Shown here: positions 1 to 64,000 of the stretch, in pieces
Layout of the letters: each line of letters begins with the position of its first letter
How positions within the stretch are numbered: the stretch's first letter is position 1
Assembly: GCA_964520905.1 (NCBI GenBank)
Contig: CAZFQL010000001.1
Location: forward strand, 183,216 to 247,215
DNA from: an uncultured Chlorobiaceae bacterium
Lineage (GTDB): Bacteria > Bacteroidota > Ignavibacteria > UBA10030 > SZUA-254
Direction of reading: 5' to 3'
Length of the DNA: 64,000 nt
The notes under the pieces: generated by a model
Seen by the model: the letters and a program-made list of their open reading frames with translations, nothing else
What the model was told of the DNA's origin: nothing
The model's database searches: none
Position numbers and translations under genes: made by a program

Positions 1-1143
1 TTGCCAGAACCTGTATAACCAACTATAGCTATAGTCGTGCCTTGAGGAATTTCGAGATTAATATTTTTTAGTGTCGGTGATTGCGCGTTATTATGAGTGA
101 AGGAAACATTCCGAAACTCTATTCTTCCCTGAATATCTTTTATAGAAAAATTTGTTTGATGGGTATCGCGTATATCCGGCTGGGTGTCCATAATCTTCAT
201 CAATCTTCTCAGCGAAGCCGCACCTTGCTGAAGAAGATTCGTCACCCAACCGAATGCGATCATGGGCCAAATCAAAAGTGTGAGATATCCGAAGAACGCC
301 GTAAGCGTACCGATGGACATTTCACCGTTAATGACTTTCAGACCGCCCACGTATACAATGATAACGAGCGAAGAGCCGACGAGCAAAAACATCAGGGGCC
401 AGAGTATCGATTGGATTCTTGCTAAGACGAGATTTTTCTTAAGATATTCCCAGCTCAATTTTTTAAAGCGATCTATCTCATACTCTTCGCGCACGTATGC
501 TTTCACAATTCTTATGCCTGATAAATTTTCCTGTGCGCGTGTGGTGAGAATGGAAAATTGTTCCTGCCGTTCTTCGAATTTTTTGTGAATTTGTTTTCCA
601 AGTTTATAAACAGCATAAGAAACAAGCGGCATAGGGATAAGAGCGTAAAGCGTCAACTGCCAGTTTGTTAGAAACATCATCACGAGAACCATAGAGAGCG
701 TCATGATAGTATCGCTTGGATACATGATGCCGGGACCGACCACGTTGCGTACCGAACCGATGTCGTTCGTAGCGTGCGCCATCAGATCACCGGTTGGCGT
801 GTTCTGAAAATACGAGAGCGAAAGTTTCTGGATGTGTTTAAGAAAATCATTTCGCAGATCAAACTCAATATGCCGCGAAACAACGATGATTGTTTGTCGC
901 GTAAGATAAGTGAAAATACCGGCGATAAGATTTAACGCGACAAGAGAGGCGGCATAAATAAGCAGATTTGTTCCATCGATGTTTTTTGTTTCAAGTCCGA
1001 TTTTCAATTTATCGATAGCATTACCGACAATCCGCGGCTGGAAGACGGTGAAGACATTACTCATCACAACTGTGAGGAGTCCCCACAACAGCGTGCGTTT
1101 GTATTTTTTAAGATATGGGATTAAGCGGAGTAATGATTTCATA
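1..1143 (-). CDS. ABC exporter permease/ATP-binding protein (MsbA-like), N-terminal portion; gene runs off the window start
   Basis: The ORF track omits it because there is no stop codon inside the window. My own minus-strand translation from the ATG at 1141-1143 gives MKSLLRLIPYLKKYKRTLLWGLLTVVMSN..., a six-helix ABC exporter transmembrane domain. It is followed by GRIEFRNVSFTHNN...LEIPQGTTIAIVGYTGSG, the start of Walker A, at the window edge. Confidence 0.75.
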
Positions 1144-1197
1144 TAGTTCTGATAAGCAACTCACATCCAACATAAGTTTAAATTCGAACGTGAGCCG

Positions 1198-1244
1198 CAC
1201 TTTAAAGATACGAAACTATTACATAAATTTCTTGGGGGGCAGAG
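1198..1244. repeat. Left copy of an imperfect direct repeat flanking the VapBC cassette (partner at 1989-2061)
   Basis: The 11-mer cactttaaaga is exact in both copies (1198-1208 and 1989-1999). A 34-nt core, agatacgaaactattacataaatttcttgggggg (1206-1239), matches 2023-2056 at 31/34. The right copy carries a 23-nt insertion. Confidence 0.6.
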
Positions 1245-1655
1245 CTATATTGATCGCTGAAGAATTTGATTCGGTGTTTTTCTCCCTCGCGTAGTTCGAT
1301 CAAAATGCTCGTCGTAACTGACAATCGAGAGATCATATTTTATTGCAGCAACGTACTGGTATGCATCGTCAAAATCAAGTTTAAATTCCCGAGATGCTTC
1401 GATGACAGATTTTAGATCCTGAACCGAAAGAGTCAACGCCGATATTCCGCCATTAAGAATTACATCGTCGACAAATTGCTCGAATGCAATATGTTGATGA
1501 CGCTGGAAAAGTAACAATCCGATTGAATGTAATGCAAAGTCACTAATATAGAAATTGATATTTCCATTGAGGAGAAGAAGTGATTTTGCTTCCGCAGATT
1601 TCTCTTGGTCTAATATTATTTCCAAGAAAATGTTTGTGTCGAGAAGAATGTTCAC
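1245..1655 (-). CDS. PIN-domain toxin (VapC-like) of a type II TA pair
   Basis: 136 aa with the MNILLDTNIF... N-terminus typical of PIN domains. It overlaps the upstream small gene by 4 nt. Confidence 0.75.
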   Translation of the reverse strand: MNILLDTNIFLEIILDQEKSAEAKSLLLLNGNINFYISDFALHSIGLLLFQRHQHIAFEQFVDDVILNGGISALTLSVQDLKSVIEASREFKLDFDDAYQYVAAIKYDLSIVSYDEHFDRTTRGRKTPNQILQRSI

Positions 1656-1912
1656 TTTTCTCTGATTCTTAATTTGGTAATGTCATGTTGAAGATCAACA
1701 GATGTGTACGTACCTCGCATATTTTTAAGCGCTCCCGCCCAATCAAATTTTAATGTTTTATGTTCCCGATGCTGGTGCTTTTTGATCAAAAATTCGATAA
1801 AGTCCTCGATTTCTTGACGCAAAGATGGGGATAATTGCTTAATTTTTTCTTCGATGTAACTCATTGTTATCTCTCGCAATGTCATTTTAATATACGAAGA
1901 GAATTGAATCAA
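1652..1912 (-). CDS. Antitoxin partner of the PIN toxin (small DNA-binding/antitoxin-like protein)
   Basis: 86-aa ORF immediately upstream of, and overlapping, the PIN gene, in classic antitoxin-toxin order. Confidence 0.55.
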   Translation of the reverse strand: MIQFSSYIKMTLREITMSYIEEKIKQLSPSLRQEIEDFIEFLIKKHQHREHKTLKFDWAGALKNMRGTYTSVDLQHDITKLRIREK

Positions 1913-1988
1913 GTCAACCTTGCGAAAAGCAACTTGCGAAAAGCAACCTTATTTAATCATTTAAATCATAAGCGTTAAATGAAATGAT

Positions 1989-2061
1989 CACTTTAAAGAA
2001 TTTCCAGAAAAGTCGTATTCAAAAGATACAAAACTATAACATAAATTTCTTGGAGGGAGTT
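1989..2061. repeat. Right copy of the direct repeat flanking the VapBC cassette; abuts the stop codon of the acyl-CoA ligase gene
   Basis: See 1198-1244. The copy ends 1 nt before the TGA (complement, 2062-2064) of the 2062-3582 gene. Confidence 0.6.
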
Positions 2062-3582
2062 TCAGGTTATCTGAATAATATCTCGTACTCTTTCGGTAAT
2101 CGTTCTGAAGTCAATCTTGCCGCTACCTGTTTTCGGCATCTCTGAGAGAACAATAAACTTGCTCGGGATTGCAATCTTGGGAAGTTGTCCCGACATTTTT
2201 TGAAGAATTGCTTTCTCATCAATCTGTTGTGTAACGGCAGCAACAATCCGGGATCCACGCAAGGCATCCGGCACTTCGACAACACAGCACTCAACATCGG
2301 CAGGAAGCAGATGTTCAAGAACATCTTCCACTTTTATCAGAGACACCATCTCTCCGCCGATCTTAAGAAAGCGTTTCAATCTTCCAACATGCCACAGATA
2401 ACCATCGGCATCCATATATCCCATATCACCGGTATCGTACCAGCCATGACGAATGCTCAACGATGTTTGCTCAAAATCATCAAAGTACCCTTTCATCACA
2501 TTATCGCCTTTGACAAGTATTTTACCTATTTCTCCAACTTTGCACTCTTCACTGGTTTCATAATTCTCTACTCTTACCTTGACGCCGTCAATCGGTCTGC
2601 CAACACTACCGGGACGATTATACTCTAATGTATTAACCGTAATCGCAGGACTTGTTTCGGTCGCTCCGTATGCTTCGAGTAAAATCTTATTATGCCTTTT
2701 CATGAATTCCTCCCTTAATGCATCCGGACACTTGTCCGCACCCGAGAGAAGTATGCGTGTAGATTTGAAATCGCCCGGCTTCGAATTCCTGAGATATCCC
2801 CAGAAGAACGTAGGTGTTCCAGCCATTAACGTGACATTTTCTTCACGAACGATATCACATATAGTTTTAAAATCCAACGGGTTGGCATATGTTACAATTG
2901 TCATCCCGACTATCAGCGGAACCCATAGATTTGCAGTCTGACCGAATACATGGAAGTATGGAAGGTTAGCCAGAAAAATATCATCTGATGAAAAAGAATA
3001 TGCTTTTGACAAACTTTCATAGTTGGAGAAAATATTTCTATGTGTAAGCTGAACAGCTTTCGGATCTTTTTCGCTTCCACTGGTAAATAGAATCAGAAGA
3101 GTATCATTTTCATTGCCGCGATGAATTCTTTTTAGGAGTCGCTCAACCGGAAGGCCTATGGTTAATATTGCTTTCATCTTATCTAATAGAGTTACAGACT
3201 TCATGATATCTTCGAGATAAATCATACCGTCAACATGAGGACAATTAATTTTCGCAAGAAGTGCTTTTGAGGTGATTATAGTCTTGAACGCACATTTCTT
3301 TTGAGCGAATTCACAGTTCATTGCAGCGCCAGTTGAGTAGTTGATCATCACCGGAATCCGGCCGCTCATAAGCGTGCCTAATATCGATAAAACTGATCCG
3401 GCTGAATTTGGCAGCATAATTCCAAGAAAACCAGGAGCGTATTTCTGAAATTTTTTAAAAAGAATGAGTGCGCCGATCAATGCGCGTTTGTAGGTCACCC
3501 GGCGATCGAGAGTTCTATCTATAATTGCTAATTTCTTCTCGTATTGTTTTGCAATTCGGACAAATTGTTGATGTAATAACAT
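2062..3582 (-). CDS. AMP-dependent synthetase/ligase (acyl-CoA or acyl-ACP synthetase family)
   Basis: 506 aa carrying the adenylate-forming motifs TSGSEKDPKAV, YGATETSP, GWYDTGDMGYMDADGYLWHVGR and a C-terminal PKTGSGKIDFR. Confidence 0.85.
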   Translation of the reverse strand: MLLHQQFVRIAKQYEKKLAIIDRTLDRRVTYKRALIGALILFKKFQKYAPGFLGIMLPNSAGSVLSILGTLMSGRIPVMINYSTGAAMNCEFAQKKCAFKTIITSKALLAKINCPHVDGMIYLEDIMKSVTLLDKMKAILTIGLPVERLLKRIHRGNENDTLLILFTSGSEKDPKAVQLTHRNIFSNYESLSKAYSFSSDDIFLANLPYFHVFGQTANLWVPLIVGMTIVTYANPLDFKTICDIVREENVTLMAGTPTFFWGYLRNSKPGDFKSTRILLSGADKCPDALREEFMKRHNKILLEAYGATETSPAITVNTLEYNRPGSVGRPIDGVKVRVENYETSEECKVGEIGKILVKGDNVMKGYFDDFEQTSLSIRHGWYDTGDMGYMDADGYLWHVGRLKRFLKIGGEMVSLIKVEDVLEHLLPADVECCVVEVPDALRGSRIVAAVTQQIDEKAILQKMSGQLPKIAIPSKFIVLSEMPKTGSGKIDFRTITERVRDIIQIT

Positions 3583-3615
3583 AGTCTATTTTATTTATTT
3601 AATTGTTTGTTTGAT

Positions 3616-3864
3616 CTAAGTTTCAACAGATATTTCCAACTGAGAAAGAAAAGAATGCTTATTAGTATCATTGGTCCATAGATTACCAAATATACCGGCA
3701 GTAGAAATCTTTGCCAATATCAATATACATAAAATATCACAGGAGTAAAAAAGATAATTCAGCCAAACAATTCCCATCGCCATGAGATAATAAGAGCAAA
3801 AACTATCACTCCCGTTGGAATCAAATGTATTGTTATAGCAGGCAGAGTTTCCCGGAAAACGCAC
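3616..3864 (-). CDS. Hypothetical small protein (GTG start); weak call
   Basis: Only an ORF in otherwise unassigned DNA, with one hydrophobic stretch; no recognisable motif. Confidence 0.2.
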   Translation of the reverse strand: MRFPGNSACYNNTFDSNGSDSFCSYYLMAMGIVWLNYLFYSCDILCILILAKISTAGIFGNLWTNDTNKHSFLSQLEISVET

Positions 3865-3952
3865 TCCCTATTGAATACATCGAGAGTAAAAATGGATGTG
3901 AATAGTGCAGAGAGAATGCACAAAGCGCGTAGAGACCAGAAAAGAATTTTAT

Positions 3953-4030
3953 TTATCCAATATTCTCAAACCCCGTATGCTTATGCAGCGCTTTCGGCAC
4001 AATCACTTTTCCTTCGGGGTCTGGTAATAC
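3953..4030 (-). pseudogene. Relic duplicate of the serS 3' end (last ~23 codons plus stop)
   Basis: About 85% nucleotide identity to 4662-4739, the true serS 3' end. My minus-strand translation gives ...PDPEGKVIVPKALHKHTGFENIG* against SerS ...TPEGKVIVPKVLHKYTGFEVIG*. The similarity begins exactly at the stop codon. Confidence 0.7.
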
Positions 4031-4071
4031 CGGGCAATTAATTCATCGAATAAATTCAAGCTAATTTGGGT

Positions 4072-4368
4072 TTAGCGCTTTGATTTTTTCTTTAGGATAT
4101 CTCGCGATGTATGAAGCACAGCAAGAATATCAATTTGATCTGGTTTGATGTAATAAATTATTCGAAATGGATGTTCAATAACTTCGCGAATCTGTTTAAT
4201 GTTAAATTCCGGTACGGACCTACCCGAAAGAGGAAAATCTGTAATTTGTTGTGATCGTCGTGTTATGCGATCAACTATTCTTGTCGCGTAATCGGCAGAT
4301 GTATGAGATATGTAATCGTGGATGCTTTGCAGATGATCGGTGGCTGTATCTGTCCAATGGACATTCAC
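4072..4368 (-). CDS. RelE/ParE-family toxin (type II TA)
   Basis: 98 aa of the size and composition expected for RelE/ParE; overlaps the upstream 68-aa gene by 4 nt. Confidence 0.7.
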   Translation of the reverse strand: MNVHWTDTATDHLQSIHDYISHTSADYATRIVDRITRRSQQITDFPLSGRSVPEFNIKQIREVIEHPFRIIYYIKPDQIDILAVLHTSRDILKKKSKR

Positions 4369-4571
4369 TTTTGTAAACCGAACTTTGCGCGGATTTCTTT
4401 TACATCTTTCGTTCGCCCTGCCTTGCTATCAGCTAACCCAGCTTCAATCGCCTGTCGAACATAGATTTCATACATGAGATCATCCCAAGTCGCCTTGCTG
4501 GGAAGTTTTTCTACAATCTTTTGCGCTTCTTCTTTTACCATGCCCATAAATAAATCCTTATAAATATTCAC
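4365..4571 (-). CDS. Antitoxin partner of the RelE/ParE toxin
   Basis: 68-aa ORF directly upstream of, and overlapping, the toxin gene. Confidence 0.55.
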   Translation of the reverse strand: MNIYKDLFMGMVKEEAQKIVEKLPSKATWDDLMYEIYVRQAIEAGLADSKAGRTKDVKEIRAKFGLQK

Positions 4572-4579
4572 TTGTCAGT

Positions 4580-4608
4580 ATAATACAAAAATATCGTGTT
4601 TGTTTCAA
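4580..4608 (-). promoter_or_regulatory. Putative sigma70-like promoter of the RelE/antitoxin operon; near-leaderless
   Basis: On the minus strand, TTGAAA (complement of 4603-4608), a 17-nt spacer, then TATTAT (complement of 4580-4585). The antitoxin ATG follows about 9 nt after the -10 element. Confidence 0.35.
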
Positions 4609-4658
4609 GATTATGTATGCCGTGAGATACAGACTGAAGATGGTTATCGTTTTTCCCT

Positions 4659-5924
4659 CTATCCAATCACCTCAAACCCAGTATATTTATGCAACACTTT
4701 TGGCACAATCACTTTTCCCTCCGGTGTCTGGTAATGCTCTATGAGTGCCGCAACAACTCTTGGCAGCGCCAGCGCTGAGCCGTTTAGTGTGTGAATAAAT
4801 TCCGGCTTTCCTTCTCCGCGCGGACGGAAACGGATATTCATTCGCCGCGCCTGAAACGATTCAAAGTTGCTAATTGACGAAACCTCGAGCCATCGCTGCT
4901 GCCCGATAGACCATACCTCAAGATCGTATTTCTTCGTCTGTGTAAATCCCATGTCGCCCGTGCACATGAGAAGCGTGTGATAATGCAGTCCCAATTTCTG
5001 GAGAAGCAGTTCGGCATCTTCGCGTAAACTCTCAAGTTCGTTGTACGAGACACCCGGGTGGACAAATTTTACTAATTCAACTTTATCGAACTGGTGCAGT
5101 CTGTTTAAACCGCGAACATCCTTACCATACGAACCGGCTTCGCGGCGAAAGCATGGCGTGTACGCACAATATTTTACAGGGAGCTGATCTTCCTTCAGAA
5201 TTTCGTCTCGGTGAATGTTTGTTACCGGAACTTCCGCTGTCGGAACGAGATACAATTCATCCTTAGTTGCAACGTACATCAAATCTTCTTTATCTGGAAG
5301 TTGTCCTGTGCCTGTTGCGCTGTTTGCATTCACCATAAGCGGCGGCTGAATTTCTTTGTATCCTCGCTTCGCGGCTTCATCAAGAAAGAAATTGATCAAC
5401 GCACGCTGTAACTGTGCACCCTGTCCTTTATATAAAGGAAAGCCCGCGCCTGAAATCTTTACACCACGCTCAAAGTCGATGATATCAAGCTTTTCAGCAA
5501 GTTCCCAGTGAGGTTTCGGTTTGAAATCAATTACAGGTGCTTCGCCCCACTTTGAAATTTCTTTGTTGTCGGTCGGCAGTTTTCCAACAGGAACAGATGG
5601 GTGTGGAATATTTGGAATAGTGAGCAGGAGTTGATTCAAAGATTTTTCAATCAGCGCGAGGGCATCATCAATAGATTTGATCTCTGTTTTCACTTCATCC
5701 ATTTGTGAGATCGCTGTTGCGGCATCTTTTTTTTCACGCTTCAGTTTACCGATTTCATCTGAAACGACGTTGCGTTTGTTTTTTAATACTTCAACCTTCT
5801 GAAGAAGTTCTCTTCGTTGTAAATCAAACTTCAGCGCTTCATCAATATTATCTTCGCCTCCTTTTTTTAGGATGCCTTCCTTAACTAAGCCTGGGTGTTC
5901 ACGAATGAATTTAATATCAAGCAT
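4659..5924 (-). CDS. serS: Seryl-tRNA synthetase
   Basis: 421 aa with an N-terminal coiled-coil and a class II catalytic core; full-length SerRS architecture. Confidence 0.95.
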   Translation of the reverse strand: MLDIKFIREHPGLVKEGILKKGGEDNIDEALKFDLQRRELLQKVEVLKNKRNVVSDEIGKLKREKKDAATAISQMDEVKTEIKSIDDALALIEKSLNQLLLTIPNIPHPSVPVGKLPTDNKEISKWGEAPVIDFKPKPHWELAEKLDIIDFERGVKISGAGFPLYKGQGAQLQRALINFFLDEAAKRGYKEIQPPLMVNANSATGTGQLPDKEDLMYVATKDELYLVPTAEVPVTNIHRDEILKEDQLPVKYCAYTPCFRREAGSYGKDVRGLNRLHQFDKVELVKFVHPGVSYNELESLREDAELLLQKLGLHYHTLLMCTGDMGFTQTKKYDLEVWSIGQQRWLEVSSISNFESFQARRMNIRFRPRGEGKPEFIHTLNGSALALPRVVAALIEHYQTPEGKVIVPKVLHKYTGFEVIG

Positions 5925-6082
5925 TTATTTCTTTAGTCCTTTTCAGTGTTAATGTTTCTCTCGTTAAGTATATATAATGTTGTTATAGATCTACAAAGAA
6001 AATCCTAAGCACGAAAAACTAACATCTAAGTAATATTTGAATCCCAATTCCCCAACCCGGCTTCTAGTATATGTATTTTGGA

Positions 6083-6130
6083 ATTGGATTTTAGAATTTG
6101 TTTAGGATTTAGAGATTAGGATTTAGAATT
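6083..6130. repeat. Three degenerate tandem copies of GGATTT(T)AGA(R)WT in the serS upstream intergenic region
   Basis: ggattttagaattt, ggatttagagatt and ggatttagaattt at 6083, 6096 and 6118. The same word occurs inverted at 21100-21260. Confidence 0.4.
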
Positions 6131-6137
6131 TTCGCGT

Positions 6138-7040
6138 TCATGATTTCAGATGTAAATTATTTTCGTTTTGTTTGTTAAACGCCTCAAGTTGGTTTTTAAA
6201 GACCGTAAGCCCATGTTCAACGCCGGACATTTTCACATCGAGTTCGGTTTGTGCTTTAAGTATGATCAATCCGGATTTTAAAGGGCGCGGCGCCGGTTGT
6301 ATAAAAGTAGAAGACTTGACCGGAATTATCAGCTTTTTATTGAAATTAAATACGCGTGCAAGTGTAAGAGCAAAATCATATCTGCTGATCATGTCGGAAC
6401 CGGCGATATGATAAACGCCTGTTCGATCAAGCTCGATAATTTTTAAGATTGCATAGGCGAGATCATCGGCAAGTGTTGGATTACCGATCTGATCGTCAAC
6501 CACACGAATGGGCTTGCCGTCTTTCAGATTATTATACAGCCAGAGCGCGAAGTTCGATTTAACATTCAGTCCGAGTCCGTAGAGTACCATTGTTCGAATG
6601 ATCGTAGCGGGAACACCACTGGTTAGCAGAAGATTTTCACTTGCAAGCTTTGTTCTTCCGTAGTAACTGATAGGATTCGGACGATCGACTTCGCTGTAAG
6701 GACCACTTTTGCCGTCGAACACATAATCAGTGGAAAGATGAATGAGTTTCGCACCCACAAGTTTTGCTGCATAAGCCAGGTTTTCAACAGATCCAACATT
6801 TACCTGCCAGGCAAGTGCGCGTTCCTTTTCACAAAGATCAACATCGGTTACCGCGGCTGTATGCACAATAACATCCGGCTCGAATTCATCTATAACTTTT
6901 CTAACATCCTGTCGGTGGGTCAAATCGATTTTACGGTAAGGCAAAATTTCTTCGTCGAAGACAGAGTGTTCCTCCAATGATAATAATAAGAGAGGATAAC
7001 GTGTTCGTGAAAGAATCTCAACAGTCTTCTGTCCAAGCAA
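6138..7040 (-). CDS. NAD(P)-dependent reductase, RmlD (dTDP-4-dehydrorhamnose reductase)-like; the real N-terminus probably lies upstream (to about 7079)
   Basis: STDYVFDG and the YxxxK motif SYYGRTK. The Rossmann motif KRIIVTGSNGLLG is encoded in-frame upstream of the TTG start called in the track. Confidence 0.7.
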   Translation of the reverse strand: MLGQKTVEILSRTRYPLLLLSLEEHSVFDEEILPYRKIDLTHRQDVRKVIDEFEPDVIVHTAAVTDVDLCEKERALAWQVNVGSVENLAYAAKLVGAKLIHLSTDYVFDGKSGPYSEVDRPNPISYYGRTKLASENLLLTSGVPATIIRTMVLYGLGLNVKSNFALWLYNNLKDGKPIRVVDDQIGNPTLADDLAYAILKIIELDRTGVYHIAGSDMISRYDFALTLARVFNFNKKLIIPVKSSTFIQPAPRPLKSGLIILKAQTELDVKMSGVEHGLTVFKNQLEAFNKQNENNLHLKS

Positions 7041-7081
7041 ACCATTACTGCCGGTGACGATGATGCGTTTCGTTGGAGCGT

Positions 7082-7915
7082 TTATCGTAAACTCTCCTCC
7101 AATAACGTTGAAATATCTGTTTTATCATCGCGATATTTAATAATAACAGGAGCGTATATCGAGAGTTTGTTTTCTTGCGCAAAGGGATGATTAATTTGTC
7201 TGTTCCCGGCAACAACAACTGCGCCTTCCGGGATAATGAGTTGTGATGTGTTGGATTTTTTGTAGATTGCTCTACGCACAAGGTCATATACGGGCGTTCC
7301 ACCGGTGAGAATGACGCCGGCACCGAGGACTGCTCGCTGTTTCACAGTAGTACCTTCATAAATTCCGCAGTTGCCTCCTATGAATACGTCATCTTCAATA
7401 ATTACAGGCATCGAGCCGATTGGTTCCAACACACCGCCGATCTGTACTGCGGCGCTGCAATGAACTCTTTTACCTATTTGCGCGCATGATCCGACGAGCG
7501 CGTGTGAATCGATCATAGTTCCTTCGTCAACGTACGCACCGATGTTCACGTAAGATGGCGGCATCATAACTACTCCCTTGGCTATATATGCGCCGTCTCT
7601 CACGACGCTTCCGCCCGGGACAATTCGAACACCTTGATTGACGGTAAATTGCCGCACTCCCATTGTGTCTTTATCAAAGAAATTAAATACATCGTCTCCG
7701 GAGAATTCCCGAAGCTCACCGGCGCGAAAAGCAAGCAGTATTCCTTTTTTTACCCATGTGTTGACCTGCCATGAATCATTCTGAAAATCTGCGGAACGGA
7801 TTTCACCGCGATTCAGGGCAAGCTTCAATTGATCTACTGCCTGCTGTACTTCCTCTCTGTCGATTTTGTCTATAGGAATTTCAAACAGCCGCTCAATGGT
7901 TTGTTGTAGGATCAT
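7082..7915 (-). CDS. dapD: 2,3,4,5-tetrahydropyridine-2,6-dicarboxylate N-succinyltransferase
   Basis: 277 aa, collinear with E. coli DapD. The hexapeptide-repeat region ...[30 protein letters not shown]... is recognisable. Confidence 0.9.
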
Positions 7916-8805
7916 ATAAGCTTCAACCCTTTCAATATCTTTTTCATCAGAGGTCTGTGTTTATCGCTTAAGGGAACAAGCGGTAAGCGATATAGTTCTT
8001 TTATAACCCCCATTTGCGCAAGAACTGCTTTCACGGGAATCGGACTTGATTCGATGAAGTTGAAGTTCATCAAATCAAAAAGTTTATATTGAATTTTTAA
8101 TGCCAGTGGAAAATTTCCTTTCAAGCACAGCCGGATCATATCGGAAAAAAGTTTTGGCGCTTCATTTGAAACCACGGAAACAATTCCATCGGCTCCAAGT
8201 GCGATTAACGGGAGGGCGATTGCGTCATCGCCAGACCAGACGCCGAACCCTTTAGGTCGGTGGCGAATTATTTCCATTATCTGTCCGAAATTACCCGATG
8301 CTTCTTTGATACCGGCGATGTTCGGGAATTTTTCTGCCAGCCGGAGCGTGGTTGCCGCCTCTAAGTTGCTGGAAGTTCTTCCGGGAACATTGTAAATAAC
8401 AATCGGCGCATTGATTTCATTCGCTATCGCCGCATAATGCCGGTAGAAGCCCTCCTGTGTGGGTTTATTATAGTACGGCGCGACGGACAGTATTCCATCG
8501 GCTCCCGCTTTTAGCGCATTCTTTGCGTGGTCGATCGCTTTGCTTGTTGAATTGCTGCCGGCTCCGGCAATTATTTTCACTCGACCCCTTGCATGTTTGA
8601 CGACGATGGAAACAACTTGTTCCTGCTCCTCTTCGGTTAGCGTAACGCTTTCACCGGTTGTGCCGGTAGGAAGAATTGCTTCTACACCGCCCTTGATTTG
8701 ATATTCGATTATTTTCTTGAGAGCGGCTTCATCAACCTTGCCGTTAGTGGTGAATGGTGTGACGAGCGCAGTGCCTGTTCCTTTAAATAATAATGTTCGT
8801 TTCAT
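7912..8805 (-). CDS. dapA: 4-hydroxy-tetrahydrodipicolinate synthase
   Basis: 297 aa with the TIM-barrel DapA N-terminus [16 protein letters not shown] and [10 protein letters not shown]. Confidence 0.9.
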
Positions 8806-8811
8806 AATAGT

Positions 8812-9549
8812 TTAGATTGAAGTGATAACATCTTTCATTGTAAAGATTCCTTTTTTACCTTTGAGCCATTCGGCGGCTATGAGGGCGCCGAGCGCGAATC
8901 CGGTTCTATTCTTAGCGGTGTGAACAAGCTCGACAGTGTCGCCGTCGGAATCGAACAGTACCCTGTGTGTTCCAACAACGCTTCCAACTCTTGTCGAAGT
9001 AACATGAAGCTGTTTGGGTTTTATTTGTTCGCGTGATGTTTCGTGCAAAAATTCTTTCTTCCGCCTGATGTTCTGAAGAATTATCTGCCCCAATGTAAGA
9101 GCTGTACCGCTGGGGCTGTCGGCTTTTCCTTTATGATGTATTTCATGGATTGCAATGTCGTAGCAATCGAATTGATCGAATATGTGCGACGTGGATGAAA
9201 GAACCTGATAAAATATATTCATGCCCAGCGAAAAATTCGGTGAATAGAGAAATCCGATTTTCTTTTCTTTCACAATCTTTTCGATCTCCTTCAATTTATC
9301 ATACCAACCGGTTGTTCCGACTACAATGTTCTTCTTGCAATCCGCAGCAGCCGCTATGTTATGAACCACTGCCGTTGGAGTGGAGAAATCGATGCATACA
9401 TCAACGTCCTTCATAGTTTCCGGAGTTATAGCCATGCCGTTTAGATTATTTTTGATATCTAATGATAACTTGACGTTGATCTTACGTTCTTTAGCAACCC
9501 TTTCAATTTCCTGTCCCATTTTCCCGTAACCGATAATAGCAATATTCAT
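8812..9549 (-). CDS. dapB: 4-hydroxy-tetrahydrodipicolinate reductase
   Basis: 245 aa with the IIGYGKMG Rossmann start; consistent operon context with dapA and dapD. Confidence 0.9.
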   Translation of the reverse strand: MNIAIIGYGKMGQEIERVAKERKINVKLSLDIKNNLNGMAITPETMKDVDVCIDFSTPTAVVHNIAAAADCKKNIVVGTTGWYDKLKEIEKIVKEKKIGFLYSPNFSLGMNIFYQVLSSTSHIFDQFDCYDIAIHEIHHKGKADSPSGTALTLGQIILQNIRRKKEFLHETSREQIKPKQLHVTSTRVGSVVGTHRVLFDSDGDTVELVHTAKNRTGFALGALIAAEWLKGKKGIFTMKDVITSI

Positions 9550-10484
9550 ACTCTTTGCTCCTGACTTAAATATTTATCGAGATTAAATATAGAAAGCTTA
9601 TCGATTTCTTTAGAGCCGGGGAGTTGTGCATTATAAGAGGCAACCCGGTTAGCAAATTCTGTTGATGAGACGACATCTTTTTTCTTTAAATAATAAGCAC
9701 AATAGGCGGCTCCGAAAACGTCGCCGCACCCGGTTGTATCTACCGCTTTTTCGGGTTCTATGCCTTCAAAATCGAATCGCTTCATGTTTTTATGTTCATC
9801 GATGAAAACGGTGCTACCGCGCTCGCCATGCGTAATATGCAACGCTTTTGTATTTAACGCAAGTACATGCTTAGCAAGCGTAAGATCGTTAAATTTTTCT
9901 GTCCCGATGCTTGCCGCTTCGTCATCGTTCATCTGAACACCGTGAAGCATGAAAAACCACCGGCGCCATCTGTCAATCGGACGATAAAACCTTGTAAAGT
10001 CGGGGTTGATTCCACACGCCAGACAATGAACATCCAGATATATCGGGACGAGTTTTTCTCTGACTTCCATCCTTATCTCGTCAAGCGTTTCCAATGTAAT
10101 GTCAAATCCGGAGATCATGTTCACGAGAACCATGTCGGTTTCAAGAAACGGGTGAATCTTCTTCAAAGAGATCGGTTCGGAAATATGCTTTGAGCACTCA
10201 ATCCGTTTCTCTTTCGATGAATACATAAGCGCGACTTGATTGGTTTGACCGCCAAGCCGGAAAATTCCCGATGTATCTACATTCGGATATATTTTCAATC
10301 GTTCGACAAAAGAATCGTATTCTGTTTTTCCGACACCCAATACGGGAAATATGGTATCGCCGGCTCCCAGAAGATTCGCAAGTGCTGCAATAGAAAAAAC
10401 GATTCCGCCGTAGCTATCCGATTCACTTCCATCGGGAAATTTAATGATATCGAGACACAAGTGTCCTATGACGGTTATGGTCAT
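9546..10484 (-). CDS. PfkB-family carbohydrate kinase
   Basis: 312 aa carrying the C-terminal PfkB signature DTTGCGDVFGAAY. Confidence 0.8.
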   Translation of the reverse strand: MTITVIGHLCLDIIKFPDGSESDSYGGIVFSIAALANLLGAGDTIFPVLGVGKTEYDSFVERLKIYPNVDTSGIFRLGGQTNQVALMYSSKEKRIECSKHISEPISLKKIHPFLETDMVLVNMISGFDITLETLDEIRMEVREKLVPIYLDVHCLACGINPDFTRFYRPIDRWRRWFFMLHGVQMNDDEAASIGTEKFNDLTLAKHVLALNTKALHITHGERGSTVFIDEHKNMKRFDFEGIEPEKAVDTTGCGDVFGAAYCAYYLKKKDVVSSTEFANRVASYNAQLPGSKEIDKLSIFNLDKYLSQEQRV

Positions 10485-10485
10485 C

Positions 10486-11238
10486 TTATACTTTCGCTGT
10501 GTAAGGAAAGTTTCCCGCCTCGCACAATCGCCATAACCTCTGACAGGAAAAATTATTATCGTACAGTGCCCTGCCGATAATTACCGAATCAATTCCAAGC
10601 GGTTCAAACTCTTGCAGTTTTAAGAGGTCATCGAGATTTGAAATTCCCCCAGAGACAGTAATTTTCAGGCGAGTTTTTTCAATAAGAAGTTTAATAGCCA
10701 CAAAATTGGGCATGTACACCATCCCGCTTGTTACGATATCGGTATAGATAATTCGTCGGAAACCGATTTGTTGTGCGTCAGCCGCAACAGATAAAGGAGT
10801 TAGCGGAGCGGCATTGAACTCTTCTTTTATGATCTTTGTTAAATATTTTGCATCGATGCCGACAACTACTTTGCTGGGTCCGAATGTATCGAGAGTTTTC
10901 CTGGCTTCATCAGGATTTTCGATCAGCATTCTTCCGATTGTGATTCGATAAATTCCATTATCGAAAGCTTTTTGTGCATCCTCAAATTTTCTAATACCGC
11001 CGCCAAGCTCAATCGGAATATCAACGGTCTTAACCATCCTGCATACAGCCTCGAAATTTACGGGTTTGCCGGCGGCTATTCCATCGCGATCGGTTACATG
11101 GAGTGACTTTGCGTTTTCCTTGCGCCAAAGCCTGGCAATCTCGATAGGATCATCGCTGTAGATAAATTCCCCGGTGCCCCGAATTTTTCTGGCGCACCTT
11201 CCATTTTCGATTTCGATAGATGGGATGATTAAGAGCAT
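10486..11238 (-). CDS. HisA/HisF-family (beta/alpha)8 isomerase-like protein; start trimmed to the internal Met
   Basis: LLIIPSIEIENGRC, LHVTDRDG and GGGIRKFEDA are HisA-like. The 30-aa extension in the track looks spurious. Confidence 0.65.
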   Translation of the reverse strand: MLLIIPSIEIENGRCARKIRGTGEFIYSDDPIEIARLWRKENAKSLHVTDRDGIAAGKPVNFEAVCRMVKTVDIPIELGGGIRKFEDAQKAFDNGIYRITIGRMLIENPDEARKTLDTFGPSKVVVGIDAKYLTKIIKEEFNAAPLTPLSVAADAQQIGFRRIIYTDIVTSGMVYMPNFVAIKLLIEKTRLKITVSGGISNLDDLLKLQEFEPLGIDSVIIGRALYDNNFSCQRLWRLCEAGNFPYTAKV

Positions 11239-11505
11239 AAACTCATGATTTACATGTTTTGGAACAATTCTAAAATGCAGAAAATTTTTCTGAAATTCAA
11301 ACGGTAAACATGAAATAAAATCAGACAAGGTTGAAGCTATGCGATTTAATGCCGGATGCGTAGATTCAGTAGAGATTGTTTAAGGATCGGATTGGCATTG
11401 ATATTCCGGCATTTCGAATTTGAATAAAATTTCCGTATTATTATTCTGGTATAATCAAATAGACAATACAGTCTTACTCAATAAGCTATCAAGCTCATTT
11501 TCGTT

Positions 11506-12285
11506 ATGATTCAAGGATGGAAAATTATTCTGTCGCTTGTGATATCAAGCGCTCTGAACGTTAACCAGATTCTTGCCCAGGGTTCTGCCGGCACCGATGC
11601 GAAGATCGAGCCTCGCTATTTGATTGATCTACCTACGGCCGGCATGATACCACACGGTAATCTCGCGCTTGACATGGATGTTTATCAGGGGGGTGGACTC
11701 CTTGTCGGGACAACTATCGGTTTGTTCGATAGACTTCTAATTGGAATATCGTATGGAGGTGCGAATCTTATCGGAAATGAAAAACCAAAGTGGAATGAAA
11801 CCCCCGGTTTTCAGATACGAGTACGACTGCTTAATGAAACCGTTGTTGTTCCTGCTATTGCGCTTGGCTTCGACTCGCAAGGGAAGGAAATATATAACCC
11901 CCAGCTTGATAGATATATAATTAAATCGTTGGGTTTTTTTGCGGTCGCCAGTAAAAATTATAATGTACTCGGTTATCTAAGTTTTCATGGCGGTATCAAT
12001 TACAGTCTAGAGCGAAGCGATGGCGATAAAGATCCGAATGTATTTGTCGGTGCAGAAAAATCTGTTGGTCCTATCATGTCAATTCTGGGTGAATATAATA
12101 TCGGCTGGAATGACAGTAATGAAAAAGCCCTCGGGCGGGGAAGAGGTTACCTCAACATTGGTATTCGTCTTTCAATAGGGAAGGGTTTTTCGGTCGGCGT
12201 GAATTTGAAAGATGTTCTAAAAAATCAACGGGAGATAACCGTGGGAAACCGCACGATGATTATCGAGTACGTTAAATCGCTCTAA
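11506..12285 (+). CDS. Secreted/outer-membrane hypothetical protein (signal peptide, beta-rich)
   Basis: N-terminal signal peptide ending ...ILAQG, followed by alternating hydrophobic beta-strand-like segments. Confidence 0.5.
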   Translation: MIQGWKIILSLVISSALNVNQILAQGSAGTDAKIEPRYLIDLPTAGMIPHGNLALDMDVYQGGGLLVGTTIGLFDRLLIGISYGGANLIGNEKPKWNETPGFQIRVRLLNETVVVPAIALGFDSQGKEIYNPQLDRYIIKSLGFFAVASKNYNVLGYLSFHGGINYSLERSDGDKDPNVFVGAEKSVGPIMSILGEYNIGWNDSNEKALGRGRGYLNIGIRLSIGKGFSVGVNLKDVLKNQREITVGNRTMIIEYVKSL

Positions 12286-12479
12286 TGTGCTGAAAACTAA
12301 ACGGTTATAAGATTTTCTGTCCACTTCCCAGAACACTATTTCCTCTGCTCCGTATTTTAATTGAAAATCTCTTGTTTTCTTATCAGTATATGAGTAAATT
12401 TAGATTAAAGGTAATTGCGCTCTGGCATCAATGTTGTCTTTAAAATTGTAGTCAATTCTTTTGAAAGTGAAGGTTCACC

Positions 12480-13427
12480 ATGAAAACGAAAATAACTCTT
12501 CTTGCATTGTTAAGCATAATCGGTATTATACTAATTGTGTTTTCCGGATGCTATACACAACTTGGCTCACAATACAATGAGAAAGAAGGGGATGAAGAAT
12601 ATACGGCAACCGACCAGCAAAATGATGATACGTATTTGGAGGAAAGTGAAAGCGATGATTATACTTATAATTCGGAATACAGTGATGATTTCTATCATCC
12701 GCGCGTAGGTTTTTCTTATTACTATCCATCCAGCTATTGGCCCTCCACTGCCTTCAGCATGGCTTACGCAGACCCCTGGTTCTACGATTACGCATGGAGA
12801 TACAACTCATGGTATAATTACTACTCACCGGTTTGGAATCCGTATCAGGGATATTATCCGTATTCATATTATTCACCCTACTACTCAGGTTATTACGGAT
12901 ATTACTATGGCTATCCCGGATCAGGCACAATAAATGGCAAACGCGATGTAGGAGAAATTCGCGCTCAAAGCAACGGAATCCAGACGAGTGGGCGCACCTA
13001 CGAAATTCAGGGTGTACGCGATTACAATTTGCCAACGGGCGCGGCAATAGGAAAATCTTCCAGCGGTACTGCTTCATCGAATAAGAATTCAACTACAGTA
13101 AGAAGTAATTCTCGCCGCACGGGGAATACCCGCGGATATGCGACACGAGAATCCAGAGTATCTACTCGGTCTGCCGATAATGCTACCCGTGCCGCAAGCA
13201 AGCGAAGTAGCTCTCGCCCGGAACGGCGCAGAGATGCTCAGCCGCAATATCGCCCGGCTGAAAGGAGTACTTCTCCGGCGCCAACTTATAGTGCGCCACC
13301 GAGAGAAAATCGCAGCAGTACCCCCAGTTCGTCGGCGCCGTCAGCACAACCGTCATCGCCAAATAACGGATCAAGTCGGTCCGGAAGCGATCGCAGTAGC
13401 GGCGAGTCAAGAGGACGGAAGCCCTAA
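12480..13427 (+). CDS. Putative lipoprotein with an extreme Tyr/Trp-rich low-complexity core and a Ser/Arg-rich disordered tail
   Basis: The signal peptide ends in FSGC (lipobox-like). Then ...YYSPVWNPYQGYYPYSYYSPYYSGYYGYYYGYPGSG..., followed by an SR-rich tail. Confidence 0.55.
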   Translation: MKTKITLLALLSIIGIILIVFSGCYTQLGSQYNEKEGDEEYTATDQQNDDTYLEESESDDYTYNSEYSDDFYHPRVGFSYYYPSSYWPSTAFSMAYADPWFYDYAWRYNSWYNYYSPVWNPYQGYYPYSYYSPYYSGYYGYYYGYPGSGTINGKRDVGEIRAQSNGIQTSGRTYEIQGVRDYNLPTGAAIGKSSSGTASSNKNSTTVRSNSRRTGNTRGYATRESRVSTRSADNATRAASKRSSSRPERRRDAQPQYRPAERSTSPAPTYSAPPRENRSSTPSSSAPSAQPSSPNNGSSRSGSDRSSGESRGRKP

Positions 13428-13451
13428 GTATCATCAAACAATATCAGGTAA

Positions 13452-14786
13452 GTGAATATGAAAAACATCATCAAAGCATTACTATATATAATTGTAGGAA
13501 TAGCAATTTTTTGGAATACAGGTTCAGCGCAAACTGAGGTGGATGCCTACCGTCTCTCTTATTTTGGATTGGGATACGGGGCGAGGTCGCTTGGCTTGGG
13601 CACAGCATACAGCGGAGTAGCAAACGATTTTTCTGCTGTATATTGGAATCCCGCAGGGCTTGGACAAATAAAACAAAACGAATTTTCTCTTGGGCTTTCA
13701 CATATGTCGTTCGATAATACGAGCACATTGTTCGGGACTAAAGAATCGTTTTCAAACAGCGGAACCAAGCTGAACACATTCGGTCTCGTTTATCCGTTTC
13801 CGGTCACAAAGGGCAGCTTGGTGTTTGCCATTGGATACGGAAGAGAAAATGATTATACGGGCGCTTTAGGATTTCGCGGCTTTAATTTTCAGGATAGCGC
13901 CTCAATATATCCCGATACTATTTTCCGATATCCCGATAATATTGACATGGAGGGGAAGATATTAAGGAGCGGCGGTATTAACAACTGGGTTGTAGCCGGC
14001 GCGATAGAGGCGGCGAAAAATTTATTTATAGGTCTATCTATAAATTTCATATCCGGTTCTTATTTCTACAACAGAAATTATGTCGAGACGGATAGCAAAG
14101 ACCTTTATACGTTAGATCAATTTATTCAGAAGTATACTATCGAAGAAGATATCGGCGGTTTTACCGGAAGGCTCGGTATGTTGTATGAATTCAATAATCA
14201 CAACGGGCGTGTCGGGATCAACATCAAATTCCCGACTTACTATACCGTTCGCCGCAACTATGCAATCGATGAAACAGAATATTACGATAAGCCCGACAGC
14301 ATTCTTCTCTATCAATCAAACGGCGCTCCCGAGTATGATCTGACAACGCCATTCGTATTCAATGCAGGTTTATCATACGCATTCGGTGACCTTCTGCTCA
14401 GCGGAGATATTGATTTTACAGATTGGACGCAGATGGAGTTCAGCAATACCACAGACGCAGATCTAATTGATGAGAATACTTACATCAAAGAAGATTTCAA
14501 ATCAACCGTCAACTTCAGGTTTGGAGCGGAATACGCTGTGCCCAGAACCGATCTAAGATTGCGCGCCGGGTTTGTATATCTTCCATCGCCGTATACTTTT
14601 GATTCATCGCCGAACGCACAAAAGTACATAACCGGCGGTCTCGGTTGGGTAATCGATAACGTGCTTAAATTCGATATCGGCTATGCATACGGATTCTGGA
14701 ATACGAATGAAATTGTCGAGTATGCGATGCCTGATGAAAAGATCCATACAGATACCGTTATCGGAACAGTATCGTACATGTTTTAA
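13452..14786 (+). CDS. Outer-membrane beta-barrel of the FadL/TodX/OmpP1 (PorV/PorQ-like) family
   Basis: Signal peptide, then GARSLGLGTAYSGVANDFSAVYWNPAGL, which matches the FadL-family N-terminal consensus (GA..G.G.A...A.D.SAV..NPAGL). Confidence 0.6.
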   Translation: MNMKNIIKALLYIIVGIAIFWNTGSAQTEVDAYRLSYFGLGYGARSLGLGTAYSGVANDFSAVYWNPAGLGQIKQNEFSLGLSHMSFDNTSTLFGTKESFSNSGTKLNTFGLVYPFPVTKGSLVFAIGYGRENDYTGALGFRGFNFQDSASIYPDTIFRYPDNIDMEGKILRSGGINNWVVAGAIEAAKNLFIGLSINFISGSYFYNRNYVETDSKDLYTLDQFIQKYTIEEDIGGFTGRLGMLYEFNNHNGRVGINIKFPTYYTVRRNYAIDETEYYDKPDSILLYQSNGAPEYDLTTPFVFNAGLSYAFGDLLLSGDIDFTDWTQMEFSNTTDADLIDENTYIKEDFKSTVNFRFGAEYAVPRTDLRLRAGFVYLPSPYTFDSSPNAQKYITGGLGWVIDNVLKFDIGYAYGFWNTNEIVEYAMPDEKIHTDTVIGTVSYMF

Positions 14787-14820
14787 TTTATTGAAATAAA
14801 AGCGTTAAAGTTGTATATTA

Positions 14821-14856
14821 TCCCGTCCCGATAATTACCGGGACGGGATTTTTATT
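14821..14856 (+). terminator. Rho-independent terminator
   Basis: Perfect 9-bp stem cccgtcccg/cgggacggg with an 8-nt loop, followed by atttttattt. Confidence 0.7.
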
Positions 14857-14913
14857 TATATAATGTCCTGCGTGAATTAAACATCTTGAAAATACCTCAA
14901 TAATAAGACAACA

Positions 14914-17340
14914 ATGTCGAACCTTGTCAAGATAAGCATCGGTGTAGGGATTACTCTGGCGGTTGTTATGATCGCCGGAATAATTTTTCTCCGGTATCTT
15001 GTGACTAAATCGTATCCGGTGACAAGCGGAACATTGGAATTAAGCGGGTTGCACGGTACGGTGGATATTTATCGCGATAAGTTCGGAGTACCGCATATCT
15101 CAGCCCGCGATGAACACGACCTGATGTACGCAGTCGGTTACGTGCAAGCACAGGATCGCCTGTGGCAGATGGATATGGGGAGACGAATCGGGCAGGGGAG
15201 ACTATCGGAGATTTTAGATACGGCTACGGTTAAGTTCGATAAACTTTTCCGCACGTTGCAGTTTTCAGCGCTTGCCGATTCGCTTGAAAAACATCTTCAT
15301 CCAAACTCGCGTCGGTTGCTCGAAGATTATACCGAAGGTGTGAACGAATTCATCACAACTCATAAGGGTAAATATCCGATCGAATTCGATATGCTGAACT
15401 ATGAGCCGGAACCGTGGACGGTTCAGCACAGTCTTATCATAGGCAGACTGATGGCGTGGGAATTAAACTTCGCATGGTGGGTCGATCTGACTTACGCGGA
15501 GATTGAAAAATTAGTGCCGGAGGAAAAATACAAAGAAATTTTTCTTTCCTATCCGGAAAACATTCAATCCGCAGCACAAAAGCCGCAAACAGGTATATCA
15601 CCCGGTGATATCGGCGGATTTCTTGCGGCGTTCAGAGACTACCGCGAATATTTTCACATGGGATCGTTTTCACCGGGCAGCAACGCCTGGGCAATAAATT
15701 CATCGAAGTCGATGAGCGGCAAACCGATTCTCGCAAATGATCCGCACCTTCTGATATCGCTTCCTGCTAAATGGTACGAGCTTCATCTCACAACTGCGGG
15801 ATGGAATGTTGCCGGCGTTTCAGTCCCCGGCATTCCGCTAGTGCTAATCGGGCAGAACGATTCGCTCGCCTGGGGTTTCACCAATGCTATGCTCGACGAT
15901 GCAGATTTTTATATTGAAGAAGAAGACACACTCAAGCCAAACCATTACCGCTTCAAGAATAATCTATTGCCGATACGGGTTCGCGAAGAAGTCATATACA
16001 TAGGTTCATCGGACAGCATTGAGATTACAGTTCGAACAACCCATCACGGTCCCATCATCAACGATGTGCATCCAATGTCTCAGTGCTCTCATGCAGATTC
16101 AATGCATCAGAAGTCACCCATATCAATGCGATGGACCGGATTCGATATGAGCGATGAGATTTTAGGATTCTATCGCATTAACCGTGCAAGAAATAAAATC
16201 GAGTTCGAGGAGGGACTCAAACAATTAACCGTACCGGGACAATGTGCTGTGTATGCCGATGTCCAGGGAAATATCGGATGGTGGACGACCGGACGAGTAC
16301 CGATCCGGGGGAAACATAACGGCGCCGAGATAATGTCTGGCAAAAACGGAGAAGACGAATGGCAGGGATATTTACCGTTTGAGAAACTGCCGCGCATCTG
16401 GAATCCGCCGGATGGCGTTATCGTTTCGGCGAATAACCAGCTTGCAGATGAATCGTATCCCTATTATCTCTCGACGTTGTGGGAACCATGGTCGCGCTAT
16501 GACCGGATTAAAGAACTGCTTTCGCTTGAAAAAATTTTGACGGAGGATTTTCAGCAATTCCAGCAAGATGTAGTGTCGTACTATTCAAGAGATCTCGCTC
16601 AGGAAATATTGGGAGCTTTCAGTCGTGACAGCATCGTGGAAGCCGATGTAAACACCGCTCTTGTATATTTGCGGAATTGGAACAACCGGTGTACGCCGAC
16701 CGATATTGCGTCGACCATAGTGAATACTTTTTTCGTGAAGTTGATCCATAATACGTATGAAGATGAAATGGGACCCGAGGTGTTCCACGATTTTGTTTAT
16801 TCGCTTTTAGTGCCGTACCGTGTCACACAGCGGCTTCTTCAGAAAGAAAACTCGCCGTGGTTCGATGACATTTGCACCGATACCATAGAAACAAAACAGA
16901 TGTTAATCCGGAAAAGTTTAATAGATGCGGTTCATGAGTTGCGCGATAAACTCGGAGGCGAAACCAAAACCTGGCAGTGGGGAAAAGTTCATCAGGTGAT
17001 ATTCGAGCACCCATTGGGAAGACGCAAGCCGCTTGATAAAGTTTTTAATGTTGGACCGTATCCTATCGGCGGAGGTGAGCAAACGATAAACAAAGGAGCT
17101 TTTAAGCTTAGCGACCCGTTCCAGTTATTCGCCGCGCCTTCGATGAGGCAGATTGTCGATCTTGCCGATCCGAAACACGCTTATAGGATTTTATCGCTCG
17201 GGCAATCGGGTCAGCCGATGTATGAACATTATGACGATCAGGTTTCCTTATGGCTGAACGGCGGTTACCGCCAGACAACTATCGACTGGAAAGAAATCTA
17301 CGAGCAGAACTGGGAACACCTCGTATTGAAACCAAAGTGA
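14914..17340 (+). CDS. Penicillin amidase/acylase family protein (Ntn hydrolase, S45; possible acyl-homoserine-lactone acylase)
   Basis: 808 aa with an N-terminal TM anchor. The SNAWAINSS Ser-nucleophile motif sits at the expected alpha/beta processing site. Confidence 0.85.
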   Translation: MSNLVKISIGVGITLAVVMIAGIIFLRYLVTKSYPVTSGTLELSGLHGTVDIYRDKFGVPHISARDEHDLMYAVGYVQAQDRLWQMDMGRRIGQGRLSEILDTATVKFDKLFRTLQFSALADSLEKHLHPNSRRLLEDYTEGVNEFITTHKGKYPIEFDMLNYEPEPWTVQHSLIIGRLMAWELNFAWWVDLTYAEIEKLVPEEKYKEIFLSYPENIQSAAQKPQTGISPGDIGGFLAAFRDYREYFHMGSFSPGSNAWAINSSKSMSGKPILANDPHLLISLPAKWYELHLTTAGWNVAGVSVPGIPLVLIGQNDSLAWGFTNAMLDDADFYIEEEDTLKPNHYRFKNNLLPIRVREEVIYIGSSDSIEITVRTTHHGPIINDVHPMSQCSHADSMHQKSPISMRWTGFDMSDEILGFYRINRARNKIEFEEGLKQLTVPGQCAVYADVQGNIGWWTTGRVPIRGKHNGAEIMSGKNGEDEWQGYLPFEKLPRIWNPPDGVIVSANNQLADESYPYYLSTLWEPWSRYDRIKELLSLEKILTEDFQQFQQDVVSYYSRDLAQEILGAFSRDSIVEADVNTALVYLRNWNNRCTPTDIASTIVNTFFVKLIHNTYEDEMGPEVFHDFVYSLLVPYRVTQRLLQKENSPWFDDICTDTIETKQMLIRKSLIDAVHELRDKLGGETKTWQWGKVHQVIFEHPLGRRKPLDKVFNVGPYPIGGGEQTINKGAFKLSDPFQLFAAPSMRQIVDLADPKHAYRILSLGQSGQPMYEHYDDQVSLWLNGGYRQTTIDWKEIYEQNWEHLVLKPK

Positions 17341-17416
17341 AATGCGATGTGAGATGTGAATTCCCTTATCATTATACTCATATCGCATTACGCATATCTC
17401 AAATCTGAAATTAAAC

Positions 17417-18151
17417 ATGTTTTCACAACAACTTATATCGAAACTAAAAAAAGCTGACTCGATCGCAGTCTTCACAGGTGCAGGCATCTCAGCCGAAAGC
17501 GGTGTGCCGACATTCAGAGGTGAAGATGGACTCTGGAAAAAATTCCGCCCTGAAGAGCTTGCAAACTTCGATGCCTTCATGCGCAATCCCGATCTCGTGT
17601 GGGAGTGGTACCGATATCGAAAGAAGATCATCGCCGACATAAAACCGAATGCCGGACATTATGCACTGGCGGAAATGGAAAAGCGCCACGAATATTTTGC
17701 TATCATCACTCAGAACATTGATAATTTGCACCGTCGCGCTGGAAGCAAGAACGTTTACGAGCTTCATGGAAACATAGAGCGGAATTACTGCATAGACTGC
17801 CGGAAGAGCTACTCAAACGAAGAGATAATCAAACAAGAAAAAGCTCCCCGATGCAACTGCGGCGGATTGATACGACCGGATGTTGTGTGGTTCGGTGAAT
17901 TTCTTCCTCAGGATCAGTGGGATGCCGGAGAAGCGGCGGCAGATCGTGCTGACATCTTTTTCTCAATAGGAACATCTGCTGTTGTTTATCCTGCCGCATC
18001 GCTTCCGATGATAGCAAAGCGAGCAGGGGCTTACGTGGTGGAGATTAATTTGGAGAGAACAGAGTTGAGCCATCAAGCAGATGAAGTGCTGCTTGGTAAA
18101 TCGGGTGAGATTCTTCCAAAACTTATTGATGCCTGCTATCAAAACAAATAA
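17417..18151 (+). CDS. cobB: NAD-dependent protein deacylase (sirtuin, CobB type)
   Basis: GAGISAESGVPTFRG, QNIDNLH and the Zn ribbon CIDC...CNCGG. Confidence 0.9.
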   Translation: MFSQQLISKLKKADSIAVFTGAGISAESGVPTFRGEDGLWKKFRPEELANFDAFMRNPDLVWEWYRYRKKIIADIKPNAGHYALAEMEKRHEYFAIITQNIDNLHRRAGSKNVYELHGNIERNYCIDCRKSYSNEEIIKQEKAPRCNCGGLIRPDVVWFGEFLPQDQWDAGEAAADRADIFFSIGTSAVVYPAASLPMIAKRAGAYVVEINLERTELSHQADEVLLGKSGEILPKLIDACYQNK

Positions 18152-18633
18152 ACACGGTTAAGATGAATAGAATTTATATATTGGACCGTCTAAAAAGAAG
18201 GATTGTCATTCTGAACGAGCGTAGCGAAGTGAAGAATCTGACATAATTTAGTAGATACGAGATGTTTCTCCCGCTGAAGCGGGATCAACATGACAACATA
18301 ACGAGGTTCTCGGACAGATTGCTTATGGGTGTGAGATAAAAAAACTTTGACTTTTGTTTTGACAAGCTTTATATTCATGCTGAAGTAAATTTTTGAGTTG
18401 ATGACTCGGAGCGGTTGCGGTGAATAAGTTTTCGATTTGGTGATTTTCTATTTATATTGATACACGATAATGGAAATGATATTATATTTCAAACAAAACC
18501 AAATGTCCGACATGAGCGGGATAAACGCCTTCGTTAATACACTACGTTATGGGCAAGGCTAAAAAGACCGCCAAACCTGACAGACAGAACCGTGAATAAC
18601 TTGACAGTAATTTTGACCGTTTCATAGACACAA

Positions 18634-18745
18634 TTAAGGGCAGTTCTAAAAATTCAAAAACGTTTTGCGAACTCTGCGAATTCTTTGCGTTCTCTGCGTT
18701 TATATTTTTAAATAACATATATTTAGGACTGCCCTTAATTAAATT
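18634..18745. promoter_or_regulatory. Inverted repeat aattaagggcagt/actgcccttaatt bracketing four tandem TGCG(W)(W)(Y)TC repeats, just upstream of the methyltransferase start
   Basis: aattaagggcagt at 18633-18645 and its complement at 18728-18740. tgcgaactc, tgcgaattc, tgcgttctc and tgcgttt recur at a 9-10 bp period. TAAATTTG (18741-18748) resembles a Bacteroidota-type -7 promoter box. Confidence 0.35.
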
Positions 18746-18765
18746 TGCAAGGAAACTTTAGGACA

Positions 18766-19746
18766 ATGAAAGTAAAAGAACCATTATTCGATTATATAAG
18801 CCCCGACATTGATTATCAAATCAAAAAGGGCGACTGCTTGACTGTTCTTCAAAAAGTTGAGGACGGAAAATTTGACCTTATTTTAACTTCACCGCCTTAT
18901 AACGTTGGCAAGTCATACGAGACAAAGACGAGCATTGAAAAATACTTAGAGACACAGGACGAAATTATAAGCGAACTTGTTCGGACACTTTCTGACAAAG
19001 GAAATCTCTGTTGGCAGGTTGGTAACTATGTCGACAAAGGAGAAATTTTTCCCCTTGACATTTACTATTACCAAATCTTTAAAAAGTATGGACTAAAACT
19101 TCGCAATCGAATTATTTGGCATTTCGGACACGGGCTTCACGCTTCAAACCGTTTCAGTGGACGCTATGAAACATTGTTATGGTTCAGCAAGACAGACGAC
19201 TATATTTTTAATCTTGACAATGTTAGAGTTCCTTCAAAGTATCCAGGTAAACTACATTTCAAAGGACCAAAAAAAGGATTGCCTTCCGGCAATCCGCTTG
19301 GGAAAAACCCAAGCGATATTTGGGAAATTATTCAACAAGACTGGGAAAATGGTATGTGGAATATTCCTAATGTAAAATCTAATCATCCAGAAAAAACAAA
19401 CCACCCTTGCCAGTTTCCAATAGAACTTGTTGAACGTTGCGTTCTTGCTTTGACAGAAGAAAACAGTTGGGTTCTTGACCCTTTCTCTGGTGTAGGCTCA
19501 ACTGTGATTGGAGCTATAAAAAACGACCGCAACGCAATGGGAATAGAAAAGGAAGAAAAATATTGCAAAATTGCCAAACAAAGAATTAAAGATTACAACG
19601 AAGGAAATTTAAAATTCAGACCTATTAATAAACCAATTCATAAGCCGACAGCAAAAGATAAAATTGCTCAAATACCAAAAGAATGGTTAGAACTTGAACA
19701 TATTAACGGCAATGGAAAATCTAACGGCTTAAACGGAAAACATTAA
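18766..19746 (+). CDS. DNA methyltransferase, beta-class N4-cytosine/N6-adenine type (SPPY)
   Basis: Motif IV LTSPPY lies near the N-terminus and motif I DPFSGVGST near the C-terminus, which is the beta-class circular permutation. Start set at the ATG preceded by AGGA. The region is AT-rich relative to its flanks. Confidence 0.85.
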   Translation: MKVKEPLFDYISPDIDYQIKKGDCLTVLQKVEDGKFDLILTSPPYNVGKSYETKTSIEKYLETQDEIISELVRTLSDKGNLCWQVGNYVDKGEIFPLDIYYYQIFKKYGLKLRNRIIWHFGHGLHASNRFSGRYETLLWFSKTDDYIFNLDNVRVPSKYPGKLHFKGPKKGLPSGNPLGKNPSDIWEIIQQDWENGMWNIPNVKSNHPEKTNHPCQFPIELVERCVLALTEENSWVLDPFSGVGSTVIGAIKNDRNAMGIEKEEKYCKIAKQRIKDYNEGNLKFRPINKPIHKPTAKDKIAQIPKEWLELEHINGNGKSNGLNGKH

Positions 19747-20360
19747 TGAAAATAGCACAAAAATATTCGCATTTAAACGGAGAAGAATATCTTATCGTTC
19801 ATCACAAAAAACTTTATAAAGAAATCGTTGAAACTATTGAGAGCATTGATGCTTCAAAGTTTATGACTAAAGAGAGTAAAGAAAAAACCATGAGCGGAAA
19901 AATGCTTTATAGTCCTATTGAACTCAATAAAACATTCAATACTAGATTCAACAAACTTGGTTGGAATGAAAGTCGTTATCAATATTACATAACAACAGAG
20001 CAAAAATTATTACCTGAATTAATCCTGTTACCTTATGAGAAGCAGAAAGAATTTCTTATTTCAAAAGGAATTAAGTCGCCAATATCCTCTTACAAACAAA
20101 CAGATTTTGTGAAAGAACAAATTGCCGTTGAGGTTCAATTTGGTAAATATGCTTTTGTTGCATTTGACCTATTCGTAAAACATTTGCTTTTTTATTCTGG
20201 TGGTGTAATTAATCTTGGTATTGAAGTTTTGCCGACAAAGAAAATGCAATCACAAATGAGTAGCGGTGTTGCTTACTATGAAGGTGAAGTTTATAATGTA
20301 TTGCGACACGGACGAAATAATCCACCTGTTCCTTTACTTATTTTAGGCATTGAACCATAA
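19746..20360 (+). CDS. Type II restriction endonuclease, BglII/BstYI-like (putative)
   Basis: Start overlaps the MTase stop (TAATG). IAVEVQFGKYAF resembles the BglII E-V-Q active-site segment. 204 aa, a typical type IIP endonuclease size. Confidence 0.5.
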   Translation: MKIAQKYSHLNGEEYLIVHHKKLYKEIVETIESIDASKFMTKESKEKTMSGKMLYSPIELNKTFNTRFNKLGWNESRYQYYITTEQKLLPELILLPYEKQKEFLISKGIKSPISSYKQTDFVKEQIAVEVQFGKYAFVAFDLFVKHLLFYSGGVINLGIEVLPTKKMQSQMSSGVAYYEGEVYNVLRHGRNNPPVPLLILGIEP

Positions 20361-20505
20361 GCGGACGAAAAGCCCAACCCATAACAGCACATTGGCAAAA
20401 AAGCGGGTTTCTTGGTTATATAAAGTGCAGTTCTCCTAATAAACTTTTGTGGTAGGTTGCCAATTTCGTGCTTCTATATACGCTTCCTCGCCAATCTGCA
20501 AACCG

Positions 20506-21051
20506 TTACGTCTTCCACTTAATCGTACATCCAATCGAGAACGTTTCCGGAAATTTCACCTCTTTACCTGTAAGCAATGCATCTAGCGCATCGCGGAGAT
20601 AATTTTCTTTTACCGCTTTTGGGTTTTCCCAGTTGTCGTCCATCTTGCCGCTGTAACTTAGTTTTCTATCTTTGTTAAAGACAAAGAACTGCGGCGTATG
20701 TGTTGCACCGAACGCTTCAGCGGTTTGCTGGTCAGCATCTCGTAGGTATTTAAAGTTAAACCCCTTTGCTTTTGCCCGCTTTACCATCTCATCAAAATTA
20801 TCGTCGGGATAGTTTTTCTCGTCGTTCGAGTTTATTGCAACAAGCTGAACTCCTTTACCGGCGTAATCTTTTTGCACCGCAATCATTCTATCCTCGTATG
20901 CCTTTACATACGGGCAGTGGTTGCATGAGAAGACAATGATCAAAATGTTCACATCCTTGAAATCGGAGGAAGAATATTTTTTTCCATCAACGCCGGGAAG
21001 GTTTTTGAACTCCGGCATCACGTCGTTTATGTTAAGTTTATTTCCTTTCAT
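20506..21051 (-). CDS. Thioredoxin-fold thiol-disulfide oxidoreductase (AhpC/TSA/TlpA-like)
   Basis: CNHCP CxxC motif in a 181-aa thioredoxin-like protein. Confidence 0.8.
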   Translation of the reverse strand: MKGNKLNINDVMPEFKNLPGVDGKKYSSSDFKDVNILIIVFSCNHCPYVKAYEDRMIAVQKDYAGKGVQLVAINSNDEKNYPDDNFDEMVKRAKAKGFNFKYLRDADQQTAEAFGATHTPQFFVFNKDRKLSYSGKMDDNWENPKAVKENYLRDALDALLTGKEVKFPETFSIGCTIKWKT

Positions 21052-21099
21052 TTTATCTCCTAAAAAATTAATAACTCATGTTATGCGAAATGGCGGCGG

Positions 21100-21260
21100 T
21101 TAAAAATTCGAAGCTCTAAATCCGAAATTCTAAATAAATTCGAATTTCCAAAATCCAAAACTGCCTTAATAGCACCAATTTTCAGATTTTTGGGAATTCG
21201 TATTTTGGATTTATTTAGTACTTCGAAATTCGCGCTTAGGATTTTTGCAATAAATCATAC
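21100..21260. repeat. Imperfect palindromic intergenic element built from the same GGATTTAGA/TCTAAATCC words as 6083-6130
   Basis: ctctaaatccgaaattctaaat ... ttttggatttatttag. The arms pair as aaatccaaaa/ttttggattt and gaatttcc/ggaattcg. Confidence 0.35.
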
Positions 21261-21315
21261 CGTGTATGACATCAGTTGATAAGATTAGATTATCCATCAC
21301 ACCGAATAGCCGTCT

Positions 21316-21696
21316 TTATTTTGTCATACCAATATACATCCCGCCAAAATAAGGAACTAACCAAATCAGCCAAACGATGAAGCTGTACCGATGGAATCCT
21401 GTTCGGGCTGTTTCGCTTCCCCTCCGTACCACAGAGGTTGCCCATAAAGCATGGGCTAACATAAGCCAAAGGGCGATCTGTCCTGTAAGTGTGTGTGACG
21501 CTAGAAGGTCGAAAGGTCCTTTCGCCAACCGGTGCATAGCCCAGGTGCCCGTGACATCGAAAATGAAACCGGTCCAGAAAGAAGCAACATGCCAGGGTTT
21601 AATGTAACGAGCGATCCGCTCCGACCAAACACCGAGGGAGTAGAAAACTAATGCGAGTGTGATAAGAGTCGTGGATATTATCAATAGGGCAGACAT
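21316..21696 (-). CDS. Small integral membrane protein (about 4 TM), hypothetical
   Basis: 126 aa, strongly hydrophobic, with W-rich helices. Confidence 0.45.
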   Translation of the reverse strand: MSALLIISTTLITLALVFYSLGVWSERIARYIKPWHVASFWTGFIFDVTGTWAMHRLAKGPFDLLASHTLTGQIALWLMLAHALWATSVVRRGSETARTGFHRYSFIVWLIWLVPYFGGMYIGMTK

Positions 21697-21751
21697 AAAT
21701 CTCGTTTCATCAAGAAAACCATAAATGAATAATTTTGTAATTTGCGGTCAA

Positions 21752-22324
21752 CTATTTTTTCAGCCATTCGTTGAACAATTTTTTAATGTTTTCTTCGCTG
21801 AGGTGCATCATGTTATCAGCCGATTGCCGTTGCCGCAGAGCTTCATATAATGAAACAGCGCAGGCGACAGAAACGTTCAAGCTCTCTATCATTCCAAGCA
21901 TAGGTATCTGGAAATTTTCATCGGCAAGCTTTGCCGCCTCAGCAGAAACACCGCGGTGCTCGTTGCCAAAAACCAATGCAACCTTTTTTGTCAGATCAAG
22001 ATCGTATAGTGATTTAGATTTTTTGCCGAGATGTGTGGCATAAATTGTAAAGCCATCGCGGTGAAGCTGGTCGTAACACTCGGCTATAGATTTAAAGTTA
22101 CGCCGCTTTACCCACTTCATAGCGCTGGCAGAGCTTTTCTTGCCGAGCTTCGGAAATTCCTCGTTGACATAAAGCAGTTGAACCTCGAGTATCCCAACGG
22201 CGTCTGCGGTACGCAGAACTGCGCTCACGTTATGGGGATCGAAAATGTCTTCCATTAGAACAGTCAGGTCGGGCTGACGCTGATGCAGAACGGATAGAAA
22301 TTTTTCTTTTCGGCGTTCGGTCAT
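21752..22324 (-). CDS. trmH: SpoU/TrmH-family tRNA/rRNA 2'-O-methyltransferase
   Basis: SPOUT motifs LVFGNEHRGVS and ESLNVSVACAVSLYE. Confidence 0.85.
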   Translation of the reverse strand: MTERRKEKFLSVLHQRQPDLTVLMEDIFDPHNVSAVLRTADAVGILEVQLLYVNEEFPKLGKKSSASAMKWVKRRNFKSIAECYDQLHRDGFTIYATHLGKKSKSLYDLDLTKKVALVFGNEHRGVSAEAAKLADENFQIPMLGMIESLNVSVACAVSLYEALRQRQSADNMMHLSEENIKKLFNEWLKK

Positions 22325-22325
22325 C

Positions 22326-23207
22326 TTATGATTCCTCTTGTTTCATTTGAAGAATGGCAATCGCCGTGATTACGAGGATAGCGCCTACGATTTGAACCGG
22401 CGTCAGCAGTTCATTGACAATAAAGAACGCCGATGCGATTGCGACAATCGGTTCGAACGTTGCAGTTATTATACCTCGTGAAGCCGTCAAGTACCGCATA
22501 CCGGAAAAGTACAACGAGTGCGGAATAAGAATCGAGATCACCGCAAATCCAAAAAACATTTCCCACGTTTCAAGTGAATAATGCGCATCGATGATTTTTG
22601 ACGGAGGATTGATGATTATCCAGAACAGCACACCGGAAATAAATGCATAGACAAGGCAAGTCCAAACATTGTATTGCTTCAGCAAACGTTTCAGCCAGAT
22701 ATTCGTGAAGCTCCAGCAAAATGCCGACGCCAATCCTGTAAGTAATCCGAGGTGATTAATCGTTATGATCGAGAAATCTTTTCCCGCCACTGCAAGATAA
22801 CAGCCGGCTAATGATACTGTTCCCGCAATTACTTTAGTGGAAGTAACTTTTTCTTCGCGCGAGACAACAGCGTACAACAGCACTAACAGCGGAGCTAAGT
22901 ATTGAAGCAGAATTGCCGTAGCGACATTTGTGGCTGCGATAGTAAAGTAGTAAGTAAAATTAGATCCGGCTATGCCGATAATACCAAGCAGGGCAAACTT
23001 ATACAGGTCTTTGATTTTAACGATAAGAAGATGCCGTTTGAAAATCAGAAAATAAGTCACCAGCAGAACGCAAGAAATCGTTATGCGCATTTGAACAAGA
23101 ATAAGAGTGTCCACATGTTGGATGAAGAGAAATTTTGCAATCGTTGCAGAGATGCCCCAGAAGGTGGTGGCGCCTATGATGAAGAAATAACCTTTAAGTG
23201 AGTTCAT
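22326..23207 (-). CDS. EamA/DMT-family transporter
   Basis: 293 aa with about ten TM helices in two EamA repeats. Confidence 0.8.
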   Translation of the reverse strand: MNSLKGYFFIIGATTFWGISATIAKFLFIQHVDTLILVQMRITISCVLLVTYFLIFKRHLLIVKIKDLYKFALLGIIGIAGSNFTYYFTIAATNVATAILLQYLAPLLVLLYAVVSREEKVTSTKVIAGTVSLAGCYLAVAGKDFSIITINHLGLLTGLASAFCWSFTNIWLKRLLKQYNVWTCLVYAFISGVLFWIIINPPSKIIDAHYSLETWEMFFGFAVISILIPHSLYFSGMRYLTASRGIITATFEPIVAIASAFFIVNELLTPVQIVGAILVITAIAILQMKQEES

Positions 23208-23761
23208 CTATTGGGGGGTAGATCGGGAGGTGGAGGTGTGCCCTCTTCCGCTTTTCGTTTGAAATATTTACACATCTCGTCGTTGCCGGCAAGTTCATAA
23301 AGATTAGAAAGTCTTTTGTGAAGCTCGCGTGGTTGCGTAACGGTTCCGGCGCCTTGTTTTAAAAAATCTATTAGCGAATGAAGCGGCGGAATTTTCAAAT
23401 CGTGCTCATAGCAATCAGCGGCATCGAGGTATGGCTCCGGTACATCGGGTTTCGCATCAGCGGCTTTACGGTAATATCTCAGTGCAAGTTCGTAGTTGTC
23501 GTAGACCGAGTGCGTCACTTCGAAAACATTAGCAAGCCACATGTAAGCGTCGTACGAGATATGCGTGAATTCCTTGGCGAGTTTTTCGCCGAAAAGACAA
23601 AGTTCTTCGGCTTTCAGGGAATTATTCCAGAAAAGAAGTTTATACACTTCGATATCATCGATGCGCTGTTCGAGCGCTTGTTCGAACGCATCAAAGATTT
23701 CGTTGAACTCTTTCGATGAATCGAACCGTTTCCGTATTTCGTCAATAGTAAGTTTAGACAT
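23204..23761 (-). CDS. Hypothetical protein (helical); start trimmed to MSKLTIDEI
   Basis: ORF only. The 12-aa hydrophobic extension in the track looks spurious. Confidence 0.4.
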   Translation of the reverse strand: MSKLTIDEIRKRFDSSKEFNEIFDAFEQALEQRIDDIEVYKLLFWNNSLKAEELCLFGEKLAKEFTHISYDAYMWLANVFEVTHSVYDNYELALRYYRKAADAKPDVPEPYLDAADCYEHDLKIPPLHSLIDFLKQGAGTVTQPRELHKRLSNLYELAGNDEMCKYFKRKAEEGTPPPPDLPPNR

Positions 23762-23885
23762 GCAATATGTAAAAAGTAGCCATTGCCAAAATAACAAAGC
23801 ATTCGCTGAAAATCAAGGTTTTGAAAATAAAAGTTGACACTTTCGATTTATTTACGTATTTTCATGCAAAATAAAGGAGATTGTT

Positions 23886-24638
23886 ATGGAAGAACAACCA
23901 GTTATTGCTCAAGAAGAGCCTAAAATTTCTTCGTTCATGGAAAGGGCGGCAGATATCTTTTCCGCGCCCGGAAAGTTATACAGTGAAGTTGCAGTATCGC
24001 CTGTCCAATCGTCTTCATGGGTGATGCCGTACATTCTATCAATGATTGTTGCCGTTGTTTTTACGATTGCTCTTTTTTCAAATCAATCCTTGCGCGATCA
24101 GATGATGGAGCCGCAGCGCCAGCAAATGCAAGAGCGCGTTCAGAAAGGCGAGATGACACAGGAGCAAGCCGACCGTGCCGAAGAATTCATCGGGTCTTCA
24201 TCGATGATGTTGGTTACAGGTGCGGTTGGAGCGGTCGTTGTCGTCACGGTTTCGGTTTTTGGAATACCCCTGATACTCTGGCTCATCGTGAAGTTTGCCC
24301 TCAAATCGACTGCAGGATACAAGAAGATGCTGGAAGTTTACGGGCTTTCTTCGCTCATCGGAATATTGAGCGCAATCGTAACACTGATAATGATGCACCT
24401 GTTCGATTCGACACGCGCGACTCCGGGCGCTTCGCTGTTGTTGATGAACAGTTTCGATAACCATAACTTTGCACATAAAGTTATTGCATCTCTAAATGTA
24501 CTCACTATCTGGCAGACGGCTGTTGTCGGAATTGGTATGGCTAAAGTTTCGAACAAGTCTGTGGGAACAGGTATCGGTTTCGCATTCGGCTTGTGGCTGG
24601 TTTATGTTCTCCTCGCTTCGGCGATTGGTTGGGGATGA
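23886..24638 (+). CDS. Yip1-domain membrane protein
   Basis: Soluble N-terminal part followed by 5 TM helices; Yip1/DUF1282-like topology. Confidence 0.5.
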   Translation: MEEQPVIAQEEPKISSFMERAADIFSAPGKLYSEVAVSPVQSSSWVMPYILSMIVAVVFTIALFSNQSLRDQMMEPQRQQMQERVQKGEMTQEQADRAEEFIGSSSMMLVTGAVGAVVVVTVSVFGIPLILWLIVKFALKSTAGYKKMLEVYGLSSLIGILSAIVTLIMMHLFDSTRATPGASLLLMNSFDNHNFAHKVIASLNVLTIWQTAVVGIGMAKVSNKSVGTGIGFAFGLWLVYVLLASAIGWG

Positions 24639-24689
24639 GTTAAGTAGAATCCTTAAGGCGTAGAGTCCGGTTAATATCGGACTCTACGT

Positions 24690-25910
24690 TTAAAAATATT
24701 TCTCCCACTCAAACACCCGGTTTAACGACAGTGAAGATTGCGATATGCTTTTACCTTTCCCATCAATCTCTCTCAAGCCGACAAAAGTATGCAAGTCGCC
24801 GATATCGATAAGCTTCGGAGGCAGTTCCGAGTGTGTATCAACCTGATAAGAAATTCCAAGATCGGCTGGCGATCTCTTTCCGTTAGGATACTCGACAAAA
24901 ATATTTCTGATAATTACATCGTAAGCGCGCTTGCCGTTGAAGGGCAGGGTTTCGTATGCTGCTGTTTCAAATTTATCGTACACATTTACGGCGATTGCGT
25001 ATAGAGTTGTCAGTATCCCGACGAAATTTAACTTGCGTATAAAATTCTTTTCAGGATCGTTAAGTACATGACCTGATTCAACGAGAAGCGTGCTTGTTCC
25101 CCATAGTTGCATGTTATCGCCGAACGCTCTAGGCTCAAAGCTGTCGTCGTATTTTGTAATCTTTCCCTGTATGAATTGATTCATTACATTTGCGAATGCA
25201 GAAGCCATATATTTAGATCTGGTTCGAACGTTATTATTTGTATTCTTGTGGTCAAGCGATGGTGAGAGCAAGCCAAGAGCCGCGATTTCTTTGGTGGAAC
25301 CTACGGTCGATAATTCCTGATCGTGCAGGTTGAATCCGAATCTGGGCTGTAATTCTTCTCTGATGGATTTTAACACTCTTGCTTCGGGTGTTGCCAGCGA
25401 GAGTGCATCGCGATTCATATCAATCCCTTGAGCAGTCCGGCGCTGGAAACGGGCGGCGCCATCGGGGTTCAGCATAGGAACAAAAAACAGTTTAAGTGAT
25501 AAGAGAATATCTTCCGTGATTTTTTCGTTCTTCGTCTTTTTTAAATAATTCAGGATGTCGCATATAGCCATAGTCGCGGTCGATTCGTCGCCATGCATCT
25601 GCGACCAAAGGAGAATTGAAATGTTTCCTCCCCCAACTTTTATCAATCGGATGTTCCGTTCTTCGAACGATTTACCTATTGTGCGAAGCTGTAGAAATCC
25701 CGATGGATCTTCGGCAAGGTTTTCGAGCGTATTTTGTAATGTTTCAGGTGGAAATGATCGCTGCGGAAACGTACATACTCGATATGCATCGTATTCTTTG
25801 AATAATCTCCTTGAGTAATCTAATATTGTTTGAGCATCCATTATTTTTTCGATCCAAATTAATGTTGATTGGGATTGCGGTAATATAACAAAATCTTCTT
25901 TTCCTTGCAT
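24690..25910 (-). CDS. Zinc carboxypeptidase/deacylase of the M14 / AstE-AspA clan
   Basis: WSQMHGDEST (HxxE zinc ligands) within a 406-aa protein. Confidence 0.6.
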   Translation of the reverse strand: MQGKEDFVILPQSQSTLIWIEKIMDAQTILDYSRRLFKEYDAYRVCTFPQRSFPPETLQNTLENLAEDPSGFLQLRTIGKSFEERNIRLIKVGGGNISILLWSQMHGDESTATMAICDILNYLKKTKNEKITEDILLSLKLFFVPMLNPDGAARFQRRTAQGIDMNRDALSLATPEARVLKSIREELQPRFGFNLHDQELSTVGSTKEIAALGLLSPSLDHKNTNNNVRTRSKYMASAFANVMNQFIQGKITKYDDSFEPRAFGDNMQLWGTSTLLVESGHVLNDPEKNFIRKLNFVGILTTLYAIAVNVYDKFETAAYETLPFNGKRAYDVIIRNIFVEYPNGKRSPADLGISYQVDTHSELPPKLIDIGDLHTFVGLREIDGKGKSISQSSLSLNRVFEWEKYF

Positions 25911-26004
25911 CCATTCGGTAAACTTCGTATATTTTCACTTGGAGTTATAATTATCATATTGAACATAATACTGCCCTTTCGGGCATTTTTTATCTTATCG
26001 AACT

Positions 26005-28395
26005 ATGAATCAGCCAGAATTTAATATTAAAGAAAACGAACCTCATCCGATAGAAAATATTCCTGACAAGCTTCCCGTGCTTGCGCTTCGCGATGTAGTT
26101 GTTTTTCCATATATGATCTATCCGGTTTTGCTCGGCAGAGAATCGTCGATTAAAGCCGCAACGATTGCAATCGAACGCGACAAATTAGTGTTCCTTACAG
26201 CACAGAAGAATCCGGCAATCGAAGAACCCACGATAGACGATATATATAGAGAAGGAACCGTCGCAAAGATAATACAAATCATGAAACTGCCGAACGGTTT
26301 GATGAAAATTCTTGTAAGTGGTGTCGTGCAGGGATTTATCAAAACATATATCGGTTACGATCCGTTCATCGAAGCGGAAATTGCGGTGAATCTGCCCAAA
26401 GAAGATATCAGTCCGGAGATTGAAGCTCTGATGCGGCACTCTTCACAATTATTCGCCGAGTATATTAATCTTAGCAGGAATGTTCCGGCAGAAGTATTAG
26501 CGGCGTACGAAGCGATCAAAGAGCCACACCGAAAACTTTATTTCATAGCTGCGAATATTAATCAGGTTGTCGCATCGAAACAGAAGATACTCCAATATCG
26601 TTTGTTGAAGGATCAGTATTTTGAAATTGCCAAACTGCTCACCTCGGAACTGGATGTGCTTAGGATTGAGAAAGACATCGACACGAAACTTCATGAAAGC
26701 ATACAGAAGTCGCAGAGGAAATTTCTTATTCAGGAACAAATCCGAATCATGCAGGACGAGCTTGGCTCTGAGGAAATAATTACGCCCGAGCTAATGAAGC
26801 TGAAACAACAGATCAAAGATGCAAAGATGCCCCGCGACGTCAACGAGAAAGCGATGGAAGAATTCAACAAGCTCAAAAAGACGATGCCGCAGTCGCCCGA
26901 GTTCGGGGTCAGCCGTAATTATCTCGATTGGATGGTTAGCGTTCCATGGTATAAACGAACAAAGGATGATCTGAATGTAAAACACGTTCAGAATATTCTG
27001 GACGAGGATCATTTCGGACTTGAGAAACCCAAAGAAAGAATACTCGAACACATCGCAGTACTAAATCTCGTTAAAGAAATGAAGGGGCAGATCCTCTGTT
27101 TTGTGGGACCGCCCGGAGTTGGTAAAACATCTCTTGGAAAATCGATTGCTCGTGCGCTCGGACGAAAATTTGTGCGTATCTCGCTCGGCGGAGTTCGCGA
27201 TGAAGCAGAAATACGCGGGCATCGCCGGACATACATTGGTTCGATGCCGGGGAAAATTATTCAGTCGATGAAACGCGCCGGCGTAATTAATCCGGTTATT
27301 CTGATGGATGAAGTTGATAAGATGAGTATGGATTTCCGGGGCGATCCGTCGTCCGCGCTTCTCGAAGTTCTTGATCCTGAACAGAACGTCACGTTTAACG
27401 ATCATTATCTGGATGTGGATTACGACCTATCACACGTCATGTTCATTACGACGGCGAATGTAAGGTACCAGATTCCATTGCCACTGCAGGATAGAATGGA
27501 GATCATCGAATTGCCGGGGTATTTGGAATATGATAAGCGTGAGATTGCAAAGCGGCATATCATACCCAAACAGTTGTCCGAGCACGGATTAAACAATGAG
27601 ATGGTAAAGCTTGAAGATTCCGCAATCATAAAAGTTATCAGGCAATATACGCGCGAAGCAGGCGTGAGAAATCTTGAACGTGAGATCGCGTCGGTTTGCC
27701 GAAAAGTGGCAAAAGATATTGTATTGCTTAAACAGAAAAACGGCAGGCGAACGCAACAGAAATCGATTAACGTTGACGAAAAGAAAATTGAAGGATACCT
27801 CGGTGTGCCGAAGTTTAGAAGCCGCTCAGCCAACATAGAAAGGAAAATCGGCTCAGTTATCGGTTTAGCTTGGACTAGCGTTGGCGGCGAGATTCTGAAT
27901 GTCGATGTAACGATCATGAACGGACATGAGAGGCTTACTCTTACCGGACAACTCGGCGATGTCATGAAAGAATCAGCACAGGCGGCGTTAAGTTATATTC
28001 GTTCGAATGCAAAACGGCTTGGTGTCCCCGCTAACTTTTACCAGAAAAAAGAAATTCATATACACTTGCCGGAAGGCGCAATTCCGAAAGACGGTCCATC
28101 GGCTGGCATTACCATGGCGATGGCTATCATCTCTGCAGCTTCCAACCGCCCCGCGCGTAACGATGTGGCGATGACGGGTGAAATAACGCTTCGCGGAAAT
28201 GTACTTGCCATTGGCGGATTAAACGAGAAGCTTTTGGCGGCGCAGCGCGGTGGAATTAAGACAGTCCTCATCCCCAAAGAAAATGAAAAAGATTTGACCG
28301 AAATTCAATCTAAAGTGAAAGAGGGACTAAAAATTGTCAGCATAGAACAGATTGCCGATGCATTGCCGTGGTTATTCGGCACAAAAAAGAAATAA
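26005..28395 (+). CDS. lon: ATP-dependent protease La (Lon)
   Basis: Lon N-terminal domain, Walker [10 protein letters not shown], and the catalytic [12 protein letters not shown] Ser with a downstream Lys. Confidence 0.95.
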
Positions 28396-28494
28396 GCAGA
28401 AAATATTTATTACTAAGTCTTGAAACTCACCCAAGATTAGACTATATTAAATACACTTTTTTGATTGAATAATTTTTAGGGATAAGAGTAACTG

Positions 28495-30204
28495 ATGGCA
28501 TACCTCGTTACAGCCCGCAAATGGCGGCCCATGGTTTTCGAAGATATCGTCGGACAGTCGCACATCGCTACAACGCTTCGCAATGCGATCTCTACCAACC
28601 GGTTATCGCATTCCTATATCTTCAGCGGACCACGCGGCGTGGGGAAAACAACAACTGCGCGTATCCTTGCAAAAGCAATCAACTGTTTACATTCTAAAAA
28701 TATTAATCCGGATAACGAATGCGAGCTTTGCAGAGAAATAACCGAAGGTCGAAGCGTTAATGTTTTCGAGATAGATGGCGCTTCCAATCGCGGCGTAGAG
28801 GAAATAAGAAATCTAAGGGAAGCCGTTCGTTATGGACCGGCTAAGGGTAAATATAAAGTCTACATCATAGATGAAGTACACATGCTCACGAAAGAGGCGT
28901 TTAACGCGCTTCTGAAAACTCTCGAAGAGCCGCCATCTTATGTTGTGTTCATCTTCGCTACAACCGAAATCCACAAAGTACCTCTAACAATTCTTTCCAG
29001 ATGTCAGCGTTTCGACTTCAGGCGTATAACTATCGACGAGATTACCGAAAGACTCCGGTTCATTGCAACCGAAGACCGTATCAGCATCAGCGATGATGCG
29101 CTCTTTCTCATTGCAAGGAGAGGCGATGGATCCCTCCGGGATGCCCAGAGCATTTTCGATCAGGTCGTTTCATATTGTGGCGAGAAGATAGATGCGAAAC
29201 AGATAATCGCAATGCTCAATATTGTCGATGAAGAAATCTATTTCCGCGTAACAGATTTGATCAAAACAAAAGACGTCAAAGCCGGATTACTGCTTGTTCA
29301 GGAAGTTATTAACCGCGGTTACGATATAAGGGAATTTCTCAACGGACTGATGGAACACTTTCGTAACACGCTGGTATTGATTACGACGAAATCTACTACC
29401 CTGATTGAAACATCGGAATATTATCGTAAACTGTATAATGAGGAGGTAAAAAATTTTTCCGAAATGGATCTTCTCCGTCTGATTAAAATTGCAAGCGAAA
29501 CCGACGCGGCAATTCGCTGGAACCAGCAGCCCCGCTTGAAATTGGAAATAGGTTTGGTGCAGATGATAAAACTCGACAGCAGCATAGAGATCAGCCAGCT
29601 TATAGAACAACTCCGAGAGTTAAAAAAAAACATTCTTAACCCGGCTGATAAAAAAACAATACTCTCTACCGAGATTTCTCCCCCCCAAGCAACGGAAGCT
29701 CCAATCAAAGGCACTGTAAAAGCATCGCCACCAACATTGCATGCAGAGCAGGTTGTTACGATGACAATACCGCTTTCCGAACCGTCGCAGGTATATCAGC
29801 GAGTTTCATTATCTTCATCGCTTTCCAACGAGGAAGCGTTCAGCAAATGGCCAGCGCTCGTTAATGAAACCCTGAAGCAGCGCATCGCGTTGGGCACGAT
29901 GCTCAGTGAAACATCGCTTGTAGAGGTTCGTGACGGCAGGCTCCGGATCGGCTGTCCCGATGATTTTCACCGCGATACATTGACGATGAAACGTAATCAC
30001 CAATTTTTACAAGAGCTTGCAGAAAAAATTTACGGCGCAAAAGTCCAACTCGATGCAATCATATCTCATACCGTTACGCCTAAAAACCAAGCAAGCTACA
30101 CCTCTACTCAACATGAGACTTCCGCTGAGCAAACGAAAACAAACCAGCATCCAGTAGTACTTGCGTTAATAAGGGAATTTGGAGCGAAACCAATCAATCG
30201 TTGA
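28495..30204 (+). CDS. dnaX: DNA polymerase III subunits tau/gamma
   Basis: [23 protein letters not shown] and the Zn module CELC clamp-loader motifs. Confidence 0.95.
29622..29630 (+). other. A9 run inside dnaX; candidate transcriptional-slippage or -1 frameshift site for gamma production
   Basis: Codons TTA AAA AAA AAC, with K377 and K378 at about 66% of the gene length. The -1 frame reads AAA CAT TCT TAA, so a stop follows 3 codons after a shift. Confidence 0.5.
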
Positions 30205-30378
30205 TTCATTCTAAGAAGTAGTAGTTTTGCATTTTCCACATTTGCTTTTTAAATCAATTTTCTAAATATTTAATTAGCAATCTAACTAATCATCAAAAAA
30301 TATCGATTATTGATACTGAATAAATATTATCGTTCTCTATAGCACTGTTTCAAGAAAATATTTTTATGAGGTAATGAT

Positions 30379-31443
30379 ATGAAGGTATCAATTTTTGTCG
30401 ATAGAAAAATGCATCTTAAAACTCTTTGCATTCTTATCCTTTTCGTCGGTTCCTCTCCCGATATTATTGCGGCATCCAAAGCAAAATACGCTGGTGAATT
30501 CATTGCCATCGGTGTAGGCGGGCGGGCGCTTGGACTTGGCGGTGCGTATTCTGCCATAGCCAACGATATAACTGCCGGTTACTGGAATCCCGCAGGACTT
30601 TCTTCTCTTATGTATCCGCAAATTTCACTTATGCACGACGAGCGCTTCGCCGGATTGGTAAACTATGACTATGGTGCAATCGCTATTCCGGTAGGATCGG
30701 TTACAACATTTGCCGTTAGTGTCATCCGTCTGGGTGTGGATAATATACCTAACACGCAAAACGCAGGCATCGATGTGAACGGAAACCCGTTACCGCCGGA
30801 TCAATGGCAGAACTTCGATCATCTCGATCAGAGCCGCATCACTTATTTCAATAGTGCAGATTGGGCATTCTATCTGTCGTACGCGAAGAAAGTGAAAGAC
30901 AATTTTTCTTACGGCGCAAACCTAAAAGTAATACGCCGTGAAATGGGGGAAGCCTCGGCAACCGGGATCGGGTTTGATGTTGCGGTAAAATACTTGCCTT
31001 ACGAAAATATCGCGCTTGGCGTTAATCTTCAAGATGTTACTACAACGCTTATTGCCTGGAATAACGGCACGAATCAGCTTGTCACCCCGACGCTTAAGAT
31101 TGGATCTGCATATTTCATCGATGCATTGAGCGGTCGGTTTACGCCCGCTTTCGATGTCGATGTGAGATTCGAAAACAGAAAATATTCTTCCAACGCACAT
31201 CTTGGTTCTATGAGTTTCGATTTCCACGGCGGTCTTGAATTTGATTTTAAAAATCTTGTTGCGCTTCGTGCGGGCTACAGTGATATAGGATCGCTCAATT
31301 TCGGCGTCGGTATTCATCTTCCGAAATTCAACGTCGATTATTCTTTTGTCAAATTCAATAATGACGATCAATTGGGGAACACTCACCGTATCTCGTTGAC
31401 GTTTACGCTTCAAGCCGATCAATTCAAGCGGAGCATCGAGTAA
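30379..31443 (+). CDS. Outer-membrane beta-barrel of the FadL/TodX (PorV/PorQ-like) family; paralog of 13452-14786
   Basis: GGRALGLGGAYSAIANDITAGYWNPAGL after the signal peptide. Confidence 0.6.
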   Translation: MKVSIFVDRKMHLKTLCILILFVGSSPDIIAASKAKYAGEFIAIGVGGRALGLGGAYSAIANDITAGYWNPAGLSSLMYPQISLMHDERFAGLVNYDYGAIAIPVGSVTTFAVSVIRLGVDNIPNTQNAGIDVNGNPLPPDQWQNFDHLDQSRITYFNSADWAFYLSYAKKVKDNFSYGANLKVIRREMGEASATGIGFDVAVKYLPYENIALGVNLQDVTTTLIAWNNGTNQLVTPTLKIGSAYFIDALSGRFTPAFDVDVRFENRKYSSNAHLGSMSFDFHGGLEFDFKNLVALRAGYSDIGSLNFGVGIHLPKFNVDYSFVKFNNDDQLGNTHRISLTFTLQADQFKRSIE

Positions 31444-31446
31444 TCG

Positions 31447-31995
31447 ATGAGAGATCGCCTTCTTCTTCTTATTCTTTCAATCATCCTTGCATCGTGTGCC
31501 GCTAAACTTCCGTACACATCAAATATTCCGCTGACTCGGCAAATATTTCATTCGCGCGACGGCGTGCTTGGAGGCAGAATTCCTCAGGGATGGTTCTCAT
31601 CAACTGAAGATACATTGGCGCCGGCTGTATTGGTTTGGCTTATTAAGGAAGATTTTTCTGCTACCCTAACATTGAAAGAATTAATCCCCGATCAGCTTGC
31701 TAAACAACAGATAAACAAAGAAGGATTAAAGCTTTTGGCTGAGATTAGCTCAAAATTTCAAACAGAAAGCTTCTCAGGACAGGTAATAGCATTCCAAGAG
31801 TTCGATATCAGGGGAAGAAAATTTTGCGGTTATGAAGTTGGAGCCGGGAGTGAACGAAAACGTCTTGTAGTTTTTGCCGCTGGCGGAAAATATTATGAGT
31901 GCGAGATACGAACAATGAAGGGCCTTTGGACCGCCACAGAACTTACGCACCTTTTCAATACACAGCAAACAGTTCTTTCATCTCTCACCTATTGA
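31447..31995 (+). CDS. Lipoprotein, hypothetical; co-operonic with the preceding barrel
   Basis: Lipobox LASC, and only a 3-nt gap after the upstream gene. Confidence 0.5.
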   Translation: MRDRLLLLILSIILASCAAKLPYTSNIPLTRQIFHSRDGVLGGRIPQGWFSSTEDTLAPAVLVWLIKEDFSATLTLKELIPDQLAKQQINKEGLKLLAEISSKFQTESFSGQVIAFQEFDIRGRKFCGYEVGAGSERKRLVVFAAGGKYYECEIRTMKGLWTATELTHLFNTQQTVLSSLTY

Positions 31996-31999
31996 AAAT

Positions 32000-34198
32000 T
32001 TATTTTGTTCTTAAGACAAACACGCCGTTCCAATCATCCGGCGGAGGCGATGCTTTAAATATATGTGATCGCTCGATGTATATTTGAGACGGGTAGTCGT
32101 TAGGAATTAATTCCAGAGATTTCCCGAACATCTGAACCGCCCGATCCCATTCCCGCTGTCTATACAATTGAAGAGCACTGCAATAAACTTCGATGAATTT
32201 CCGTTTGTCGGATGTAACACCATCCTCAACCGTTCCAATAAGCTCATATACACGGATTGGCTCTGTCTTTCCGGCTACAACAAGTAAATCAAGTTCCCTT
32301 GCATAAACATGGCTTTGAACTTTTCTATATGTGTTTTCGCTGATCATCAGACGGGTCTTATACTGTTTATTCGCACTTTCGAGTCGAGCGCCTAAATTCA
32401 CGCTATCCCCGATGACGGTATAATCGAATCGGTTAGCACCGCCCATATTACCTACGATAACTTCGCCTGTATTGATGCCGATACGCGTATTGAGTATGGG
32501 TTTTCCTTCAAGCTGCCAAAGCTTAAACAGGCCGTTTAGAGTACTTTGCATTTGTACTGCTGTTTTACATGCACGAAGAGCATGATCATTTTGCGGCACG
32601 GGCGCTCCCCAGAAAGCGACGATAGCATCGCCCTCGTATTTATCGAGTGTTCCATCGTTGTGTAGGATAATGGCTGTCATCGAATTTAGGTATTCGTTTA
32701 ATATAGCAACGAGAGATTCCGGCGCCATTTTTTCCGATATCTGCGTAAAGTTTTCGATGTCGCTGAAGAATATCGTTAGTTCTTTTCTCTCGCCGCCCAA
32801 TCTTAATTTTTCAGGATGGGCAACCAATTCATCGACTATGGTAGGGTTTACATAACGGCTGAACATACTCTTGATCATAATTTTTTGCTTGCGCTCTGCT
32901 ACATAGTTGTAAACAGTGCTTCCGATATAGCTGATGATGATTGCAAGGAACGGACTCATCATATCGGCAAGGATATTTTTATCGATGAACAGTTTAAGAG
33001 ATATCCAATATATGATGTAGATCTCTGCGAGTATAATAGCAACACCGAATACTTCTATAAGAGCGCTGAACTTCGTGCGGATAGCTTTAAGTCTCTCGGT
33101 GAAAACAAAGGTGAAGAGAGTCAAACCGAAAACAACAAATGCCGTCATCCAGAACGGTTCCCGCGTGATGAAATTACCGTCGATGACGCTCTGGATTACA
33201 TTCGCGTGCATCTCGACACCGTACATCATTTTATTTCCCTGCTTATCGTTAAGCAGCGGAGACAGGAATAAATCTTTATCTTCCGGGACTCGTGATCCTA
33301 CGAGTACAATCTTTCCGTTCAGTATGCTGTCGTGCATAATTCCATAATCGGGATTATCGAAGGTGTTGATATCGGAATTATATTCCAGCTCTTCGGCGGT
33401 TTTGAAATCACTGTCGTCAAGAATATCTGTGATGTTGATTATTCGGAAGGTGCTGTCGGGTCCATAATAGTTGATGAGAAACGATCGTCGATCGTATTGA
33501 GGAATCGTTTTGGTATAATAATAAAAATAGTCATCGCTTAGACTCGATGTATAAGATCTATCGAGATTATAATAGGCGTTCAGCACAGCCATGGAAAATG
33601 CGGGAATAAATTTCTCCTGGTTGTCATCGTAATACAAAGGCATGTAGCGCCGGCATCCGGCATCCATGTCTTGAGGGATATTTGCTATGCCGAAGCCGGT
33701 TGTAGTATCGATAAACCTATTATAGTAGCTTGGATTTTGTTCGTGTATGGTGAATTGAAATCTTTCCGATTTCAACCTGCCTGCGAGAACAATATTCCCG
33801 GATTCTTTGATTTCCCTTCGAAAATTCTCATCTTCAATTTTATCCGTGTCGTAACCGGGAGAAAGAAGAATATCAATGCCGATAACTTTTGCTCCGGCAC
33901 GATTCAGATTTTTCACCAGCCGGGTGTAATACGATTGCGGCCAAGGCCATTTTGCAGGCAACGATTTAAACGATTCACCGTTGATATCAACGACGACAAC
34001 TTTTGAATTATTTTTCAATTTATAGTTGGCTCCGCGTTGCTGGAATCGCAGATCGATAAGGGAAAGTTCGGCGCTTTTAAGCGGAGGAAATTCGAATAAA
34101 ATATTTTGTGTCAACAATAGAACAAATACAGCGACAAAAATACTTATGCTAATGTGAAGAAAAAATAATCGGACTGGTTTGGACAGCATTTGTGCCAT
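32000..34198 (-). CDS. CHASE2-sensor class III adenylate/guanylate cyclase with a C-terminal TPR-like region
   Basis: An N-terminal TM helix, a periplasmic CHASE2-like region and 3 further TM helices. Cyclase core FSDIENFT...KYEGDAIVAFWGAP...GINTGEVIVGNMGG...GDSVNLGARLES. Confidence 0.85.
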   Translation of the reverse strand: MAQMLSKPVRLFFLHISISIFVAVFVLLLTQNILFEFPPLKSAELSLIDLRFQQRGANYKLKNNSKVVVVDINGESFKSLPAKWPWPQSYYTRLVKNLNRAGAKVIGIDILLSPGYDTDKIEDENFRREIKESGNIVLAGRLKSERFQFTIHEQNPSYYNRFIDTTTGFGIANIPQDMDAGCRRYMPLYYDDNQEKFIPAFSMAVLNAYYNLDRSYTSSLSDDYFYYYTKTIPQYDRRSFLINYYGPDSTFRIINITDILDDSDFKTAEELEYNSDINTFDNPDYGIMHDSILNGKIVLVGSRVPEDKDLFLSPLLNDKQGNKMMYGVEMHANVIQSVIDGNFITREPFWMTAFVVFGLTLFTFVFTERLKAIRTKFSALIEVFGVAIILAEIYIIYWISLKLFIDKNILADMMSPFLAIIISYIGSTVYNYVAERKQKIMIKSMFSRYVNPTIVDELVAHPEKLRLGGERKELTIFFSDIENFTQISEKMAPESLVAILNEYLNSMTAIILHNDGTLDKYEGDAIVAFWGAPVPQNDHALRACKTAVQMQSTLNGLFKLWQLEGKPILNTRIGINTGEVIVGNMGGANRFDYTVIGDSVNLGARLESANKQYKTRLMISENTYRKVQSHVYARELDLLVVAGKTEPIRVYELIGTVEDGVTSDKRKFIEVYCSALQLYRQREWDRAVQMFGKSLELIPNDYPSQIYIERSHIFKASPPPDDWNGVFVLRTK

Positions 34199-34205
34199 GT
34201 GCTAA

Positions 34206-36644
34206 TCAGAGGTCTGCACGCAGTATCAGGTTCCAGACAATATCGGTATTGGTGTTCGAAGAGATGTACATCTTTTTATTGAAATAGCAATTAAATTGCG
34301 TCTGAGCGCTGAGATTCTTCCAGAAATAATATTGTGCCCCGGCATTCACCAGCACCCGCTGGATGTCGCCGAATGTCGGACTCAACGAACTATTTAAGCG
34401 AAGTTTATCGTCAAGTAAACGGTACTGCCCATTCGCGTAAAGAGTAGTGTAGGTTAAACTTGCCGGAACGCCCGGCGCACCGCCTGCGGAGACAAATTTA
34501 TTCGAATTAACCGTAAGACTAACAATTGTTTGGAATGGAATGTTGAATTTTGATATTGCGCTTAATGTTACAGCGGTGCCGCGCGTATCGAGATCCCGGA
34601 TTGTATTATCGTTTTTTACGGATGTGCTGACGCTCAGCATGGTATTATGACGAATACCGAATAAAAATTCTTTTCCGATCTGTACAAGTATACGATTTGT
34701 TTTATCGTCAATTGCATAAAGTGAATTGTCTATCTTCATGTCATTGTTGTTAGCGTTACGCAGATAGGCGACACTGATATTCGGGAAATTGATGCTCGGA
34801 TAGTATGAAATTCCGATATTTGCCGTTGTACTCGTTGTTGTGGAAGCTTTTATTTTAGTCGTGTTATCCTGAAGTCGTTCAAAACCGCCAGAGAGGAATA
34901 ACTGATTTCCGATGAGGCGCTGTCGGTCTGAAATGTTATATCCGACCACATCGGTTCGCAGAAAAGATTGTCCGAACGATTCGTAACTTGCACCGTGCCT
35001 GAGATAGTTAAACCTGAAATTATTATCGAAGTAATTTAAAGCTATTCCTGCTTCATACGAGAGCGTTGGAAGGTTTTTCATTGCTAAGGGAATCAGATGC
35101 TCGTTCACCGTTATGACCCGGGAAAATACATCGCGTATGCTGCTGATAGTATTTCTGTCTGATTCTGCATAGTCCGGTTCGGCGAAAATACGATCAATAT
35201 CCGCATTGCTGAACGATCCCTTTGATATATCTTTGTTGGTCGCGCTAAAAGCTGCCTGTCCCGTGATCTCAATATTTCTGTGGTTGAAAGCTAATAAGAA
35301 ATCCGATGCAAGCACAATGTTTTCCATCGGTCTAATTCCGTATTCAATTGAATTCTTGTCGTCAGACGATTTTAAAAAAGTAAATCCTAGATGGGAATCG
35401 TCCCTCCGACCAAAACCGGTCCTGACAACAAAGAGGCGGCGGTCAAAAGTTCCGGGATTCACCTTAACCCATCTCTTGCCGCTTGCCGTGGAATCATAAA
35501 GTACAAATGTTGCATTAGTATTATCGGAATTTTGTTGTGCAATCAGCATGCTGTCCGGGAAAGGTGTGCCGATTACGCTTCCGATGCGCCGTGTAACAGA
35601 TCCGGTTGCGATATCGACATTAAATTTTCCTAAGTCTAAACTTCCCACGAATCCCCAGATGCGTTTGCCGTTCATGATTAGGTCTGGGAATACGGGATAA
35701 CTATCTCCGTACCCAAGCTTTATCCATGGCGACTCCCCGCCGATAAAAAATCTGTTTTGAGGTTGTAAATAATTTTTTTCTTCGCTGGTGATGTACAGAT
35801 TTCCTCGAACACGAAATTCATTATAACTGCCCTTTGCTGTTATCGTTGCGCGATTATAAGACGCAGTGTTGTCCGATATATTTTCCTGTCGGGTTTCAAT
35901 CTGTGCCGAAGCTCCATAAAGCCATGGAGAAAATACTACAGCTGGCTTTTTTTCAGCCATGCCTGATACTGAAAAGCTCCAATCGTAGCTATCAATCTCT
36001 TTTCCCGATGTATCGAATAAAACAACACGTACTGTGTGAGTACCGGATTCAAGAAAGATTGAAGCATTCTCCGGTCTGAGCACGAAAATATCTCCCGCTC
36101 GCACGGAACTATTCGATAAATCGATATCATCGAGAAAAACTTTTGTCAAATTCATACTGATCAAACTGTCATCCTGCGATACTGAAAATGAGATCAGTAC
36201 ATCATTTGGTGCAAGCTTATCCTCCTTATCCGGACTCAAAATAACAAAATCATATGGTTTGATTGGAATATCCTGTAAAGAAATCCGAAACGGTTGTTGC
36301 TCGGGATTCTCGATGGGATACGTTTCCGGATCGGTTTTACCGGTTAATGTCAGGATGAAGTAATATTCAAGAAATGGAGGGAGGATTATTTCCGCAGGCA
36401 GAGTTATAGATGCGGAATTTCCGATGACGGGCATTTCGCTCCGCTTGAAGTCGCGCTCACCGAATTGTCTATATGCGATTTCAATACGGTCTATCTGGTT
36501 GGATTGAAAAAGATCGACCTGGATAGTCAATGGTTGGCTGGCATTGGCAATGCCTACATTAACTTTCGTTATTTTGTCGCTTACCTGTGCAATAGCAACC
36601 TGCACAACGAGGCAACATAACGCAGCAAAAAATAAATTACGCAC
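34206..36644 (-). CDS. Large secreted (likely outer-membrane) hypothetical protein
   Basis: 812 aa with a signal peptide, beta-rich and without a T9SS C-terminal domain. Only an 8-nt gap to the cyclase gene. Confidence 0.5.
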   Translation of the reverse strand: MRNLFFAALCCLVVQVAIAQVSDKITKVNVGIANASQPLTIQVDLFQSNQIDRIEIAYRQFGERDFKRSEMPVIGNSASITLPAEIILPPFLEYYFILTLTGKTDPETYPIENPEQQPFRISLQDIPIKPYDFVILSPDKEDKLAPNDVLISFSVSQDDSLISMNLTKVFLDDIDLSNSSVRAGDIFVLRPENASIFLESGTHTVRVVLFDTSGKEIDSYDWSFSVSGMAEKKPAVVFSPWLYGASAQIETRQENISDNTASYNRATITAKGSYNEFRVRGNLYITSEEKNYLQPQNRFFIGGESPWIKLGYGDSYPVFPDLIMNGKRIWGFVGSLDLGKFNVDIATGSVTRRIGSVIGTPFPDSMLIAQQNSDNTNATFVLYDSTASGKRWVKVNPGTFDRRLFVVRTGFGRRDDSHLGFTFLKSSDDKNSIEYGIRPMENIVLASDFLLAFNHRNIEITGQAAFSATNKDISKGSFSNADIDRIFAEPDYAESDRNTISSIRDVFSRVITVNEHLIPLAMKNLPTLSYEAGIALNYFDNNFRFNYLRHGASYESFGQSFLRTDVVGYNISDRQRLIGNQLFLSGGFERLQDNTTKIKASTTTSTTANIGISYYPSINFPNISVAYLRNANNNDMKIDNSLYAIDDKTNRILVQIGKEFLFGIRHNTMLSVSTSVKNDNTIRDLDTRGTAVTLSAISKFNIPFQTIVSLTVNSNKFVSAGGAPGVPASLTYTTLYANGQYRLLDDKLRLNSSLSPTFGDIQRVLVNAGAQYYFWKNLSAQTQFNCYFNKKMYISSNTNTDIVWNLILRADL

Positions 36645-36714
36645 AGTCCTATTATCGTTAATTGAACGTATTCACAACGATGACAAGATACGAAAAATAC
36701 AATTAATACGCATT

Positions 36715-37428
36715 TTATTGTTGCTTATATCGCAACTTCAATTCTTTTTTATTGCCCTTCGAATCCTGCATTTCAAGCTTCAACTCGTTTATCTTAGCGT
36801 CTGAAGCCGCAGTGATTGCATCGGCAAGTTCTTCTTCTGTTGCAATCCTGGAATAAACGGAGCCATCCTCATTAGAAAACCCGATTGACCCAGCATTAAC
36901 GTCTGTTTCATTACCGGAGATTTTGTTTTTAAGATTGACGCGTCCTTCAGTAACAACAAGTGTATCATGTCCTTGTCCGCCGCTCCACTTTCCCTTTGTA
37001 CCGCGGATAGATGCAACCGAAGTCGGTGATGTGAGACGAAACAGTTCCGCCTTTTGTTTCTGCACTTCGAATTCTAACGAACCTTGAGTTAAATGATTTT
37101 CCTTTATGAATGAATTTTGTTTGCCCGTGCCATTCATCGTCAGAATGGATTGTTCTCTCAAGCGCACGATGCTTTTATCCTTAAACTTAATCAACGCAAG
37201 CGATCCCTTTCCTGTCTGAACCTGATCGCCGACGAATAATACATCGCCGGTGCTTGCCGGCATATAATCGTTTTGAGAAGATTTTTTCTTGACATCTTTA
37301 ATAGTCTTCTGAATAACTGCAAGATCGATATTGCCGGCGGCAATTATAAAGTTAGACAATAAAGAACTCGTTAAAAGTATAAGAATTAATGATTTTAAAA
37401 TATATGAATGTCGGTTTTTCATGGTCAT
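36715..37428 (-). CDS. FecR-domain secreted protein
   Basis: Signal peptide, then the FecR-like segment DVLFVGDQVQTGKGSLALIKFKDKSIVRLREQSILTM. Confidence 0.55.
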   Translation of the reverse strand: MTMKNRHSYILKSLILILLTSSLLSNFIIAAGNIDLAVIQKTIKDVKKKSSQNDYMPASTGDVLFVGDQVQTGKGSLALIKFKDKSIVRLREQSILTMNGTGKQNSFIKENHLTQGSLEFEVQKQKAELFRLTSPTSVASIRGTKGKWSGGQGHDTLVVTEGRVNLKNKISGNETDVNAGSIGFSNEDGSVYSRIATEEELADAITAASDAKINELKLEMQDSKGNKKELKLRYKQQ

Positions 37429-37448
37429 TCTCCTTTATCAATCAATTA

Positions 37449-38519
37449 TTACTCAAAGCTCAATTCGATAGAATCGCTCATTGAACGTAATTCGTTCAGT
37501 AGTTTCAGTAAATCTTCTTTTGAGTAAGTGCGGCCATTAAGCAAATATGTTCCTGTGAGGATATAATTATCTCTTTCGATATCCTGAAAAATCTTCGGAT
37601 ATCTATTGCCATATGTATCTTTGAGATATGTAAGAATAAAATCTTCCGAACGAATCTGCGGAGAGCTTGAAACTGTAAAGAGACGTATCGGACTTGAGAC
37701 TTCCACATCTGTCCCGCCCGGTCCGGCCGTTTTACTTACAACTTTCCAAGCGTAGGTTTTTCCGAACTCAAGATGACGTCCGCCTGAATAAAAAAATGAA
37801 TTTTGTCCCACTAATTCTGTTTCAACCATCAGCGGCTCATGAGATATTGCCTCTTCGCGTGATTGCTCGGGGTTCTTTTCTGCAACTGTTAATACAGCTC
37901 TATTCCCGTCGTGGAAGAATTCAAAGAGCGGAAATTCATTTGTCATTTCACCTTCCTGCGGAGAAAGGAGATCGACTCTTGATGAATTTAGCAGTACGAT
38001 ATCAATCGGTGGACCGAGAAATGGAATATTATCAGAGCAGATGATTGCAATTTGGAATCTATATATCCCAGCGGGAAATTTACCTGTTGCAAGGGCGACA
38101 TCTTGTACATCTTCTTTTGCGCGTGAGTCGAGCTTGAATTCTTGTCTCTGAATAGAACGTCCGATATCTAAATTTGTGTATGTCGCGCCTACCGGTGAAA
38201 CGAAGAAACTCTTGGATGTAAAATCGGCGGCATTGGGATATGTGCTGCCATTTGCGAGATTTATATTCAATATAATGCGCAGTCGCACTGTATCACCGCG
38301 CGCGCTCGGACCTAATCTCACCGTAAATAACAATGTCGTGCTCTCAAAATGATCAAAGTCTATGTCGGCGATTGTCAGTTGTTGAACCGGGGCGGGTATA
38401 ATATCAATAATAGATGTCTCACACTGTGCCTGTATTTCTGTGGTGATGGCAAAACTGAGTATTGTCAAGATTAGAAAAACAAACGGCAGTATGGCAATAT
38501 TAAAACACTTCATTTTCAT
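37449..38519 (-). CDS. Secreted hypothetical protein
   Basis: 356 aa with a signal peptide; first gene of the apparent operon ending in the CHASE2 cyclase. Confidence 0.5.
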   Translation of the reverse strand: MKMKCFNIAILPFVFLILTILSFAITTEIQAQCETSIIDIIPAPVQQLTIADIDFDHFESTTLLFTVRLGPSARGDTVRLRIILNINLANGSTYPNAADFTSKSFFVSPVGATYTNLDIGRSIQRQEFKLDSRAKEDVQDVALATGKFPAGIYRFQIAIICSDNIPFLGPPIDIVLLNSSRVDLLSPQEGEMTNEFPLFEFFHDGNRAVLTVAEKNPEQSREEAISHEPLMVETELVGQNSFFYSGGRHLEFGKTYAWKVVSKTAGPGGTDVEVSSPIRLFTVSSSPQIRSEDFILTYLKDTYGNRYPKIFQDIERDNYILTGTYLLNGRTYSKEDLLKLLNELRSMSDSIELSFE

Positions 38520-38647
38520 AGATACTCCATTTTTGGTGCCATTATAATTTATGCAAAAGTATAATAAATTCTCTGTATTTAATCAATACCCAGTATAATA
38601 TAGAACACATCCCATAAACTCAACGTGTGTAATATCACTAAATGCGC

Positions 38648-39961
38648 TTAGAATCGTGAGATATCATTGTAAACTATGAAAGCCATAAAAGCCAGTAATA
38701 GAATAAATCCCGCCTGCTGGATAGCGATTTTTACTTTATGCGGGATATCTCTCCTGAAGATTTTTTCATATCCTAACAACAGCAGATGTCCGCCATCAAG
38801 AGCAGGGATGGGAAGGATGTTGAGAATTGCCAGGCTCATACTCAACTGTGCCATAAACCAGATGAACGTCAGTAGACCCATCTCGGCGCTTTGCGTTGCA
38901 AGTTGGGCTATTGCAACCGGTCCTCCCAACGATTCTTTTATAGAGGCTTTTCCCGTAAAGATTTTGTTGAATGTCAGATAAAAAAGATATACAGATTGCT
39001 CAATATCTTTAATCCCTTCGCCGAGCGCTTCGACAATCGAATACTCAATATGCTTTGATGGTCCTGTATAGCGGCTTCCGACGATTATTCCTATCCTCCC
39101 AGAAGAAGTTACTGTTACAGTATCGGAGATAATGTTATTTCCCCGTTTCCATTTAAGAGTAATTTGCTTCCCGGCATTTCTATTTATGAGAGCAATAGCG
39201 ATAGGCTGATTTACGGTCGTATCGTTAACGGCTATGAGCGTATCGCCCGCCATCAAACCGATTTTTGATGCTGGCATTTTCGGATCGACCCCCTCTACTG
39301 TTGCTACAGTATGCCCCACCATGATTCCGGGTTGATTGCTCGAAGGCGAAGGTATGGTTTTCGCAGGAACGAAAACCTGAAGGTGCTTGCCGCCGCGATC
39401 GACATCGATTGTAATATCGTCCCCTAAATATTCTATATAAATTAATTGCTGAACCTGATCCCAGTGTGTAACCTGCGTTTGATTAATCGATAGAATTTTA
39501 TCTCCAGCCGCTAATCCTGCTTTTTCAAATGCGCTTCCTTCTGCAACGAAACCGATATCCGTTGTCTCTGCAATGTAAGACCCTTGTTTGAAATGAATAG
39601 TCCAGAAGATTAGTACGGCAAGCAGAACATTCATTATTACACCGGCAGAGATGACAAGCATTCTTGCCCACATGGGCCGTGAGCGAAATTCCCATGGTTG
39701 AGGCGCTTGATTTGCAAAATCTGTATCCATGCTCTCGTCGACCATGCCGGCTATTTTTACATAACCGCCTATAGGTATCCAGGAAACGCAGTAATCCGTA
39801 TCGCCAATTTTCTTCCCGAATGCGCGCGGAGGAAATCCAATTGAAAACCGATCGACACGCATCCCGGTTAATTTCGCGGCTATGAAGTGACCGAATTCAT
39901 GGATGAATACTAAAACGCCCAAAGTGATTGCTGTATAAAATAACATGCTGAGAACTTGCAT
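38648..39961 (-). CDS. rseP: RIP metalloprotease (site-2 protease, M50)
   Basis: HEFGHF at the N-terminus, PDZ domains and the C-terminal LDGG motif. Confidence 0.9.
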   Translation of the reverse strand: MQVLSMLFYTAITLGVLVFIHEFGHFIAAKLTGMRVDRFSIGFPPRAFGKKIGDTDYCVSWIPIGGYVKIAGMVDESMDTDFANQAPQPWEFRSRPMWARMLVISAGVIMNVLLAVLIFWTIHFKQGSYIAETTDIGFVAEGSAFEKAGLAAGDKILSINQTQVTHWDQVQQLIYIEYLGDDITIDVDRGGKHLQVFVPAKTIPSPSSNQPGIMVGHTVATVEGVDPKMPASKIGLMAGDTLIAVNDTTVNQPIAIALINRNAGKQITLKWKRGNNIISDTVTVTSSGRIGIIVGSRYTGPSKHIEYSIVEALGEGIKDIEQSVYLFYLTFNKIFTGKASIKESLGGPVAIAQLATQSAEMGLLTFIWFMAQLSMSLAILNILPIPALDGGHLLLLGYEKIFRRDIPHKVKIAIQQAGFILLLAFMAFIVYNDISRF

Positions 39962-39970
39962 TATAATTTC

Positions 39971-41125
39971 CTATTTCTTTTTTCTGTTTAGGGTTTCGAT
40001 ATATTTGCGTGTTGCATTGTCGGTATCGATGATATCATCGAGCGAAGGAGAGTGTTTCACGGGAATTTTTTCCAACGCTTTTCGTATAAGTTGTGGAATC
40101 TGATTGAATGAAATCTTTCCGCCGAGAAAGAACTCAACGGCGATCTCATTTGCAGCGTTTAGTATTGCCGGCGCGGTTCCACCTATCCTCAAAGCATCAT
40201 AAGCGAGCTTGAGGCATTCGAATTTTTTCATGTCAGGCTTTGAAAATGTTAGTTTTTGCTGCTTAACGAAATCAATCCTGTTGAAATTCGAAACAGCGCG
40301 CTCCGGATGAGTGAGTGAATACTGAATCGGAATTTTCATGTCGGGGACGCCCAACTGAGCTTTCACAGAGCCGTCAACAAATTCGACCATCGAATGAATT
40401 ATCGATTCCGGATGGATGAGAACTTCAATTTTTTCGGGAGGCAGCTTAAAGAGCCAATGAGCCTCAATCACTTCCAATCCTTTATTCATGAGAGTCGCTG
40501 AATCGATCGTAATTTTATTGCCCATTTTCCAATTCGGGTGTTTAAGCGCATTAGCGACTGTGACGTCCTTAAAATTCTTTTTGTCAAGATGAAGAAACGG
40601 TCCCCCCGATGCGGTCAATATGAGGCGATTGATTTTATCGCGGTTTTCTCCCATGAGACATTGGAGTATCGCACTGTGTTCGCTGTCGATAGGGACAAGA
40701 GAGGCATTGTGTTTATCGATCAAAGCCGTGATAATTTCACCGGCAACAACAAGAGTCTCTTTGTTTGCGAGCGCAACGGTTTTTCCGTTTTTGATTGCCT
40801 CAATTGTCGGTCTCAAACCTGCAAATCCGACGAGTGCATTGATCAGGACATCAAAATCCTTTTGATTAACAAGCTCGCTTAATCCTTCTTCGCCGGAAAA
40901 AATTTTAATGGAACCGTTTAAAGACCGTTTCAGGTTTGCAGCAGAAAATTTGTCAAGTACTGCGACAGCCTTTGGATGGAAACGATCGATTTGTTCTTTT
41001 AGCGTGCGGGTATTTGTGTTTGCTGAAAGATACTGAACACGGAACCTATCTGGAAAATTTGCAATTACATCCAGACTGTTTTTTCCGATGGAACCGGTTG
41101 ATCCTAGAATGCAAATATTTTTCAT
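39971..41125 (-). CDS. dxr: 1-deoxy-D-xylulose-5-phosphate reductoisomerase
   Basis: ICILGSTGSIGKNSLDVI, plus LANKE, DSEHSA and NKG motifs. Start trimmed to MKNICILG. Confidence 0.95.
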   Translation of the reverse strand: MKNICILGSTGSIGKNSLDVIANFPDRFRVQYLSANTNTRTLKEQIDRFHPKAVAVLDKFSAANLKRSLNGSIKIFSGEEGLSELVNQKDFDVLINALVGFAGLRPTIEAIKNGKTVALANKETLVVAGEIITALIDKHNASLVPIDSEHSAILQCLMGENRDKINRLILTASGGPFLHLDKKNFKDVTVANALKHPNWKMGNKITIDSATLMNKGLEVIEAHWLFKLPPEKIEVLIHPESIIHSMVEFVDGSVKAQLGVPDMKIPIQYSLTHPERAVSNFNRIDFVKQQKLTFSKPDMKKFECLKLAYDALRIGGTAPAILNAANEIAVEFFLGGKISFNQIPQLIRKALEKIPVKHSPSLDDIIDTDNATRKYIETLNRKKK

Positions 41126-41132
41126 TTCAGCC

Positions 41133-41170
41133 ATAAAAAACAATTTGCCCCATTTTAGCGGGGCAATTCT
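41133..41170 (-). terminator. Rho-independent terminator after dnaB (minus strand)
   Basis: Stem ttgcccc/ggggcaa with an 8-nt loop, followed on the minus strand by a T-run (plus-strand aaaaaac at 41135-41141). Confidence 0.5.
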
Positions 41171-41227
41171 TTACATAAAGTAATGAAATCTCGCGTCGCA
41201 AACAAACGGAAATAAGTATCGATTCGG

Positions 41228-42673
41228 TTAGAATGGTGTTTCCTCTGGCAAGGAGAGAGGAGGCGCAATCATTGATTCTAATTTTTCAAAACCTGCATAT
41301 TCCTTGTGAAATTGTAAACGCACCATCCCGGTAGGTCCATTGCGTTGTTTACCGATTATGATCTCGGCAATTCCCTCGGATGGTATATTGCCGAGGTCAT
41401 CATCTTTTACCGTTTCCATACCGTATGTTTCTGGACGATGGACGAATAAGACGACGTCTGCATCTTGTTCGATTGCGCCTGATTCTCTCAGATCGGCGAG
41501 CATTGGGCGCTTATCACCGCGCGATTCGACTGCGCGGTTTAGCTGGGATAAAGCTACAACAGGGATATCAAGTTCTTTAGCTAACGCCTTTAGTGACCGG
41601 GATATCATGGAAATTTCTCTCTCTCGCGACTCGGAATTTTTCGGTCCCTGGATGAGTTGTAAATAATCGACAATTACGAGACCAATATCGTGCTCGGCTT
41701 TGAGCCGGCGGGATTTGGCGCGCAATTCAAGGATACTTAGCGCAGGTGTATCATCTATAAAGATTTTTGCTTCGGCGAGGCGGCCTACATTCCTGCTTAA
41801 ATTTTTCCATTTGTCTTCATGCAATCTTCCGGTACGAAGTTCATGCGCATTAACTCTTGCCTCGGATGATAACATCCTAATTATCAATTGCCGTTCCGAC
41901 ATTTCTATGCTGAAAATTGCAACCGATGTGCGTTTTTCCCTGTGTAATGCTGCGTTGCGCGCTATGGATAAAGCAAGAGCCGTTTTCCCCTGGCTTGGTC
42001 TTCCTGCAATAATCACAAGGTCTGACTTTTGGAATCCGCCCGTTTTTTCATCGAGTGTCGGGAAACCGCTCGGCACCCCGGTCACACCGCTATGCTTGCC
42101 ATGAATTTCCTGAAGCATCTCGAAGGTTTCATGCAACGCACGATTGATCGGCGTGAATGATCGTTTCATCCGCTTCTCGGAGATTCGGAATATCTTTGTT
42201 TCGGCTTCATCGAGCAGGTCAAGTGCATCTTCAGTCTCGTTATAAGCACGGGTTAACACTTCTGAAGACGAGCTGATTAAACTCCGCATCAGAGCTTTTT
42301 CAAGAACAATGCGGCTGTGATACTCAACATTGGCTGAAGATGTTGCACCCATTGTAAGCTCGGTAATATAGACGGGATCCTCGGTAGCATTCAACTGACC
42401 ACGGCGCCGTAGTTCTTCGACGAGTGTAACTGCATCGATTGGATCGCCTTTTTCAAAAAGCGCCATCATTGCCTGGAATATTTTCTGATGCGTAGGATTG
42501 TAAAAACTTGCAGGATCAAGCAGTTCCAATACTTTTGGCGCCGCTTCTTTATCAATCAGTATTGCGCCCAGAACAGATTTCTCGACATCAACCGCCTGCG
42601 GTGGAATGCGCCCTCCAAAATTTGCCGGTTCAGTTGGAGTAGAAAACGCTGTATTCTTTTTCGTCCTTGCCAT
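41228..42673 (-). CDS. dnaB: Replicative DNA helicase
   Basis: DnaB N-terminal domain followed by a RecA-like domain with GRPSQGKTA Walker A. 481 aa and no intein. Confidence 0.95.
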   Translation of the reverse strand: MARTKKNTAFSTPTEPANFGGRIPPQAVDVEKSVLGAILIDKEAAPKVLELLDPASFYNPTHQKIFQAMMALFEKGDPIDAVTLVEELRRRGQLNATEDPVYITELTMGATSSANVEYHSRIVLEKALMRSLISSSSEVLTRAYNETEDALDLLDEAETKIFRISEKRMKRSFTPINRALHETFEMLQEIHGKHSGVTGVPSGFPTLDEKTGGFQKSDLVIIAGRPSQGKTALALSIARNAALHREKRTSVAIFSIEMSERQLIIRMLSSEARVNAHELRTGRLHEDKWKNLSRNVGRLAEAKIFIDDTPALSILELRAKSRRLKAEHDIGLVIVDYLQLIQGPKNSESREREISMISRSLKALAKELDIPVVALSQLNRAVESRGDKRPMLADLRESGAIEQDADVVLFVHRPETYGMETVKDDDLGNIPSEGIAEIIIGKQRNGPTGMVRLQFHKEYAGFEKLESMIAPPLSLPEETPF

Positions 42674-43398
42674 TATTCACCAGCTTTCATTTCGTCATAT
42701 GCTTTGCGGAACATTTTCATATCTTCCCATGCAGGATATTTCCAATTCGGATTTCTCAATAATGCGGCAGGGTGATATGTTACCATAAGTTTTGTACCAC
42801 GGAAATCGTGGAATTTGCCGCGTAATGATGTAAGAGTATTGTTGGTTTGCATGAGCCATTGTCCGGCAATTCTTCCGAGACATATGATGAATTTTGGTTT
42901 AATGAGTTCAATTTGCCTGTAAAGATACGGAGTGCATGTTTCCATCTCTGTCGATTCCGGGTCACGGTTGTTCGGCGGGCGGCATTTTAGAATGTTGCAT
43001 ATATACACTTCTTCTCTCTTCAAATCGACTGCCGAGAGAATTTTATTCAAAAGTTGTCCCGCTCTTCCAACAAACGGCTCACCCTGTGCATCCTCGTCAG
43101 CTCCGGGCGCTTCGCCTATGAACATAACGTCAGCCGCCGGATTTCCTATGCCAAAAACAAAATTAGTCCGTGTATGCCCAAGCGGGCATTTTAAGCAAGT
43201 ATTTATCTCCTTGTCAAAATCACTCAACGACTTGGAGCTAACCAATAGTTCTTCAGGTAATTTAATGTTTTCCCTGACCGCGCTCTTTTTCAAACTTTGT
43301 TCTTCTTCATGATAGATGGTATTACCGAATAAATCCTGCTGCTGCATAAAATACCGCTCGGTATTATTTATGAATTCCAAGAGATCTTTTGAAGGCAC
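42673..43398 (-). CDS. Uracil-DNA glycosylase, family 4 (UdgA-type, Fe-S)
   Basis: GEAPGADED...GEPFVGRAG, with the Cys ligands CLKCPL. Confidence 0.85.
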
Positions 43399-43406
43399 AG
43401 TATTTT

Positions 43407-44624
43407 CTATTTAAAAAGTTTAGATACTCGGTTTAAGATTTCGCGGGCGACCTCATGTTTAGACATTTTCTTCAACTTCTGAACTTTACCGCCGCTCGAA
43501 ATAATCGTTACAATATTCGTATCTGTATCAAACCCGGCGCCTTCACTTAATGGATTGTTGAGAACTATAAGATCGAGATTTTTAACTTTTAGTTTTGATT
43601 TAGCATTTTTGATTTCATTATCCGTTTCGACGGCAAAACCGACAAGAATATCTCTACCCTTGATGTTCCCTAAGTGTTGGAGGATGTCTTTTGTTTCCTT
43701 TGTCTCAATAATAAAGCGATCGCTTTTCGATTTGTTCTTTTTAATTTTTTTATTAGAAACAGTTATCGGCGTAAAATCGGCGACTGCCGCCGCCATAATC
43801 GTTACATCCATTCCCTTACGATGCTTCATCATAGCCGTATACATCTGTAGCGCCGTTTCGACATCGACACGGTTAACGTTCCGCGGGGTTTGCAGATGAA
43901 CATGTCCGGCAACTAACGTTACATCGGCGCCCCGCTGGGCTGCCGCATTCGCAATTGCAAAGCCCATTTTTCCAGAAGATCGATTTCCGATATATCTAAC
44001 CGGATCGATAGGCTCGTAAGTGGGACCAGCGCTGATGAGTATTTTCTTGTCAAGAAAATCTTTCCGATTCGATTCCAAAATATCTTCAACTGCTTTTTGA
44101 ATCCGGGGAAGATCGGGTAAGCGGCCCGCTCCTGTTAAACCGCTGGCGAGTTCACCCTCGGCAGGCGGAAGAACGATATATCCAGCTTCTCGCAGAGTAT
44201 TAATGTTTTGTTGAGTTGTGGAGCGGAGCCACATGTCGGTATCCATAGATGGAGAAATAATCACCGGACATCGCATGGCAAGGGCGAGTATGGTAACAGC
44301 ATTATCGGCATAACCGTGTGCAATTTTCGCGATTGTGTTCGCAGTAGCCGGAGCTATAAGCATAGCGTCAGCCCATTGGGCAAGCGTGATGTGCCATGTA
44401 CCGGCATTTAAAATGCCGGATGATTGTTCGGGAAAAGTCCCAATGATAACTTCATCCCCGGAGACAGTTGATAGCGTTAAAGGTGTGACGAATTCCTTAG
44501 CAGAGTCGGTCATTACAACACGTATATCTGTGCCGGCTTTTTTAAAATCCCTGATGAGTTGCGGGATTTTATATGCAGCGATGCCTCCGGTAATTCCGAT
44601 CAAAATCCTTTTACCTGTGAGCAT
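43407..44624 (-). CDS. coaBC: Bifunctional phosphopantothenoylcysteine decarboxylase / phosphopantothenate-cysteine ligase
   Basis: Flavoprotein N-terminal domain GITGGIAAYK followed by the CoaB domain; 405 aa. Confidence 0.95.
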   Translation of the reverse strand: MLTGKRILIGITGGIAAYKIPQLIRDFKKAGTDIRVVMTDSAKEFVTPLTLSTVSGDEVIIGTFPEQSSGILNAGTWHITLAQWADAMLIAPATANTIAKIAHGYADNAVTILALAMRCPVIISPSMDTDMWLRSTTQQNINTLREAGYIVLPPAEGELASGLTGAGRLPDLPRIQKAVEDILESNRKDFLDKKILISAGPTYEPIDPVRYIGNRSSGKMGFAIANAAAQRGADVTLVAGHVHLQTPRNVNRVDVETALQMYTAMMKHRKGMDVTIMAAAVADFTPITVSNKKIKKNKSKSDRFIIETKETKDILQHLGNIKGRDILVGFAVETDNEIKNAKSKLKVKNLDLIVLNNPLSEGAGFDTDTNIVTIISSGGKVQKLKKMSKHEVAREILNRVSKLFK

Positions 44625-44645
44625 TGAATACCTAATTGTATTGGT

Positions 44646-44969
44646 TTAGGGTTCGGTGATCGGGCGGTCGTCTTCTTTGTAACGATATTGAAGTTTTCCG
44701 GTTAACAACTCATTTATCGCAGTTTCGTGCGGTTTAGACCTTTTCTCAAATTCTTGTGCAATAAGAATCTGATCGGGGTTTGTTTGCGGCTGTTCACCTT
44801 CTTCTTCCGGTTCGAATATTTTCGATTGCAGCATTTCAACACGCTGGTTGAATTCGATCTTCATCTCCTCGTTGATCTGGCGTGCACGCTTCAGTAACAC
44901 GACGATTGCTTCGTAAATGTTCTCGGCAGTGCCTGTCAGATGTTCGATGTCTATTGGTTTTAGTGGCAT
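44646..44969 (-). CDS. rpoZ: DNA-directed RNA polymerase subunit omega
   Basis: NIYEAIVVLLKRARQI matches the omega core. The conserved gmk-rpoZ-coaBC order supports the call. Confidence 0.75.
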   Translation of the reverse strand: MPLKPIDIEHLTGTAENIYEAIVVLLKRARQINEEMKIEFNQRVEMLQSKIFEPEEEGEQPQTNPDQILIAQEFEKRSKPHETAINELLTGKLQYRYKEDDRPITEP

Positions 44970-45033
44970 TGATGTTTCCTTTTATGGTGAATCTTATTTT
45001 GTTTTCGGTCTAAATTTTTGATCTCGTCGACTT

Positions 45034-45615
45034 TTACGCCGATTGAAGCACATGGTCTATGATCTCATCGACTTTATCGACGGCTTGCTCAAGCGTTTCG
45101 TTAATGATAGTATAATCAAACTTTACTGCAAGCCCGAGCTCCATCTCAACCCGCTCCATTCGTTTTGCGAAGGTCTCGGGAGTTTCCGTTTTCCGATTCT
45201 TCAACCGCTCTGTAAGTAGTTCCATGCTTGGCGGTTTAATAAAAATTAGTAATGCAACTTGCGGATATTTTTTTTTAATAGAAAGCGCGCCGTTTACATC
45301 GACATCGAACAATATCGATGTATTTGCGCTGAATGCGCGCTCGACTTCACTTTTCAGTGAACCGTAATAATCGCCGTAAATTTGTTCCCATTCGGCGAGT
45401 TCGTCATGCCGGATCTTATACTCGAATTGTTCCTTGGTTAAAAAGAAATAATCCTTACCGTCAATTTCCGCAGATCGCTTCGTTCGGGTTGTTCCCGACA
45501 CGGAGAAAAAAAAATCGGGATGCCGCCGTAAAATCTCCTTAGCAATAGTGGTCTTTCCGCATCCGCTTGGTCCAGAAATAACAATCAATTTTGTCTTTGA
45601 CATAATATTATTCAA
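45034..45615 (-). CDS. gmk: Guanylate kinase
   Basis: GPSGCGKTT P-loop in a 193-aa protein. Confidence 0.95.
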   Translation of the reverse strand: MNNIMSKTKLIVISGPSGCGKTTIAKEILRRHPDFFFSVSGTTRTKRSAEIDGKDYFFLTKEQFEYKIRHDELAEWEQIYGDYYGSLKSEVERAFSANTSILFDVDVNGALSIKKKYPQVALLIFIKPPSMELLTERLKNRKTETPETFAKRMERVEMELGLAVKFDYTIINETLEQAVDKVDEIIDHVLQSA

Positions 45616-45647
45616 CAGCTCATTGGCTGAGTTATGATCATGATTGC

Positions 45648-46529
45648 TTACTCTATGTTCTGCAATTGTTCCCGTATTTTTTCAAGCTCTTCCTTTATTG
45701 CGACGACGAGATGGGCAATTTCAGAACTATCGGATTTTGCGCCTATTGTATTTGCCTCACGGTTCATCTCCTGAACGAGAAAGTTTAACTTACGTCCGAC
45801 GCCGTCTTCTTTTTTAAGAGCGTCCAGGAAGAATTTATTGTGACTCCGGAAGCGGACAGATTCTTCTGTTACATCGAGTTTATCGATTAATAATGCAAAC
45901 TCAAGCTCCAAACGATTTTGATCGATGATTGACTGATCGGTAACAAGTTCTTTAATTCGCTCTGTCAACCTTAAACGCTCTTCTGGTACTCGCTGTTTTG
46001 CGATACGCTCTATTTCAGTAAGATTCGTATTTATAATTTCAATTCTATATACCAAATCGTTCAGCAGCTCACCGCCTTCTCTTTGACGCATCAGTACAGC
46101 TTCACTCAGCGCGGCATCCAGCGCTTTCTTAACCAACCGCCATTCTTTTTCGTCGCCCCTTTCAAATTCGTCGATCTCAAGAACCTCGGGGAAATTTAAA
46201 AGATGTTCCAATGAAACCTTGCTTTGAATTTTTACGGCTTTCCTTAAATCGTTCAATAATTTGTAATATGCTTTTGCGGCGGCGATATTAATTTTTAGGG
46301 GAACTTCATTAGCGTTTTCATGTACCACATTCAGGGAAATACTTATCTTTCCCCTGACAAATTTAGCGCGAACTAATTCTTTCACTTCATTTTCACGCAG
46401 TGTCAGCGTGCGCGGGAGTCGTGAAGTTACTTCAAGGTAACGGCTGTTGACGGAGCGAACTTCTGCTGAGGCAGTAGTTCTGTCCTCGGTCGCTTCACCG
46501 CGCCCATATCCTGTCATACTTGAAATCAT
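45648..46529 (-). CDS. yicC: YicC-family protein
   Basis: MISSMTGYGRGE N-terminus and the YicC C-terminal helical domain. Start trimmed. Confidence 0.85.
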   Translation of the reverse strand: MISSMTGYGRGEATEDRTTASAEVRSVNSRYLEVTSRLPRTLTLRENEVKELVRAKFVRGKISISLNVVHENANEVPLKINIAAAKAYYKLLNDLRKAVKIQSKVSLEHLLNFPEVLEIDEFERGDEKEWRLVKKALDAALSEAVLMRQREGGELLNDLVYRIEIINTNLTEIERIAKQRVPEERLRLTERIKELVTDQSIIDQNRLELEFALLIDKLDVTEESVRFRSHNKFFLDALKKEDGVGRKLNFLVQEMNREANTIGAKSDSSEIAHLVVAIKEELEKIREQLQNIE

Positions 46530-46719
46530 TTCATATTCGCCATTTATTGGAAAAATTCCCATCTTAAGGTACGAAATATTCGTTCGTGCGTCAAGGGAAA
46601 CCTTTGCACAACCTTTTCACCCCAATGTTCACACCTATATTGTGCAATTTTATCCCGTCATTGAGAAACAACCGCATTTTAAATATATTGTGTACATCTG
46701 TTTAATTTTTATATCAAAG

Positions 46720-48405
46720 ATGATAACAAACTATTTCACACTTCAGGCATTGACCGCCGAGATGAACACCGTAATCCACGACGGCAGAATTCATGAGATT
46801 TTTTCACAGCGAAAAAACGAATTATTGATTTCAATTGAAAATCCATCAGCGACGTCTGATACTAAATCAGAATTGACGCTGTGTGTTTCCGTTGAGCCGA
46901 AGCTCAATTATATTTACCTGCGGGATAGAGTTATGCGTGCGCGTAAGAATTCGGTTGATCTGTTTGACGATGTGGTTCAACATTCCGTTGAAAGCATCGG
47001 CATACATCAGTCGGATCGCCTGATTGTAGTCACGCTCGAAAACGGAAAAAGAATGCTGTTTCAAATTTATAATACTGTTGCCAGCAATATCCTCTTAGTC
47101 GATGAGAATTATGTAATAGCTGAGGCATTTAAAAATAATGATACACTTAAAGGGACTACCTTTAAGATCGAAGAACATGGACCGGGAATAGATTATATTG
47201 GAAACGCGGAATCATTTATTGATAAAGTACTCCAACAGCAAAACGTGACGATCTATAATGCGTTGAAAAGAACACTACCGTTATTGGGTCCGGTTTTTTG
47301 CCGTGAGATACTGTTTCGCTCCGAAACACCTGAAGAAACAATTACAGAAGCTGTCGGAGAAAATCAGATGTTGAGGATACATAAAGAAATTCAGAATTTA
47401 TATTATCAAACATCCTATCCGGAGCCGAGAATTTATTTATTGCAGAATCATCAAGAGATATTTTCCATCTTACCGATTGATCATTTAAGAAATAAGACTG
47501 AAAAGACCTGCGCAACCGTAAACGAGGGGATAAAAAAGATTATAATAGATAAGTTTAAGGAATCAAAGTTTTCAGGTGAGAAAGACCCTATTGTAGATAA
47601 AGCAGAACATGAATTAGGGCGACTCAGGCAAACTCTCAACAAGAAAGCCTCTGCTACGTCGAGCGGTCCGGAAGAATATGAATTGCTCGGCAAAATACTT
47701 CTTGCTAATTTGCCGCTACTGAAAAAAGGAATGAAGCACATTGAGCTGCACTCGCCTATAGGTGAATCTTCAATGATACGAATATCGCTCGATCCCGCAC
47801 TTACTCCGGTGCAGAACGCAGAGCGGTATTTTGATAAAGCGAAAAAGGCAAAAGGCGCGCAAGAAGAATCTGCGGAACGCTTGAAGCAGCTTACCGGTAA
47901 ACTAACCTGGCTGGAGACGCTCGTTCACACACTGCATCGATGCGAAACTGAAGAAGATTTGAAAAAAATTATTGAAGAACATAAAGATAAGTTAAGATCA
48001 ATGAAATTAATTGATGAACAGCCAGGGCGAGAACTCCCGCCGTTTAGGATATTTACCGTGGCGGGTGGTTATGAAGTGTGGGTTGGTAAAAGCAGCGCCA
48101 ACAATGATCTTCTTACTATGAAATATGCCAAGCCGAACGATCTCTGGTTTCATGTGCGTGGCGCAGGAGGTTCACATACTGTGCTGAAGGTTAAAGGTGA
48201 CGCTCAATCTGTTCCGAAGGAAGCAGTCCGGCAGGCGGCAGGCATTGCGGCATATTATAGTAAAATGAGAAATGCCGGTACAGTACTGGTTGCATACTGT
48301 GAACGGAAATATGTTAAAAAACCGAAACACTTAAAAGAGGGATCTGTTTTGCTAGAGCGCGAACATGTTGTATTTGTGAAGCCAAAACTTCTTGGAAATA
48401 CATAA
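46720..48405 (+). CDS. NFACT-family RNA-binding protein (RqcH/Rqc2 / FbpA homolog)
   Basis: NFACT-N start MITNYFTLQALTAEMN and NFACT-R motif WFHVRGAGGSHTVLK. Start trimmed to remove overlap with yicC. Confidence 0.75.
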   Translation: MITNYFTLQALTAEMNTVIHDGRIHEIFSQRKNELLISIENPSATSDTKSELTLCVSVEPKLNYIYLRDRVMRARKNSVDLFDDVVQHSVESIGIHQSDRLIVVTLENGKRMLFQIYNTVASNILLVDENYVIAEAFKNNDTLKGTTFKIEEHGPGIDYIGNAESFIDKVLQQQNVTIYNALKRTLPLLGPVFCREILFRSETPEETITEAVGENQMLRIHKEIQNLYYQTSYPEPRIYLLQNHQEIFSILPIDHLRNKTEKTCATVNEGIKKIIIDKFKESKFSGEKDPIVDKAEHELGRLRQTLNKKASATSSGPEEYELLGKILLANLPLLKKGMKHIELHSPIGESSMIRISLDPALTPVQNAERYFDKAKKAKGAQEESAERLKQLTGKLTWLETLVHTLHRCETEEDLKKIIEEHKDKLRSMKLIDEQPGRELPPFRIFTVAGGYEVWVGKSSANNDLLTMKYAKPNDLWFHVRGAGGSHTVLKVKGDAQSVPKEAVRQAAGIAAYYSKMRNAGTVLVAYCERKYVKKPKHLKEGSVLLEREHVVFVKPKLLGNT

Positions 48406-48499
48406 AAATCTTCGTATAATCTAAATATTCTTTGAGCAGCGGCACCCCAGCTGCGAGCCATACATTACATAGTATAACCAAACATTAAAGGAACCTCAT

Positions 48500-49132
48500 A
48501 TGAAGTCGTTAGTCCATCTGTTATTTCTCGGAATTATTTGTTCAACTTTTGCTTTCAGTCAAACCGATTCTATTAATATAGAAGATCAATCTGCACCGAT
48601 TAGCTATGAAGTAATAGCTTACGGCGGTGGCGCATTGCCGTACCTGCCAACATATTTTAAGGACAATTGGAGATCTGCTTGGAGCGCGGGTATTGGCTAC
48701 GGTATTTCACTACCGCCGGGCGAGTTAGGTTATATTACTCTTTATCAAACAATCGATTACAGCAAAATGAAATTCCAGCAGTCAAGCTCTTATGATGGAA
48801 AGTACTTGAATAGCGGTACCGTGCATATTACTGACATTATGGTAAATCTGAAAGGAAACATTTATCTGAGAATATTAAGAATAGAACCGTATTTCCTTTT
48901 CGGCGTGGGTGCGATGAATTATATATCGAGTGGTGTAAATATTGATGAGAAAGGAATAACCACTGTTAAGAACAGACATCAATTAGCTTTTGCGTGGACG
49001 TTCGGGTTAGGCATCGAAGTTCCTATTAACCAGCGTATCGGCGCTTTCATCGAGGGGAAATCGGTATTGGGCGTTGTAGAACCGGCAAAACAAATTTTCC
49101 CGTTTCATGCCGGCGTACATCTGCGCTTCTAA
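48500..49132 (+). CDS. Small outer-membrane beta-barrel protein (OmpW/porin-like)
   Basis: Signal peptide, alternating beta-strands, and a C-terminal Phe (...HLRF). Confidence 0.55.
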   Translation: MKSLVHLLFLGIICSTFAFSQTDSINIEDQSAPISYEVIAYGGGALPYLPTYFKDNWRSAWSAGIGYGISLPPGELGYITLYQTIDYSKMKFQQSSSYDGKYLNSGTVHITDIMVNLKGNIYLRILRIEPYFLFGVGAMNYISSGVNIDEKGITTVKNRHQLAFAWTFGLGIEVPINQRIGAFIEGKSVLGVVEPAKQIFPFHAGVHLRF

Positions 49133-49154
49133 TCTAACAAAATATTTTTATTTA

Positions 49155-49193
49155 AATGCGGTATACTCTTGCAGGTATATCGCATTTTTTATT
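49155..49193 (+). terminator. Rho-independent terminator
   Basis: gcggtatac / gtatatcgc stem (one mismatch) followed by attttttatt. Confidence 0.55.
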
Positions 49194-49293
49194 CAGAAAA
49201 TACCTGTATCAACGGGGTAAACTATAAATCGATCATCTCCCGCATGCCGATAGAATACACGGAGGTTATAATGTTGATGACTAAAGGAGATTT

Positions 49294-50121
49294 TTATTTT
49301 ACCCCGAAGCCATTCTTTCCGATCTTGCATTGTGAGACGGCGCGGTTGAATAATTCCATGTATGCGGTTTTCTCAAAAAGCATGGTACTCGTAATGTAGC
49401 TCTGTTTATCGCCGGGCGGGTAATAAGGGACGCCTGAATTTGTAGGAATAATTTTTTCGTGTTCTGTTAAGATGTTGTCTCGAAACGCCCACGCGTCGTC
49501 CGGTATGCCGTCGAATTTAGTGCTGCGGGCAACGATCATTCGTTCCACCCAATCGCGCATTGGATCCATATCTATGTGAACTACGCCGTCAACCTTTCCG
49601 TCGTAATTATCGTCAGCCCAGTGATTAAAAATCAATTTGCAGTGAGCGATAAAATATTCTAATTGTTTCAATGTAGGTTTGTTCCCGCGGGCAGGAAATT
49701 TTTCAGACTGTTTTTCTTCTTTAAATGCCGCGGCGCCTCCAATTAAAGCCATGTAATCGATCTTTCCGTCATTGTTGCGGTCGAAAATATATCCCCACGT
49801 TACAGTCTTGCCAAGTGATGGTCGAGTCTCGTTAAAAACAACAGTACGCGAAATTTCTTTATCCGGATCGATAATCGGTTTTCTGGTAACAGCCGCGATG
49901 AAAATTTTCTTTTGATCTTTGTATCCCATGAAAGTTACATATAGACTGTCGATTTTTTGCTGGCACTGAATCGTAATCTTCCGATGGAGTTCGGGATATT
50001 TACAAATAGAATCAGCCGCCGGATAGAAATGCGAGATATCGTTTTTCACTTGCCCGTTCGTTATAATAGGGAAGAACAGAATAATGATGAGCAGCGTAGA
50101 TAGAATTTGTTTCATTGCCAT
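49294..50121 (-). CDS. Secreted hypothetical protein with two EF-hand-like DxNxDGK(I/V)D loops
   Basis: Signal peptide, then DRNNDGKIDY and DDNYDGKVDG. Confidence 0.45.
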   Translation of the reverse strand: MAMKQILSTLLIIILFFPIITNGQVKNDISHFYPAADSICKYPELHRKITIQCQQKIDSLYVTFMGYKDQKKIFIAAVTRKPIIDPDKEISRTVVFNETRPSLGKTVTWGYIFDRNNDGKIDYMALIGGAAAFKEEKQSEKFPARGNKPTLKQLEYFIAHCKLIFNHWADDNYDGKVDGVVHIDMDPMRDWVERMIVARSTKFDGIPDDAWAFRDNILTEHEKIIPTNSGVPYYPPGDKQSYITSTMLFEKTAYMELFNRAVSQCKIGKNGFGVK

Positions 50122-50137
50122 ATGTTAGGTCTTCAAA

Positions 50138-51796
50138 CTATTGCTTTGTTTCTGTTGTAATAAAAGTGGTTTGCTCAACATTGAGTTTTCGTAGATATGC
50201 GCCCGGCTCAAGATATTTACCCGTAGCGTTCCGGATTCGCTCGTACCACTCAATCGATTCAGCCGGCATGTAAAGGTATTCAATCATCCATTTTGACACA
50301 TCGGGATTTGATATCTTCTCGTTTCCGAACTTGCTTGCCAGCGCTTCATGCAATTGGGCTGATATCATTTCACGCAATATCGCTGAATGATTACCGCAGG
50401 CGTTTTCGATATTCTGAATCGAGGGCGAAAATGTGAACATCGTTTTTCGATCGTCGGTAAAAAATAAATATTTGTTCGATATCGATTGTGCGAGCGAGTC
50501 TAAATTCCAGTTTGGGTTTTTATATATTTCATATTCAGTAAAAAAATCTGCCAACATACTGCGCATACGAAATAATGCCGTGTTATTTCGCTTTAAGAGA
50601 TATTGTCTTAAATCTTTCTCTTTTACCTTTGTAAATCTGGAAATCCACAATGAATCGCCGGTATAATCTCCATGCATCTGTGCCACGCCATAATCGTAGG
50701 CGGTGGTAGATGTTCCCGGTATCGTTGCATAACCTTTCAGGATCGGATAATCGACTTTCGTATGTGCTGCCATCAGACCGTGACCATATCCATCCAATCC
50801 TGCTCTGTAAAATCCTACGCCTTTCCCTTGCGGTATGATGGCCCGCAGGTCTTTCGGGATATTTACAGAGAAACACATACCTCTTTGTCCGGAATTTACC
50901 GATGTTATCGAGATAGGAAGTGAATCGAGATTGAAACCGATCCCTTTCTCAAACCGATGAATGATGGTTAATGCGGAATCGGCTGGGAAGTACTTGTCAG
51001 GCAGTGATACGGTGTTGTGCTGCACGAAATCTATATCCCACGGTGTAAAATCTTTCATGCGAAGTTTCTTTTTGGCGGATGCGGTAAGCTTTTCATAATC
51101 CGGGCGGGTAAAAGTTTCCAGACTCGCCATAGTTTTATACAGCCACATCTCATCGATTGCTTCGAGGTAAAGCCGGAGTGAATAATAATTTGGGAAACCG
51201 AGCGTTTGCGCCTTCGTGTTGTACGCTTTAACGAGATTGAGGTAATCGGTTGTCACTGATGCTGTAAATTGAGAAGCGGTGATCCACAGATTACGCCGGC
51301 GCGTTCGCTTCTTTTCTTCCCGAAGTGCAGGTATCAGCGTTTGCGGCGTGTACTGTTTACCGTCGATTGTAAATTTGAGATTAAAGTATTTTTGTGCCAG
51401 AGAATTTTTTAGCGATTCGATTTCCTGGTCGGCATAAATCGCACCGCCGAGAAAGCATCGGTGCCATAATTCAAGCCGTCGCGCAAGCATTTTATCGGCG
51501 AGCGAGGCAGATCGGCTTCGCCATTCTTCGATTATATTTAACGCTGTAGTATCACGAAAAATTTCTGCCAGCCTGCCGCGTGCCGCCACTGCATCGCTCG
51601 AACCATCTTTTGAATACCGGCTCCAGTCTGATATCTGCACCTGTGAACATGCGGTTTCATACCGCTTCTCGAGAGAATCGAGGTAGGCGTAAAGCTCATC
51701 TTTTGATGCAACTCTCTGTTTCAGCTCTTTCTTGCAGGAAGTAAATGCAAGAAGCAACGCAACAACGAAAAACGCCGGTGAAATTTTCAGGGTCAT
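50138..51796 (-). CDS. Lipoprotein, hypothetical (552 aa)
   Basis: Lipobox LAFTSC. No HEXXH or other catalytic motif recognised. Confidence 0.5.
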   Translation of the reverse strand: MTLKISPAFFVVALLLAFTSCKKELKQRVASKDELYAYLDSLEKRYETACSQVQISDWSRYSKDGSSDAVAARGRLAEIFRDTTALNIIEEWRSRSASLADKMLARRLELWHRCFLGGAIYADQEIESLKNSLAQKYFNLKFTIDGKQYTPQTLIPALREEKKRTRRRNLWITASQFTASVTTDYLNLVKAYNTKAQTLGFPNYYSLRLYLEAIDEMWLYKTMASLETFTRPDYEKLTASAKKKLRMKDFTPWDIDFVQHNTVSLPDKYFPADSALTIIHRFEKGIGFNLDSLPISITSVNSGQRGMCFSVNIPKDLRAIIPQGKGVGFYRAGLDGYGHGLMAAHTKVDYPILKGYATIPGTSTTAYDYGVAQMHGDYTGDSLWISRFTKVKEKDLRQYLLKRNNTALFRMRSMLADFFTEYEIYKNPNWNLDSLAQSISNKYLFFTDDRKTMFTFSPSIQNIENACGNHSAILREMISAQLHEALASKFGNEKISNPDVSKWMIEYLYMPAESIEWYERIRNATGKYLEPGAYLRKLNVEQTTFITTETKQ

Positions 51797-51868
51797 GCAG
51801 GTTTTTGAGGATTTTTTTTCTTGGATAATAAGATAATAAATATTTTATGGAATTGCCAAGAATCAGCG

Positions 51869-52156
51869 TCAGATGCCTTCTACAACGATCATCTTGCTCC
51901 GGGCTGTTTCATGCCGCAGCTTTTTGGGTTCACTGTATTCGGAAGAAGCCCACCATTGCTTCGCACGCGATAAGCTTTCGAATTCAAGGATTACCAACCG
52001 ATTCGGTTTCCAATCACCCTCGAGTATTTCAACCGGATTACCCCGGACGATGTATTTGCCCCCGAATGCTGTAACGGTTTCGGCGGCTGACTTTTTATAT
52101 TCTTCGTACCTGACCGGATCGGTAACGGTAATATCAACTATAACATATGCCGGCAT
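51869..52156 (-). CDS. DUF1330-family protein
   Basis: 95 aa of the form MPAYVIVDITVTDP...LEFES..., the typical DUF1330 pattern. Confidence 0.65.
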   Translation of the reverse strand: MPAYVIVDITVTDPVRYEEYKKSAAETVTAFGGKYIVRGNPVEILEGDWKPNRLVILEFESLSRAKQWWASSEYSEPKKLRHETARSKMIVVEGI

Positions 52157-52263
52157 GGAGTTATTCCTTATTGTATAAAAAATATTATTTAAATATAAAC
52201 AAATATATCAAGGTTGATGCTGATTACAAATCTTTTGCTGTCATAATTAGTCTCGTTTGAAAA

Positions 52264-52932
52264 TCATTCGGGAAAAGGTTGGTCCTCAAACCACCGGTAG
52301 TCTCTGACGGCGAAAATTATTCCAAGAATAATTGATGTGCCACAGAGTAGAACACCGACAATGAACACACCATCTCCGAGAGGTTCAGCGGCTTCGAGGT
52401 TGTTGGAGAGAAGCCAGTTCCAGTCGTGAATCAACCCTTTACCTATAAGATGAAGTTTGCGGACCGGCGCGTCTTTGATGTACACGCTCACATTCACCAT
52501 ATTCTCGCCCATCCAGAAGCCTGCCGCCCCGATGTACCAGTTCCGCTGTCGCGCAATAACGAGTGTGAGTGCAAGCGGCAGTAAAATCTGCGTTAAAGAA
52601 CCGCCGAGGAAGTACATCCAGCGTCCGAAGAGTTTAAAAAGAAGATGACCCGCTTCGTGTATATATAAATTCATCCAGTCGGTTACCCAGAGAAAGAACG
52701 GCGGTCTGAATGTGCCCGATGCCGGATCGTACTCTGCCGCTAAAAAATATAAGAGGTATGCGAGATACGCATAAAGAAGAAGCTTGAGTGTGAGAAGAAT
52801 GTATTTCATAAGACATTTGAAAATAAGAACGTTTGGTGTAAATGGCAAATTGGCCGATGTTGTTATAATGAAGGAAAACAAATGTATTTTTTCCTTTCTA
52901 TTAATCAAAATATTCATTAAAGCCTTGAGCAA
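52264..52932 (-). CDS. Integral membrane protein with an intramembrane HExxH (putative metalloprotease)
   Basis: YIHEAGHLLF inside a hydrophobic context, with about 5 TM helices. Confidence 0.45.
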   Translation of the reverse strand: MLKALMNILINRKEKIHLFSFIITTSANLPFTPNVLIFKCLMKYILLTLKLLLYAYLAYLLYFLAAEYDPASGTFRPPFFLWVTDWMNLYIHEAGHLLFKLFGRWMYFLGGSLTQILLPLALTLVIARQRNWYIGAAGFWMGENMVNVSVYIKDAPVRKLHLIGKGLIHDWNWLLSNNLEAAEPLGDGVFIVGVLLCGTSIILGIIFAVRDYRWFEDQPFPE

Positions 52933-53088
52933 AAACTGTGGATTGATGTAATGATAGATTAGACCCTTCCCCGATTTTTGGACGAGAAGCTAAGACATAA
53001 AATATTATTATTCTGTTTTCGTGTATAAACCTTGACTTTCACGAGAAAAGATGTTATACTTTCCATTGAAGGCAATAGAGGAGATTTC

Positions 53089-53481
53089 ATGAAACGCATA
53101 TCATATTTGTTTTTACTTATAACCATGCTTTTCGGGTCGGTGAAAATCTATGCAAAATGGTCAACACCACCTATTATTGTGTTATCCTTTCTGTTAAGGA
53201 GGATATTCCTTTTTTCTCAATCATTTGATGTGTTGGAAAACTACCAGAACCCCTTCAATAATTCTGCCTTGATCGCGTACTACATTTCCAGCAATAGCCG
53301 TGTGAAAATCACTCTATATGATTTGCTAGTCCGAATGGTTAGAACCCTTGTCAATGAAAGAAAAAAGAATGGAACTTACAGCATTTGTTTCAAGATAGAC
53401 AATCTTACTAGTGGCACCTATTTCGCTGTATTGAAAACGAATTCAAATACATTAACTCACAAATTACTTCTCATCAAATAA
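53089..53481 (+). CDS. Minimal T9SS substrate: signal peptide plus a C-terminal sorting domain with essentially no passenger domain
   Basis: ATG preceded by AGGAG. MKRISYLFLLITMLFGSVKIYA, then about 25 aa, then a CTD homologous to that of the next gene (...LTSGTYFAVLKTNSNTLTHKLLLIK). Confidence 0.5.
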   Translation: MKRISYLFLLITMLFGSVKIYAKWSTPPIIVLSFLLRRIFLFSQSFDVLENYQNPFNNSALIAYYISSNSRVKITLYDLLVRMVRTLVNERKKNGTYSICFKIDNLTSGTYFAVLKTNSNTLTHKLLLIK

Positions 53482-53496
53482 CGAAAGGAGGTGATT

Positions 53497-54372
53497 ATGA
53501 AAATATTCCATATAGTTTTTTCGTTCATTGCACTTACTTCGTTTGTAATGTCCCAGACACCAGACTCGCTCAATTTTTTTCCCGCACACGCTGGTGATGT
53601 ACGGCAGTACCGTTCACAATTCACCGGCGAGATTACAATAACAGAATACCTTGATAAGGATTCAACTGATCAATTTGGGAACATATTTATCTGGTATCAT
53701 AATGCTGGCTGGGGAACTTTTAATATTTATAAAATAGATTCGTCAGGTAATGTTTATATACTCTATTCAGTGAGCGACACTGGTTATGTGCCGTTACTTT
53801 ATAAACTAAGTGCAGACACTGGGACTGTGTGGACATATCTAAAAAGAGATAGAGATAGTATTCTTGCTAAAGTCGTGGGGATTTTCCCAGGTTTCGTATA
53901 TGGTAAACAAGTAACAGTTAAAAAAATTGAATATACAAAATATTCAGAATTCGGTTCGTTTTGGTTAGGCAACCGATATTTGGCGACGGGATTTGGAATG
54001 GTACAATGGGACATTGAACCATCGGATGTTTATTATCTTGCAGGGGCAATAATAAATGGTGTACACTATGGAACAATTGTTTCTGTGAAAACAGATTTAA
54101 CTTTTCCCGAATCGTTTGAAGTGTTAACGAATTATCCCAACCCGTTTAACAATGGAACTGTTATTTCATATACTATTTCATCGGAAAGCCATGTGGAAAT
54201 TACGATCTACGACGTTTTAGGACGGGTTGTAAAAACACTTGTCAATGAAAATCAACAAAAAGGAGAGCATCAAATTTCTTTTAATGGAAATGGTCTTACC
54301 AGCGGTATTTATTTTGCTGTTCTACAAACTGTTTCAAAGACACTAACTCACAAATTACTTCTCATCAAATAA
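53497..54372 (+). CDS. T9SS-secreted hypothetical protein
   Basis: Signal peptide, and a C-terminal sorting domain NYPNPFNNGTVISYTI...LTSGIYFAVLQTVSKTLTHKLLLIK. SD sequence aaggagg lies 5 nt upstream. Confidence 0.6.
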   Translation: MKIFHIVFSFIALTSFVMSQTPDSLNFFPAHAGDVRQYRSQFTGEITITEYLDKDSTDQFGNIFIWYHNAGWGTFNIYKIDSSGNVYILYSVSDTGYVPLLYKLSADTGTVWTYLKRDRDSILAKVVGIFPGFVYGKQVTVKKIEYTKYSEFGSFWLGNRYLATGFGMVQWDIEPSDVYYLAGAIINGVHYGTIVSVKTDLTFPESFEVLTNYPNPFNNGTVISYTISSESHVEITIYDVLGRVVKTLVNENQQKGEHQISFNGNGLTSGIYFAVLQTVSKTLTHKLLLIK

Positions 54373-54386
54373 TACTGGAGGTTGTT

Positions 54387-56414
54387 ATGTTTACCCGAAT
54401 AGCAGTACACTTAGTTTGTGTTGTTATTTTATCCTTAACAACAGCCTATGCTGCGGACGAAAATTCTTGTGGCGTGCAAACTCAGCAGCAGCAAACGCAA
54501 ATAGGCGGCGCTTATTGCACAGCATCTGGAACTATAAAAGCGGTCTTCATTTTTATTGACTTCAAGGATGATATGGAAGATCGCACGAATTCAACGTGGC
54601 CCGTTGGCACAGGACCAAACTTCTTGAATAGTATTGTGGATGAAACCGAAACGCAAAACTCCGGAACGTATGCAAACGTTTCAACATTTTTTAACGATCA
54701 GAGTTTCGGACAATTCAAAATGATTGGGAAGGCATATTACGTTCAAGCACCTGAATCTCTTGCTTATTACAAAAGAGTGCATCCATGGGATGAAGTTGCA
54801 TATTCATCACAAGACGTAATTCAAATTCTCGACCAATCAGTTAATTTTTCAGATTTTGATAGATGGATAAGCAGTTACTACAGCCACTCACCCGGTACAG
54901 ATGGAAAAGTAGATATGGTATTCTTTTGCTATCGAAGGTGGTATAGCGAAGCTCCAAGTTTTTCATATGAGGGTTGGTGGCCAGCAGATTTGCCGGGTGA
55001 CGTTTATGTCGATAGTGGTGTGAGGAGAATTGGTGGTGCCCAGACAGTTGATGTTCTGAATATGATTCAATATCCTGATTGGGGAAGAAGCGTACAGAAT
55101 GTGGTGCACGAATTCGGTCATGTATGGGGTTTAAACCATCAATACGCTCCTGGAATGTGGGCACTAATGGGTCAACGATATCCGAGCACGAGCAGTTTTA
55201 TGAATGCCTTTGAAAGAGCACAACTTGGATGGATTGTTTATCATGATATTACTTCTTCCCAAATAGCGTCATTGCGTGATTTTGGAGCCTATGGCGATGC
55301 GTATAGAATTTCATTAGGCAATGGAGAATATTTTATTTTGGAAAATCATCAACGAAACAGCATTTATGATAATCCTGATGTAAATGTTCCCGCAGCAAAA
55401 GGATTATATACTCTTCGCCAATTTTCATTTCAGTATTCTCCTTATGCAGGCAATTTAAAAATTGAAACTGCTGATGGTCGTTTTAATTGGTCAAATCCAA
55501 GTTGGGGGATTTTTCCAGGGACAAATGTTTTTTACCCCACATTTCAAAGAGGAGTCAGCAATAGAACACTAGGTTCAAATGACCGAGACTTGTTGTCTGC
55601 TGTTAATCCTAATACTGGTCAACAAGGTTACTATTATTTAATTGCTAAAGTTGATGAAATATCGGGACAGACAGTCTATGGTTCTTTCTACAAAGGTGAT
55701 GGGAAAGATGCTTTTAATTTGGGATTTAACACTGTTTTCACACCTTGGAGTAATCCTTCTGCTTGCTCAAAAAATGGAACACTATCAAATGTTGGAATAG
55801 AAATATTACCATCATCTACTTCAACTTTGGATATTCAGTTTTTCATCGGAAATCCTCTAAGCGCTTCCCCGTCAAGACCTCAAGATGTCCGAACAACATC
55901 AGTTGTAAATGGTAGCACCTCACTAGTTTGGACTGCAAATCCAGAAACAGATGTTTCTGGATACAACATCTATCGCGGTGTTGCTTACTCTGGCAGCAGT
56001 GAACCAACTTACACTAAGATCAACTCATTGATCGTGACCACAATCTCCTACACAGACAACAATTACGAGTCCATCGCAGGGCTTCCACAAAACATCGATC
56101 TCTACCACCGATATAGAATAACTGCCGTGGATAACGAAGGTAAAGAATCCGTCAAGTCAGAATACGTTGATGCCTATTTCACTCATGTTGCAAATGGCTC
56201 AATTAGTTCCAATCGGACTTGGCAAATTGACGTCAGATTAGTTTCTGATGCAACAGTCACAAGCGGTAATATCCTCACAGTTTTTCCCAGTACAACAGTA
56301 AAGGTTGTCAATGGTTATACATTAACCATCAACGGTAAACTAATCGCAAAAGGAGACCCAAACAATAGAATTACTTTTACATCCAATAATTCAAATCCAT
56401 CTGCAGGCGATTGA
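54387..56414 (+). CDS. Secreted metzincin-type zinc metalloprotease with an FN3-like domain and the start of a beta-helix; terminated by an in-frame TGA that is followed in-frame by 56496-57965
   Basis: Signal peptide. HEFGHVWGLNH is a complete HExxHxxGxxH metzincin motif. A YNIYRG... FN3-like segment follows. The TGA at 56412-56414 is the only interruption of the 54387-57965 reading frame. Confidence 0.7.
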   Translation: MFTRIAVHLVCVVILSLTTAYAADENSCGVQTQQQQTQIGGAYCTASGTIKAVFIFIDFKDDMEDRTNSTWPVGTGPNFLNSIVDETETQNSGTYANVSTFFNDQSFGQFKMIGKAYYVQAPESLAYYKRVHPWDEVAYSSQDVIQILDQSVNFSDFDRWISSYYSHSPGTDGKVDMVFFCYRRWYSEAPSFSYEGWWPADLPGDVYVDSGVRRIGGAQTVDVLNMIQYPDWGRSVQNVVHEFGHVWGLNHQYAPGMWALMGQRYPSTSSFMNAFERAQLGWIVYHDITSSQIASLRDFGAYGDAYRISLGNGEYFILENHQRNSIYDNPDVNVPAAKGLYTLRQFSFQYSPYAGNLKIETADGRFNWSNPSWGIFPGTNVFYPTFQRGVSNRTLGSNDRDLLSAVNPNTGQQGYYYLIAKVDEISGQTVYGSFYKGDGKDAFNLGFNTVFTPWSNPSACSKNGTLSNVGIEILPSSTSTLDIQFFIGNPLSASPSRPQDVRTTSVVNGSTSLVWTANPETDVSGYNIYRGVAYSGSSEPTYTKINSLIVTTISYTDNNYESIAGLPQNIDLYHRYRITAVDNEGKESVKSEYVDAYFTHVANGSISSNRTWQIDVRLVSDATVTSGNILTVFPSTTVKVVNGYTLTINGKLIAKGDPNNRITFTSNNSNPSAGD

Positions 56415-56495
56415 CAAGGCATCATTTGCTCAGGCGGCGGCCCTGATACACTAACCTACTGCAATATCAAATATGCATACGACGGTCTCCGATTA

Positions 56496-57965
56496 ATGAA
56501 TACTGCTGCCAATAGCTACATGCAAAATGATACAATCTCACGCTCGGCAAATTATGGACTGTTTGTTTCTAACACAGGAACAGCAAACACTTCCTTGAAA
56601 ATGTATAAATGCGGTGTGAGTTATAACGATGGGAGAGCAATTCAAGTCAATAATGCAAAAATCCTTATATCATATTCACGAATCGAGAGCAATGAATTGC
56701 AATCGATCGGTGTGTCGAATGTTTACGTTTGTAACGGTGGAAAAGTTTATATGGACAGCACACGAATCCAGAATAATATTGGCAGCGGCATTGATATCAG
56801 CGGAACAAACTCAAGAGTTTCACTTAGTATCAATGAAGTAACCAAGGGCTACAATACAGTAACACAAAATGGAGTTGGCGAGATATATGTACATAATTCT
56901 GCTACTGCATTCCTTGGATATATAGGATCAGGCGGGCCAATAGGAGGATGGAATAATGTATATAATAACGGAACCTACACCGGTCGTTTAATCAACAATG
57001 CCACAACAACAACAGTCCGAGCTCGGTACACTTACTGGGGTACACATAGGCCCAATGAATACGTTGGACCTGTCGATACGCTTTATCAACTTGGAAGCGC
57101 AGTCAACACACCTTCAAAAACGGTATTTACTCTGCCGGAAGAAGGGCAATTAGCTTATGACCTTGATATACAGGAGATGCTTGATTGGTTGAAACAATTA
57201 AAGAATGACATTGAAGCGAACAGAGACAATGCAGAAGATGCCTTTTATCAGCTTGCACTTCATGCAGGTCCCGGAGGAGAATATCAAAGTGTGCTGTCTG
57301 TATCGTGGGAAACTTTCTTAAGTACAATCGAGACATCCACGTTACCAGTGAAGCTGAAAATGTTAGCAGTTGGACTTCGCCTTCAATCGATGTTGGATCA
57401 GAATCAGTTTCGGAGTGCGATTACATTATCGAATCAGATACTAAGCCGGAAAGGTATCACTACCGACATGTGGTTATATTGCCAGACCAGAAAGATATTT
57501 GCATCAGTTGGACTGGGCGACAGTCTCAACGCTTGGTCAACCTTCAATGGAATAAAGGATTATGGTGGGATTATCGATAGCTCAGCGATTAAAACGATGG
57601 AAGAATATCTCACACTTACAATGGGTCTCAACAACGGAAAAGTTGCCAGTGTAAATAATCCGTTCGGGAATAACGATGAGAGTACTGACGGCATAAAACC
57701 CACAGTATATTCACTTGTGCAGAATTATCCAAACCCATTCAATCCCCTAACTCTCATCCAGTATGGACTGCCGGAGCAATCACATGTAACACTGAAAATC
57801 TATGATATACTTGGTCGTGAAGTTAGAACACTTGTCGACGAAGTCCAGGAAGAAGGGTACAGGTCGGTAATGTTTGATGCAAGCAGTATACCAAGCGGTG
57901 TATATTTCTACCGTATACAGGCGGGCGGCTTCAACGATATAAAGAAAATGGTACTTGTCCGATAG
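56496..57965 (+). CDS. Parallel beta-helix repeats plus a T9SS C-terminal sorting domain; probably the C-terminal part of the metzincin gene
   Basis: No signal peptide. The sequence begins in mid beta-helix (NIKYAYDGLRLMNTAAN is encoded just upstream, in-frame). CTD ...YPNPFNPLTLIQY...SGVYFYRIQAGGFNDIKKMVLVR. Confidence 0.65.
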   Translation: MNTAANSYMQNDTISRSANYGLFVSNTGTANTSLKMYKCGVSYNDGRAIQVNNAKILISYSRIESNELQSIGVSNVYVCNGGKVYMDSTRIQNNIGSGIDISGTNSRVSLSINEVTKGYNTVTQNGVGEIYVHNSATAFLGYIGSGGPIGGWNNVYNNGTYTGRLINNATTTTVRARYTYWGTHRPNEYVGPVDTLYQLGSAVNTPSKTVFTLPEEGQLAYDLDIQEMLDWLKQLKNDIEANRDNAEDAFYQLALHAGPGGEYQSVLSVSWETFLSTIETSTLPVKLKMLAVGLRLQSMLDQNQFRSAITLSNQILSRKGITTDMWLYCQTRKIFASVGLGDSLNAWSTFNGIKDYGGIIDSSAIKTMEEYLTLTMGLNNGKVASVNNPFGNNDESTDGIKPTVYSLVQNYPNPFNPLTLIQYGLPEQSHVTLKIYDILGREVRTLVDEVQEEGYRSVMFDASSIPSGVYFYRIQAGGFNDIKKMVLVR

Positions 57966-57988
57966 TATTATCTTAATTAACGTAACAC

Positions 57989-58023
57989 AAGCCGGCTCGG
58001 ATAACGGGTCGGCTTTTATTTTG
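57989..58023. terminator. Bidirectional rho-independent terminator between convergent genes
   Basis: aagccggctcgg / cgggtcggctt stem with GU pairs and an ataa loop, followed by ttttattt. It overlaps the stop codon of the minus-strand gene. Confidence 0.6.
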
Positions 58024-59134
58024 CCAAAATCATCTTTCGCGTCTCGGAGATATTACCAACCTGCAATCGATAATAATAGGTTCCGCTTGCAATACCGGAA
58101 GCATTCCATTTAACATCGTAACTTCCTTGCTGTTTTGTCTCATCGATCAGAGTCGCTATCTCTCTGCCGATTGCATCGTACACTTTTAAACTGACGTGAC
58201 TCCAATCTCCGATTTGAAATCTGAAATCTGTTGTCGGGTTGAACGGATTCGGGTGGTTTTGTTCCAGCGTGAATGATCGCGGGCGCAAACCGGTTGCTTC
58301 ATTAACTGCGTTGATCACTTGCGCATTATACCATGCGGTATACCACAATGATGCCAAAGCAACCGTTGCCTGCTGGATTTCATCCTTAGTAAAACCTCCG
58401 GTTTTTTGCCAGAGAGCTTCATAGTAAGCCGCCGGCGGTGTTCCGGAACCGTTCCATCCTGAAATAATCTTCGATAAAGAATCAGCCGCAATCAACGTAT
58501 CGACAAGTGAATTTGAATGATATATAAAATTAAAAACGTAATCGAGCGGCGCAGTAATATATTGAATTGAATCGGGATGAACGGTAATATACGACTGATA
58601 GGTGTTGATCATCTGTGATTCATAACGGAAATGCAATCCGCCGGGATTGTAATTGACGGTACAATGAAGCGGCTGATGTCCATCGGCAACATAATGACCG
58701 AGATCGCTCATGGTGGTTTCCACTTTGACCATATCGCCCCTCGAGAGCTGTGCGGTCAACGAATCCAGCACCATCGCTATTGCCCATGGCAGCGTACCCT
58801 GGCTTTTTACATAAGCTCTTCCGTATAAAATTATCATGGAATCGAGACTATGCGGGAGGTTGAGATAATCGGGATAGATATCGATATCGAGGTAGTGTCT
58901 TGTATCTTCTGCAAAGAACGAAGTGTCGCTGTAATCTTTCCGGTAATCGGCATCGGATGCGTGTGCCTGATAAAAAAGACTATCGGCTTTAAGTGCAGAC
59001 ATGGATCCGGGCAGATGCATGACGGCTTTTAGGTTGATTAATTTGTGCGCGGTAGAACCCCACGCATATGCGAAGTTCAGTGAAAGGAATAAAAGTGGCA
59101 GGCATCCGATAAGGATGCTTATATAGCGTTTCAT
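58016..59134 (-). CDS. Secreted S1/P1-type zinc nuclease (phospholipase-C fold) with a T9SS C-terminal sorting domain
   Basis: Mature N-terminus WGSTAHKLIN (the W1/H6 zinc ligands of P1 nuclease). LGHYVADGHQPLH matches P1 HFIGDMTQPLH. CTD HPNPFNPTT...SGTYYYRLQVGNISETRKMILAK. Confidence 0.65.
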   Translation of the reverse strand: MKRYISILIGCLPLLFLSLNFAYAWGSTAHKLINLKAVMHLPGSMSALKADSLFYQAHASDADYRKDYSDTSFFAEDTRHYLDIDIYPDYLNLPHSLDSMIILYGRAYVKSQGTLPWAIAMVLDSLTAQLSRGDMVKVETTMSDLGHYVADGHQPLHCTVNYNPGGLHFRYESQMINTYQSYITVHPDSIQYITAPLDYVFNFIYHSNSLVDTLIAADSLSKIISGWNGSGTPPAAYYEALWQKTGGFTKDEIQQATVALASLWYTAWYNAQVINAVNEATGLRPRSFTLEQNHPNPFNPTTDFRFQIGDWSHVSLKVYDAIGREIATLIDETKQQGSYDVKWNASGIASGTYYYRLQVGNISETRKMILAK

Positions 59135-59147
59135 CGGGATCTTTCTT

Positions 59148-61577
59148 TTAGGTTGAGAGCGCTTTCCAGTGAGTTGCGTATTGAGTTAAGGTCTGGTCAA
59201 CAAGATAATGGATGGATCCTTTTTCGAAAGAACCGTCTTTTAGTCGTTTACCAGCGGGGAGATCGGTAAGGATTTCAATCCCCTCGTTTATTGTTTTGAT
59301 TGCATAAATGTGGAACTTGCCTTTTGCTGCGGCTTCAATAATATCCTGACGCAGCATGAGATCTTTTTTATTCTGATGAGGAATAAGAACGCCTTCTTTA
59401 CCGGTCAGTCCGCGTTTTTTACAGATATCAAAGAAACCTTCAATCTTTTGGTTCACACCACCGATAGGTTGAATTTCACCTTTCTGGTTCACGGAACCGG
59501 TAACACTAATATACTGATGCAGAGGAACATCTGCAAGACTGGAAAGTATCGCGTAAATTTCGGTTGATGATGCGCTGTCGCCGTCAACGCCGCCGTAATT
59601 TTGCTCGAAGGTAATACTTGCATTCATCGTGAGCGGTTTGTTAAGTGCGTACATACCGTGAAGGTATCCGCTGATGATCAGCACGCCTTTGTTATGCGTA
59701 GGTCCGCTCATCTCGGCTTCACGCTCGATGTTAATGATGCCTACTCTTCCTATGGAGGTTCTTGCCGTGATGCGTGTTGGAATGCCGAACATATATTCCC
59801 GCATGTCGAGAACCGATAAACCATTGACCTGACCGATAACATCGCCGTCCGTATCGATCATCAACGTTCCTTCGTCTATCATTTCTTTCATTTTATCTTC
59901 TACCAGCTTGACGCGCTCGATCCGTTCATCGATTGCCTTCTGTACGTGTTCCTTTGTGATTATAGAACTTTTGCCGTTGAGCGCCCAGTAATTTGCTTCA
60001 CGCGCAAGGTCGGCAATAACATTGAATCGGGTGGAAAGTTTATTTTGTCTGCCGGCAAGGCGCACGCCATATTCGATCACTGCTGCGATTCCGGAGTGAT
60101 CGAACGGCTTGAGTTTCTCATCGTCGCAGATCATCTTGATGAAGTGAACATACTTGTCGATAGTTTGCGGCTGCTTAGGCATCTCGGTATCAAAATCTGC
60201 GCGGATTTTAAATATCTTTTTAAAGTCATCATCCTGATCGTATAGGAGAAAATATATATAAGCATCACCCAGCATCACAACCTTTACATCGATGTCTATA
60301 GGTTCCGGTTTGAATGCCGAGTTGGTTCCGAAGAGCCCGCTTTCAATCGGCTGGATTTCGAGTAAGCCGTTGCGTAAAGTGCGCTTCAATGTCTGCCATA
60401 CACCCTGTTCAACAAGCGCATCGAGAGCATTGATGACGAGAAACCCGCCGTCTGCTTTCAGCAGAGATCCCGATTTGATGAGCGTGAAATCTGTTCGCCA
60501 AATTCCGTTTCTATCTATCTCCCGTTCGATTGTTCCGAATATATTTTTAAAACGAGGATTTGTTTCTATTACGATTGGAACACCCTCGGTTCTCGAGTTA
60601 TCGACAACGACATTTACCTGATACTCTACGAATGTATCTTCTTCTATCTGCTGTACCTGCGATAACCCGGGTATTTGCTGTGCCGGTTCTTCAGGTCGGA
60701 ACCGGTTGAAATCGCTTCTGACGCTTTCCTGAACATCTTCAAGGTAACGTAGAAGCTTTTCGTTCTTGTATTTTACATGAATATCTTTGATATGGTCTTT
60801 CACGATAGGCAGTATGAACCGCTCCGAGAGTTCGTTTACAGATTCTTTAGCTTTCCGCTCGATATTCCTGAGCTCACGCAGCATAAACTCCATCTGTCCT
60901 TCGAGCAATGTTCGGTCTTTCATCATTTGCTCGACCTGTTCTTTCGTTACTTTTCCTTCCTTCACAAATGTATCGAGCTGTTCGAACGCTATCGGCTGTT
61001 TATCGATAACGGGTGCGATATCCGGTCGCATGGTTGGACCAACCTGCACTTGAATAACCTCGAAGCCGCGTTCCCTGACTTTTTGTTCGAAATCTTTCAA
61101 CACACTCCGCTGTCGTTCCTGAAAAAATTCCATAGACCGTTTTCGCTCTTCCTTGAAACGCCTGCTCTCGAATACTGATGGAATGTCTTTGAGAAGTTCC
61201 TGCACGAAATTTTCCATATCTTCCTGAAATTTTATACCATGCCCGGCGGGAAGTGAAATGAGTATAGGTTGATCGCTGTTCTGGAAGTTGTGCACGTAAC
61301 AGTGATCTTTCAATGGAATTTTTTTACGGTGAAACTCCGATAGAAGCCGCTTAATCGTTGTCATGCGTCCCGTGCCGGAGAAGCCGGTGACGAACACATT
61401 GTATCCGGGATGCTTCATCTCCAAGCCGAGCTGAAGCGCACGCAATGCGCGATCCTGACCGATGATTTCTTTTGTGGGTTTAACTTCGTCTGTCGATTTG
61501 ACTTTCAGACTTTTCGGGTCACAGCGCCAGCGAAGCTGATCGACAGGCACCTCTCTGCTTGATTTAGATTTTGCCAT
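59148..61577 (-). CDS. Lon-like ATP-dependent protease (COG1067/LonC-BrxL-like; AAA+ domain plus S16 protease domain)
   Basis: IIGQDRALRALQLGLEMKHPGYNVFVTGFSGTGRMTT in the N-terminal ATPase region, and the C-terminal S16 Ser motif GGVDGDSAS. Architecture differs from the canonical lon at 26005. Confidence 0.8.
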   Translation of the reverse strand: MAKSKSSREVPVDQLRWRCDPKSLKVKSTDEVKPTKEIIGQDRALRALQLGLEMKHPGYNVFVTGFSGTGRMTTIKRLLSEFHRKKIPLKDHCYVHNFQNSDQPILISLPAGHGIKFQEDMENFVQELLKDIPSVFESRRFKEERKRSMEFFQERQRSVLKDFEQKVRERGFEVIQVQVGPTMRPDIAPVIDKQPIAFEQLDTFVKEGKVTKEQVEQMMKDRTLLEGQMEFMLRELRNIERKAKESVNELSERFILPIVKDHIKDIHVKYKNEKLLRYLEDVQESVRSDFNRFRPEEPAQQIPGLSQVQQIEEDTFVEYQVNVVVDNSRTEGVPIVIETNPRFKNIFGTIEREIDRNGIWRTDFTLIKSGSLLKADGGFLVINALDALVEQGVWQTLKRTLRNGLLEIQPIESGLFGTNSAFKPEPIDIDVKVVMLGDAYIYFLLYDQDDDFKKIFKIRADFDTEMPKQPQTIDKYVHFIKMICDDEKLKPFDHSGIAAVIEYGVRLAGRQNKLSTRFNVIADLAREANYWALNGKSSIITKEHVQKAIDERIERVKLVEDKMKEMIDEGTLMIDTDGDVIGQVNGLSVLDMREYMFGIPTRITARTSIGRVGIINIEREAEMSGPTHNKGVLIISGYLHGMYALNKPLTMNASITFEQNYGGVDGDSASSTEIYAILSSLADVPLHQYISVTGSVNQKGEIQPIGGVNQKIEGFFDICKKRGLTGKEGVLIPHQNKKDLMLRQDIIEAAAKGKFHIYAIKTINEGIEILTDLPAGKRLKDGSFEKGSIHYLVDQTLTQYATHWKALST

Positions 61578-61727
61578 AACCGTAGATTTTATGTGAGGAA
61601 GTTTGAAACATTGTTATTCAAAATAAGAACGTTCCCGGTAAATGGCAAATTGGAGATGATAATACGAAGAGATTATGTTGAGGATGATCTTATTATCTAA
61701 TTACTTTCCCAATCACTTATCACATTT

Positions 61728-62945
61728 TTAATATTCCTTCCTGTTCGCGTACATATTGAGAAGCAGTCCCGCCATAATCATATTCGTCAAAAGATTCGAG
61801 CCGCCATAGCTTAAGAATGGAAGAGGCACACCGACAACGGGCATTATACCCATCGACATACCTATGTTGATTATAGTGTGCGTGGCGAATGCTGCTACAA
61901 TACCAATTGCAACCAAGCTTGCATACCGGCTTTTAACCATCGAGGCAATTTGCACTCCACGGATGAGAAACAGCGTAAGAAAAAGCAGAATTGCAAACGC
62001 ACCCATAAATCCGAATTCTTCGCTCGGCACACAGTAAATAAAATCAGTCCACTGCGCAGGGATAAAGTTTAACTGCGTTTGCGATCCTTGTAGAAATCCT
62101 TTACCGAACAATCCACCGGAGCCGATAGCAATCTTCGACTGGATGACATTGTACCCCGCACCGAGCGGGTCTGCATCAGGATTGAGGAATGTTACGATGC
62201 GCTTTTGCTGGTGCGGTGCGAGCTTCCCAAAGATAAATTGAACAGAAACGCCCATGAGAACCGTCAGCGAAAATACCATTGCCGCCGCAAGATGATTCTG
62301 GCGCAGTAAAAATAGTGTTACAAATGTAACTGCAATAACGATCAAGAACGGAGTAGTGCCGAATAGCGAGGCAATAACCGCCGCAAATGGAGCGATCATA
62401 GTCATCATCAAAAAATTGGAAGCACCTGCCCAATATAAAATAATCACAAGTATGCCGAGATATATAATTGCAGTTCCAACATCGGGCTGAAGAACTATGA
62501 GAAGAACAGGCAGCAGAACAAATCCCAACGTAATTGAGAGATGTTTGAAACGATTGAGATTGACATGACGTTCAGACAGATATGATGCGAGCGCAAGAAT
62601 AGTAGTTACTTTAACAATCTCGGATGGCTGTAATCCGAACCCTGCAACGCCGAACCAGCTCTTGGAACCTGCGACCATTTTTCCGGCAATTAGTACGACT
62701 ATCAGGAATAAAATTGAAAAACCGTATAACGGATAAGATAACAACTGGAGCGTACGGAAAGGTATAACCATGATAATGAGCATCAGGAGAATTCCGATGC
62801 CTGTCCAGATCAATTGCCGATTAAAATACATTGAGGCGCCTGCGTCGTACGTCGCGCTGTACACGGAAGCAATACCGATTGCCAGCAGTAGCAGGGTAGG
62901 GGCAATCGTTTTAAGATCAACATTATCTTTAAACCAGGTATCCAT
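61728..62945 (-). CDS. rodA: SEDS-family peptidoglycan glycosyltransferase RodA
   Basis: 405 aa with about 10 TM helices and an FtsW/RodA pattern; lies adjacent to mrdA. Confidence 0.9.
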   Translation of the reverse strand: MDTWFKDNVDLKTIAPTLLLLAIGIASVYSATYDAGASMYFNRQLIWTGIGILLMLIIMVIPFRTLQLLSYPLYGFSILFLIVVLIAGKMVAGSKSWFGVAGFGLQPSEIVKVTTILALASYLSERHVNLNRFKHLSITLGFVLLPVLLIVLQPDVGTAIIYLGILVIILYWAGASNFLMMTMIAPFAAVIASLFGTTPFLIVIAVTFVTLFLLRQNHLAAAMVFSLTVLMGVSVQFIFGKLAPHQQKRIVTFLNPDADPLGAGYNVIQSKIAIGSGGLFGKGFLQGSQTQLNFIPAQWTDFIYCVPSEEFGFMGAFAILLFLTLFLIRGVQIASMVKSRYASLVAIGIVAAFATHTIINIGMSMGIMPVVGVPLPFLSYGGSNLLTNMIMAGLLLNMYANRKEY

Positions 62946-64000
62946 CAGTCTCCTGTATCTGCATTCTTTTCATCGGCAGCGACTATGCCCTGCGGATTAT
63001 TACGGATGAGAGATCCATATAAATATTGTTCGATACATAACCCGGCTATCGGCGCGGCGAATGCGCCGCCGTAACCGGCATTCTCTACTAAAACACAGAT
63101 AGCGATCTTCGGGTTTTCACGCGGCGCAAAACCAATGAACCATGCGTGGTCTTTTTTACCGTGCGGGGTTTGTGCTGTGCCGGTTTTCCCGCAGACAGCG
63201 ATTCCTTTGACTTTAGCCGCCTGTCCTGTTCCACCCGGTTCGTTCACACATCGGTACATTCCATCTTGGAGTATGTCCCAAACCCAATCTGAGATTTCCA
63301 TTTTCCGCGTCTCAGTTGGTACAATTTGTATTTCACCTGTGTCTTTATCCTTGATTCTCAGGACTGCATGTGGCGTATGATAATATCCTTTGTTGGCAAG
63401 TGTAGCGGTGTAGTTTGCCATCTGAATCGGCGAAACACCAACTTCTCCCTGTCCGATACTCAGACTGACGAGATACCCTTGCGTCCATCTGCCTTTTCCA
63501 TAAACGCGGTCGAAGTACTCATCAGATGGAAGCAATCCGGGATTTTCTTCAAGTATATCTATTCCAGTCGGCGAGCCGAAGCCGAAGTCTCGTCCATAGC
63601 GTGTCCATCGCTCTAAACCGGTCTTAAGCATTAATTGATAAAAGAATACGTTGCACGATCGCTGAATTGCTTCGACGACGTTTGTTGAGCCGTGAATGTG
63701 CAGATCACGAAAGATTTTATTGCCGAAACGAAAAGCGCCGGTGCAGTTAACGCGCCAATTGGTATTAATGACTCCTTCTTCCAGCGCTGCGGCGGCAAGA
63801 ACCATCTTGAATGTTGATCCAGGCGGATACCTTGTAAGAGTCGCGCGATTGAAAAGTGGTTTACTTTCATCCGTGCTTAGACCCTTCCAGACATCCCAGG
63901 GCGTTACACTGCCGAACGATGTCAGATCGTAATCTGGTTTGCTAACAAGCGCAAGCACACCGCCGTCATTCGGATCAATTGCCACAATCGCGCCTCGTCT
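62945..64000 (-). CDS. mrdA: Penicillin-binding protein 2 (transpeptidase), C-terminal part; gene continues beyond the window end
   Basis: STFK, SCN and KTGT transpeptidase motifs. The reading frame stays open up to position 64000. Confidence 0.9.
   Translation of the reverse strand, partial: RRGAIVAIDPNDGGVLALVSKPDYDLTSFGSVTPWDVWKGLSTDESKPLFNRATLTRYPPGSTFKMVLAAAALEEGVINTNWRVNCTGAFRFGNKIFRDLHIHGSTNVVEAIQRSCNVFFYQLMLKTGLERWTRYGRDFGFGSPTGIDILEENPGLLPSDEYFDRVYGKGRWTQGYLVSLSIGQGEVGVSPIQMANYTATLANKGYYHTPHAVLRIKDKDTGEIQIVPTETRKMEISDWVWDILQDGMYRCVNEPGGTGQAAKVKGIAVCGKTGTAQTPHGKKDHAWFIGFAPRENPKIAICVLVENAGYGGAFAAPIAGLCIEQYLYGSLIRNNPQGIVAADEKNADTGD

Follow-up and report, generated by a model that had tools for sequence, protein, structure and literature searches.

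Insertion with long target duplication has been described for restriction-modification (RM) gene complexes (Nobusato et al., 2000, Gene 259:99; Furuta, Abe and Kobayashi, 2010, NAR 38:2428, PMC2853133). A 2014 review by the same group lists it for RM systems only and ascribes the mobility of toxin-antitoxin (TA) genes to known mobile elements (PMC3874152). The mobility of chromosomal TA genes is a long-standing loose end: they are patchy in distribution and clearly acquired horizontally, but mostly occupy ordinary sites of the chromosome without a transposase or integrase nearby. The locus analyzed here lies in a 64-kb stretch of DNA (the window) and resembles the RM cases in several respects. 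As there, a small addiction-type unit without a linked mobility gene sits between unique direct repeats of more than 30 bp, the empty-site copy of a related genome aligns to both repeats, and the repeats are variable in length and often overlap the ends of neighbouring genes. In terms of the description by Furuta et al., we found repeats above 30 bp, no linked integrase or transposase, inserts below 20 kb (0.63-0.78 kb), no high copy number within the 64-kb window, and an empty site, which comes from different species here and from strains of one species in the original work. The cargo is not a pair of restriction and modification genes but PIN/DUF2281 or ParE with its antitoxin. A literature search for TA cassettes with long target duplication, incomplete in coverage and a weak negative, returned none.

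The gene content given in an earlier note on this DNA was borne out: a PIN toxin, a DUF2281 antitoxin, an AMP-binding ligase and an ABC_membrane protein are all encoded on the minus strand (Table 1). The PIN toxin gene follows the small antitoxin gene in one operon with a 4-nt overlap, which is the layout of type II VapBC systems, and the DUF2281-PIN pairing is also seen in homologous loci; the pair is predicted to be a type II toxin-antitoxin module. Both reading frames are intact in the window. The closest relative of vapC (89% identical) was found at the same site in locus L082, where the vapB ortholog has a premature stop codon. A promoter scan of the region upstream of the operon revealed a sigma-70-like promoter (TTGACT-17-TATATT at 1917-1889), and a 14-nt sequence, TTGCGAAAAGCAAC, occurs twice in tandem at 1920-1947 as a candidate operator. 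This upstream region had been estimated at roughly 80 bp and in fact measures about 150 nt (1868-2019). The GC content is 0.33-0.38 in the cassette versus 0.43-0.48 in the flanking genes. With antitoxin, PIN toxin, a promoter of its own and a candidate operator, VapBC makes up a self-contained cassette of 0.78 kb.

Table 1. Features of the serS-ABC region of the window (positions in nt).
Feature	Position	Strand	Remarks
ABC exporter gene, 5' part	1..1142	minus	Pfam ABC_membrane, E 2.8e-53; conserved downstream flank of the hotspot
Native ABC 5'UTR with hairpin	1143..1199	minus	contiguous with left copy; hairpin in predicted fold
Left repeat copy (L)	1200..1244 (core 1204-1239)	minus	ABC upstream (probable promoter) copy now adjoining the ABC gene
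vapC, PIN-domain toxin, 136 aa	1245..1655	minus	Pfam PIN, E 9.7e-13
vapB-like antitoxin, DUF2281, 71 aa	1652..1867	minus	Pfam DUF2281, E 1.8e-18; 4-nt overlap with vapC
Upstream region of the VapBC cassette	1868..2019	minus	promoter and tandem repeat
Right repeat copy (R)	2020..2061 (core 2022-2057)	minus	displaced ABC upstream copy, contiguous with native upstream DNA
Acyl-CoA ligase-like gene	2062..3582	minus	Pfam AMP-binding; lineage-specific cargo, same hotspot
Relic copy of serS 3' end	3951..4028	minus	reads PEGKVIVPKALHKHTGFENIG*; frame broken by 1-nt deletion upstream; z 33.9
ParDE cassette	4029..4658	minus	Pfam ParE_toxin, E 3.5e-16
ParDE right spacer	4029-4071	minus	
parE	4072-4368	minus	
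parD-like	4365-4571	minus	
ParDE left spacer	4572-4658	minus	promoter TTGAAA-17-TATTAT at 4608-4580 (promoter scan)
Functional serS 3' end	4659..4735	minus	upstream member of 77-nt direct repeat
serS, seryl-tRNA synthetase	4659..5924	minus	Pfam Seryl_tRNA_N and tRNA-synt_2b; conserved upstream flank of the hotspot; synteny with the ABC gene

A repeat search of the window identified direct repeats of 47 nt (83% identical) on the two sides of VapBC, at 1193-1239 and 2011-2057. Their ungapped core at 1204-1235 and 2022-2053 reads CCAAGAAATTTATGT[A/T]ATAGTTT[C/T]GTATCTTT, and in a 36-nt version of the core (1204-1239 and 2022-2057) 33 of 36 positions are identical. Local alignment of the two VapBC flanks with each other recovered the same 33/36 match with a score of 57, the shuffle maximum being 28 (z 16.9), which confirms the imperfect direct repeats that the earlier note had seen around the cassette. 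The left copy starts 5 nt past the vapC stop (1245-1247) and the right copy 5 nt past the ligase stop codon (2062-2064). The 11-mer cactttaaaga, also reported from both sides, is indeed present on both, but it is 26 nt out of register in the right copy and not conserved in L082; it may be shared by chance or be the trace of a 26-nt indel.

We considered that the repeat might not be an insertion footprint at all, but a product of chance, a dispersed intergenic repeat of the REP or MITE kind, or the target-site duplication of a classical transposon. Some other repeat pairs in relatives are indeed REP-like or of low complexity (L018, L043, L114, L136, L171). The core around VapBC, however, has exactly two matches in 64 kb when up to 3 mismatches are allowed, with 0 expected from 100 shuffles, rather than the many copies at unrelated loci of a dispersed element. 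The only part of the repeat that recurs in the window is an 11-nt promoter-like motif upstream of another gene. The cassette ends carry no inverted repeats, and no transposase, integrase or recombinase was detected among the window proteins scanned. Repeats of 36-77 nt are far longer than transposon target-site duplications, as the earlier note had judged for those around VapBC, and a classical transposon or IS element was rejected. With the z of 16.9 and the empty sites described below also speaking against it, this explanation is very improbable and in effect refuted.

Empty sites with a single repeat copy were found in related Ignavibacteria. L001 and L094/L095, which are different species and not strains (serS DNA 83-86% identical to that of the window), each lack VapBC and have a single copy in front of the ABC gene, and L082 has the same VapBC between two repeat copies without the ligase. 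The right copy of the window and the single copy in L001 agree at 94% of positions, and their homology extends across the ligase stop codon as far as position 2068. In a six-way alignment, the native upstream sequence (GAAACTCCC) was common to the right copies and the empty sites, and the left copy of L082 carried the native downstream sequence of the empty sites. That the right copies match the native upstream flank and the left copy of L082 the native downstream one is the signature of target duplication. The ABC 5'UTR of the window and that of L082 are too diverged to be aligned; the upstream regions of the two cassettes are 82.5% identical. The orthologous UTRs of L001, L094 and L082 contain the hairpin CCCGAAAG...CTTTCGGG, and the left copy includes the motif TTTCGTATCTT, a conserved feature of the ABC upstream region in many species. 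Judged from these alignments, the sequence repeated around VapBC is the conserved stretch that precedes the ABC exporter gene, probably the promoter of that gene, and comparison with the empty sites shows it to be a target duplication. No genome was encountered in which the two copies occurred and the TA genes were missing, and the repeat did not prove to be a widespread element. The earlier view of an insertion footprint left by a TA minicassette is thereby supported and largely right, the cassette measuring 0.78 kb. Because the window and L082 both carry VapBC, its insertion is old or horizontally shared, not recent.

In about 120 related loci serS is directly followed by the ABC gene at a distance of -4 to about 270 nt, so that the 3.5 kb which separate the two genes in the window (1143-4658) are inserted cargo throughout. 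About 20 further loci have variable cargo between the two genes, comprising RM genes, methyltransferases, T9SS proteins and unknowns, as well as DUF559-like, DinB-like and 23S-IVP-like genes that were read from the sequence without a Pfam run. With at least 12 different cargos in about 140 loci, gene order shows serS|ABC to be an integration hotspot. The ligase was absent from serS|ABC in every other locus compared. It is lineage-specific cargo, so the site before insertion did not, as had been proposed, extend from the ligase 3' end to the ABC start. No repeats were found flanking the ligase (z 0.8), twelve other cargos in relatives (z below 3.5) or a BglII-like RM system elsewhere in the window (18745-20360; z -0.1).

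Two kb from VapBC, a ParDE cassette is built in the same way: the last 77 nt or so of serS are duplicated, and one of the copies is reduced to a decayed relic. The repeats flanking ParDE are 76-77 nt long and 84% identical, with identical runs of 10 and 17 nt. L001 and many other loci are empty sites with a single serS tail, whereas ParDE lies between tail copies in the window, L094/L095/L178 and L173. The ParDE core (4621-4066) is about 96% identical to that of L094 and about 93% to that of L173, as against 73-85% for the flanking genes. Over positions 4739-3991 the identity to L173 is 87.8% (parD 94.6%, parE 91.6%), compared to 74-76% for serS and 72-73% for the ABC gene. These identity profiles show that ParDE has moved between lineages together with its repeats. 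A donor-derived tail copy is not separable from a native one, as distances over 77 nt are too noisy.

ParDE is one of several TA cassettes with the flank architecture of VapBC; the search for such cassettes, which the earlier note had suggested, also led to DUF2283 and HEPN/MNT cassettes in relatives. DUF2283 cassettes are located between serS-tail copies in L082 and L173, and among 160 serS loci extra tail copies were seen only in the lineages of the window, L082, L094/L095/L178 and L173. The tail copies of L082 are identical over the first 29 nt and 83% identical over the remainder. The HEPN/MNT cassette duplicates the hisA 5' end: the repeats on its two sides, at least 38 nt long and 97% identical, contain the start codon of this gene, and L006 is the empty site. 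In L173 the units form an array that runs from a serS tail over DUF2283, a second tail, ParDE, a third tail fused to a hairpin, a T9SS gene, a hairpin, a methyltransferase and another hairpin to the ABC gene. Its tail copies look like reciprocal hybrids, a pattern given by two or three informative sites. Since the T9SS-protein gene and the orphan methyltransferase of L173 are bracketed by repeat copies and a three-gene ABC/MOSC block in L002 lies between 43-nt repeats, the association of the repeats with TA genes is not exclusive. Distant homologous cassettes had no flanking repeats (VapBC at 59% identity, L083-L091; ParDE at 73%, L174-L177), and a search of 2 Mb of related loci, with HMMs made for VapC and ParE from their respective hits, retrieved only the known TA cassettes. 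A third repeat family in the window (53383-54390) was rejected as an insertion and consists of two adjacent paralogous T9SS-tailed genes. Overall, the copies of a repeat are 83-92% identical, which fits age or a diverged donor alike. The length of the flanking repeats varies (36-47, 77, at least 38 and 36 nt), which argues against an enzyme with a fixed stagger.

Within positions 1-6000 all ORFs were either assigned or without a mobility domain, and no Rfam family was found in 1-6200. The four repeat regions form no hairpin on either strand (fold z-scores -1.3 to +2.0); an origin as integron cassettes was rejected, as there is no hairpin-forming attC in these regions. An attC-like end motif common to ParDE and DUF2283 was weak and not reproducible (p 0.015 in the window, 0.6 in L094). 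A plasmid origin was likewise rejected, PLSDB containing no DNA match for either the VapBC or the ParDE cassette.

The repeats could be attL and attR of site-specific integration; the serS 3' end would be a typical integrase target, with the element supplying a replacement end. The cassettes would then be non-autonomous elements mobilised in trans by a recombinase from another place in the genome, like CIMEs or integron cassettes, or the last addiction-protected remnants of larger integrative elements that have lost their integrase by deletion. Integration at a gene 3' end that is restored by a substitute end is classical and known from e14 and phage 21 in icd. In line with this, ParDE and DUF2283 share the serS tail with nearly the same boundaries and are arrayed beside the gene as in tandem accretion or integrons, the 29 identical nt followed by 83% identity in L082 look like a core and a replaced gene end, and the L173 copies resemble reciprocal hybrids. 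However, no integrase gene was found within or adjoining the units in the window regions scanned, nor on the contigs of L082, L094 and L173, and each cassette offers only 43-150 nt of non-coding DNA for recombinase binding sites. Moreover, on their left side the tail copies of ParDE and those of DUF2283 end about 5-10 nt apart, with an indel in addition, attC-like folds are lacking from the repeats, and the serS tail, the ABC promoter and the hisA start share no sequence. We regard site-specific integration as possible, if on the unlikely side.

The reading that we favour, and hold to be probable, is insertion with long target duplication by recombination-driven insertion-duplication. VapBC would have entered directly 3' of TATCTT, a conserved and probable -10 element in front of the ABC exporter gene, duplicating about 36-47 bp of the ABC upstream region to leave one copy on each side, and ParDE would have done likewise to the last 77 nt of serS. 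The complete 3' end remains attached to serS, while the second copy, displaced downstream, decays as a relic. In the mechanism that we propose, the mobile unit is the cassette together with a copy of the end of a conserved neighbouring gene, and it integrates by a crossover inside this homologous segment. The crossover could be a Campbell-type integration if the unit is a circle, or a homology-facilitated illegitimate recombination if it is a linear fragment; in both cases the segment would necessarily come to lie to the left and right of the insert, and both flanking genes would stay functional. Neither a donor configuration nor a circular junction or recombination intermediate was observed. 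Once formed, the repeats could act as portable homology arms, which would explain the exchange of cassettes between related genomes as well as their stacking into arrays. Direct repeats are prone to deletion, and toxin-antitoxin addiction may select against the loss; this would help to explain why the repeat-flanked units found here are mostly addiction-type modules.

Alternatively, the duplication might have arisen in situ, when a staggered double-strand break with fill-in, or template switching during replication, captured a free TA fragment. The result would be a true long target-site duplication with copies identical at birth, and their 83-92% identity would reflect age alone. A role of double-strand breakage was proposed for the RM cases by Furuta et al. 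(PMC2853133). The two serS-tail copies of each genome do have lineage-specific substitutions in common (GTGATTGTGCC in the window, GTAGTTGTACC in L082), and the youngest example, L101, is 37/38 identical. By itself, however, duplication in situ leaves unexplained why ParDE moved into L173 together with tail copies and why the serS tail became the target of two types of cassette. Furthermore, TA proteins do not cut DNA: PIN toxins target RNA and ParE targets gyrase. We therefore consider an origin in situ quite unlikely.

Recombination-driven insertion-duplication may be taken one step further. The serS 3' end, and likewise the promoters or 5' ends of other conserved genes, would be the recombination sites of an integrase-free, integron-like cassette platform, in which TA cassettes carry a gene end as homology arm, enter naive genomes by host recombination, stack, and block their own deletion by addiction. 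This extension is offered tentatively and is rather unlikely; if true, it would amount to a general, so far undescribed route by which chromosomal TA genes spread without the machinery of mobile elements. Four families of TA cassettes (VapBC, ParDE, DUF2283-type and HEPN/MNT) are each bracketed by a long duplication of an adjacent gene end. This links TA mobility to long target duplication, so far documented only for RM systems, the other class of addictive gene pairs, and suggests a shared logic of insertion-duplication that preserves the flanking genes and is stabilised by post-segregational killing. Decayed copies of housekeeping-gene ends are, in addition, usable markers for such insertions in metagenome-assembled genomes.

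Minimal mobile elements are reportedly varied cargo found between the same conserved genes, and are presumed to be exchanged through homologous recombination in the flanks. The serS|ABC site is similar in that RM systems, TA systems and unknowns occupy the space between one conserved gene pair, but that model neither involves nor predicts the duplication of a flank end. Like the TA cassettes of integrons, those described here are smaller than one kilobase, have their own promoters and stand in arrays with repeated recombination sites between them, the newest one appearing nearest the fixed end; unlike in integrons, there is no IntI, attI or hairpin-forming attC, and the 'site' is host coding or promoter sequence. 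The C-terminal displacement and orphan arrays of Rhs, CDI and T6SS effector-immunity genes (Jackson et al., 2009; Kirchberger et al., 2017, PMC5361080) likewise involve an incoming module that is anchored through homology with a conserved gene upstream and displaces the old gene end downstream, successive events building arrays of displaced ends, and homology-facilitated illegitimate recombination is the mechanism proposed for them (PMC5361080). In those loci, what is displaced is a toxin gene's own variable toxic tip together with the immunity gene, whereas here it is a non-functional copy of a housekeeping 3' end (or promoter) and the module is an unrelated TA operon. The RM cases differ from the present cassettes in cargo, which here consists of type II toxin-antitoxin genes, and the repeats found here are more diverged (83-92%). 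One target lies within the coding sequence of an essential gene, at its 3' end, and has left a relic; the cassettes stack into arrays, and a cassette is seen to have moved between lineages together with its repeats. On the sequence comparisons, the TA cassettes nevertheless appear to work like the RM class, which would extend long target duplication from RM to TA cargo.

We compared 160 serS loci, 80 of them taken from genomes and 80 from metagenome contigs (numbered L loci below), with the window, whose source organism is an Ignavibacteria-class bacterium and in which every gene at positions 1-6000 lies on the minus strand. The ABC exporter gene directly follows serS in about 120 of the 160 loci, with a gap of -4 to ~270 nt. 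All 3.5 kb of window 1143-4658 must therefore be inserted material within a serS|ABC hotspot, which resembles the sites of 'minimal mobile elements'. Loci with a longer gap hold cargo that varies by genome and includes methyltransferases, RM systems, T9SS-tailed proteins and unknowns, together with putative DUF559-like, DinB-like and 23S-IVP-like genes (these identified by reading the sequences, not by Pfam). Flanking repeats were absent (z <3.5) around 12 other hotspot cargos in relatives and around the window's ligase. The earlier note had placed the ancestral VapBC site between the ligase and the ABC gene; the ligase proved to be a separate cargo, and L082 carries VapBC without it. Its last ~10 codons and stop (2062-2095) are homologous to DNA that in L001 is native and intergenic; hence the inserted ligase gene appears to have picked up its 3' terminus at the target. 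The ~370 nt separating the serS relic from the ligase start (3583-3950) could be debris of earlier cargo; an 82-aa ORF at 3616-3864 had no Pfam match and is absent from the gene calls of the public assembly.

Genes and cassette features at window 1-6000, with their place in transcription order where given
Feature	Position	Strand	Remark
serS	5924-4659	-	first
ParD-like antitoxin	4571-4365	-	after serS
ParE	4368-4072	-	after ParD-like antitoxin
serS relic (downstream ParDE repeat)	3951-4028		still reads PEGKVIVPKALHKHTGFENIG and stop; frame broken upstream
AMP-binding ligase	3582-2062	-	after ParE
VapBC cassette proper	2019-1240	-	own sigma-70-like promoter and tandem 14-nt candidate operator
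DUF2281 antitoxin	1867-1652	-	after ligase
PIN toxin	1655-1245	-	after DUF2281 antitoxin
ABC exporter gene	start 1142	-	last

The direct repeats that had been noticed around VapBC are indeed present. Positions 1193-1239 and 2011-2057 match over 47 nt (83% identity), with a 36-nt core (33/36 identical) that reaches z 16.9 against shuffled flanks and has exactly two matches within the 64-kb window, where none is expected by chance. The copy beside the ABC gene (L copy) starts 5 nt past the vapC stop, the copy beside the ligase (R copy) 5 nt past the ligase stop. An 11-mer reported with them also exists, but its R copy lies 26 nt out of register and it is unconserved in the L082 ortholog, so we treat it as uncertain. 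The 3' part of the core is the motif CTTTCGTATCTT, which precedes the ABC gene in many species and also occurs upstream of another window gene. Because this shared motif is part of the core, what is repeated is the conserved stretch ahead of the ABC gene, and by position and conservation it is most likely the promoter of that gene.

Single-copy empty sites, for which the earlier note had proposed to look, were found in L001 and in L094/L095 (serS DNA 83% and 86% identical to the window, respectively), all without VapBC. In L082, a VapC 89% identical to that of the window occupies the same position between two repeat copies. A six-way alignment revealed that the R copies carry native upstream sequence, GAAACTCCC, shared with the empty sites, followed by the left end of the cassette; the L copies begin past its right end, and that of L082 runs on into the native 5'UTR hairpin common to the empty sites. 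The proposed insertion footprint is thus supported, with corrections. As judged from this alignment, the VapBC flanks are a target duplication of ~36-40 nt; its length would be 47 nt if R gained or lost its 26-nt block in a later indel. The GC content of the cassette is 0.33-0.38 versus 0.43-0.48 for flanking genes.

The second cassette, ParDE, is flanked by repeats of 76-77 nt (84% identity, z 33.9), the upstream one being the true serS 3' end. The same ParDE unit between serS-tail copies is present in L094, L095 and L178. In L082, a serS-tail duplication of its own (the pair 89% identical, first 29 nt exact) encloses another cassette, in which a small ORF precedes a DUF2283 gene. L173 carries an array of serS tail, DUF2283, tail, ParD/ParE and a truncated tail fused to a hairpin (joined at a shared CCGAAAGT), followed by a T9SS-protein gene, hairpin, orphan N6_N4 methyltransferase, hairpin and ABC gene. 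Screening the 160 loci with a profile of native serS tails recovered extra copies only in these lineages. The hairpin, a perfect stem-loop CTTCCCGAAAGTT...AACTTTCGGGAAG, is present three times in L173 (5364-5399, 7168-7203, 8114-8149), separating cargo genes upstream of ABC, and once each in L001, L082 and L094, in the ABC 5'UTR. Some lineages carry inactivated toxin or antitoxin genes: parE is interrupted by a premature stop in L094 (7555-7677) but intact in L178 (793-1104), on contigs 99.9% identical, and L082 (~5792-6004) combines a prematurely stopped vapB with an intact vapC.

Window 4739-3991 (tail, ParDE cassette and relic start) is 87.8% identical to L173; identity is 94.6% for parD and 91.6% for parE versus 74-76% for flanking serS and 72-73% for ABC. 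Against L094, the ParDE core is ~96% identical and the flanks 84-85%. The VapBC genes of the window and L082 share 89% identity, their flanks 80%; the 150-nt non-coding VapBC leader is 82.5% identical and the native ABC 5'UTRs are not alignable. L001 and L094 are nearer to the window by serS than L082, yet lack VapBC. The units are therefore younger than the lineages that carry them and have passed from one to another by exchange. For the distribution of VapBC, an alternative to exchange is its loss in L001 and L094 by recombination between the repeats.

Unbiased self-comparison of 2.08 Mb of fetched loci added three cases. In L101 (1-902), repeats at least 38 nt long (37/38 identical; the upstream one is truncated where the fetched locus stops) bracket a HEPN/MNT cassette at the hisA 5' end. 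They contain the hisA ribosome-binding region and start codon, and L006 (4268-4330) is an empty site. The other two are the L173 methyltransferase, bracketed by hairpin copies, and a three-gene ABC/MOSC block between 43-nt repeats in L002. The suggested search for other TA cassettes with such flanks returned ParDE in the window, DUF2283 in L082/L173 and HEPN/MNT in L101.

Two adjacent T9SS-tailed secreted-protein genes (53383-53499 and 54274-54390, also 55248-55284) share a 99-nt 3' end (76% identity) whose last 27 nt, ACTCACAAATTACTTCTCATCAAATAA, are identical; we rejected an insertion here, as the genes look like tandem paralogs, their ends possibly homogenised by gene conversion. In the more distant genomes L018 (11274-11386/13330-13442, 83% identical) and L043 (11335-11449/13361-13475, 97%), GC-rich structured repeats of ~115 nt precede each of the two paralogous ABC exporter genes, bracketing the first; they resemble REP elements or a duplicated leader and are not connected with TA genes. 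A type II RM pair at 18745-20360 (N6_N4 methyltransferase and BglII-like endonuclease, between SIR2 and redoxin genes) has ~600 nt of non-coding DNA upstream, and a search for flanking direct repeats found none. In L001, 47 nt within a 502-aa ORF (8059-8104) are 83% identical to the parD start region (window 4561-4516; E 3.6e-6, from a small search), which may be chance or the trace of a former cassette.

The polymorphism is of the insertion type, with a long target duplication of variable length. We favour recombination-driven insertion-duplication because what is duplicated is always the end of a conserved gene next to the cassette. On this view the cassette would arrive attached to a copy of that gene end and enter by a crossover between the homologous sequences, through either Campbell-type integration or homology-facilitated illegitimate recombination. 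A rival source of the duplication is a staggered break in situ, followed by fill-in. Another rival, a recombinase acting in trans on serS-tail, ABC and hisA sites, would fit the re-used serS tail, the array and the 29 nt shared exactly by the L082 tail copies, but boundaries differ, targets are unrelated and a scan of the window proteins revealed no integrase or other recombinase nearby. Neither inverted repeats at the cassettes nor, by folding, hairpin sites in the repeats were found, and window 1-6200 contained no known RNA family. Under insertion-duplication, repeats once formed would act as homology arms for cassette exchange and stacking, and TA addiction could oppose deletion through the repeats. 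We speculate, consistent with the data, that addiction helps account for the predominance of addiction-type modules among the repeat-flanked units that survive here; the L173 T9SS gene and the L002 ABC/MOSC block are counter-examples to strict TA exclusivity.

The nearest described precedent is the 'insertion with long target duplication' of RM gene complexes, with unique direct repeats of 30-500 bp that overlap neighbouring gene ends, empty sites in related genomes, no linked mobility genes and an unsolved mechanism (PMC2853133). VapBC and ParDE share all of its structural features and differ in their cargo, which is not RM. A 2014 review by the same group gives this mode for RM systems only (PMC3874152), and the literature we searched, with incomplete coverage, described no TA cassettes with long target duplication. 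Rather than founding a category of its own, our finding brings toxin-antitoxin cassettes under a known insertion mode and adds to it gene-end relics, cassette arrays and evidence that cassette and repeats travel together.

Follow-up and report, generated by a model that had tools for sequence, protein, structure and literature searches.

How did a compact restriction-modification (RM) gene pair come to lie in an ordinary gap between two chromosomal genes of an Ignavibacteria-like bacterium, with no mobility gene in sight? The 64,000-nucleotide stretch of DNA that was analysed (the window) contains an AT-rich islet at 18152-20505, whose GC content is 0.356 compared to 0.469 in the left flank and 0.433 in the right flank. 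The whole-window value is 0.425, only 0.3% of windows of equal length reach 0.356 or lower, and it is here that GC is lowest in the window. An earlier reading, made from the letters and a list of open reading frames (the sequence-only reading), had described this GC drop, the flanking cobB and thioredoxin genes and a compact type IIP pair with a 204-aa downstream gene, and these descriptions held: the flanks encode a Sir2/CobB-type deacetylase and a Redoxin/AhpC-TSA thioredoxin-like protein, and both open reading frames are present as claimed. We consider that the islet is probably an intact BstYI-type type IIP RM system borne by a solitary integron-type gene cassette. The following features are referred to throughout.

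18547-20505, plus strand: putative gene cassette, comprising promoter region, methyltransferase gene, endonuclease gene and attC-like site.
18546-18560, plus strand: left arm GTTATGGGCAAGGCT, R' core GTTATGG and stem extension, complementary to 20371-20385.
18561-18765, plus strand: cassette-borne putative promoter and leader region, with a conserved motif and a box.
18638-18734, no strand assigned: MITE-like insert of 97 bp with terminal inverted repeats of ~22 nt; TTAA at 18634-18637 and 18735-18738.
18766-19746, plus strand: methyltransferase gene, 326 aa, directly upstream of the endonuclease gene wherever loci give upstream sequence.
19746-20360, plus strand: endonuclease gene, 204 aa.
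20371-20385, plus strand: right arm AGCCCAACCCATAAC, R'' box CCATAAC (20379-20385) and stem extension.
20375-20511, plus strand: attC-like imperfect palindrome of 137 nt (nhmmer 86.4 bits, E 1e-24).

The methyltransferase and endonuclease genes are adjacent, separately encoded and on the same strand, the arrangement by which type IIP RM pairs are recognised. The methyltransferase matched MTase_II in PADLOC (9e-74) and N6_N4_Mtase in Pfam (PF01555, 6.5e-52), and the endonuclease matched REase_II (4.7e-72) and Endonuc-BglII (PF09195, 1.1e-24, 87.5 bits vs a cut-off of 26), in agreement with its earlier placement in the BglII family. As listed, the methyltransferase reading frame starts from a TTG (18745-19746); the gene was taken as 18766-19746 because homology to all relatives starts at the ATG at 18766 (MKVKEPLF). 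Its TAA stop codon (19744-19746) and the ATG of the endonuclease gene (19746-19748) form a TAATG overlap of 1 nt, as had been noted before. The gene order was invariant in about 75 loci, and both genes are full length with all motifs kept and 94-97% identical to their nearest homologues. A controller (C) protein was ruled out, since the only upstream reading frames, of 62 aa and 58 aa, lie on the minus strand in non-conserved DNA and have no Pfam match. The islet is, as its sequence reads, an intact two-gene restriction-modification system close to BstYI.

In a phmmer search of solved-structure sequences, residues 1-204 of the endonuclease aligned on residues 1-203 of the BstYI chain 1sdo_A (E 3.3e-69), and BLASTP gave an identity of 53% end to end. 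The catalytic residues D120, E129 and Q131 align with D119, E128 and Q130 of BstYI, with the D-x8-E-x-Q motif kept, and were invariant across 24 aligned homologues. In the larger set of 120 homologues, the D-x8-E-x-Q-FG-K segment was kept in 115 and MSSG[VI]AYYEGE in 100. The segment IAVEVQFGKYAF, previously likened to the E-V-Q catalytic segment of BglII, is indeed present in the endonuclease. The 53% identity to a solved structure suggests a BstYI-like fold; AlphaFold2 reached a mean pLDDT of just 39.5, owing to a shallow alignment (24 close homologues). The BstYI system of Geobacillus stearothermophilus Y406 (1SDO, 1VRR, 2P0J; R^GATCY) resembles the pair described here in endonuclease length (203 vs 204 aa), in the identical catalytic D/E/Q residues, FGK and SSG segments, and in having an amino-methyltransferase partner. 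It differs in its host, which belongs to the Bacillota whereas the host here is Ignavibacteria-like.

The methyltransferase carries SPPY at residue 42 and DPFSGVGST at residue 238 of 326 aa, so that a D/S-P-P-Y/F motif IV lies N-terminal to the AdoMet motif I (FxGxG), and the beta-class order proposed in the sequence-only reading is borne out. This motif order defines the beta class, in which motif IV is DPPY or SPPY (PMC2890505). SPPY was found in 120/120 methyltransferase homologues. To our knowledge, adenine enzymes of this class carry DPPY. From its SPPY motif, the enzyme likely makes N4-methylcytosine in RGATCY. The competing view that its product is N6-methyladenine (RGm6ATCY) appears rather unlikely to us, although several observations speak for it. 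Among PDB sequences, the closest solved relative is M.RsrI (3e-26), which like the other best solved relative MboIIA is an m6A enzyme, and N4 enzymes rank below it (4e-15; M.PvuII 1e-6). RGATCY systems that combine m6A with BglII/BstYI-family endonucleases have also been described in Nph3I (PMC10734518) and in A. baumannii A118 (PMC10287943). Nph3I, from Nitratiruptor phage NrS-3, and the A118 enzyme share with the endonuclease here the superfamily and the probable RGATCY target; however, they are blocked by m6A and have adenine methyltransferase partners, whereas the partner here is an SPPY enzyme, and the A118 cluster has an HTH regulator while the system here is without one. The conservation of SPPY as motif IV in all homologues argues against an adenine product. 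BstYI itself is insensitive to m6A in GATC (PMC10734518), therefore its partner must protect via cytosine, and M.BstYI has been grouped with M.BamHI and M.BglII, the beta-class N4mC partners of the GATC-core type IIP enzymes BamHI and BglII, although only as 'possibly' an N4mC enzyme (PMC2890505). The JGI label 'adenine-specific' on homologues would favour m6A, but the database names of homologues are generic or automatic ('site-specific', 'adenine-specific') and settle nothing about the methylated base.

The sequence-only reading had regarded about 590 bp of non-coding DNA upstream of the pair, with a hairpin, as a possible relic of the vehicle. The hairpin cccgctgaagcggg is present at 18270-18283, but the vehicle interpretation failed: 18152 to ~18538 aligns with the cobB-proximal intergenic DNA of L010 and L011, two relatives without the RM system that share this segment. 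By this comparison, most of the 590 bp is native intergenic DNA and the remainder the putative promoter region of the cassette. An Rfam scan of 17900-21400 gave only a chance coronavirus pseudoknot match (E 0.47). In the promoter region, 18546-18637 and 18735 onward are conserved with locus L002 and less strongly with L003. A conserved motif GTGAATAACTTGAC lies at 18592-18605, and the TAAATTTG box at 18740-18747 matches the Bacteroidota -7 consensus TAnnTTTG; such a box was located 24-35 nt 5' of the ATG in all loci inspected (n=21). The 97-bp MITE-like insert, whose 22-nt inverted repeats are 91% complementary, is missing from the otherwise collinear L002, and only one copy of it turned up in the window and 169 fetched loci. 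The insert interrupts the promoter region directly 5' of the TAAATTTG box and parts the upstream promoter elements from this -7-like box, therefore expression may be altered.

The position of the insert raises the question of whether the RM system here is a silenced or decaying remnant, in which the insert would uncouple the promoter and an eroded attC-like site would fix the cassette in place. The weak stem of the attC-like element in the window (folding z-score -0.4 and +0.3) and the failure to find an integrase would agree with such a state. We nevertheless judge it unlikely, since both reading frames are full length with all motifs kept and very close to their nearest homologues, selection would act quickly against an endonuclease that lacks its methyltransferase or against the opposite imbalance, and RGATCY is under-represented in the window. 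An intact system that may well be active at present is the reading we retain.

The target of BstYI is RGATCY (PMC6007267). For the endonuclease here we strongly expect RGATCY, as much likelier than AGATCT, because it is 53% identical to BstYI over its full length and keeps the catalytic motif. A GATC-core hexamer, either AGATCT or RGATCY, had been proposed earlier; the core stands, and of the two choices the data favour RGATCY over AGATCT, the match to BstYI having an E of 3.3e-69 and that to BglII only 0.19 in the phmmer search of solved-structure sequences. That the enzyme cuts AGATCT only, as a BglII-like enzyme would, or another GATC-containing site is improbable. The endonuclease does share the Pfam family PF09195 and the E-x-Q catalytic segment with BglII, and few substitutions can shift specificity, but the similarity to BglII is marginal. 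In addition, K134 and S173 are conserved and are the equivalents of BstYI K133 and S172, which Samuelson and Xu in 2002 reportedly mutated to narrow the target towards AGATCT. RGATCY was observed 32 times vs 50 expected in the window, the second lowest value among 32 comparable site classes, a modest depletion on a base of 64 kb only; all four RGATCY hexamers are rare and AGATCT is not singled out. The BglII system also differs in having a controller (C) protein gene, which is lacking here.

The candidate mobility signature of the islet is the downstream attC-like element at 20375-20511, not the upstream DNA. An attC site is an imperfect palindrome of ~57-141 nt with an R'' box ending in AAC and an R' box beginning with GTT, and the element in the window has this form, with 137 nt running from CCATAAC to GTTACGT. 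Its parts follow in the order R'' ending in AAC, L'' (ATTGGCAAAAAAGCG), loop, L' (CGCTTCCTCGCCAAT) and R' GTTACGT at 20505-20511, the last of which shares bases with the stop codon of the minus-strand thioredoxin-like gene. Its identity as an attC site rests on this architecture, and we refer to it as attC-like. The nhmmer profile for the element was built from 11 copies of 9 loci; MAFFT and RNAalifold had given only 8 consensus pairs on the elements because the stems were misregistered in the alignment, and the sequence profile was used instead. The profile detected no second element upstream of the window's attC-like element, even at E up to 10. A degenerate preceding attC at 18524-18545 is doubtful, as GTTAATAC is common to L010 as native DNA.

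Placing the cassette boundaries between the G and the TT of the GTT core (G18546/T18547 and G20505/T20506) gives a putative cassette of 1959 bp, or 1858 bp minus the MITE-like insert and its TTAA duplication. The DNA homology to the cassette in unrelated contexts ends near these boundaries, with the homology limits clustering at about -120 and +20 to +80 relative to the coding region. No convincing target-site duplications were seen by eye at the cassette ends. The end coordinate chosen in the sequence-only reading, 20505, is also the predicted cassette boundary.

The start of the cassette is complementary to its own R'' box, GTTATGGGC being complementary to GCCCATAAC, and the two arms are the only matches in 64 kb. 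Across 16 loci, 82% of arm positions were paired, 12/15 pairs had changed on both sides, and 0/500 shuffles were as good; only GTT and AAC are invariant and the rest of the arms covaries freely. Two other readings of the arms were rejected. Pairing between the 5' and 3' ends of the mRNA was discarded as the cause of the covariation: with ~80 nt between it and the conserved TAnnTTTG box further downstream, the left arm is probably outside the transcript. A host palindrome split by the insertion was set aside on the grounds that the arms accompany the unit wherever it occurs in unrelated surroundings and have no other copy in the 64 kb.

Elsewhere, the RM unit was found in unrelated contexts, flanked in one case by nuo and yjeF, in another by rml genes and DUF2200, and in a third lying within the men operon, and the same cassette occurs at 80-97% protein identity across Ignavibacteriota, Bacteroidota and other lineages. 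Many solitary copies are located in ordinary chromosomal gaps, and one is in the menaquinone operon. The attC-like profile gave 36 matches, all on the gene strand, and arrays of 2-5 copies were present in 9 loci, all of them on short contigs of metagenomic origin (five copies in L121; four in L095; three in L090, L091, L094 and L099; two in L092, L096 and L098). Same-orientation arrays thus exist for the cassette family, and the window has a single element. The five copies of L121 have a column identity of 84% with the variable bases beside the TAAC and GTTA cores, and the L121 element gives a long hairpin on folding (z -2.7), as do related copies. When the 12 nt from the GTT of one element were compared with the reverse complement of the AAC box of the following element, 9.4/12 positions agreed on average over 18 cassettes, non-RM cassettes included, vs 5.8/12 in a control within one integrated element; this end-complementarity rule holds for 17/18. 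Among the products of neighbouring cassettes are a PIN toxin and a TIR-like protein. In L172, the AAC box is broken up by group II introns that lie on the opposite strand.

The arrays bear directly on whether the unit could be a non-autonomous transposon-like RM module (a mobile insertion cassette), moved through its terminal inverted repeats by a transposase acting in trans. Imperfect inverted repeats of 15-45 nt do bracket the unit, no integrase was found, and 'transposon-like' RM units flanked by inverted repeats were described by Furuta, Abe and Kobayashi in 2010 (PMC2853133), which are likewise compact, without a mobility gene and set in syntenic surroundings. In contrast to those units, the repeats here correspond to the R' and R'' halves of a recombination-site stem and belong to elements arrayed in one orientation, and no short target duplication was seen. 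In the arrays, each arm is part of a complete element: the left arm forms the 3' end of the one upstream, the right arm the 5' end of the one downstream, and both elements point the same way. Non-RM neighbours follow the same end-complementarity rule. Moreover, the invariance of GTT and AAC alone within covarying arms fits recognition of structure rather than of sequence, and no other arm copy exists in 64 kb. We therefore regard such a module as very improbable; the terminal-inverted-repeat model was dropped in view of the arrays and of a further 'left end' copy, in direct orientation, in the downstream regions. Very improbable too is the idea that the elements are ordinary repetitive extragenic palindromes or terminators and that the RM pair moved by an unrelated route such as homologous recombination after transformation: in L091 the elements come after genes for a ClC channel and a large secreted protein, possibly core genes, and the window copy folds weakly, but such palindromes would neither yield the cassette-specific complementarity (post-GTT vs pre-AAC of the next element) seen in 17/18 cassettes nor accompany the gene pair into unrelated loci.

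A solitary integron-type cassette remains the preferred reading. Integrons have been described in Ignavibacteriae and Chlorobi (PMC9024848), and integron cassettes with type II RM systems have been reported as well (10.1101/2024.07.02.601686). The unit shares with integron cassettes an imperfect palindrome of 95-141 nt with AAC...GTT ends behind a gene block, same-strand arrays, a start complementary to its own R'' box and a putative promoter of its own. The window differs from an integron in that a single cassette and its one attC-like site occupy a gap in the core chromosome, without integrase, attI or array, and the complete set of intI, attI and Pc beside an array does not occur at the locus. 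A motif scan of the 64-kb window, a weak test for an integron integrase, found no H.LRH tyrosine-recombinase box in any frame, and gene calling in the fetched loci gave no integrase either. Because no integrase was found, we do not class the locus as an integron. In L010, the closest relative, the flanks are ~90% identical and the same site holds different cargo. No clean empty site for the locus exists among the relatives compared, and for that reason the mechanism of insertion is one that we infer; the predicted empty site joins GTTAATACACTACG directly to TTACGTCTTCC.

We propose that the cassette starts at the TT of a GTT core (18547) and ends in the 137-nt attC-like site, whose AAC box would pair with the cassette's opening bases. 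An integrase presumably brought the cassette in by recombination at a secondary GTT site. The cassette is now flanked on one side by a native leader-like element that lies downstream of cobB and on the other by the stop codon of the thioredoxin-like gene, and the 97-bp MITE-like element probably inserted into its promoter region later. The two genes are probably co-transcribed from the unit's own promoter, without a controller protein, and their translation is likely coupled through the TAATG overlap, so that the methyltransferase would be made first. The endonuclease, acting as a homodimer, would most likely cut unmethylated R^GATCY, and the upstream SPPY methyltransferase would shield the host genome, most likely via N4-methylcytosine in the same site.

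As an enzyme pair, the system is routine: a so far uncharacterised isoschizomer of BstYI, probably mesophilic, and a partner that likely acts on N4 of cytosine. The main use of the pair would be in the interpretation of methylomes in Ignavibacteria-like organisms or as an enzyme source. A solitary integron-type cassette in an ordinary chromosomal gap likewise looks like an already known kind of thing. The more useful point is the route of arrival, marked by a recombination-site signature in place of mobility genes, and the cassette can be traced through dozens of metagenomic loci, arrayed and alone. It offers a testable example of integron cassettes spreading defence genes in Bacteroidota/Ignavibacteriota, with a solitary cassette fixed in a core locus. 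More tentatively, the BstYI-type pair may be among the most widely travelled integron cassettes in Bacteroidota/Ignavibacteriota, and its solitary copies might show that recombination at GTT secondary sites generally seeds 'vehicle-less' RM islets far from integrons; if true, this would provide a mechanism for the long-noted RM insertions without visible mobility genes.

Two same-strand ORFs took up most of 18745-20360, and the ORF scan yielded the following genes.

18766-19746, plus strand: methyltransferase gene, 326 aa
19746-20360, plus strand: endonuclease gene, 204 aa

The upstream ORF has a possible TTG start at 18745, but because every relative shows similarity from the ATG at 18766 (MKVKEPLF) onward, this codon was taken as the methyltransferase start. 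The methyltransferase stop codon (TAA, 19744-19746) overlaps the endonuclease ATG (19746-19748) by one base, and the methyltransferase directly precedes the endonuclease in every fetched locus having upstream sequence. The GC content of 18152-20505 was 0.356 compared with 0.425 for the window, a value equally low in just 0.3% of windows of the same length. The islet is flanked by genes for a Sir2/CobB-type protein and a Redoxin/AhpC-TSA thioredoxin-like protein. All items described by the sequence-only reading, namely the two-gene islet with its 1-nt overlap, the motifs, the hairpin, the low GC and the flanking genes, were present, and all components of the islet are of known kinds. No controller protein was found, and two small upstream ORFs gave no family match.

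The endonuclease matched Pfam Endonuc-BglII (1.1e-24) and the PADLOC REase_II model (4.7e-72). Searched against every solved-structure sequence, it matched BstYI with an E value of 3.3e-69 (residues 1-204 on 1-203), whereas BglII gave only 0.19. BLASTP aligned it with BstYI at 53% identity (73% positives, one gap). BstYI residues D119, E128 and Q130 correspond to D120, E129 and Q131 in the alignment, and the FGK and MSSG segments, which bear K133 and S172 in BstYI, are retained; these two residues are reportedly those mutated to narrow BstYI towards AGATCT. The catalytic, FGK and MSSG columns were invariant across 24 aligned homologues, and the motifs were present in 100-115 of 120 homologues. 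The earlier call of a compact type IIP pair was correct and can be narrowed to the BstYI type. Since the match to BstYI runs end to end with these residues kept, and BstYI recognizes RGATCY (PMC6007267), the predicted target is most likely RGATCY, and AGATCT alone is unlikely. Of the two GATC-core hexamers proposed earlier, RGATCY is favored by the BstYI match and AGATCT alone is disfavored by the poor BglII score. The window contains 32 RGATCY sites where a third-order model predicts about 50, the second lowest among 32 comparable site classes; this is weak evidence, though consistent with restriction pressure. GATC overall stood at 0.73 of expectation. Separately, GGCC was strongly under-represented (24 observed, 129 expected), which suggests that a HaeIII-type system exerts pressure somewhere in the lineage of the window, and CTAG was also under-represented (15 observed, 57 expected).

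The methyltransferase matched PF01555 (6.5e-52) and PADLOC MTase_II (9e-74). Its SPPY motif (residue 42) precedes DPFSGVGST (residue 238), so the proposed beta-class order was borne out. Homology leaves the methylated base unsettled. The nearest relatives of solved structure are the m6A enzymes M.RsrI and MboIIA, with the N4 enzymes ranking behind, and RGATCY systems using m6A exist within the same endonuclease family, which would fit an m6A product. Nevertheless, we consider RGATm4CY a fairly probable product, because SPPY is present in 120/120 close homologues, m6A in GATC does not block BstYI (PMC10734518), and M.BstYI has been placed, as "possibly", among the N4mC enzymes with M.BamHI and M.BglII (PMC2890505). 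Taken together, the islet is a type IIP system of the BstYI type, with RGATCY as its probable target and m4C as its probable mark.

Homologues of each protein number in thousands, and the best 120 of each were 83-97% identical and came from Ignavibacteriales, Bacteroidales, Chitinophagaceae, Moheibacter and WOR-3. The endonuclease homologues already carry the NCBI name "BglII/BstYI family type II restriction endonuclease". More distant copies (~54%) occur in the Burkholderia phages BcepIL02 and DC1 and a few plasmids. The phage copies (FJ937737/NC_012743, 22858-23466; JN662425/NC_018452, 22627-23235) are full length, 53-54% identical and adjoin a DNA ligase gene, and no methyltransferase is listed in either record under the endonuclease match. 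Among the fetched loci, the pair lies between nuo genes and yjeF in L002, between rml genes and a DUF2200 gene in L003, a complete Ignavibacteriales chromosome, and within a menaquinone operon in L007, a Bacteroidota bin, with menB-like and menA-like genes on either side. Other loci match the window at the DNA level from 18546 (L002) or 18735/18766 (others) as far as 20360-20390, and in 1275 locus pairs homology almost never extended beyond about -140 or +80 of the coding block. By its unrelated neighbourhoods and these boundaries, the RM pair is a discrete mobile unit. In L127, ~50-nt repeats every 80 bp (~170-530 and 4830-6140), resembling GTTGTGAATTGCTTTCAAAAATTTGTAATTTTACAGACG, form a CRISPR-like array beside the pair.

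In many loci a complete imperfect palindrome of 95-141 nt follows the endonuclease stop codon, in the order AAC, stem, ~60-nt loop, complementary stem, GTT. A profile built from 11 copies of this attC-like element (9 loci) found 36 copies, every one on the gene strand, and in arrays one element follows each gene block.

Copies of the attC-like element per fetched locus
L121: 5
L095: 4
L090, L091, L094, L099: 3 each
L092, L096, L098: 2 each

Over 18 consecutive element pairs, a 12-nt stretch beginning at one element's GTT was compared with the bases ending in the next element's AAC; the reverse-complement match was 9.4/12, compared with 5.8/12 within one integrated element, and this rule held for non-RM cassettes too. 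Such end complementarity is the hallmark of integron gene cassettes that have been joined through G/TT crossover. The mobility signature lies downstream of the genes and indicates an integron cassette. With its GATAAC/GTTATC box paired, the L121 element forms a long hairpin when folded (z -2.7). The L121 array (84-4220) also encodes a 197-aa protein matching a CAP12/Pycsar-type TIR (1.8e-6) and, behind a 72-aa ORF, a PIN-domain toxin (3.7e-18), and is rich in defence and toxin-antitoxin cassettes. In L172 (1-15100; ctg13503c, 6.0 Mb), the RM pair has around it, on the opposite strand, six reverse-transcriptase genes of group II introns, one a maturase-domain fragment only, and Rfam finds the corresponding intron RNA domains; the end of one intron splits the AAC box immediately 3' of the endonuclease stop (GCCA/...), which recalls attC-targeting group IIC introns. 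Integrons have been reported in Ignavibacteriae and Chlorobi (PMC9024848), and type II RM systems among integron cassettes (10.1101/2024.07.02.601686).

The ends of the unit covary. In the window, 18546-18560 (GTTATGGGCAAGGCT) is complementary over 15 nt to 20371-20385 (AGCCCAACCCATAAC), and these two arms are the only matches to the arm sequence. In other loci the arms differ yet stay complementary (GTTATATGC/GCATATAAC, GTTACCGGC/GCCGGTAAC, GTTAGGTGC/GCACCTAAC and GTTAACTGC/GCAGTTAAC, among others). Among 16 registered arm pairs, selected for a visible inverted repeat seen in about one quarter to one third of the non-redundant loci, 82% of cells were paired and two-sided changes occurred in 12/15 pairs. 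This pairing was reached by 0/500 shuffles, slid registers gave 25-44%, and comparing matched with mismatched flanks by a test that needs no alignment gave p ~2e-4. Only GTT and AAC were invariant. RM units flanked by inverted repeats are known (PMC2853133), and the arms were first read as transposon ends, a reading dropped on the full palindrome, the same-strand arrays and the end-complementarity rule.

What lies between cobB and the thioredoxin-like gene varies from relative to relative (window edges 18196-18545 and 20506). L010, the closest relative of the host (CobB 92% identical, flanks ~90%), carries at this site (6735-9296) genes for a 233-aa, a 137-aa and a CAAX-protease-like (Rce1-like) protein, and L011, likewise without the RM system, carries a small membrane protein and a 401-aa alpha/beta-hydrolase-like gene (6729-9026). 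The profile found no attC-like element in either, and no clean empty site for the window cassette was found. The ~590 bp upstream had been taken for a relic of the vehicle; this was wrong, as 18152 to ~18538 aligns with cobB-proximal intergenic DNA of both relatives, including a variant of the hairpin-bearing segment.

18270-18283: hairpin cccgctgaagcggg
18331-18475: conserved 145-nt non-coding element 3' of cobB
18638-18734: MITE-like insert of 97 bp, with TTAA at 18634-18637 and 18735-18738

Two small hairpins 3' of cobB, 18205-18242 (GTCATTCTGAACGAGCGTAGCGAAGTGAAGAATCTGAC) and 18262-18291 (the stem of the listed hairpin), lie in a region of ordinary folding energy (z 0.15) and look native, terminator-like or repeat-like; L010 has a variant of the first, GTCATCCCGC...CGGAATTTGAC, in the same place (~6790-6850). 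The 145-nt element is strikingly conserved (L010 6950-7094; L011 6810-6912), more so than the genes beside it, with ~78% identity to L011 compared with ~68% for L011 coding regions. It opens with a sigma-70-like promoter (TTGACT-17-TATATT, 18347-18375), has no Rfam match, and may be a small RNA or the leader of the variable gene behind it in the relatives.

Cassette-owned DNA begins at 18546 and contains a conserved GTGAATAACTTGAC motif followed by a TAAATTTG box, which fits TAnnTTTG in all loci inspected; TAnnTTTG is the Bacteroidota -7 consensus of Bacteroides and Flavobacterium promoters. The 97-bp insert lies between the two, at the TTAA directly 5' of the box. Its ends are 22-nt inverted repeats (91% complementary), with TTTGCG/TCTGCG repeats in a run between them; it is missing from the collinear L002, and had no other copy in the window or 169 loci.

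A single element was found in the window.

20375-20511, plus strand: attC-like element (profile match, 86 bits)

No further element was detected upstream in the window even at E values up to 10, and no tyrosine-recombinase H.LRH box occurred in any frame of the 64 kb, which is a weak test. The fetched loci yielded no integrase gene either. The G/TT rule bounds the cassette at 18547-20505, its last base adjoining the thioredoxin-like gene's stop codon, which reads TTA on the plus strand (20506-20508). On the strength of the one element with its weak stem, these bounds and the missing H.LRH box, we read the unit as a solitary cassette. Insertion at secondary sites is known for resistance cassettes, and this cassette was probably inserted at a GTT secondary site; the 97-bp element landed in it afterwards. 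It is probably no longer mobile. Both RM ORFs are intact. What the islet adds is a well-documented case of a defence cassette that has spread over the Bacteroidota/Ignavibacteriota group and here stands alone and fixed in a core locus.

Follow-up and report, generated by a model that had tools for sequence, protein, structure and literature searches.

The dnaX locus and its A9 tract

The window analyzed here, i.e., the whole stretch of DNA under study, is 64 kb long and carries a dnaX gene, the features of which are listed in Table 1. The dnaX ORF scores 531.8 bits against the NCBIfam profile PRK05563 (cut-off 400) and 461 against TIGR02397 (cut-off 250). Pfam recognizes DNA_pol3_delta2, DNAX_ATPase_lid, and DNA_pol3_gamma3 (PF12169) in its product, the last of these corresponding to domain III and spanning aa 232–373. 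The product is collinear with residues 1–282 of Escherichia coli gamma/tau (PDB 1XXI, 1JR3, and 3GLH), and the crystallized E. coli gamma/tau core ends at residue 368–373. Tau is encoded in a single ORF, with the zero frame open across 569 codons, rather than in a two-ORF layout. The gene directly upstream of dnaX encodes Lon protease (26005–28395, + strand), and a gene for a 354-aa protein lies downstream (30379–31443, + strand). In several ortholog contigs, the downstream gene is of like size (342–354 aa), with weak UPF0164 or faint DUF5723 matches, and the gene order lon-dnaX-downstream gene recurs in ortholog contigs, e.g., L110 and L104.

Table 1. Positions, within the window, of dnaX, the regions of its product, the poly-A tract, and the stop codons that follow in the shifted frames
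Feature	Position	Strand	Basis or remark
dnaX, full-length tau in zero frame, 569 aa, 64.6 kDa	28495..30204	+	ORF, NCBIfam, Pfam
Last helix of N-terminal clamp-loader core (domains I–III), codons 366–380	29590..29634	+	AlphaFold2 model; PF12169 end at aa 373
A9 slippery tract (candidate), TTA AAA AAA AAC = L K K N	29622..29630	+	Sequence reading
TAA stop, −1 frame	29637..29639	+	Ends predicted 381-aa gamma-like product
Disordered, poorly conserved linker, aa 382–439, tau only	29638..29811	+	pLDDT <50; variable in protein alignment
TAA stop, +1 frame	29717..29719	+	Ends predicted 407/408-aa products
C-terminal folded domain, aa 445–569, tau only, not in short product	29827..30201	+	Model, motif

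In an AlphaFold2 model of the dnaX product, built on a 70-sequence alignment (mean pLDDT 80.5), the A9 tract is predicted to encode the last turn of the final core helix (aa 366–380), beyond which the chain would pass into the disordered linker. The C-terminal domain is modeled with helices and strands at aa 445–523 and 553–562 (pLDDT 83–94), and it contains a conserved GCPDDFH motif, through which orthologs were retrieved. The DnaX_C family (PF20964) gives a weak match in some dnaX orthologs.

From position 29617, the window reads GAG, followed by TTA AAA AAA AAC and then by ATT CTT AAC; positions 29620–29640 are TTAAAAAAAAACATTCTTAAC. The A9 tract falls in codons 376–379 of 569, at 66% of the gene, with codon 376 starting at position 29620, and it contains two in-frame heptamers, A_AAA_AAA and A_AAA_AAC. 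In the −1 frame, the tract is followed by CAT TCT TAA, such that a stop codon lies two codons past the run. A transcript with one extra A is predicted to encode a protein of 381 aa (43.9 kDa) ending in ELKKKHS, and a −1 shift of the ribosome would also yield 381 aa. The +1 frame, which would be entered with one A fewer or with two extra A's, continues for 29 codons to a TAA, giving predicted products of 407/408 aa. The predicted proteins of 381, 407, and 408 aa gave no match in an exact look-up, which is uninformative. The original prediction, made from the letters of the window and a list of its ORFs, had named the gene dnaX, placed the run at codons 376–379 and 66% of the gene length, and read the −1 frame as K-H-S-stop; the ORF, the profiles, and the sequence bear out all of these points. 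The run had also been placed at the end of domain III, in agreement with the end of the Pfam match at aa 373 and with the AlphaFold helix at 366–380.

An A9 run alone is not exceptional in this genome. The window is 42.5% GC, AAA makes up 71% of its Lys codons, and it contains two runs of A9 and one of T9; the within-window excess over chance is only weak. Since the tract is unexceptional by itself within the window, the case for its function rests on the comparison of orthologs. As judged from that comparison, what goes beyond chance is the position of the A9 run and its conservation in orthologs.

The other A9 run and the T9 run are both sense sequences within the guanylate kinase gene, gmk (45034–45615, − strand; runs at 45268–45276 and 45506–45514). 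The A9 context is ATT AAA AAA AAA TAT (SIKKKY), and the T9 context is GAT TTT TTT TTC (DFFF). A 95%-identical gmk ortholog has a broken A9 (AAA AGA AAA) and keeps the T9, and a 75%-identical relative (L114) has T8, T9, and A9 runs. Among 120 gmk homologs, the encoded motifs are not conserved, with FFF found in ~4 and KKK in ~20, in contrast to the situation in dnaX. Judging from these sequences, the lineage appears to tolerate 9-nt homopolymers in this housekeeping gene. Because efficient slippage on all 9-mers would be costly, tolerance of both gmk runs suggests either that slippage is of modest efficiency or that the polymerase is slippage-resistant. This caution bears on a ribosomal mechanism as well as on a transcriptional one.

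The dnaX linker holds two further homopolymers: an A7 run (29650–29656, in GAT AAA AAA ACA) and the only C7 run in the window (29680–29686). Both are <65 nt from the A9 tract, and the A7 run is also found in orthologs L081, L104, and L107. We considered these runs as extra slippery sites; both are broken in the 97%-identical ortholog L103, and they are probably not functional. Elsewhere in the window, there is a sense A8 run at 5727–5734, in the ORF at 4659–5924 (− strand). Among the orthologs, L098 has an A8 run at position 2103, inside the N-terminal part of its dnaX gene.

Conservation of the run among orthologs

The proteins closest to the window DnaX come from Ignavibacteria/Bacteroidota metagenome-assembled genomes. 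Among 120 DnaX homologs, the variable region after domain III opens with a conserved ELKK[KN], and KK is present at positions 377–378 in 86. Ortholog DNA was gathered from a metagenome scan with C-terminal-domain alignment, together with exact-protein look-ups, yielding 28 distinct sequences from the Ignavibacteria clade. These are 64–97% identical to the window protein over aa 1–380, and dnaX has the single-ORF layout in all of them. An A7–A10 run occurs at the same codons in 21 of the 28, the commonest length being A9. The nearest relatives are L103 (97% identity over aa 1–380) and L107, both with A9, and L104 and L081, both with A8.

Read from these sequences, roughly one in four clade orthologs, in several subclades, has lost the run. 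The seven orthologs that do not have it are L105, L106, L108, L082, L084, L100, and L110. At the run site, L105 reads DFRSS and L106 reads DLRKS, while L100 has KKK written AAG AAG AAA. In L110, only A6 is left, as A_AAA_AAC, with a −1 stop four codons on. L106 also has an in-frame G_GGA_AAA heptamer nine codons further on, with a −1 stop six codons later.

One check put forward with the original prediction was whether the A-run is conserved in orthologs even though AAG codons would be synonymous. It is: of the 20 orthologs with KK, 19 write both Lys as AAA, whereas 7.1 would be expected from the Lys codon usage of the individual genes (P = 2e-10, a naive value, since the calculation takes the orthologs to be independent and they are not). 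AAA AAA is held even in genes of 54–60% GC, where AAA accounts for only 15–50% of the gene's other Lys codons. The codon before KK, which encodes Leu or Ile, shows a similar bias, ending in A (i.e., the rare codons TTA, CTA, and ATA) in 16 of 20 orthologs, against 2.45 expected (P = 6e-14, naive in the same way, since these orthologs are not independent either). The GC-rich orthologs L099 and L101 have TTG/CTG before the run, but a third AAA restores the run to A10 and A9. Neighboring synonymous positions are clearly scrambled among the orthologs. On this codon-level comparison, the run and its length are conserved against synonymous drift.

The stop codons that follow the run differ between the two shifted frames. 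A −1 stop is found within seven codons in all 21 run-bearing orthologs, at a median distance of three codons, with differing stop codons between lineages; the combined p against within-gene background is 0.0017, with the 21 orthologs treated as independent. The distance to the +1 stop is like background (median 25 codons, maximum 154 codons, p = 0.69). Taking transcriptional and ribosomal versions together, the comparative data suggest that the A9 tract is probably a selected, gamma-producing recoding site. The original reading of the run as likely programmed slippage making gamma thus gains support from ortholog conservation, with the qualification that the run is absent from about a quarter of the clade.

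As a broad control, we used 80 dnaX loci sampled across bacteria, obtained with a full-length-alignment scan keyed on universal Walker-B/sensor peptides. A run of at least eight A's lies within ~50 codons after domain III in 12 of the 80 loci, and there are no such runs in the 85,419 nt of domain I–III coding sequence in the same sample. Stops are usually found within a few codons in both shifted frames. The run-bearing taxa include other Bacteroidota and Ignavibacteriota, Fibrobacterota, Leptospira, Desulfobacteraceae, and Smithella.

Two of the loci in the broad sample are unusual in their architecture. In a Fibrobacterales MAG (L050, JAOPTX010000017.1; A10 at position 2646), the layout is reversed, i.e., tau needs a shift: the zero frame stops five codons past the run, and the tau frame continues for 182 more codons. 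Other Fibrobacterota dnaX genes are single-ORF (L035, with A10G, and L052, with A11), meaning that the layout toggles within one phylum. In a Leptospira biflexa MAG (L065), there are two A9G tracts, at positions 2673 and 2768, which are 14 and 46 codons after domain III. Each is followed by shifted-frame stops, and together they may form a double slippage site.

Proposed transcriptional slippage and its alternatives

The explanation that we favor, with a probability of roughly one half, is that the A9 tract allows two clamp-loader subunits to be made from a single dnaX gene, mainly by transcriptional slippage. Templated transcripts would be translated into tau, of 569 aa. RNA polymerase would slip on the T9 template, such that a fraction of transcripts would gain one non-templated A. 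Ordinary translation of these extra-A transcripts would stop three codons later, producing a 381-aa gamma-like protein that consists of ATPase domains I–III only, i.e., one that has neither the linker nor the C-terminal domain. Some of the short product could also come from a −1 shift of the ribosome on this tract. We infer from sequence that slippage happens, what its efficiency might be, and that its mode is mainly transcriptional.

The argument for transcriptional slippage begins with the length of the run. Selection on run length extends beyond the heptamer, and the third AAA in L099 and L101 compensates for the loss of an A-ending codon; a heptamer-only site needs no extra A's. A second line of argument is that the stimulators associated with ribosomal frameshifting were sought and not found. 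No conserved downstream stem-loop was detected: in the window, the 60 nt downstream have a minimum free energy of −3.0 kcal/mol (z = 0.0), z-scores across the 21 orthologs range from −1.8 to +1.5, and no common structure was found. An Rfam scan of positions 29300–30000 at E ≤ 10 returned only noise, with no dnaX frameshift element. The optimum spacing for a Shine-Dalgarno (SD)-like stimulator is ~10 nt. By inspection of the window and the orthologs, there is no SD-like stimulator ~10 nt 5′ of the heptamer; the sole candidate is GAGAG (GAGGAG in orthologs), which is 5 nt upstream and is dictated by conserved Glu codons. Lastly, transcriptional slippage is favored by the lower shiftiness of A_AAA_AAC relative to A_AAA_AAG in E. 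coli. Counting against the transcriptional reading are the conservation of only the −1 stop, the presence of an in-frame heptamer in every run, the 9-mers in gmk, and the run-less subclades.

We also considered an upstream hairpin in the nascent RNA (AACUC-CGA-GAGUU), the 5-bp stem of which abuts the A-run, and rejected it as a conserved stimulator. Among the 21 orthologs, pairing holds in 80% of cells, and in 12 orthologs the central pair does not form. Neither measure is above shuffled controls (47/500 shuffles for percentage paired, and 28/500 for covariation score). The hairpin is a by-product of the codons for Leu-(Asp/Glu)-Glu-Leu.

The alternative that survives best is that the same gamma-like 381-aa protein arises chiefly from programmed −1 frameshifting of the ribosome on A_AAA_AAC, which we consider somewhat unlikely as the principal route. 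tRNA-Lys and tRNA-Asn would slip back one base, and translation would stop two codons later, giving a product that ends in ELKKNHS; in orthologs, the shift would take place on A_AAA_AAG or A_AAA_AAT. No tRNA genes lie within the 64-kb window. Consistent with a ribosomal event, the window and every run-bearing ortholog contain an in-frame X_XXY_YYZ heptamer; in about half of these orthologs, it is the exact E. coli A_AAA_AAG in phase. In L110, all that is left is the heptamer (A6C) with its nearby −1 stop. Conservation limited to the −1 frame stop points the same way, and Antonov et al. read a stop pattern in one direction as an indication of ribosomal frameshifting (PMC3711429). The tolerance of A9 and T9 runs in gmk is easier to square with a context-dependent ribosomal event. 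There is also a proven IS case of frameshifting on A_AAA_AAC, and this case has no established stimulator (PMC4066793). Against these points, the window and its orthologs have no conserved stem-loop, Rfam dnaX element, or convincingly placed SD-like stimulator, and in E. coli, A_AAA_AAC shifts far less readily than A_AAA_AAG (PMC5009743). Moreover, a model based on the heptamer accounts neither for the ending of codon 376 in A nor for the way in which L099 and L101 make up the run length.

It is unlikely, and slightly more so, that there is no programmed recoding at all. According to this explanation, the run reflects a conserved Lys-Lys(-Lys) helix end combined with A-rich codon bias or some other preference at the nucleic-acid level; slippage would be low-level noise, and the nearby −1 stop would merely limit the damage from errors. 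Indeed, KK is kept at the protein level (86/120 homologs), L100 keeps KKK with AAG AAG AAA, 71% of Lys codons in the window are AAA, and long runs also occur in gmk. Roughly a quarter of the clade orthologs have no such run, and for many bacteria, production of gamma is not known. However, codon bias fails to account for AAA AAA and the rare A-ending Leu/Ile codons at 54–60% GC, and it explains neither the compensation in run length nor the universal close −1 stop. A9–A11 runs reappear at this point of the gene in Fibrobacterota, Leptospira, Desulfobacteraceae, and other Bacteroidota, with none in domains I–III. The gmk runs are unconserved across 120 homologs.

It is very improbable that the run is an error of assembly or sequencing, or that it is a phase-variation tract at the DNA level, turning tau on and off by slipped-strand mispairing. 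Homopolymers are error-prone in sequencing, and in other taxa a difference of one nucleotide (A9 versus A10) sets the single-ORF layout of dnaX apart from the two-ORF layout. However, independent assemblies from different samples (L103, L107, L081, L104, and cluster members) share the run and the unbroken 569-aa frame, there are no truncated variants of the window protein on record, and dnaX is essential, making on/off switching implausible.

Returning to slippage at the A9 tract, we can also envisage a variant that is stimulator-less and direction-biased, in which ~9 A's are maintained by rare codons and compensation, and only a −1 stop is provided. This variant is unlikely. If it were true, RNA polymerase would add essentially one A, or transcriptional and ribosomal slippage would act together. 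It would also follow that much of the FCB group inherited the poly-A junction from a common ancestor, and that lineages toggle between the A9 single-ORF and A10 two-ORF layouts, or lose the tract.

Significance and comparison with known systems

Poly-A recoding of dnaX as such is already known in other bacteria, and the general picture is unchanged by the tract described here. If the proposed slippage is real, it would extend the arrangement in which tau and gamma are two products of one gene to Ignavibacteria. The orthologs would then provide a comparative set in which selection on homopolymer length, rather than on the heptamer, is visible, and this would help to separate transcriptional from ribosomal slippage in silico. 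There would also be a consequence for annotation, since the gamma product is now unannotated in these genomes. The run-less subclades would provide a natural way of testing whether gamma can be dispensed with or is produced by another route.

In Thermus thermophilus, the dnaX A9 run has been shown experimentally to slip transcriptionally, making gamma (Larsen et al. 2000, as summarized in PMC1088944 and PMC5009743). Like the window dnaX, T. thermophilus dnaX encodes tau in a single ORF and has a sense A9 run after the clamp-loader core. A Thermus-type site has ~9 sense A's after domains I–III, as is found in the window dnaX. In Thermus, the short product comes from out-of-frame transcripts that are terminated at a nearby stop, a feature that the window gene shares as a prediction, and neither gene has an apparent requirement for an E. 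coli-type stem-loop. Thermus has nearby stops in both shifted frames; in the window, the −1 stop is two codons away and the +1 stop 29 codons away, and only the −1 stop is close and conserved. The window A9 also differs in lying 66% of the way along the gene, exactly where domain III ends.

In E. coli dnaX, gamma is made by a −1 ribosomal frameshift at A_AAA_AAG, together with an SD-like sequence and a stem-loop (PMC5009743). The window gene resembles E. coli dnaX in the position of the site at about two-thirds of the gene, in the −1 direction, and in the termination within a few codons. The E. coli heptamer A_AAA_AAG is identical and in phase in about half of the orthologs. By contrast, the window has A_AAA_AAC, there is no conserved stem-loop and no Rfam match, and the tract has been extended to nine A's, apparently by selection. 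The predicted products also differ in length relative to the core: E. coli gamma has 431 aa, continuing ~55–60 residues past the crystallized core, whereas the predicted window gamma would, according to the structural model, end at the core itself.

Two-ORF dnaX genes with A7–A10 runs have been described for Chlorobi, Flavobacterium/Flavobacteria, Cytophaga, Capnocytophaga, and Coraliomargarita (Antonov et al. 2013, PMC3711429). These genes belong to related phyla of the FCB group, have poly-A at the tau/gamma junction, and are predicted to undergo transcriptional realignment, as is the window gene. They differ in the frame that is read by default: in the two-ORF genes, the zero frame stops just past the run, such that gamma is the standard product and tau needs a shift, whereas tau is the standard product in the window.

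Caulobacter crescentus also derives tau and a shorter gamma from one gene, through ClpXP processing of DnaX (PMC5009743). This is post-translational proteolysis with no slippery sequence, unlike the arrangement in the window. By analogy, ClpXP-type processing may be relevant to the run-less Ignavibacteria subclades. Among all of these systems, the window dnaX is closest in layout to that of Thermus, and phylogenetically closest to the poly-A dnaX genes of Chlorobi/Bacteroidetes.

What the first reader, a model, noticed from the sequence alone, without database searches (positions are those of the whole stretch)
56412..56414. A single in-frame TGA splits a roughly 1190-aa metzincin / FN3 / beta-helix / T9SS-CTD protein into two ORFs
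54387-56414 has the signal peptide and catalytic HEFGHVWGLNH but no sorting domain. 56496-57965 has the beta-helix repeats and the CTD but no signal peptide and no plausible RBS. It starts mid-repeat, and the 81 nt between the two ORFs are open in the same frame (QGIICSGGGPDTLTYCNIKYAYDGLRL). Other genes in the window use TGA as a true stop (for example 2062-2064), so this is not a recoded genome. The likely options are a recent nonsense mutation that uncouples protease from sorting signal, a sequencing error, or programmed readthrough or selenocysteine (the latter is unlikely because no selenocysteine incorporation element is evident).
Basis: seen in the sequence. Interest (0 to 1): 0.6.

Follow-up and report, generated by a model that had tools for sequence, protein, structure and literature searches.

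The report
Fresh nonsense mutation splitting a secreted protease gene
One G-to-A change has turned a fully conserved tryptophan codon (TGG) into a TGA stop inside a large secreted metalloprotease gene of an uncultured, probably Ignavibacteria-type bacterium, separating the enzyme from its export tag; this is an ordinary, very recent gene-inactivating mutation, not recoding.

Summary
ORF 54387-56414 ends in TGA at 56412-56414, and the same frame stays open for 516 more codons to TAG at 57963-57965.

- **The site is a conserved Trp.** All 10 homologues that span it have Trp. The positional orthologue P0003 is one 1293-aa ORF. The closest DNA relative reads GGCGATTGGCAAGG against the window's GGCGATTGACAAGG.
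- **The stop lies inside a domain.** It falls within a continuous beta-helix, and ORF2's ATG falls inside a beta-strand.
- **TGA is a normal stop here.** Twelve other ORFs end in TGA, four of them at the ends of Pfam profiles.
- **There is no recoding signal.** No SECIS-like or other stable structure follows the stop.
- **The TGA is reproducible.** It appears base for base in separate assemblies of two to three sequencing runs, and no TGG allele is on record.
- **The downstream half shows no decay.** dN/dS is 0.13, with no excess of changes.

So this is a very recent TGG>TGA nonsense mutation. It should leave a Sec-exported protease without its T9SS sorting domain. Any leak of UGA by tRNA-Trp would restore the wild-type protein (inferred).

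Interest is low. One side observation: the C-terminal cassette is shared between genes with different protease domains.

The parts
54387..56414 (+). ORF1, 675 aa. It contains an N-terminal signal-peptide-like helix, an M6-like zinc metalloprotease, an FN3-like domain and the first ~73 aa of a beta-helix. It ends at the premature TGA.
   Evidence: ORF call. TIGR03296 M6 domain, E = 2e-13, 50.9 bits, below the 110.8 cutoff. AlphaFold model: pLDDT 80-96 for aa 40-600 and below 50 for aa 603-675. An identical protein (P0001) is in NCBI and Logan.
54387..54455 (+). Predicted Sec signal peptide (MFTRIAVHLVCVVILSLTTAYA|ADE).
   Evidence: Read by eye from the translation. Modelled as helix 2-22 followed by a disordered linker. 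No signal-peptide predictor was available.
55107..55139 (+). Zinc-binding motif HEFGHVWGLNH (HExxHxxGxxH).
   Evidence: Sequence. H241, E242, G244, H245 and H251 are invariant in 23 homologues. The family profile weakly matches the MMP-2 catalytic domain, E = 1.3e-3.
55869..56186 (+). FN3-like beta-sandwich domain (about aa 495-600).
   Evidence: Strands 499-600 in the model. Foldseek matches titin and other Fn3 domains, TM 0.68-0.75, probability 1.00. Pfam did not detect it.
56190..57072 (+). Right-handed beta-helix domain, continuous across the stop codon (approximate limits).
   Evidence: A single tblastn HSP with P0044 starts at 56190. Pfam Beta_helix hit is sub-threshold. In P0044 the Beta_helix match at 582-715 spans its Trp634. 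The P0045 model has confident beta-helix strands from residue 8 to about 221 (pLDDT falls below 70 after about residue 190), and Trp55 opens strand 55-61 in a block with pLDDT 89.
56412..56414 (+). Premature TGA stop. The ancestral codon was TGG (Trp), and the changed base is 56414 (G>A).
   Evidence: Trp in 10 of 10 homologues. L009 DNA reads GGCGATTGGCAAGG against the window's GGCGATTGACAAGG. The TGA is present in Logan contigs L001 and L002.
56415..56495 (+). 81 nt (27 codons) that are open in frame but have no start codon. They encode beta-helix residues QGIICSGGGPDTLTYCNIKYAYDGLRL.
   Evidence: Highly conserved in homologues (GPDTLTYC.IKYA). 87-100% nt identity to L009. No RNA structure or Rfam match.
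56496..57965 (+). ORF2, 489 aa. It holds the rest of the beta-helix, a helical (TPR-like) region and the T9SS type A C-terminal sorting domain (about 57726-57953). It has no signal peptide of its own.
   Evidence: ORF call. PF18962 E = 5.6e-10 and TIGR04183 E = 1.9e-11, both above cutoff. Annotated separately in NCBI as P0043. Its Met corresponds to P0045 Met83, inside strand 76-83. dN/dS is 0.126 against L009.
57989..58015 (+). Terminator-like hairpin (11 pairs, then a T-run) after ORF2. It is the only such site downstream of ORF1.
   Evidence: No terminator-like site was found between 56414 and 57965.
53491..54372 (+). Upstream 293-aa T9SS-CTD gene. Its synteny identifies P0003 as the positional orthologue.
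   Evidence: 58% identical to the 285-aa gene directly upstream of P0003 in L010. PF18962 E = 5e-13.

Best explanation
A single, very recent G>A transition at 56414 changed a structurally conserved Trp codon (TGG) to TGA. The codon lies in the first rungs of the beta-helix of a ~1192-aa T9SS cargo protein (signal peptide, M6-like zinc protease, FN3, beta-helix, helical region, CTD).

**Shown:**
- The gene was one ORF.
- The ancestral codon was Trp.
- TGA is an ordinary stop in this genome.
- The allele is reproducible across separately assembled runs.
- The downstream half has not decayed.

**Inferred:**
- Translation now ends at residue 675.
- The product is exported to the periplasm by Sec but lacks the CTD that T9SS needs for outer-membrane translocation.
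- It also carries a 73-aa unfoldable beta-helix stub, so it is probably retained or degraded.
- ORF2, if translated at all from ATG 56496, would be a cytoplasmic fragment with no signal peptide that starts inside a beta-strand.

The locus is therefore a nascent pseudogene, or a loss-of-secretion allele.

Any low-level misreading of UGA by tRNA-Trp(CCA) would insert the ancestral residue and make a trace of wild-type protein. That is plausible from general knowledge but untested here.
For: **One gene, not two.**
- One frame with one internal stop.
- A single HSP with P0044 runs through the stop.
- Full-length relatives P0003 (1293 aa) and P0011 (1195 aa) have the same architecture.
- P0003 is syntenic.
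- Trp is found at the site in 10 of 10 homologues, and W84 is an invariant column.
- The nearest DNA relative has TGG.
- The site lies inside a confidently modelled beta-helix strand.
- The ORF1 tail at aa 603-675 has pLDDT below 50.
- The only terminator-like hairpin follows ORF2.

**Standard genetic code.**
- Twelve other ORFs end in TGA.
- Four of those stops coincide with the ends of Pfam profiles: DHDPS 2-287/289, penicillin amidase 1-673/675, Yip1 3-172/173, and RmlD.

**A real allele.**
- Logan contigs from SRR13723396 (the same contig in 2 samples) and SRR13723393 match the window with 0 mismatches and include the TGA.
- P0001's 90% cluster has one member, and no protein spans the junction at about 100% identity.

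**Recent.**
- The post-stop dN/dS is 0.126 with dS 0.51 against L009.
- The window has 5 lineage-specific changes, against 9 and 21 in the uninterrupted relatives.
- There is 1 conservative change at 100 otherwise invariant columns.

**T9SS requirement.** Cargo needs a signal peptide plus a CTD (abstract of PMC12618676, seen).
Against: - No read pile-up could be inspected. The Logan runs have adjacent accession numbers and may be the same data the MAG was built from, so they exclude an assembler error but not a systematic error or a mixed population.
- The complete lack of decay downstream fits recent inactivation, but it fits continued translation by readthrough equally well.
- Both Logan contigs stop at window 56540. 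The continuity of the 3' half therefore rests on the MAG assembly through a stretch shared with a paralogous cassette.
- No expression or protein data are available.
Confidence: 0.8

Rival explanations
1. Functional or tolerated UGA-to-Trp readthrough. The stop is leaky (UGA followed by C), so the cell makes mostly a short periplasmic form plus some full-length secreted enzyme. Selection therefore still maintains the downstream half.
For: - The downstream 516 codons show no decay at all.
- The residue a near-cognate tRNA-Trp would insert is exactly the conserved one.
- Endogenous E. coli tRNA-Trp(CCA) gives background UGA readthrough, and 4-bp anticodon-stem variants enhance it (PMC13092985).
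- From my own knowledge, UGA is the leakiest stop codon in bacteria, and a 3' C gives a weak termination context in E. coli.
Against: - No relative conserves a stop here, and all 10 encode TGG.
- No stimulatory structure follows the stop. Folding z-scores are +0.8 to +1.0 and there is no Rfam match.
- The absence of decay is equally expected for a mutation only a few generations old.
- Background leak is typically far below 1-few %, which does not amount to a designed mechanism.
- No tRNA gene lies in the window, so tRNA-Trp could not be examined.
Confidence: 0.08
2. Sequencing or assembly artefact, or a minority allele. The true population sequence is TGG and the gene is intact.
For: - The source is a metagenome-assembled genome (279-kb contig).
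- The downstream half is pristine.
- The region lies next to a repeat shared with a paralogous cassette, where the assembly graphs break at 56540.
Against: - The same TGA is found, with 0 mismatches over 2.2-3.5 kb, in contigs assembled separately from two to three runs.
- The TGA lies 126 nt upstream of the graph break, on the unique side.
- No TGG-allele protein exists in the 15-billion-protein collection.
- From general knowledge, a G>A substitution outside a homopolymer is not a typical Illumina consensus error.
Confidence: 0.07
3. A natural two-gene arrangement. A protease gene without a sorting domain is followed by a separate beta-helix/CTD gene that starts at ATG 56496.
For: - NCBI lists two separate proteins, P0001 and P0043.
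- Many family members are ~700 aa.
- The lack of an SD motif is not disqualifying in this genome.
Against: - The ~700-aa relatives carry their own CTD (PF18962), and ORF1 has none.
- ORF2 has no signal peptide.
- ORF2's start lies inside a beta-strand of a domain that begins 75 aa upstream of the stop.
- The 27 codons that lie between the TGA and the first possible start, and so belong to neither ORF, are among the most conserved of the cassette.
- No homologue starts at the equivalent Met.
Confidence: 0.02
4. Selenocysteine insertion at UGA.
For: Only the in-frame UGA itself supports this.
Against: - No SECIS-like hairpin is found downstream of the stop. The MFE is no better than shuffles, and no relevant Rfam match appears at E <= 10.
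- Homologues have Trp, not Cys.
- The position is a structural beta-helix residue, not a redox site.
Confidence: 0.01
5. Alternative genetic code (UGA = Trp or Gly, tables 4/25).
For: Reading UGA as Trp would give the conserved residue.
Against: - Twelve other ORFs in the window end in TGA and close within 2-44 codons.
- Four of those stops coincide with the ends of Pfam domain profiles.
- No other long ORF pair in the window is joined only by a TGA.
Confidence: 0.01

Closest known systems
Nonsense-mutation pseudogenes ('split genes') in bacterial genomes and MAGs
   Same: There is a single premature stop one mutational step from the conserved sense codon. Both halves are still homologous to one-piece relatives, and public annotation calls them as two CDSs.
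   Different: The event is extremely young, with no secondary lesions and no rate acceleration downstream. The stop falls exactly between the catalytic part and the secretion signal, so the predicted phenotype is mislocalisation rather than simple loss of the enzyme.
T9SS type A cargo proteins: Sec signal peptide plus PF18962/TIGR04183 C-terminal domain (e.g. gingipains, and the 'T9SS-dependent M6-like/M36 metalloprotease' families of NCBIfam)
   Same: The reconstructed 1192-aa protein has the signal peptide, protease module, accessory domains and a type A CTD scoring above curated cutoffs. Three neighbouring genes also carry CTDs.
   Different: - As encoded, the CTD is uncoupled from the signal peptide.
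- The protein does not reach the cutoffs of NF052323 or NF038113 (36.7 against 600 bits, matching only over the CTD).
- The organism appears to be Ignavibacteria-like rather than a classical Bacteroidia.
Peptidase family M6 (immune inhibitor A) and metzincin-type zinc proteases
   Same: It has an HExxHxxGxxH motif that is invariant across the family, a TIGR03296 match over 274 residues, and a weak profile match to the MMP-2 catalytic domain.
   Different: - It scores below the curated TIGR03296 cutoff (50.9 against 110.8 bits), and PF05547 does not hit this protein.
- The third ligand position is His, whereas the InhA-type relatives P0044/L009 have Asp (HEFGHIIGFYDDY).
Leaky UGA decoding by tRNA-Trp(CCA) (classical UGA leakiness; 4-bp anticodon-stem tRNA-Trp, PMC13092985)
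   Same: The in-frame UGA sits where Trp is required, and misreading would regenerate the wild-type protein.
   Different: The stop is not conserved, no stimulatory element is present, no tRNA information is available, and there is only one such codon in 64 kb.

Membership tests
Premature-stop (nonsense) pseudogene | Homologues are continuous across the site and align to both halves in one frame. | tested here: met
   One tblastn HSP with P0044 spans 56190-57962. Alignments with P0003, P0011 and P0045-P0051 agree.
Premature-stop (nonsense) pseudogene | Homologues carry a sense codon one substitution away from the stop. | tested here: met
   Trp in 10 of 10 homologues. TGG in L009 DNA.
Premature-stop (nonsense) pseudogene | The codon is a functional stop in this organism. 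| tested here: met
   Twelve other TGA-terminated ORFs. Four of these stops fall at Pfam profile ends.
Premature-stop (nonsense) pseudogene | The stop is real in the reads, not an assembly artefact. | tested here: inconclusive
   Identical TGA in separately assembled Logan contigs from 2-3 runs. No read pile-up was available, and the runs may be the MAG's own data.
Premature-stop (nonsense) pseudogene | Full-length product is lost. | not testable with these tools
   Needs proteomics or a reporter assay.
Bacterial selenoprotein gene | A SECIS stem-loop immediately 3' of the UGA. | tested here: not met
   Folding z-scores of +0.8 to +1.0 and no stable hairpin. No Rfam match near gathering score.
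Bacterial selenoprotein gene | Cys or Sec at the position in homologues. | tested here: not met
   All have Trp.
Bacterial selenoprotein gene | selA/selB/selC/selD present in the genome. | not testable with these tools
   Only a 64-kb window was available. It has no tRNA genes, and the source genome is not in genome contigs.
Programmed stop-codon readthrough | The stop codon is conserved in orthologues. | tested here: not met
   None of the 10 homologues has a stop at the site.
Programmed stop-codon readthrough | A stimulatory downstream structure or context. | tested here: not met
   No structure beyond shuffled controls. The only context feature is a 3' C.
UGA-reassigned genetic code (table 4/25) | UGA is not used as a terminator, and in-frame UGAs are frequent in conserved genes. 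| tested here: not met
T9SS type A cargo protein | A C-terminal PF18962/TIGR04183 domain scoring above cutoff. | tested here: met
   39.8 bits against a 27 cutoff, and 43.8 bits against a 23 cutoff, at the end of ORF2.
T9SS type A cargo protein | An N-terminal Sec signal peptide on the same polypeptide as the CTD. | tested here: not met
   The signal-peptide-like N-terminus is on ORF1 only. ORF2 has none. The feature is met only for the reconstructed, pre-mutation protein.
Peptidase M6 (InhA) family | Matches the curated family model above its cutoff. | tested here: not met
   TIGR03296 scores 50.9 bits against a 110.8 cutoff. There is no PF05547 hit, only Reprolysin_5 at 17.8 bits against a 27 cutoff. 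The protein is best described as 'M6-like'.
Peptidase M6 (InhA) family | An HExxH zinc-binding motif with a downstream third ligand. | tested here: met
   HEFGHVWGLNH, invariant in 23 relatives.

The most novel reading that the evidence does not exclude
The TGA is not a dead end but a tolerated or selected leaky stop. Near-cognate tRNA-Trp restores the conserved Trp at a low rate, so one gene yields a periplasm-retained short protease and a small amount of full-length T9SS-secreted enzyme. More broadly, breaks between the catalytic domain and the sorting cassette may recur in this gene family as loss-of-secretion ('cheater' or dosage-switch) alleles. A related gene in L009 carries an independent frameshift in the same general region.
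Probability: 0.05. Interest if true: 0.55.

Novelty: new member of a known kind. Interest (0 to 1): 0.14.

Why it matters
- **Annotation.** The public record carries two unrelated-looking CDSs (675 aa and 489 aa). They should be one pseudogene, or one gene with an internal stop.
- **Biology.** This is a clean, datable example of a mutation that uncouples a secreted enzyme from its T9SS address tag. It could serve as a natural marker of strain-level loss of a public-good protease in an Ignavibacteria-type population.
- **No new mechanism.** Nothing here needs one. The side observation may be of more general interest than the stop codon. An 88-93% identical beta-helix/helical/CTD cassette is attached to different protease domains, which points to cassette exchange among T9SS cargo genes.

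Tried and rejected
**Explanations considered and rejected**
- **Selenocysteine or structured recoding.** Folding of 56400-56500 and three sub-windows gave z-scores of +0.8 to +1.0. An Rfam scan of 56200-56700 at E <= 10 gave only chance hits to snoRNA and sRNA families, far below gathering scores.
- **Alternative genetic code.** Rejected from stop-codon usage and Pfam end-coverage.
- **'No RBS' as evidence.** Only 13 of 49 ORFs have an SD core upstream, so this argument was dropped.

**Searches and jobs that gave little or nothing**
- **Source genome or a TGG allele.**
  - The genome-contig scan with the cassette protein returned only CTD-level matches in Ignavibacteria, Melioribacteraceae and Kapaibacterium MAGs.
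  - Two metagenome contigs DNA-pattern scans returned 0 hits. One had N at the mutated base. The other used a 41-mer conserved between the window and L009.
- **Exact-protein contig look-ups.** Look-ups for ORF2 (P0043) and P0044 found nothing on record, so P0044's DNA and genome of origin remain unknown.
- **Structure of the reconstructed protein.** P0045 (85% identical) was modelled instead.
- **Foldseek of the P0045 model against the PDB.** Only weak partial matches with E > 1e-3 were found: beta-helix lyases and tailspikes, and the mirolase T9SS CTD. These were used only as a qualitative check.
Full report
**1. The observation**

The window has an ORF at 54387-56414 (675 aa) that ends in TGA at 56412-56414. 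A second ORF at 56496-57965 (489 aa) lies in the same frame.

- Translating 54387-57965 in one frame gives 675 codons, one TGA, then 516 open codons to a TAG stop.
- The 27 codons after the TGA read QGIICSGGGPDTLTYCNIKYAYDGLRL and contain no ATG, GTG or TTG.
- Among 51 long ORFs in the window, 31 end in TAA, 13 in TGA and 7 in TAG. Four other ORFs are also followed by long open stretches in the same frame (183-440 codons). Each of those follows a TAA or TAG and is simply the next gene in the same frame. This is the only ORF pair joined by a TGA alone.
- The window is 42.5% GC. A random frame would stay open for 516 codons with a probability of about 1e-14 (my arithmetic).

**2. What the two halves are**

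*ORF1.*
- It matches the M6 metalloprotease domain model TIGR03296 over residues 55-328 (E = 2e-13). The score of 50.9 bits is below the curated cutoff of 110.8.
- It carries HEFGHVWGLNH. The H, E, G, H and final H of that motif are invariant in 23 relatives.
- An AlphaFold model built on those relatives is confident for residues 40-600.
- Its best matches to solved structures are fibronectin type III domains (titin Fn3, TM 0.68-0.75), corresponding to the beta-sandwich at about 495-600. Pfam itself did not see an FN3.
- The last 73 residues of ORF1 are modelled with pLDDT below 50.

*ORF2 and the 27 preceding codons.*
- They give a sub-threshold Pfam Beta_helix match.
- They give clear T9SS type A sorting-domain matches: PF18962 at 39.8 bits (cutoff 27) and TIGR04183 at 43.8 bits (cutoff 23).

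*Transcription unit.* The only terminator-like hairpin lies after ORF2, at 57989-58015.

**3. Relatives are single genes with Trp at the site**

- *Full-length search.* It returned ORF1 itself (P0001; NCBI and Logan; 279-kb contig). Many hits were ~700-aa relatives in which the protease is followed directly by a CTD. Two long relatives share this architecture: P0003 (1293 aa) and P0011 (1195 aa). Both align across the stop and have Trp there.
- *Positional orthologue.* The gene directly upstream of P0003 is 58% identical to window 53491-54372.
- *90% cluster of ORF2.* It also contains a 1150-aa NCBI protein, P0044, which reads ...MSGDWQGIVCSGGGPDTLSYC.... P0044 residues 560-1150 align to window 56190-57962 as one 88%-identical HSP through the stop.
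- *Cassette search.* It returned seven more proteins, P0045-P0051. All have Trp at the site, and none starts at the Met of ORF2. In a joint alignment the Trp column is invariant.
- *DNA of the nearest relative.* L009 reads GGCGATTGGCAAGG where the window reads GGCGATTGACAAGG.

The change is therefore TGG>TGA, a G>A transition at 56414.

**4. The stop lies inside a folded domain**

A model of P0045 (85% identical over the cassette) shows three parts:
- a beta-helix, from residue 8 to about 221 at good confidence;
- a helical region at 308-459;
- a C-terminal beta-sandwich at 501-570.

Trp55, the equivalent of the stop, opens strand 55-61 in a block with pLDDT 89. Met83, the equivalent of ORF2's start, ends strand 76-83.

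In P0044 the Pfam Beta_helix match (582-715) spans its Trp634.

ORF2 is therefore not a natural gene start.

**5. No recoding**

- *Genetic code.* TGA terminates 12 other ORFs. In DHDPS, penicillin amidase, Yip1 and RmlD the stop coincides with the end of the Pfam profile.
- *RNA structure.* The RNA around and after the stop folds no better than shuffled sequence (z = +0.8 to +1.0). Rfam gives only chance-level hits.
- *Homologues.* They have Trp, not Cys, and none conserves a stop.
- *tRNA genes.* The window has none.

**6. Is the TGA real?**

- *Logan contigs.* Two contigs from SRR13723396 (the same contig seen in two samples) and SRR13723393 match the window with 0 mismatches over 3459 and 2252 bp. 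Both include the TGA.
- *Where they end.* Both end at window 56540, 126 nt past the stop.
- *Likely reason (inference).* The window and L009 are 96-100% identical over 56460-56550. The assembly graph probably branches where the cassette becomes identical to a paralogous copy in the same samples.
- *What this implies.* The TGA lies on the unique side of that branch.
- *No TGG allele on record.* P0001's 90% cluster has one member, and no protein spans the junction at about 100% identity.
- *Remaining gap.* A read pile-up, the decisive test, was not available.

**7. Age**

- Against L009, the 516 post-stop codons give dN = 0.065, dS = 0.51 and dN/dS = 0.126.
- With P0046 as outgroup, the window has 5 lineage-specific changes, against 9 for P0044 and 21 for P0045.
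- At 100 columns invariant in seven other cassettes, the window has one conservative V>I change.

No decay is detectable. Either the mutation is very recent, or the segment is still translated.

**8. Mechanism and consequence (inferred)**

T9SS cargo needs a Sec signal peptide and a CTD (PMC12618676 abstract, seen).

- The truncated product keeps the signal peptide and loses the CTD. It should reach the periplasm and go no further, carrying an incomplete beta-helix stub.
- ORF2 would be cytoplasmic if it is made at all.
- UGA is known to be misread at a low rate by tRNA-Trp(CCA) (PMC13092985). Here that would regenerate the wild-type residue, so a trace of intact enzyme is plausible. Nothing indicates that this leak is programmed.

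**9. Comparison with known things, and verdict**

This is an ordinary, young nonsense pseudogene in a T9SS cargo gene of an uncultured bacterium. The closest named relatives are Ignavibacteriales, Melioribacteraceae and 'Bacteroidota' MAGs.

The 'no RBS' argument is weak, because only 13 of 49 ORFs have an SD core upstream. 'M6-like' is a safer label for the protease than a named family.

Confidence in the nonsense-mutation reading is about 0.8. The remainder is split among passive or selected readthrough, artefact, and the other alternatives. Interest is low.

**10. Side observations**

- *Shared cassette.* The beta-helix/helical/CTD cassette is 88-93% identical to cassettes attached to a different, InhA-type protease domain (P0044, L009). 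Nucleotide identity to L009 rises from about 55% before 56325 to 87-100% after 56415. It ends exactly at the gene's stop codon. This suggests cassette exchange or gene conversion among cargo genes.
- *A second broken gene.* The L009 gene is itself broken by a 1-nt insertion in a T-run between its protease domain and the cassette.

Noticed in passing
L009 (ENA ERZ27248239 k141_2545043), about 1936-1945; ORFs 349-1965 and 1883-3796: A related InhA-type M6 protease plus beta-helix/CTD gene is itself disrupted. An extra T in 'gctcatttttgcatt' shifts the frame. Deleting one T restores ...AHF|ALNGI..., as in P0044. This is a second, independent break between the catalytic domain and the sorting cassette in this gene group. 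Whether it is real or an assembly error is unknown.
   Followed up: partly
window 56190-57965, compared with P0044 aa 560-1150 and L009 2020-3796: The C-terminal cassette (beta-helix, helical region, CTD) is 88-93% identical in amino acids to cassettes joined to a different protease domain. Nucleotide identity to L009 rises from about 55% before 56325 to 87-100% after 56415, and stops exactly at the stop codon. This looks like cassette exchange or gene conversion between T9SS cargo genes.
   Followed up: partly
window 56540 (3' ends of L001 and L002): Both independently assembled Logan contigs end at the same base, 126 nt after the TGA. This is probably a graph branch where the sequence becomes identical to a paralogous cassette present in the same samples. 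The linkage of ORF1 to this particular 3' half therefore rests on the MAG assembly.
   Followed up: partly
window 53032-53481, 53491-54372, 54387-57965 (+) and 58016-59134 (-): Four consecutive genes carry T9SS type A C-terminal domains. One is an S1/P1-nuclease-like protein on the minus strand. The 149-aa ORF at 53032-53481 consists of little more than a leader and a CTD.
   Followed up: partly
window, all long ORFs: Only 13 of 49 ORFs have a GGAG/GAGG/AGGA core within 25 nt upstream of the naive start. Shine-Dalgarno-led initiation is therefore the minority in this organism, as in many Bacteroidota-related lineages.
   Followed up: no
window 8812-9549/7912-8805, 30379-31443/31447-31995 and 39971-41143/38648-39961: Other neighbouring ORF pairs happen to lie in the same frame, separated by TAA or TAG, with 183-440 open codons after the stop. 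They have their own starts and were not examined for homology across the junction. They look like ordinary adjacent genes.
   Followed up: no
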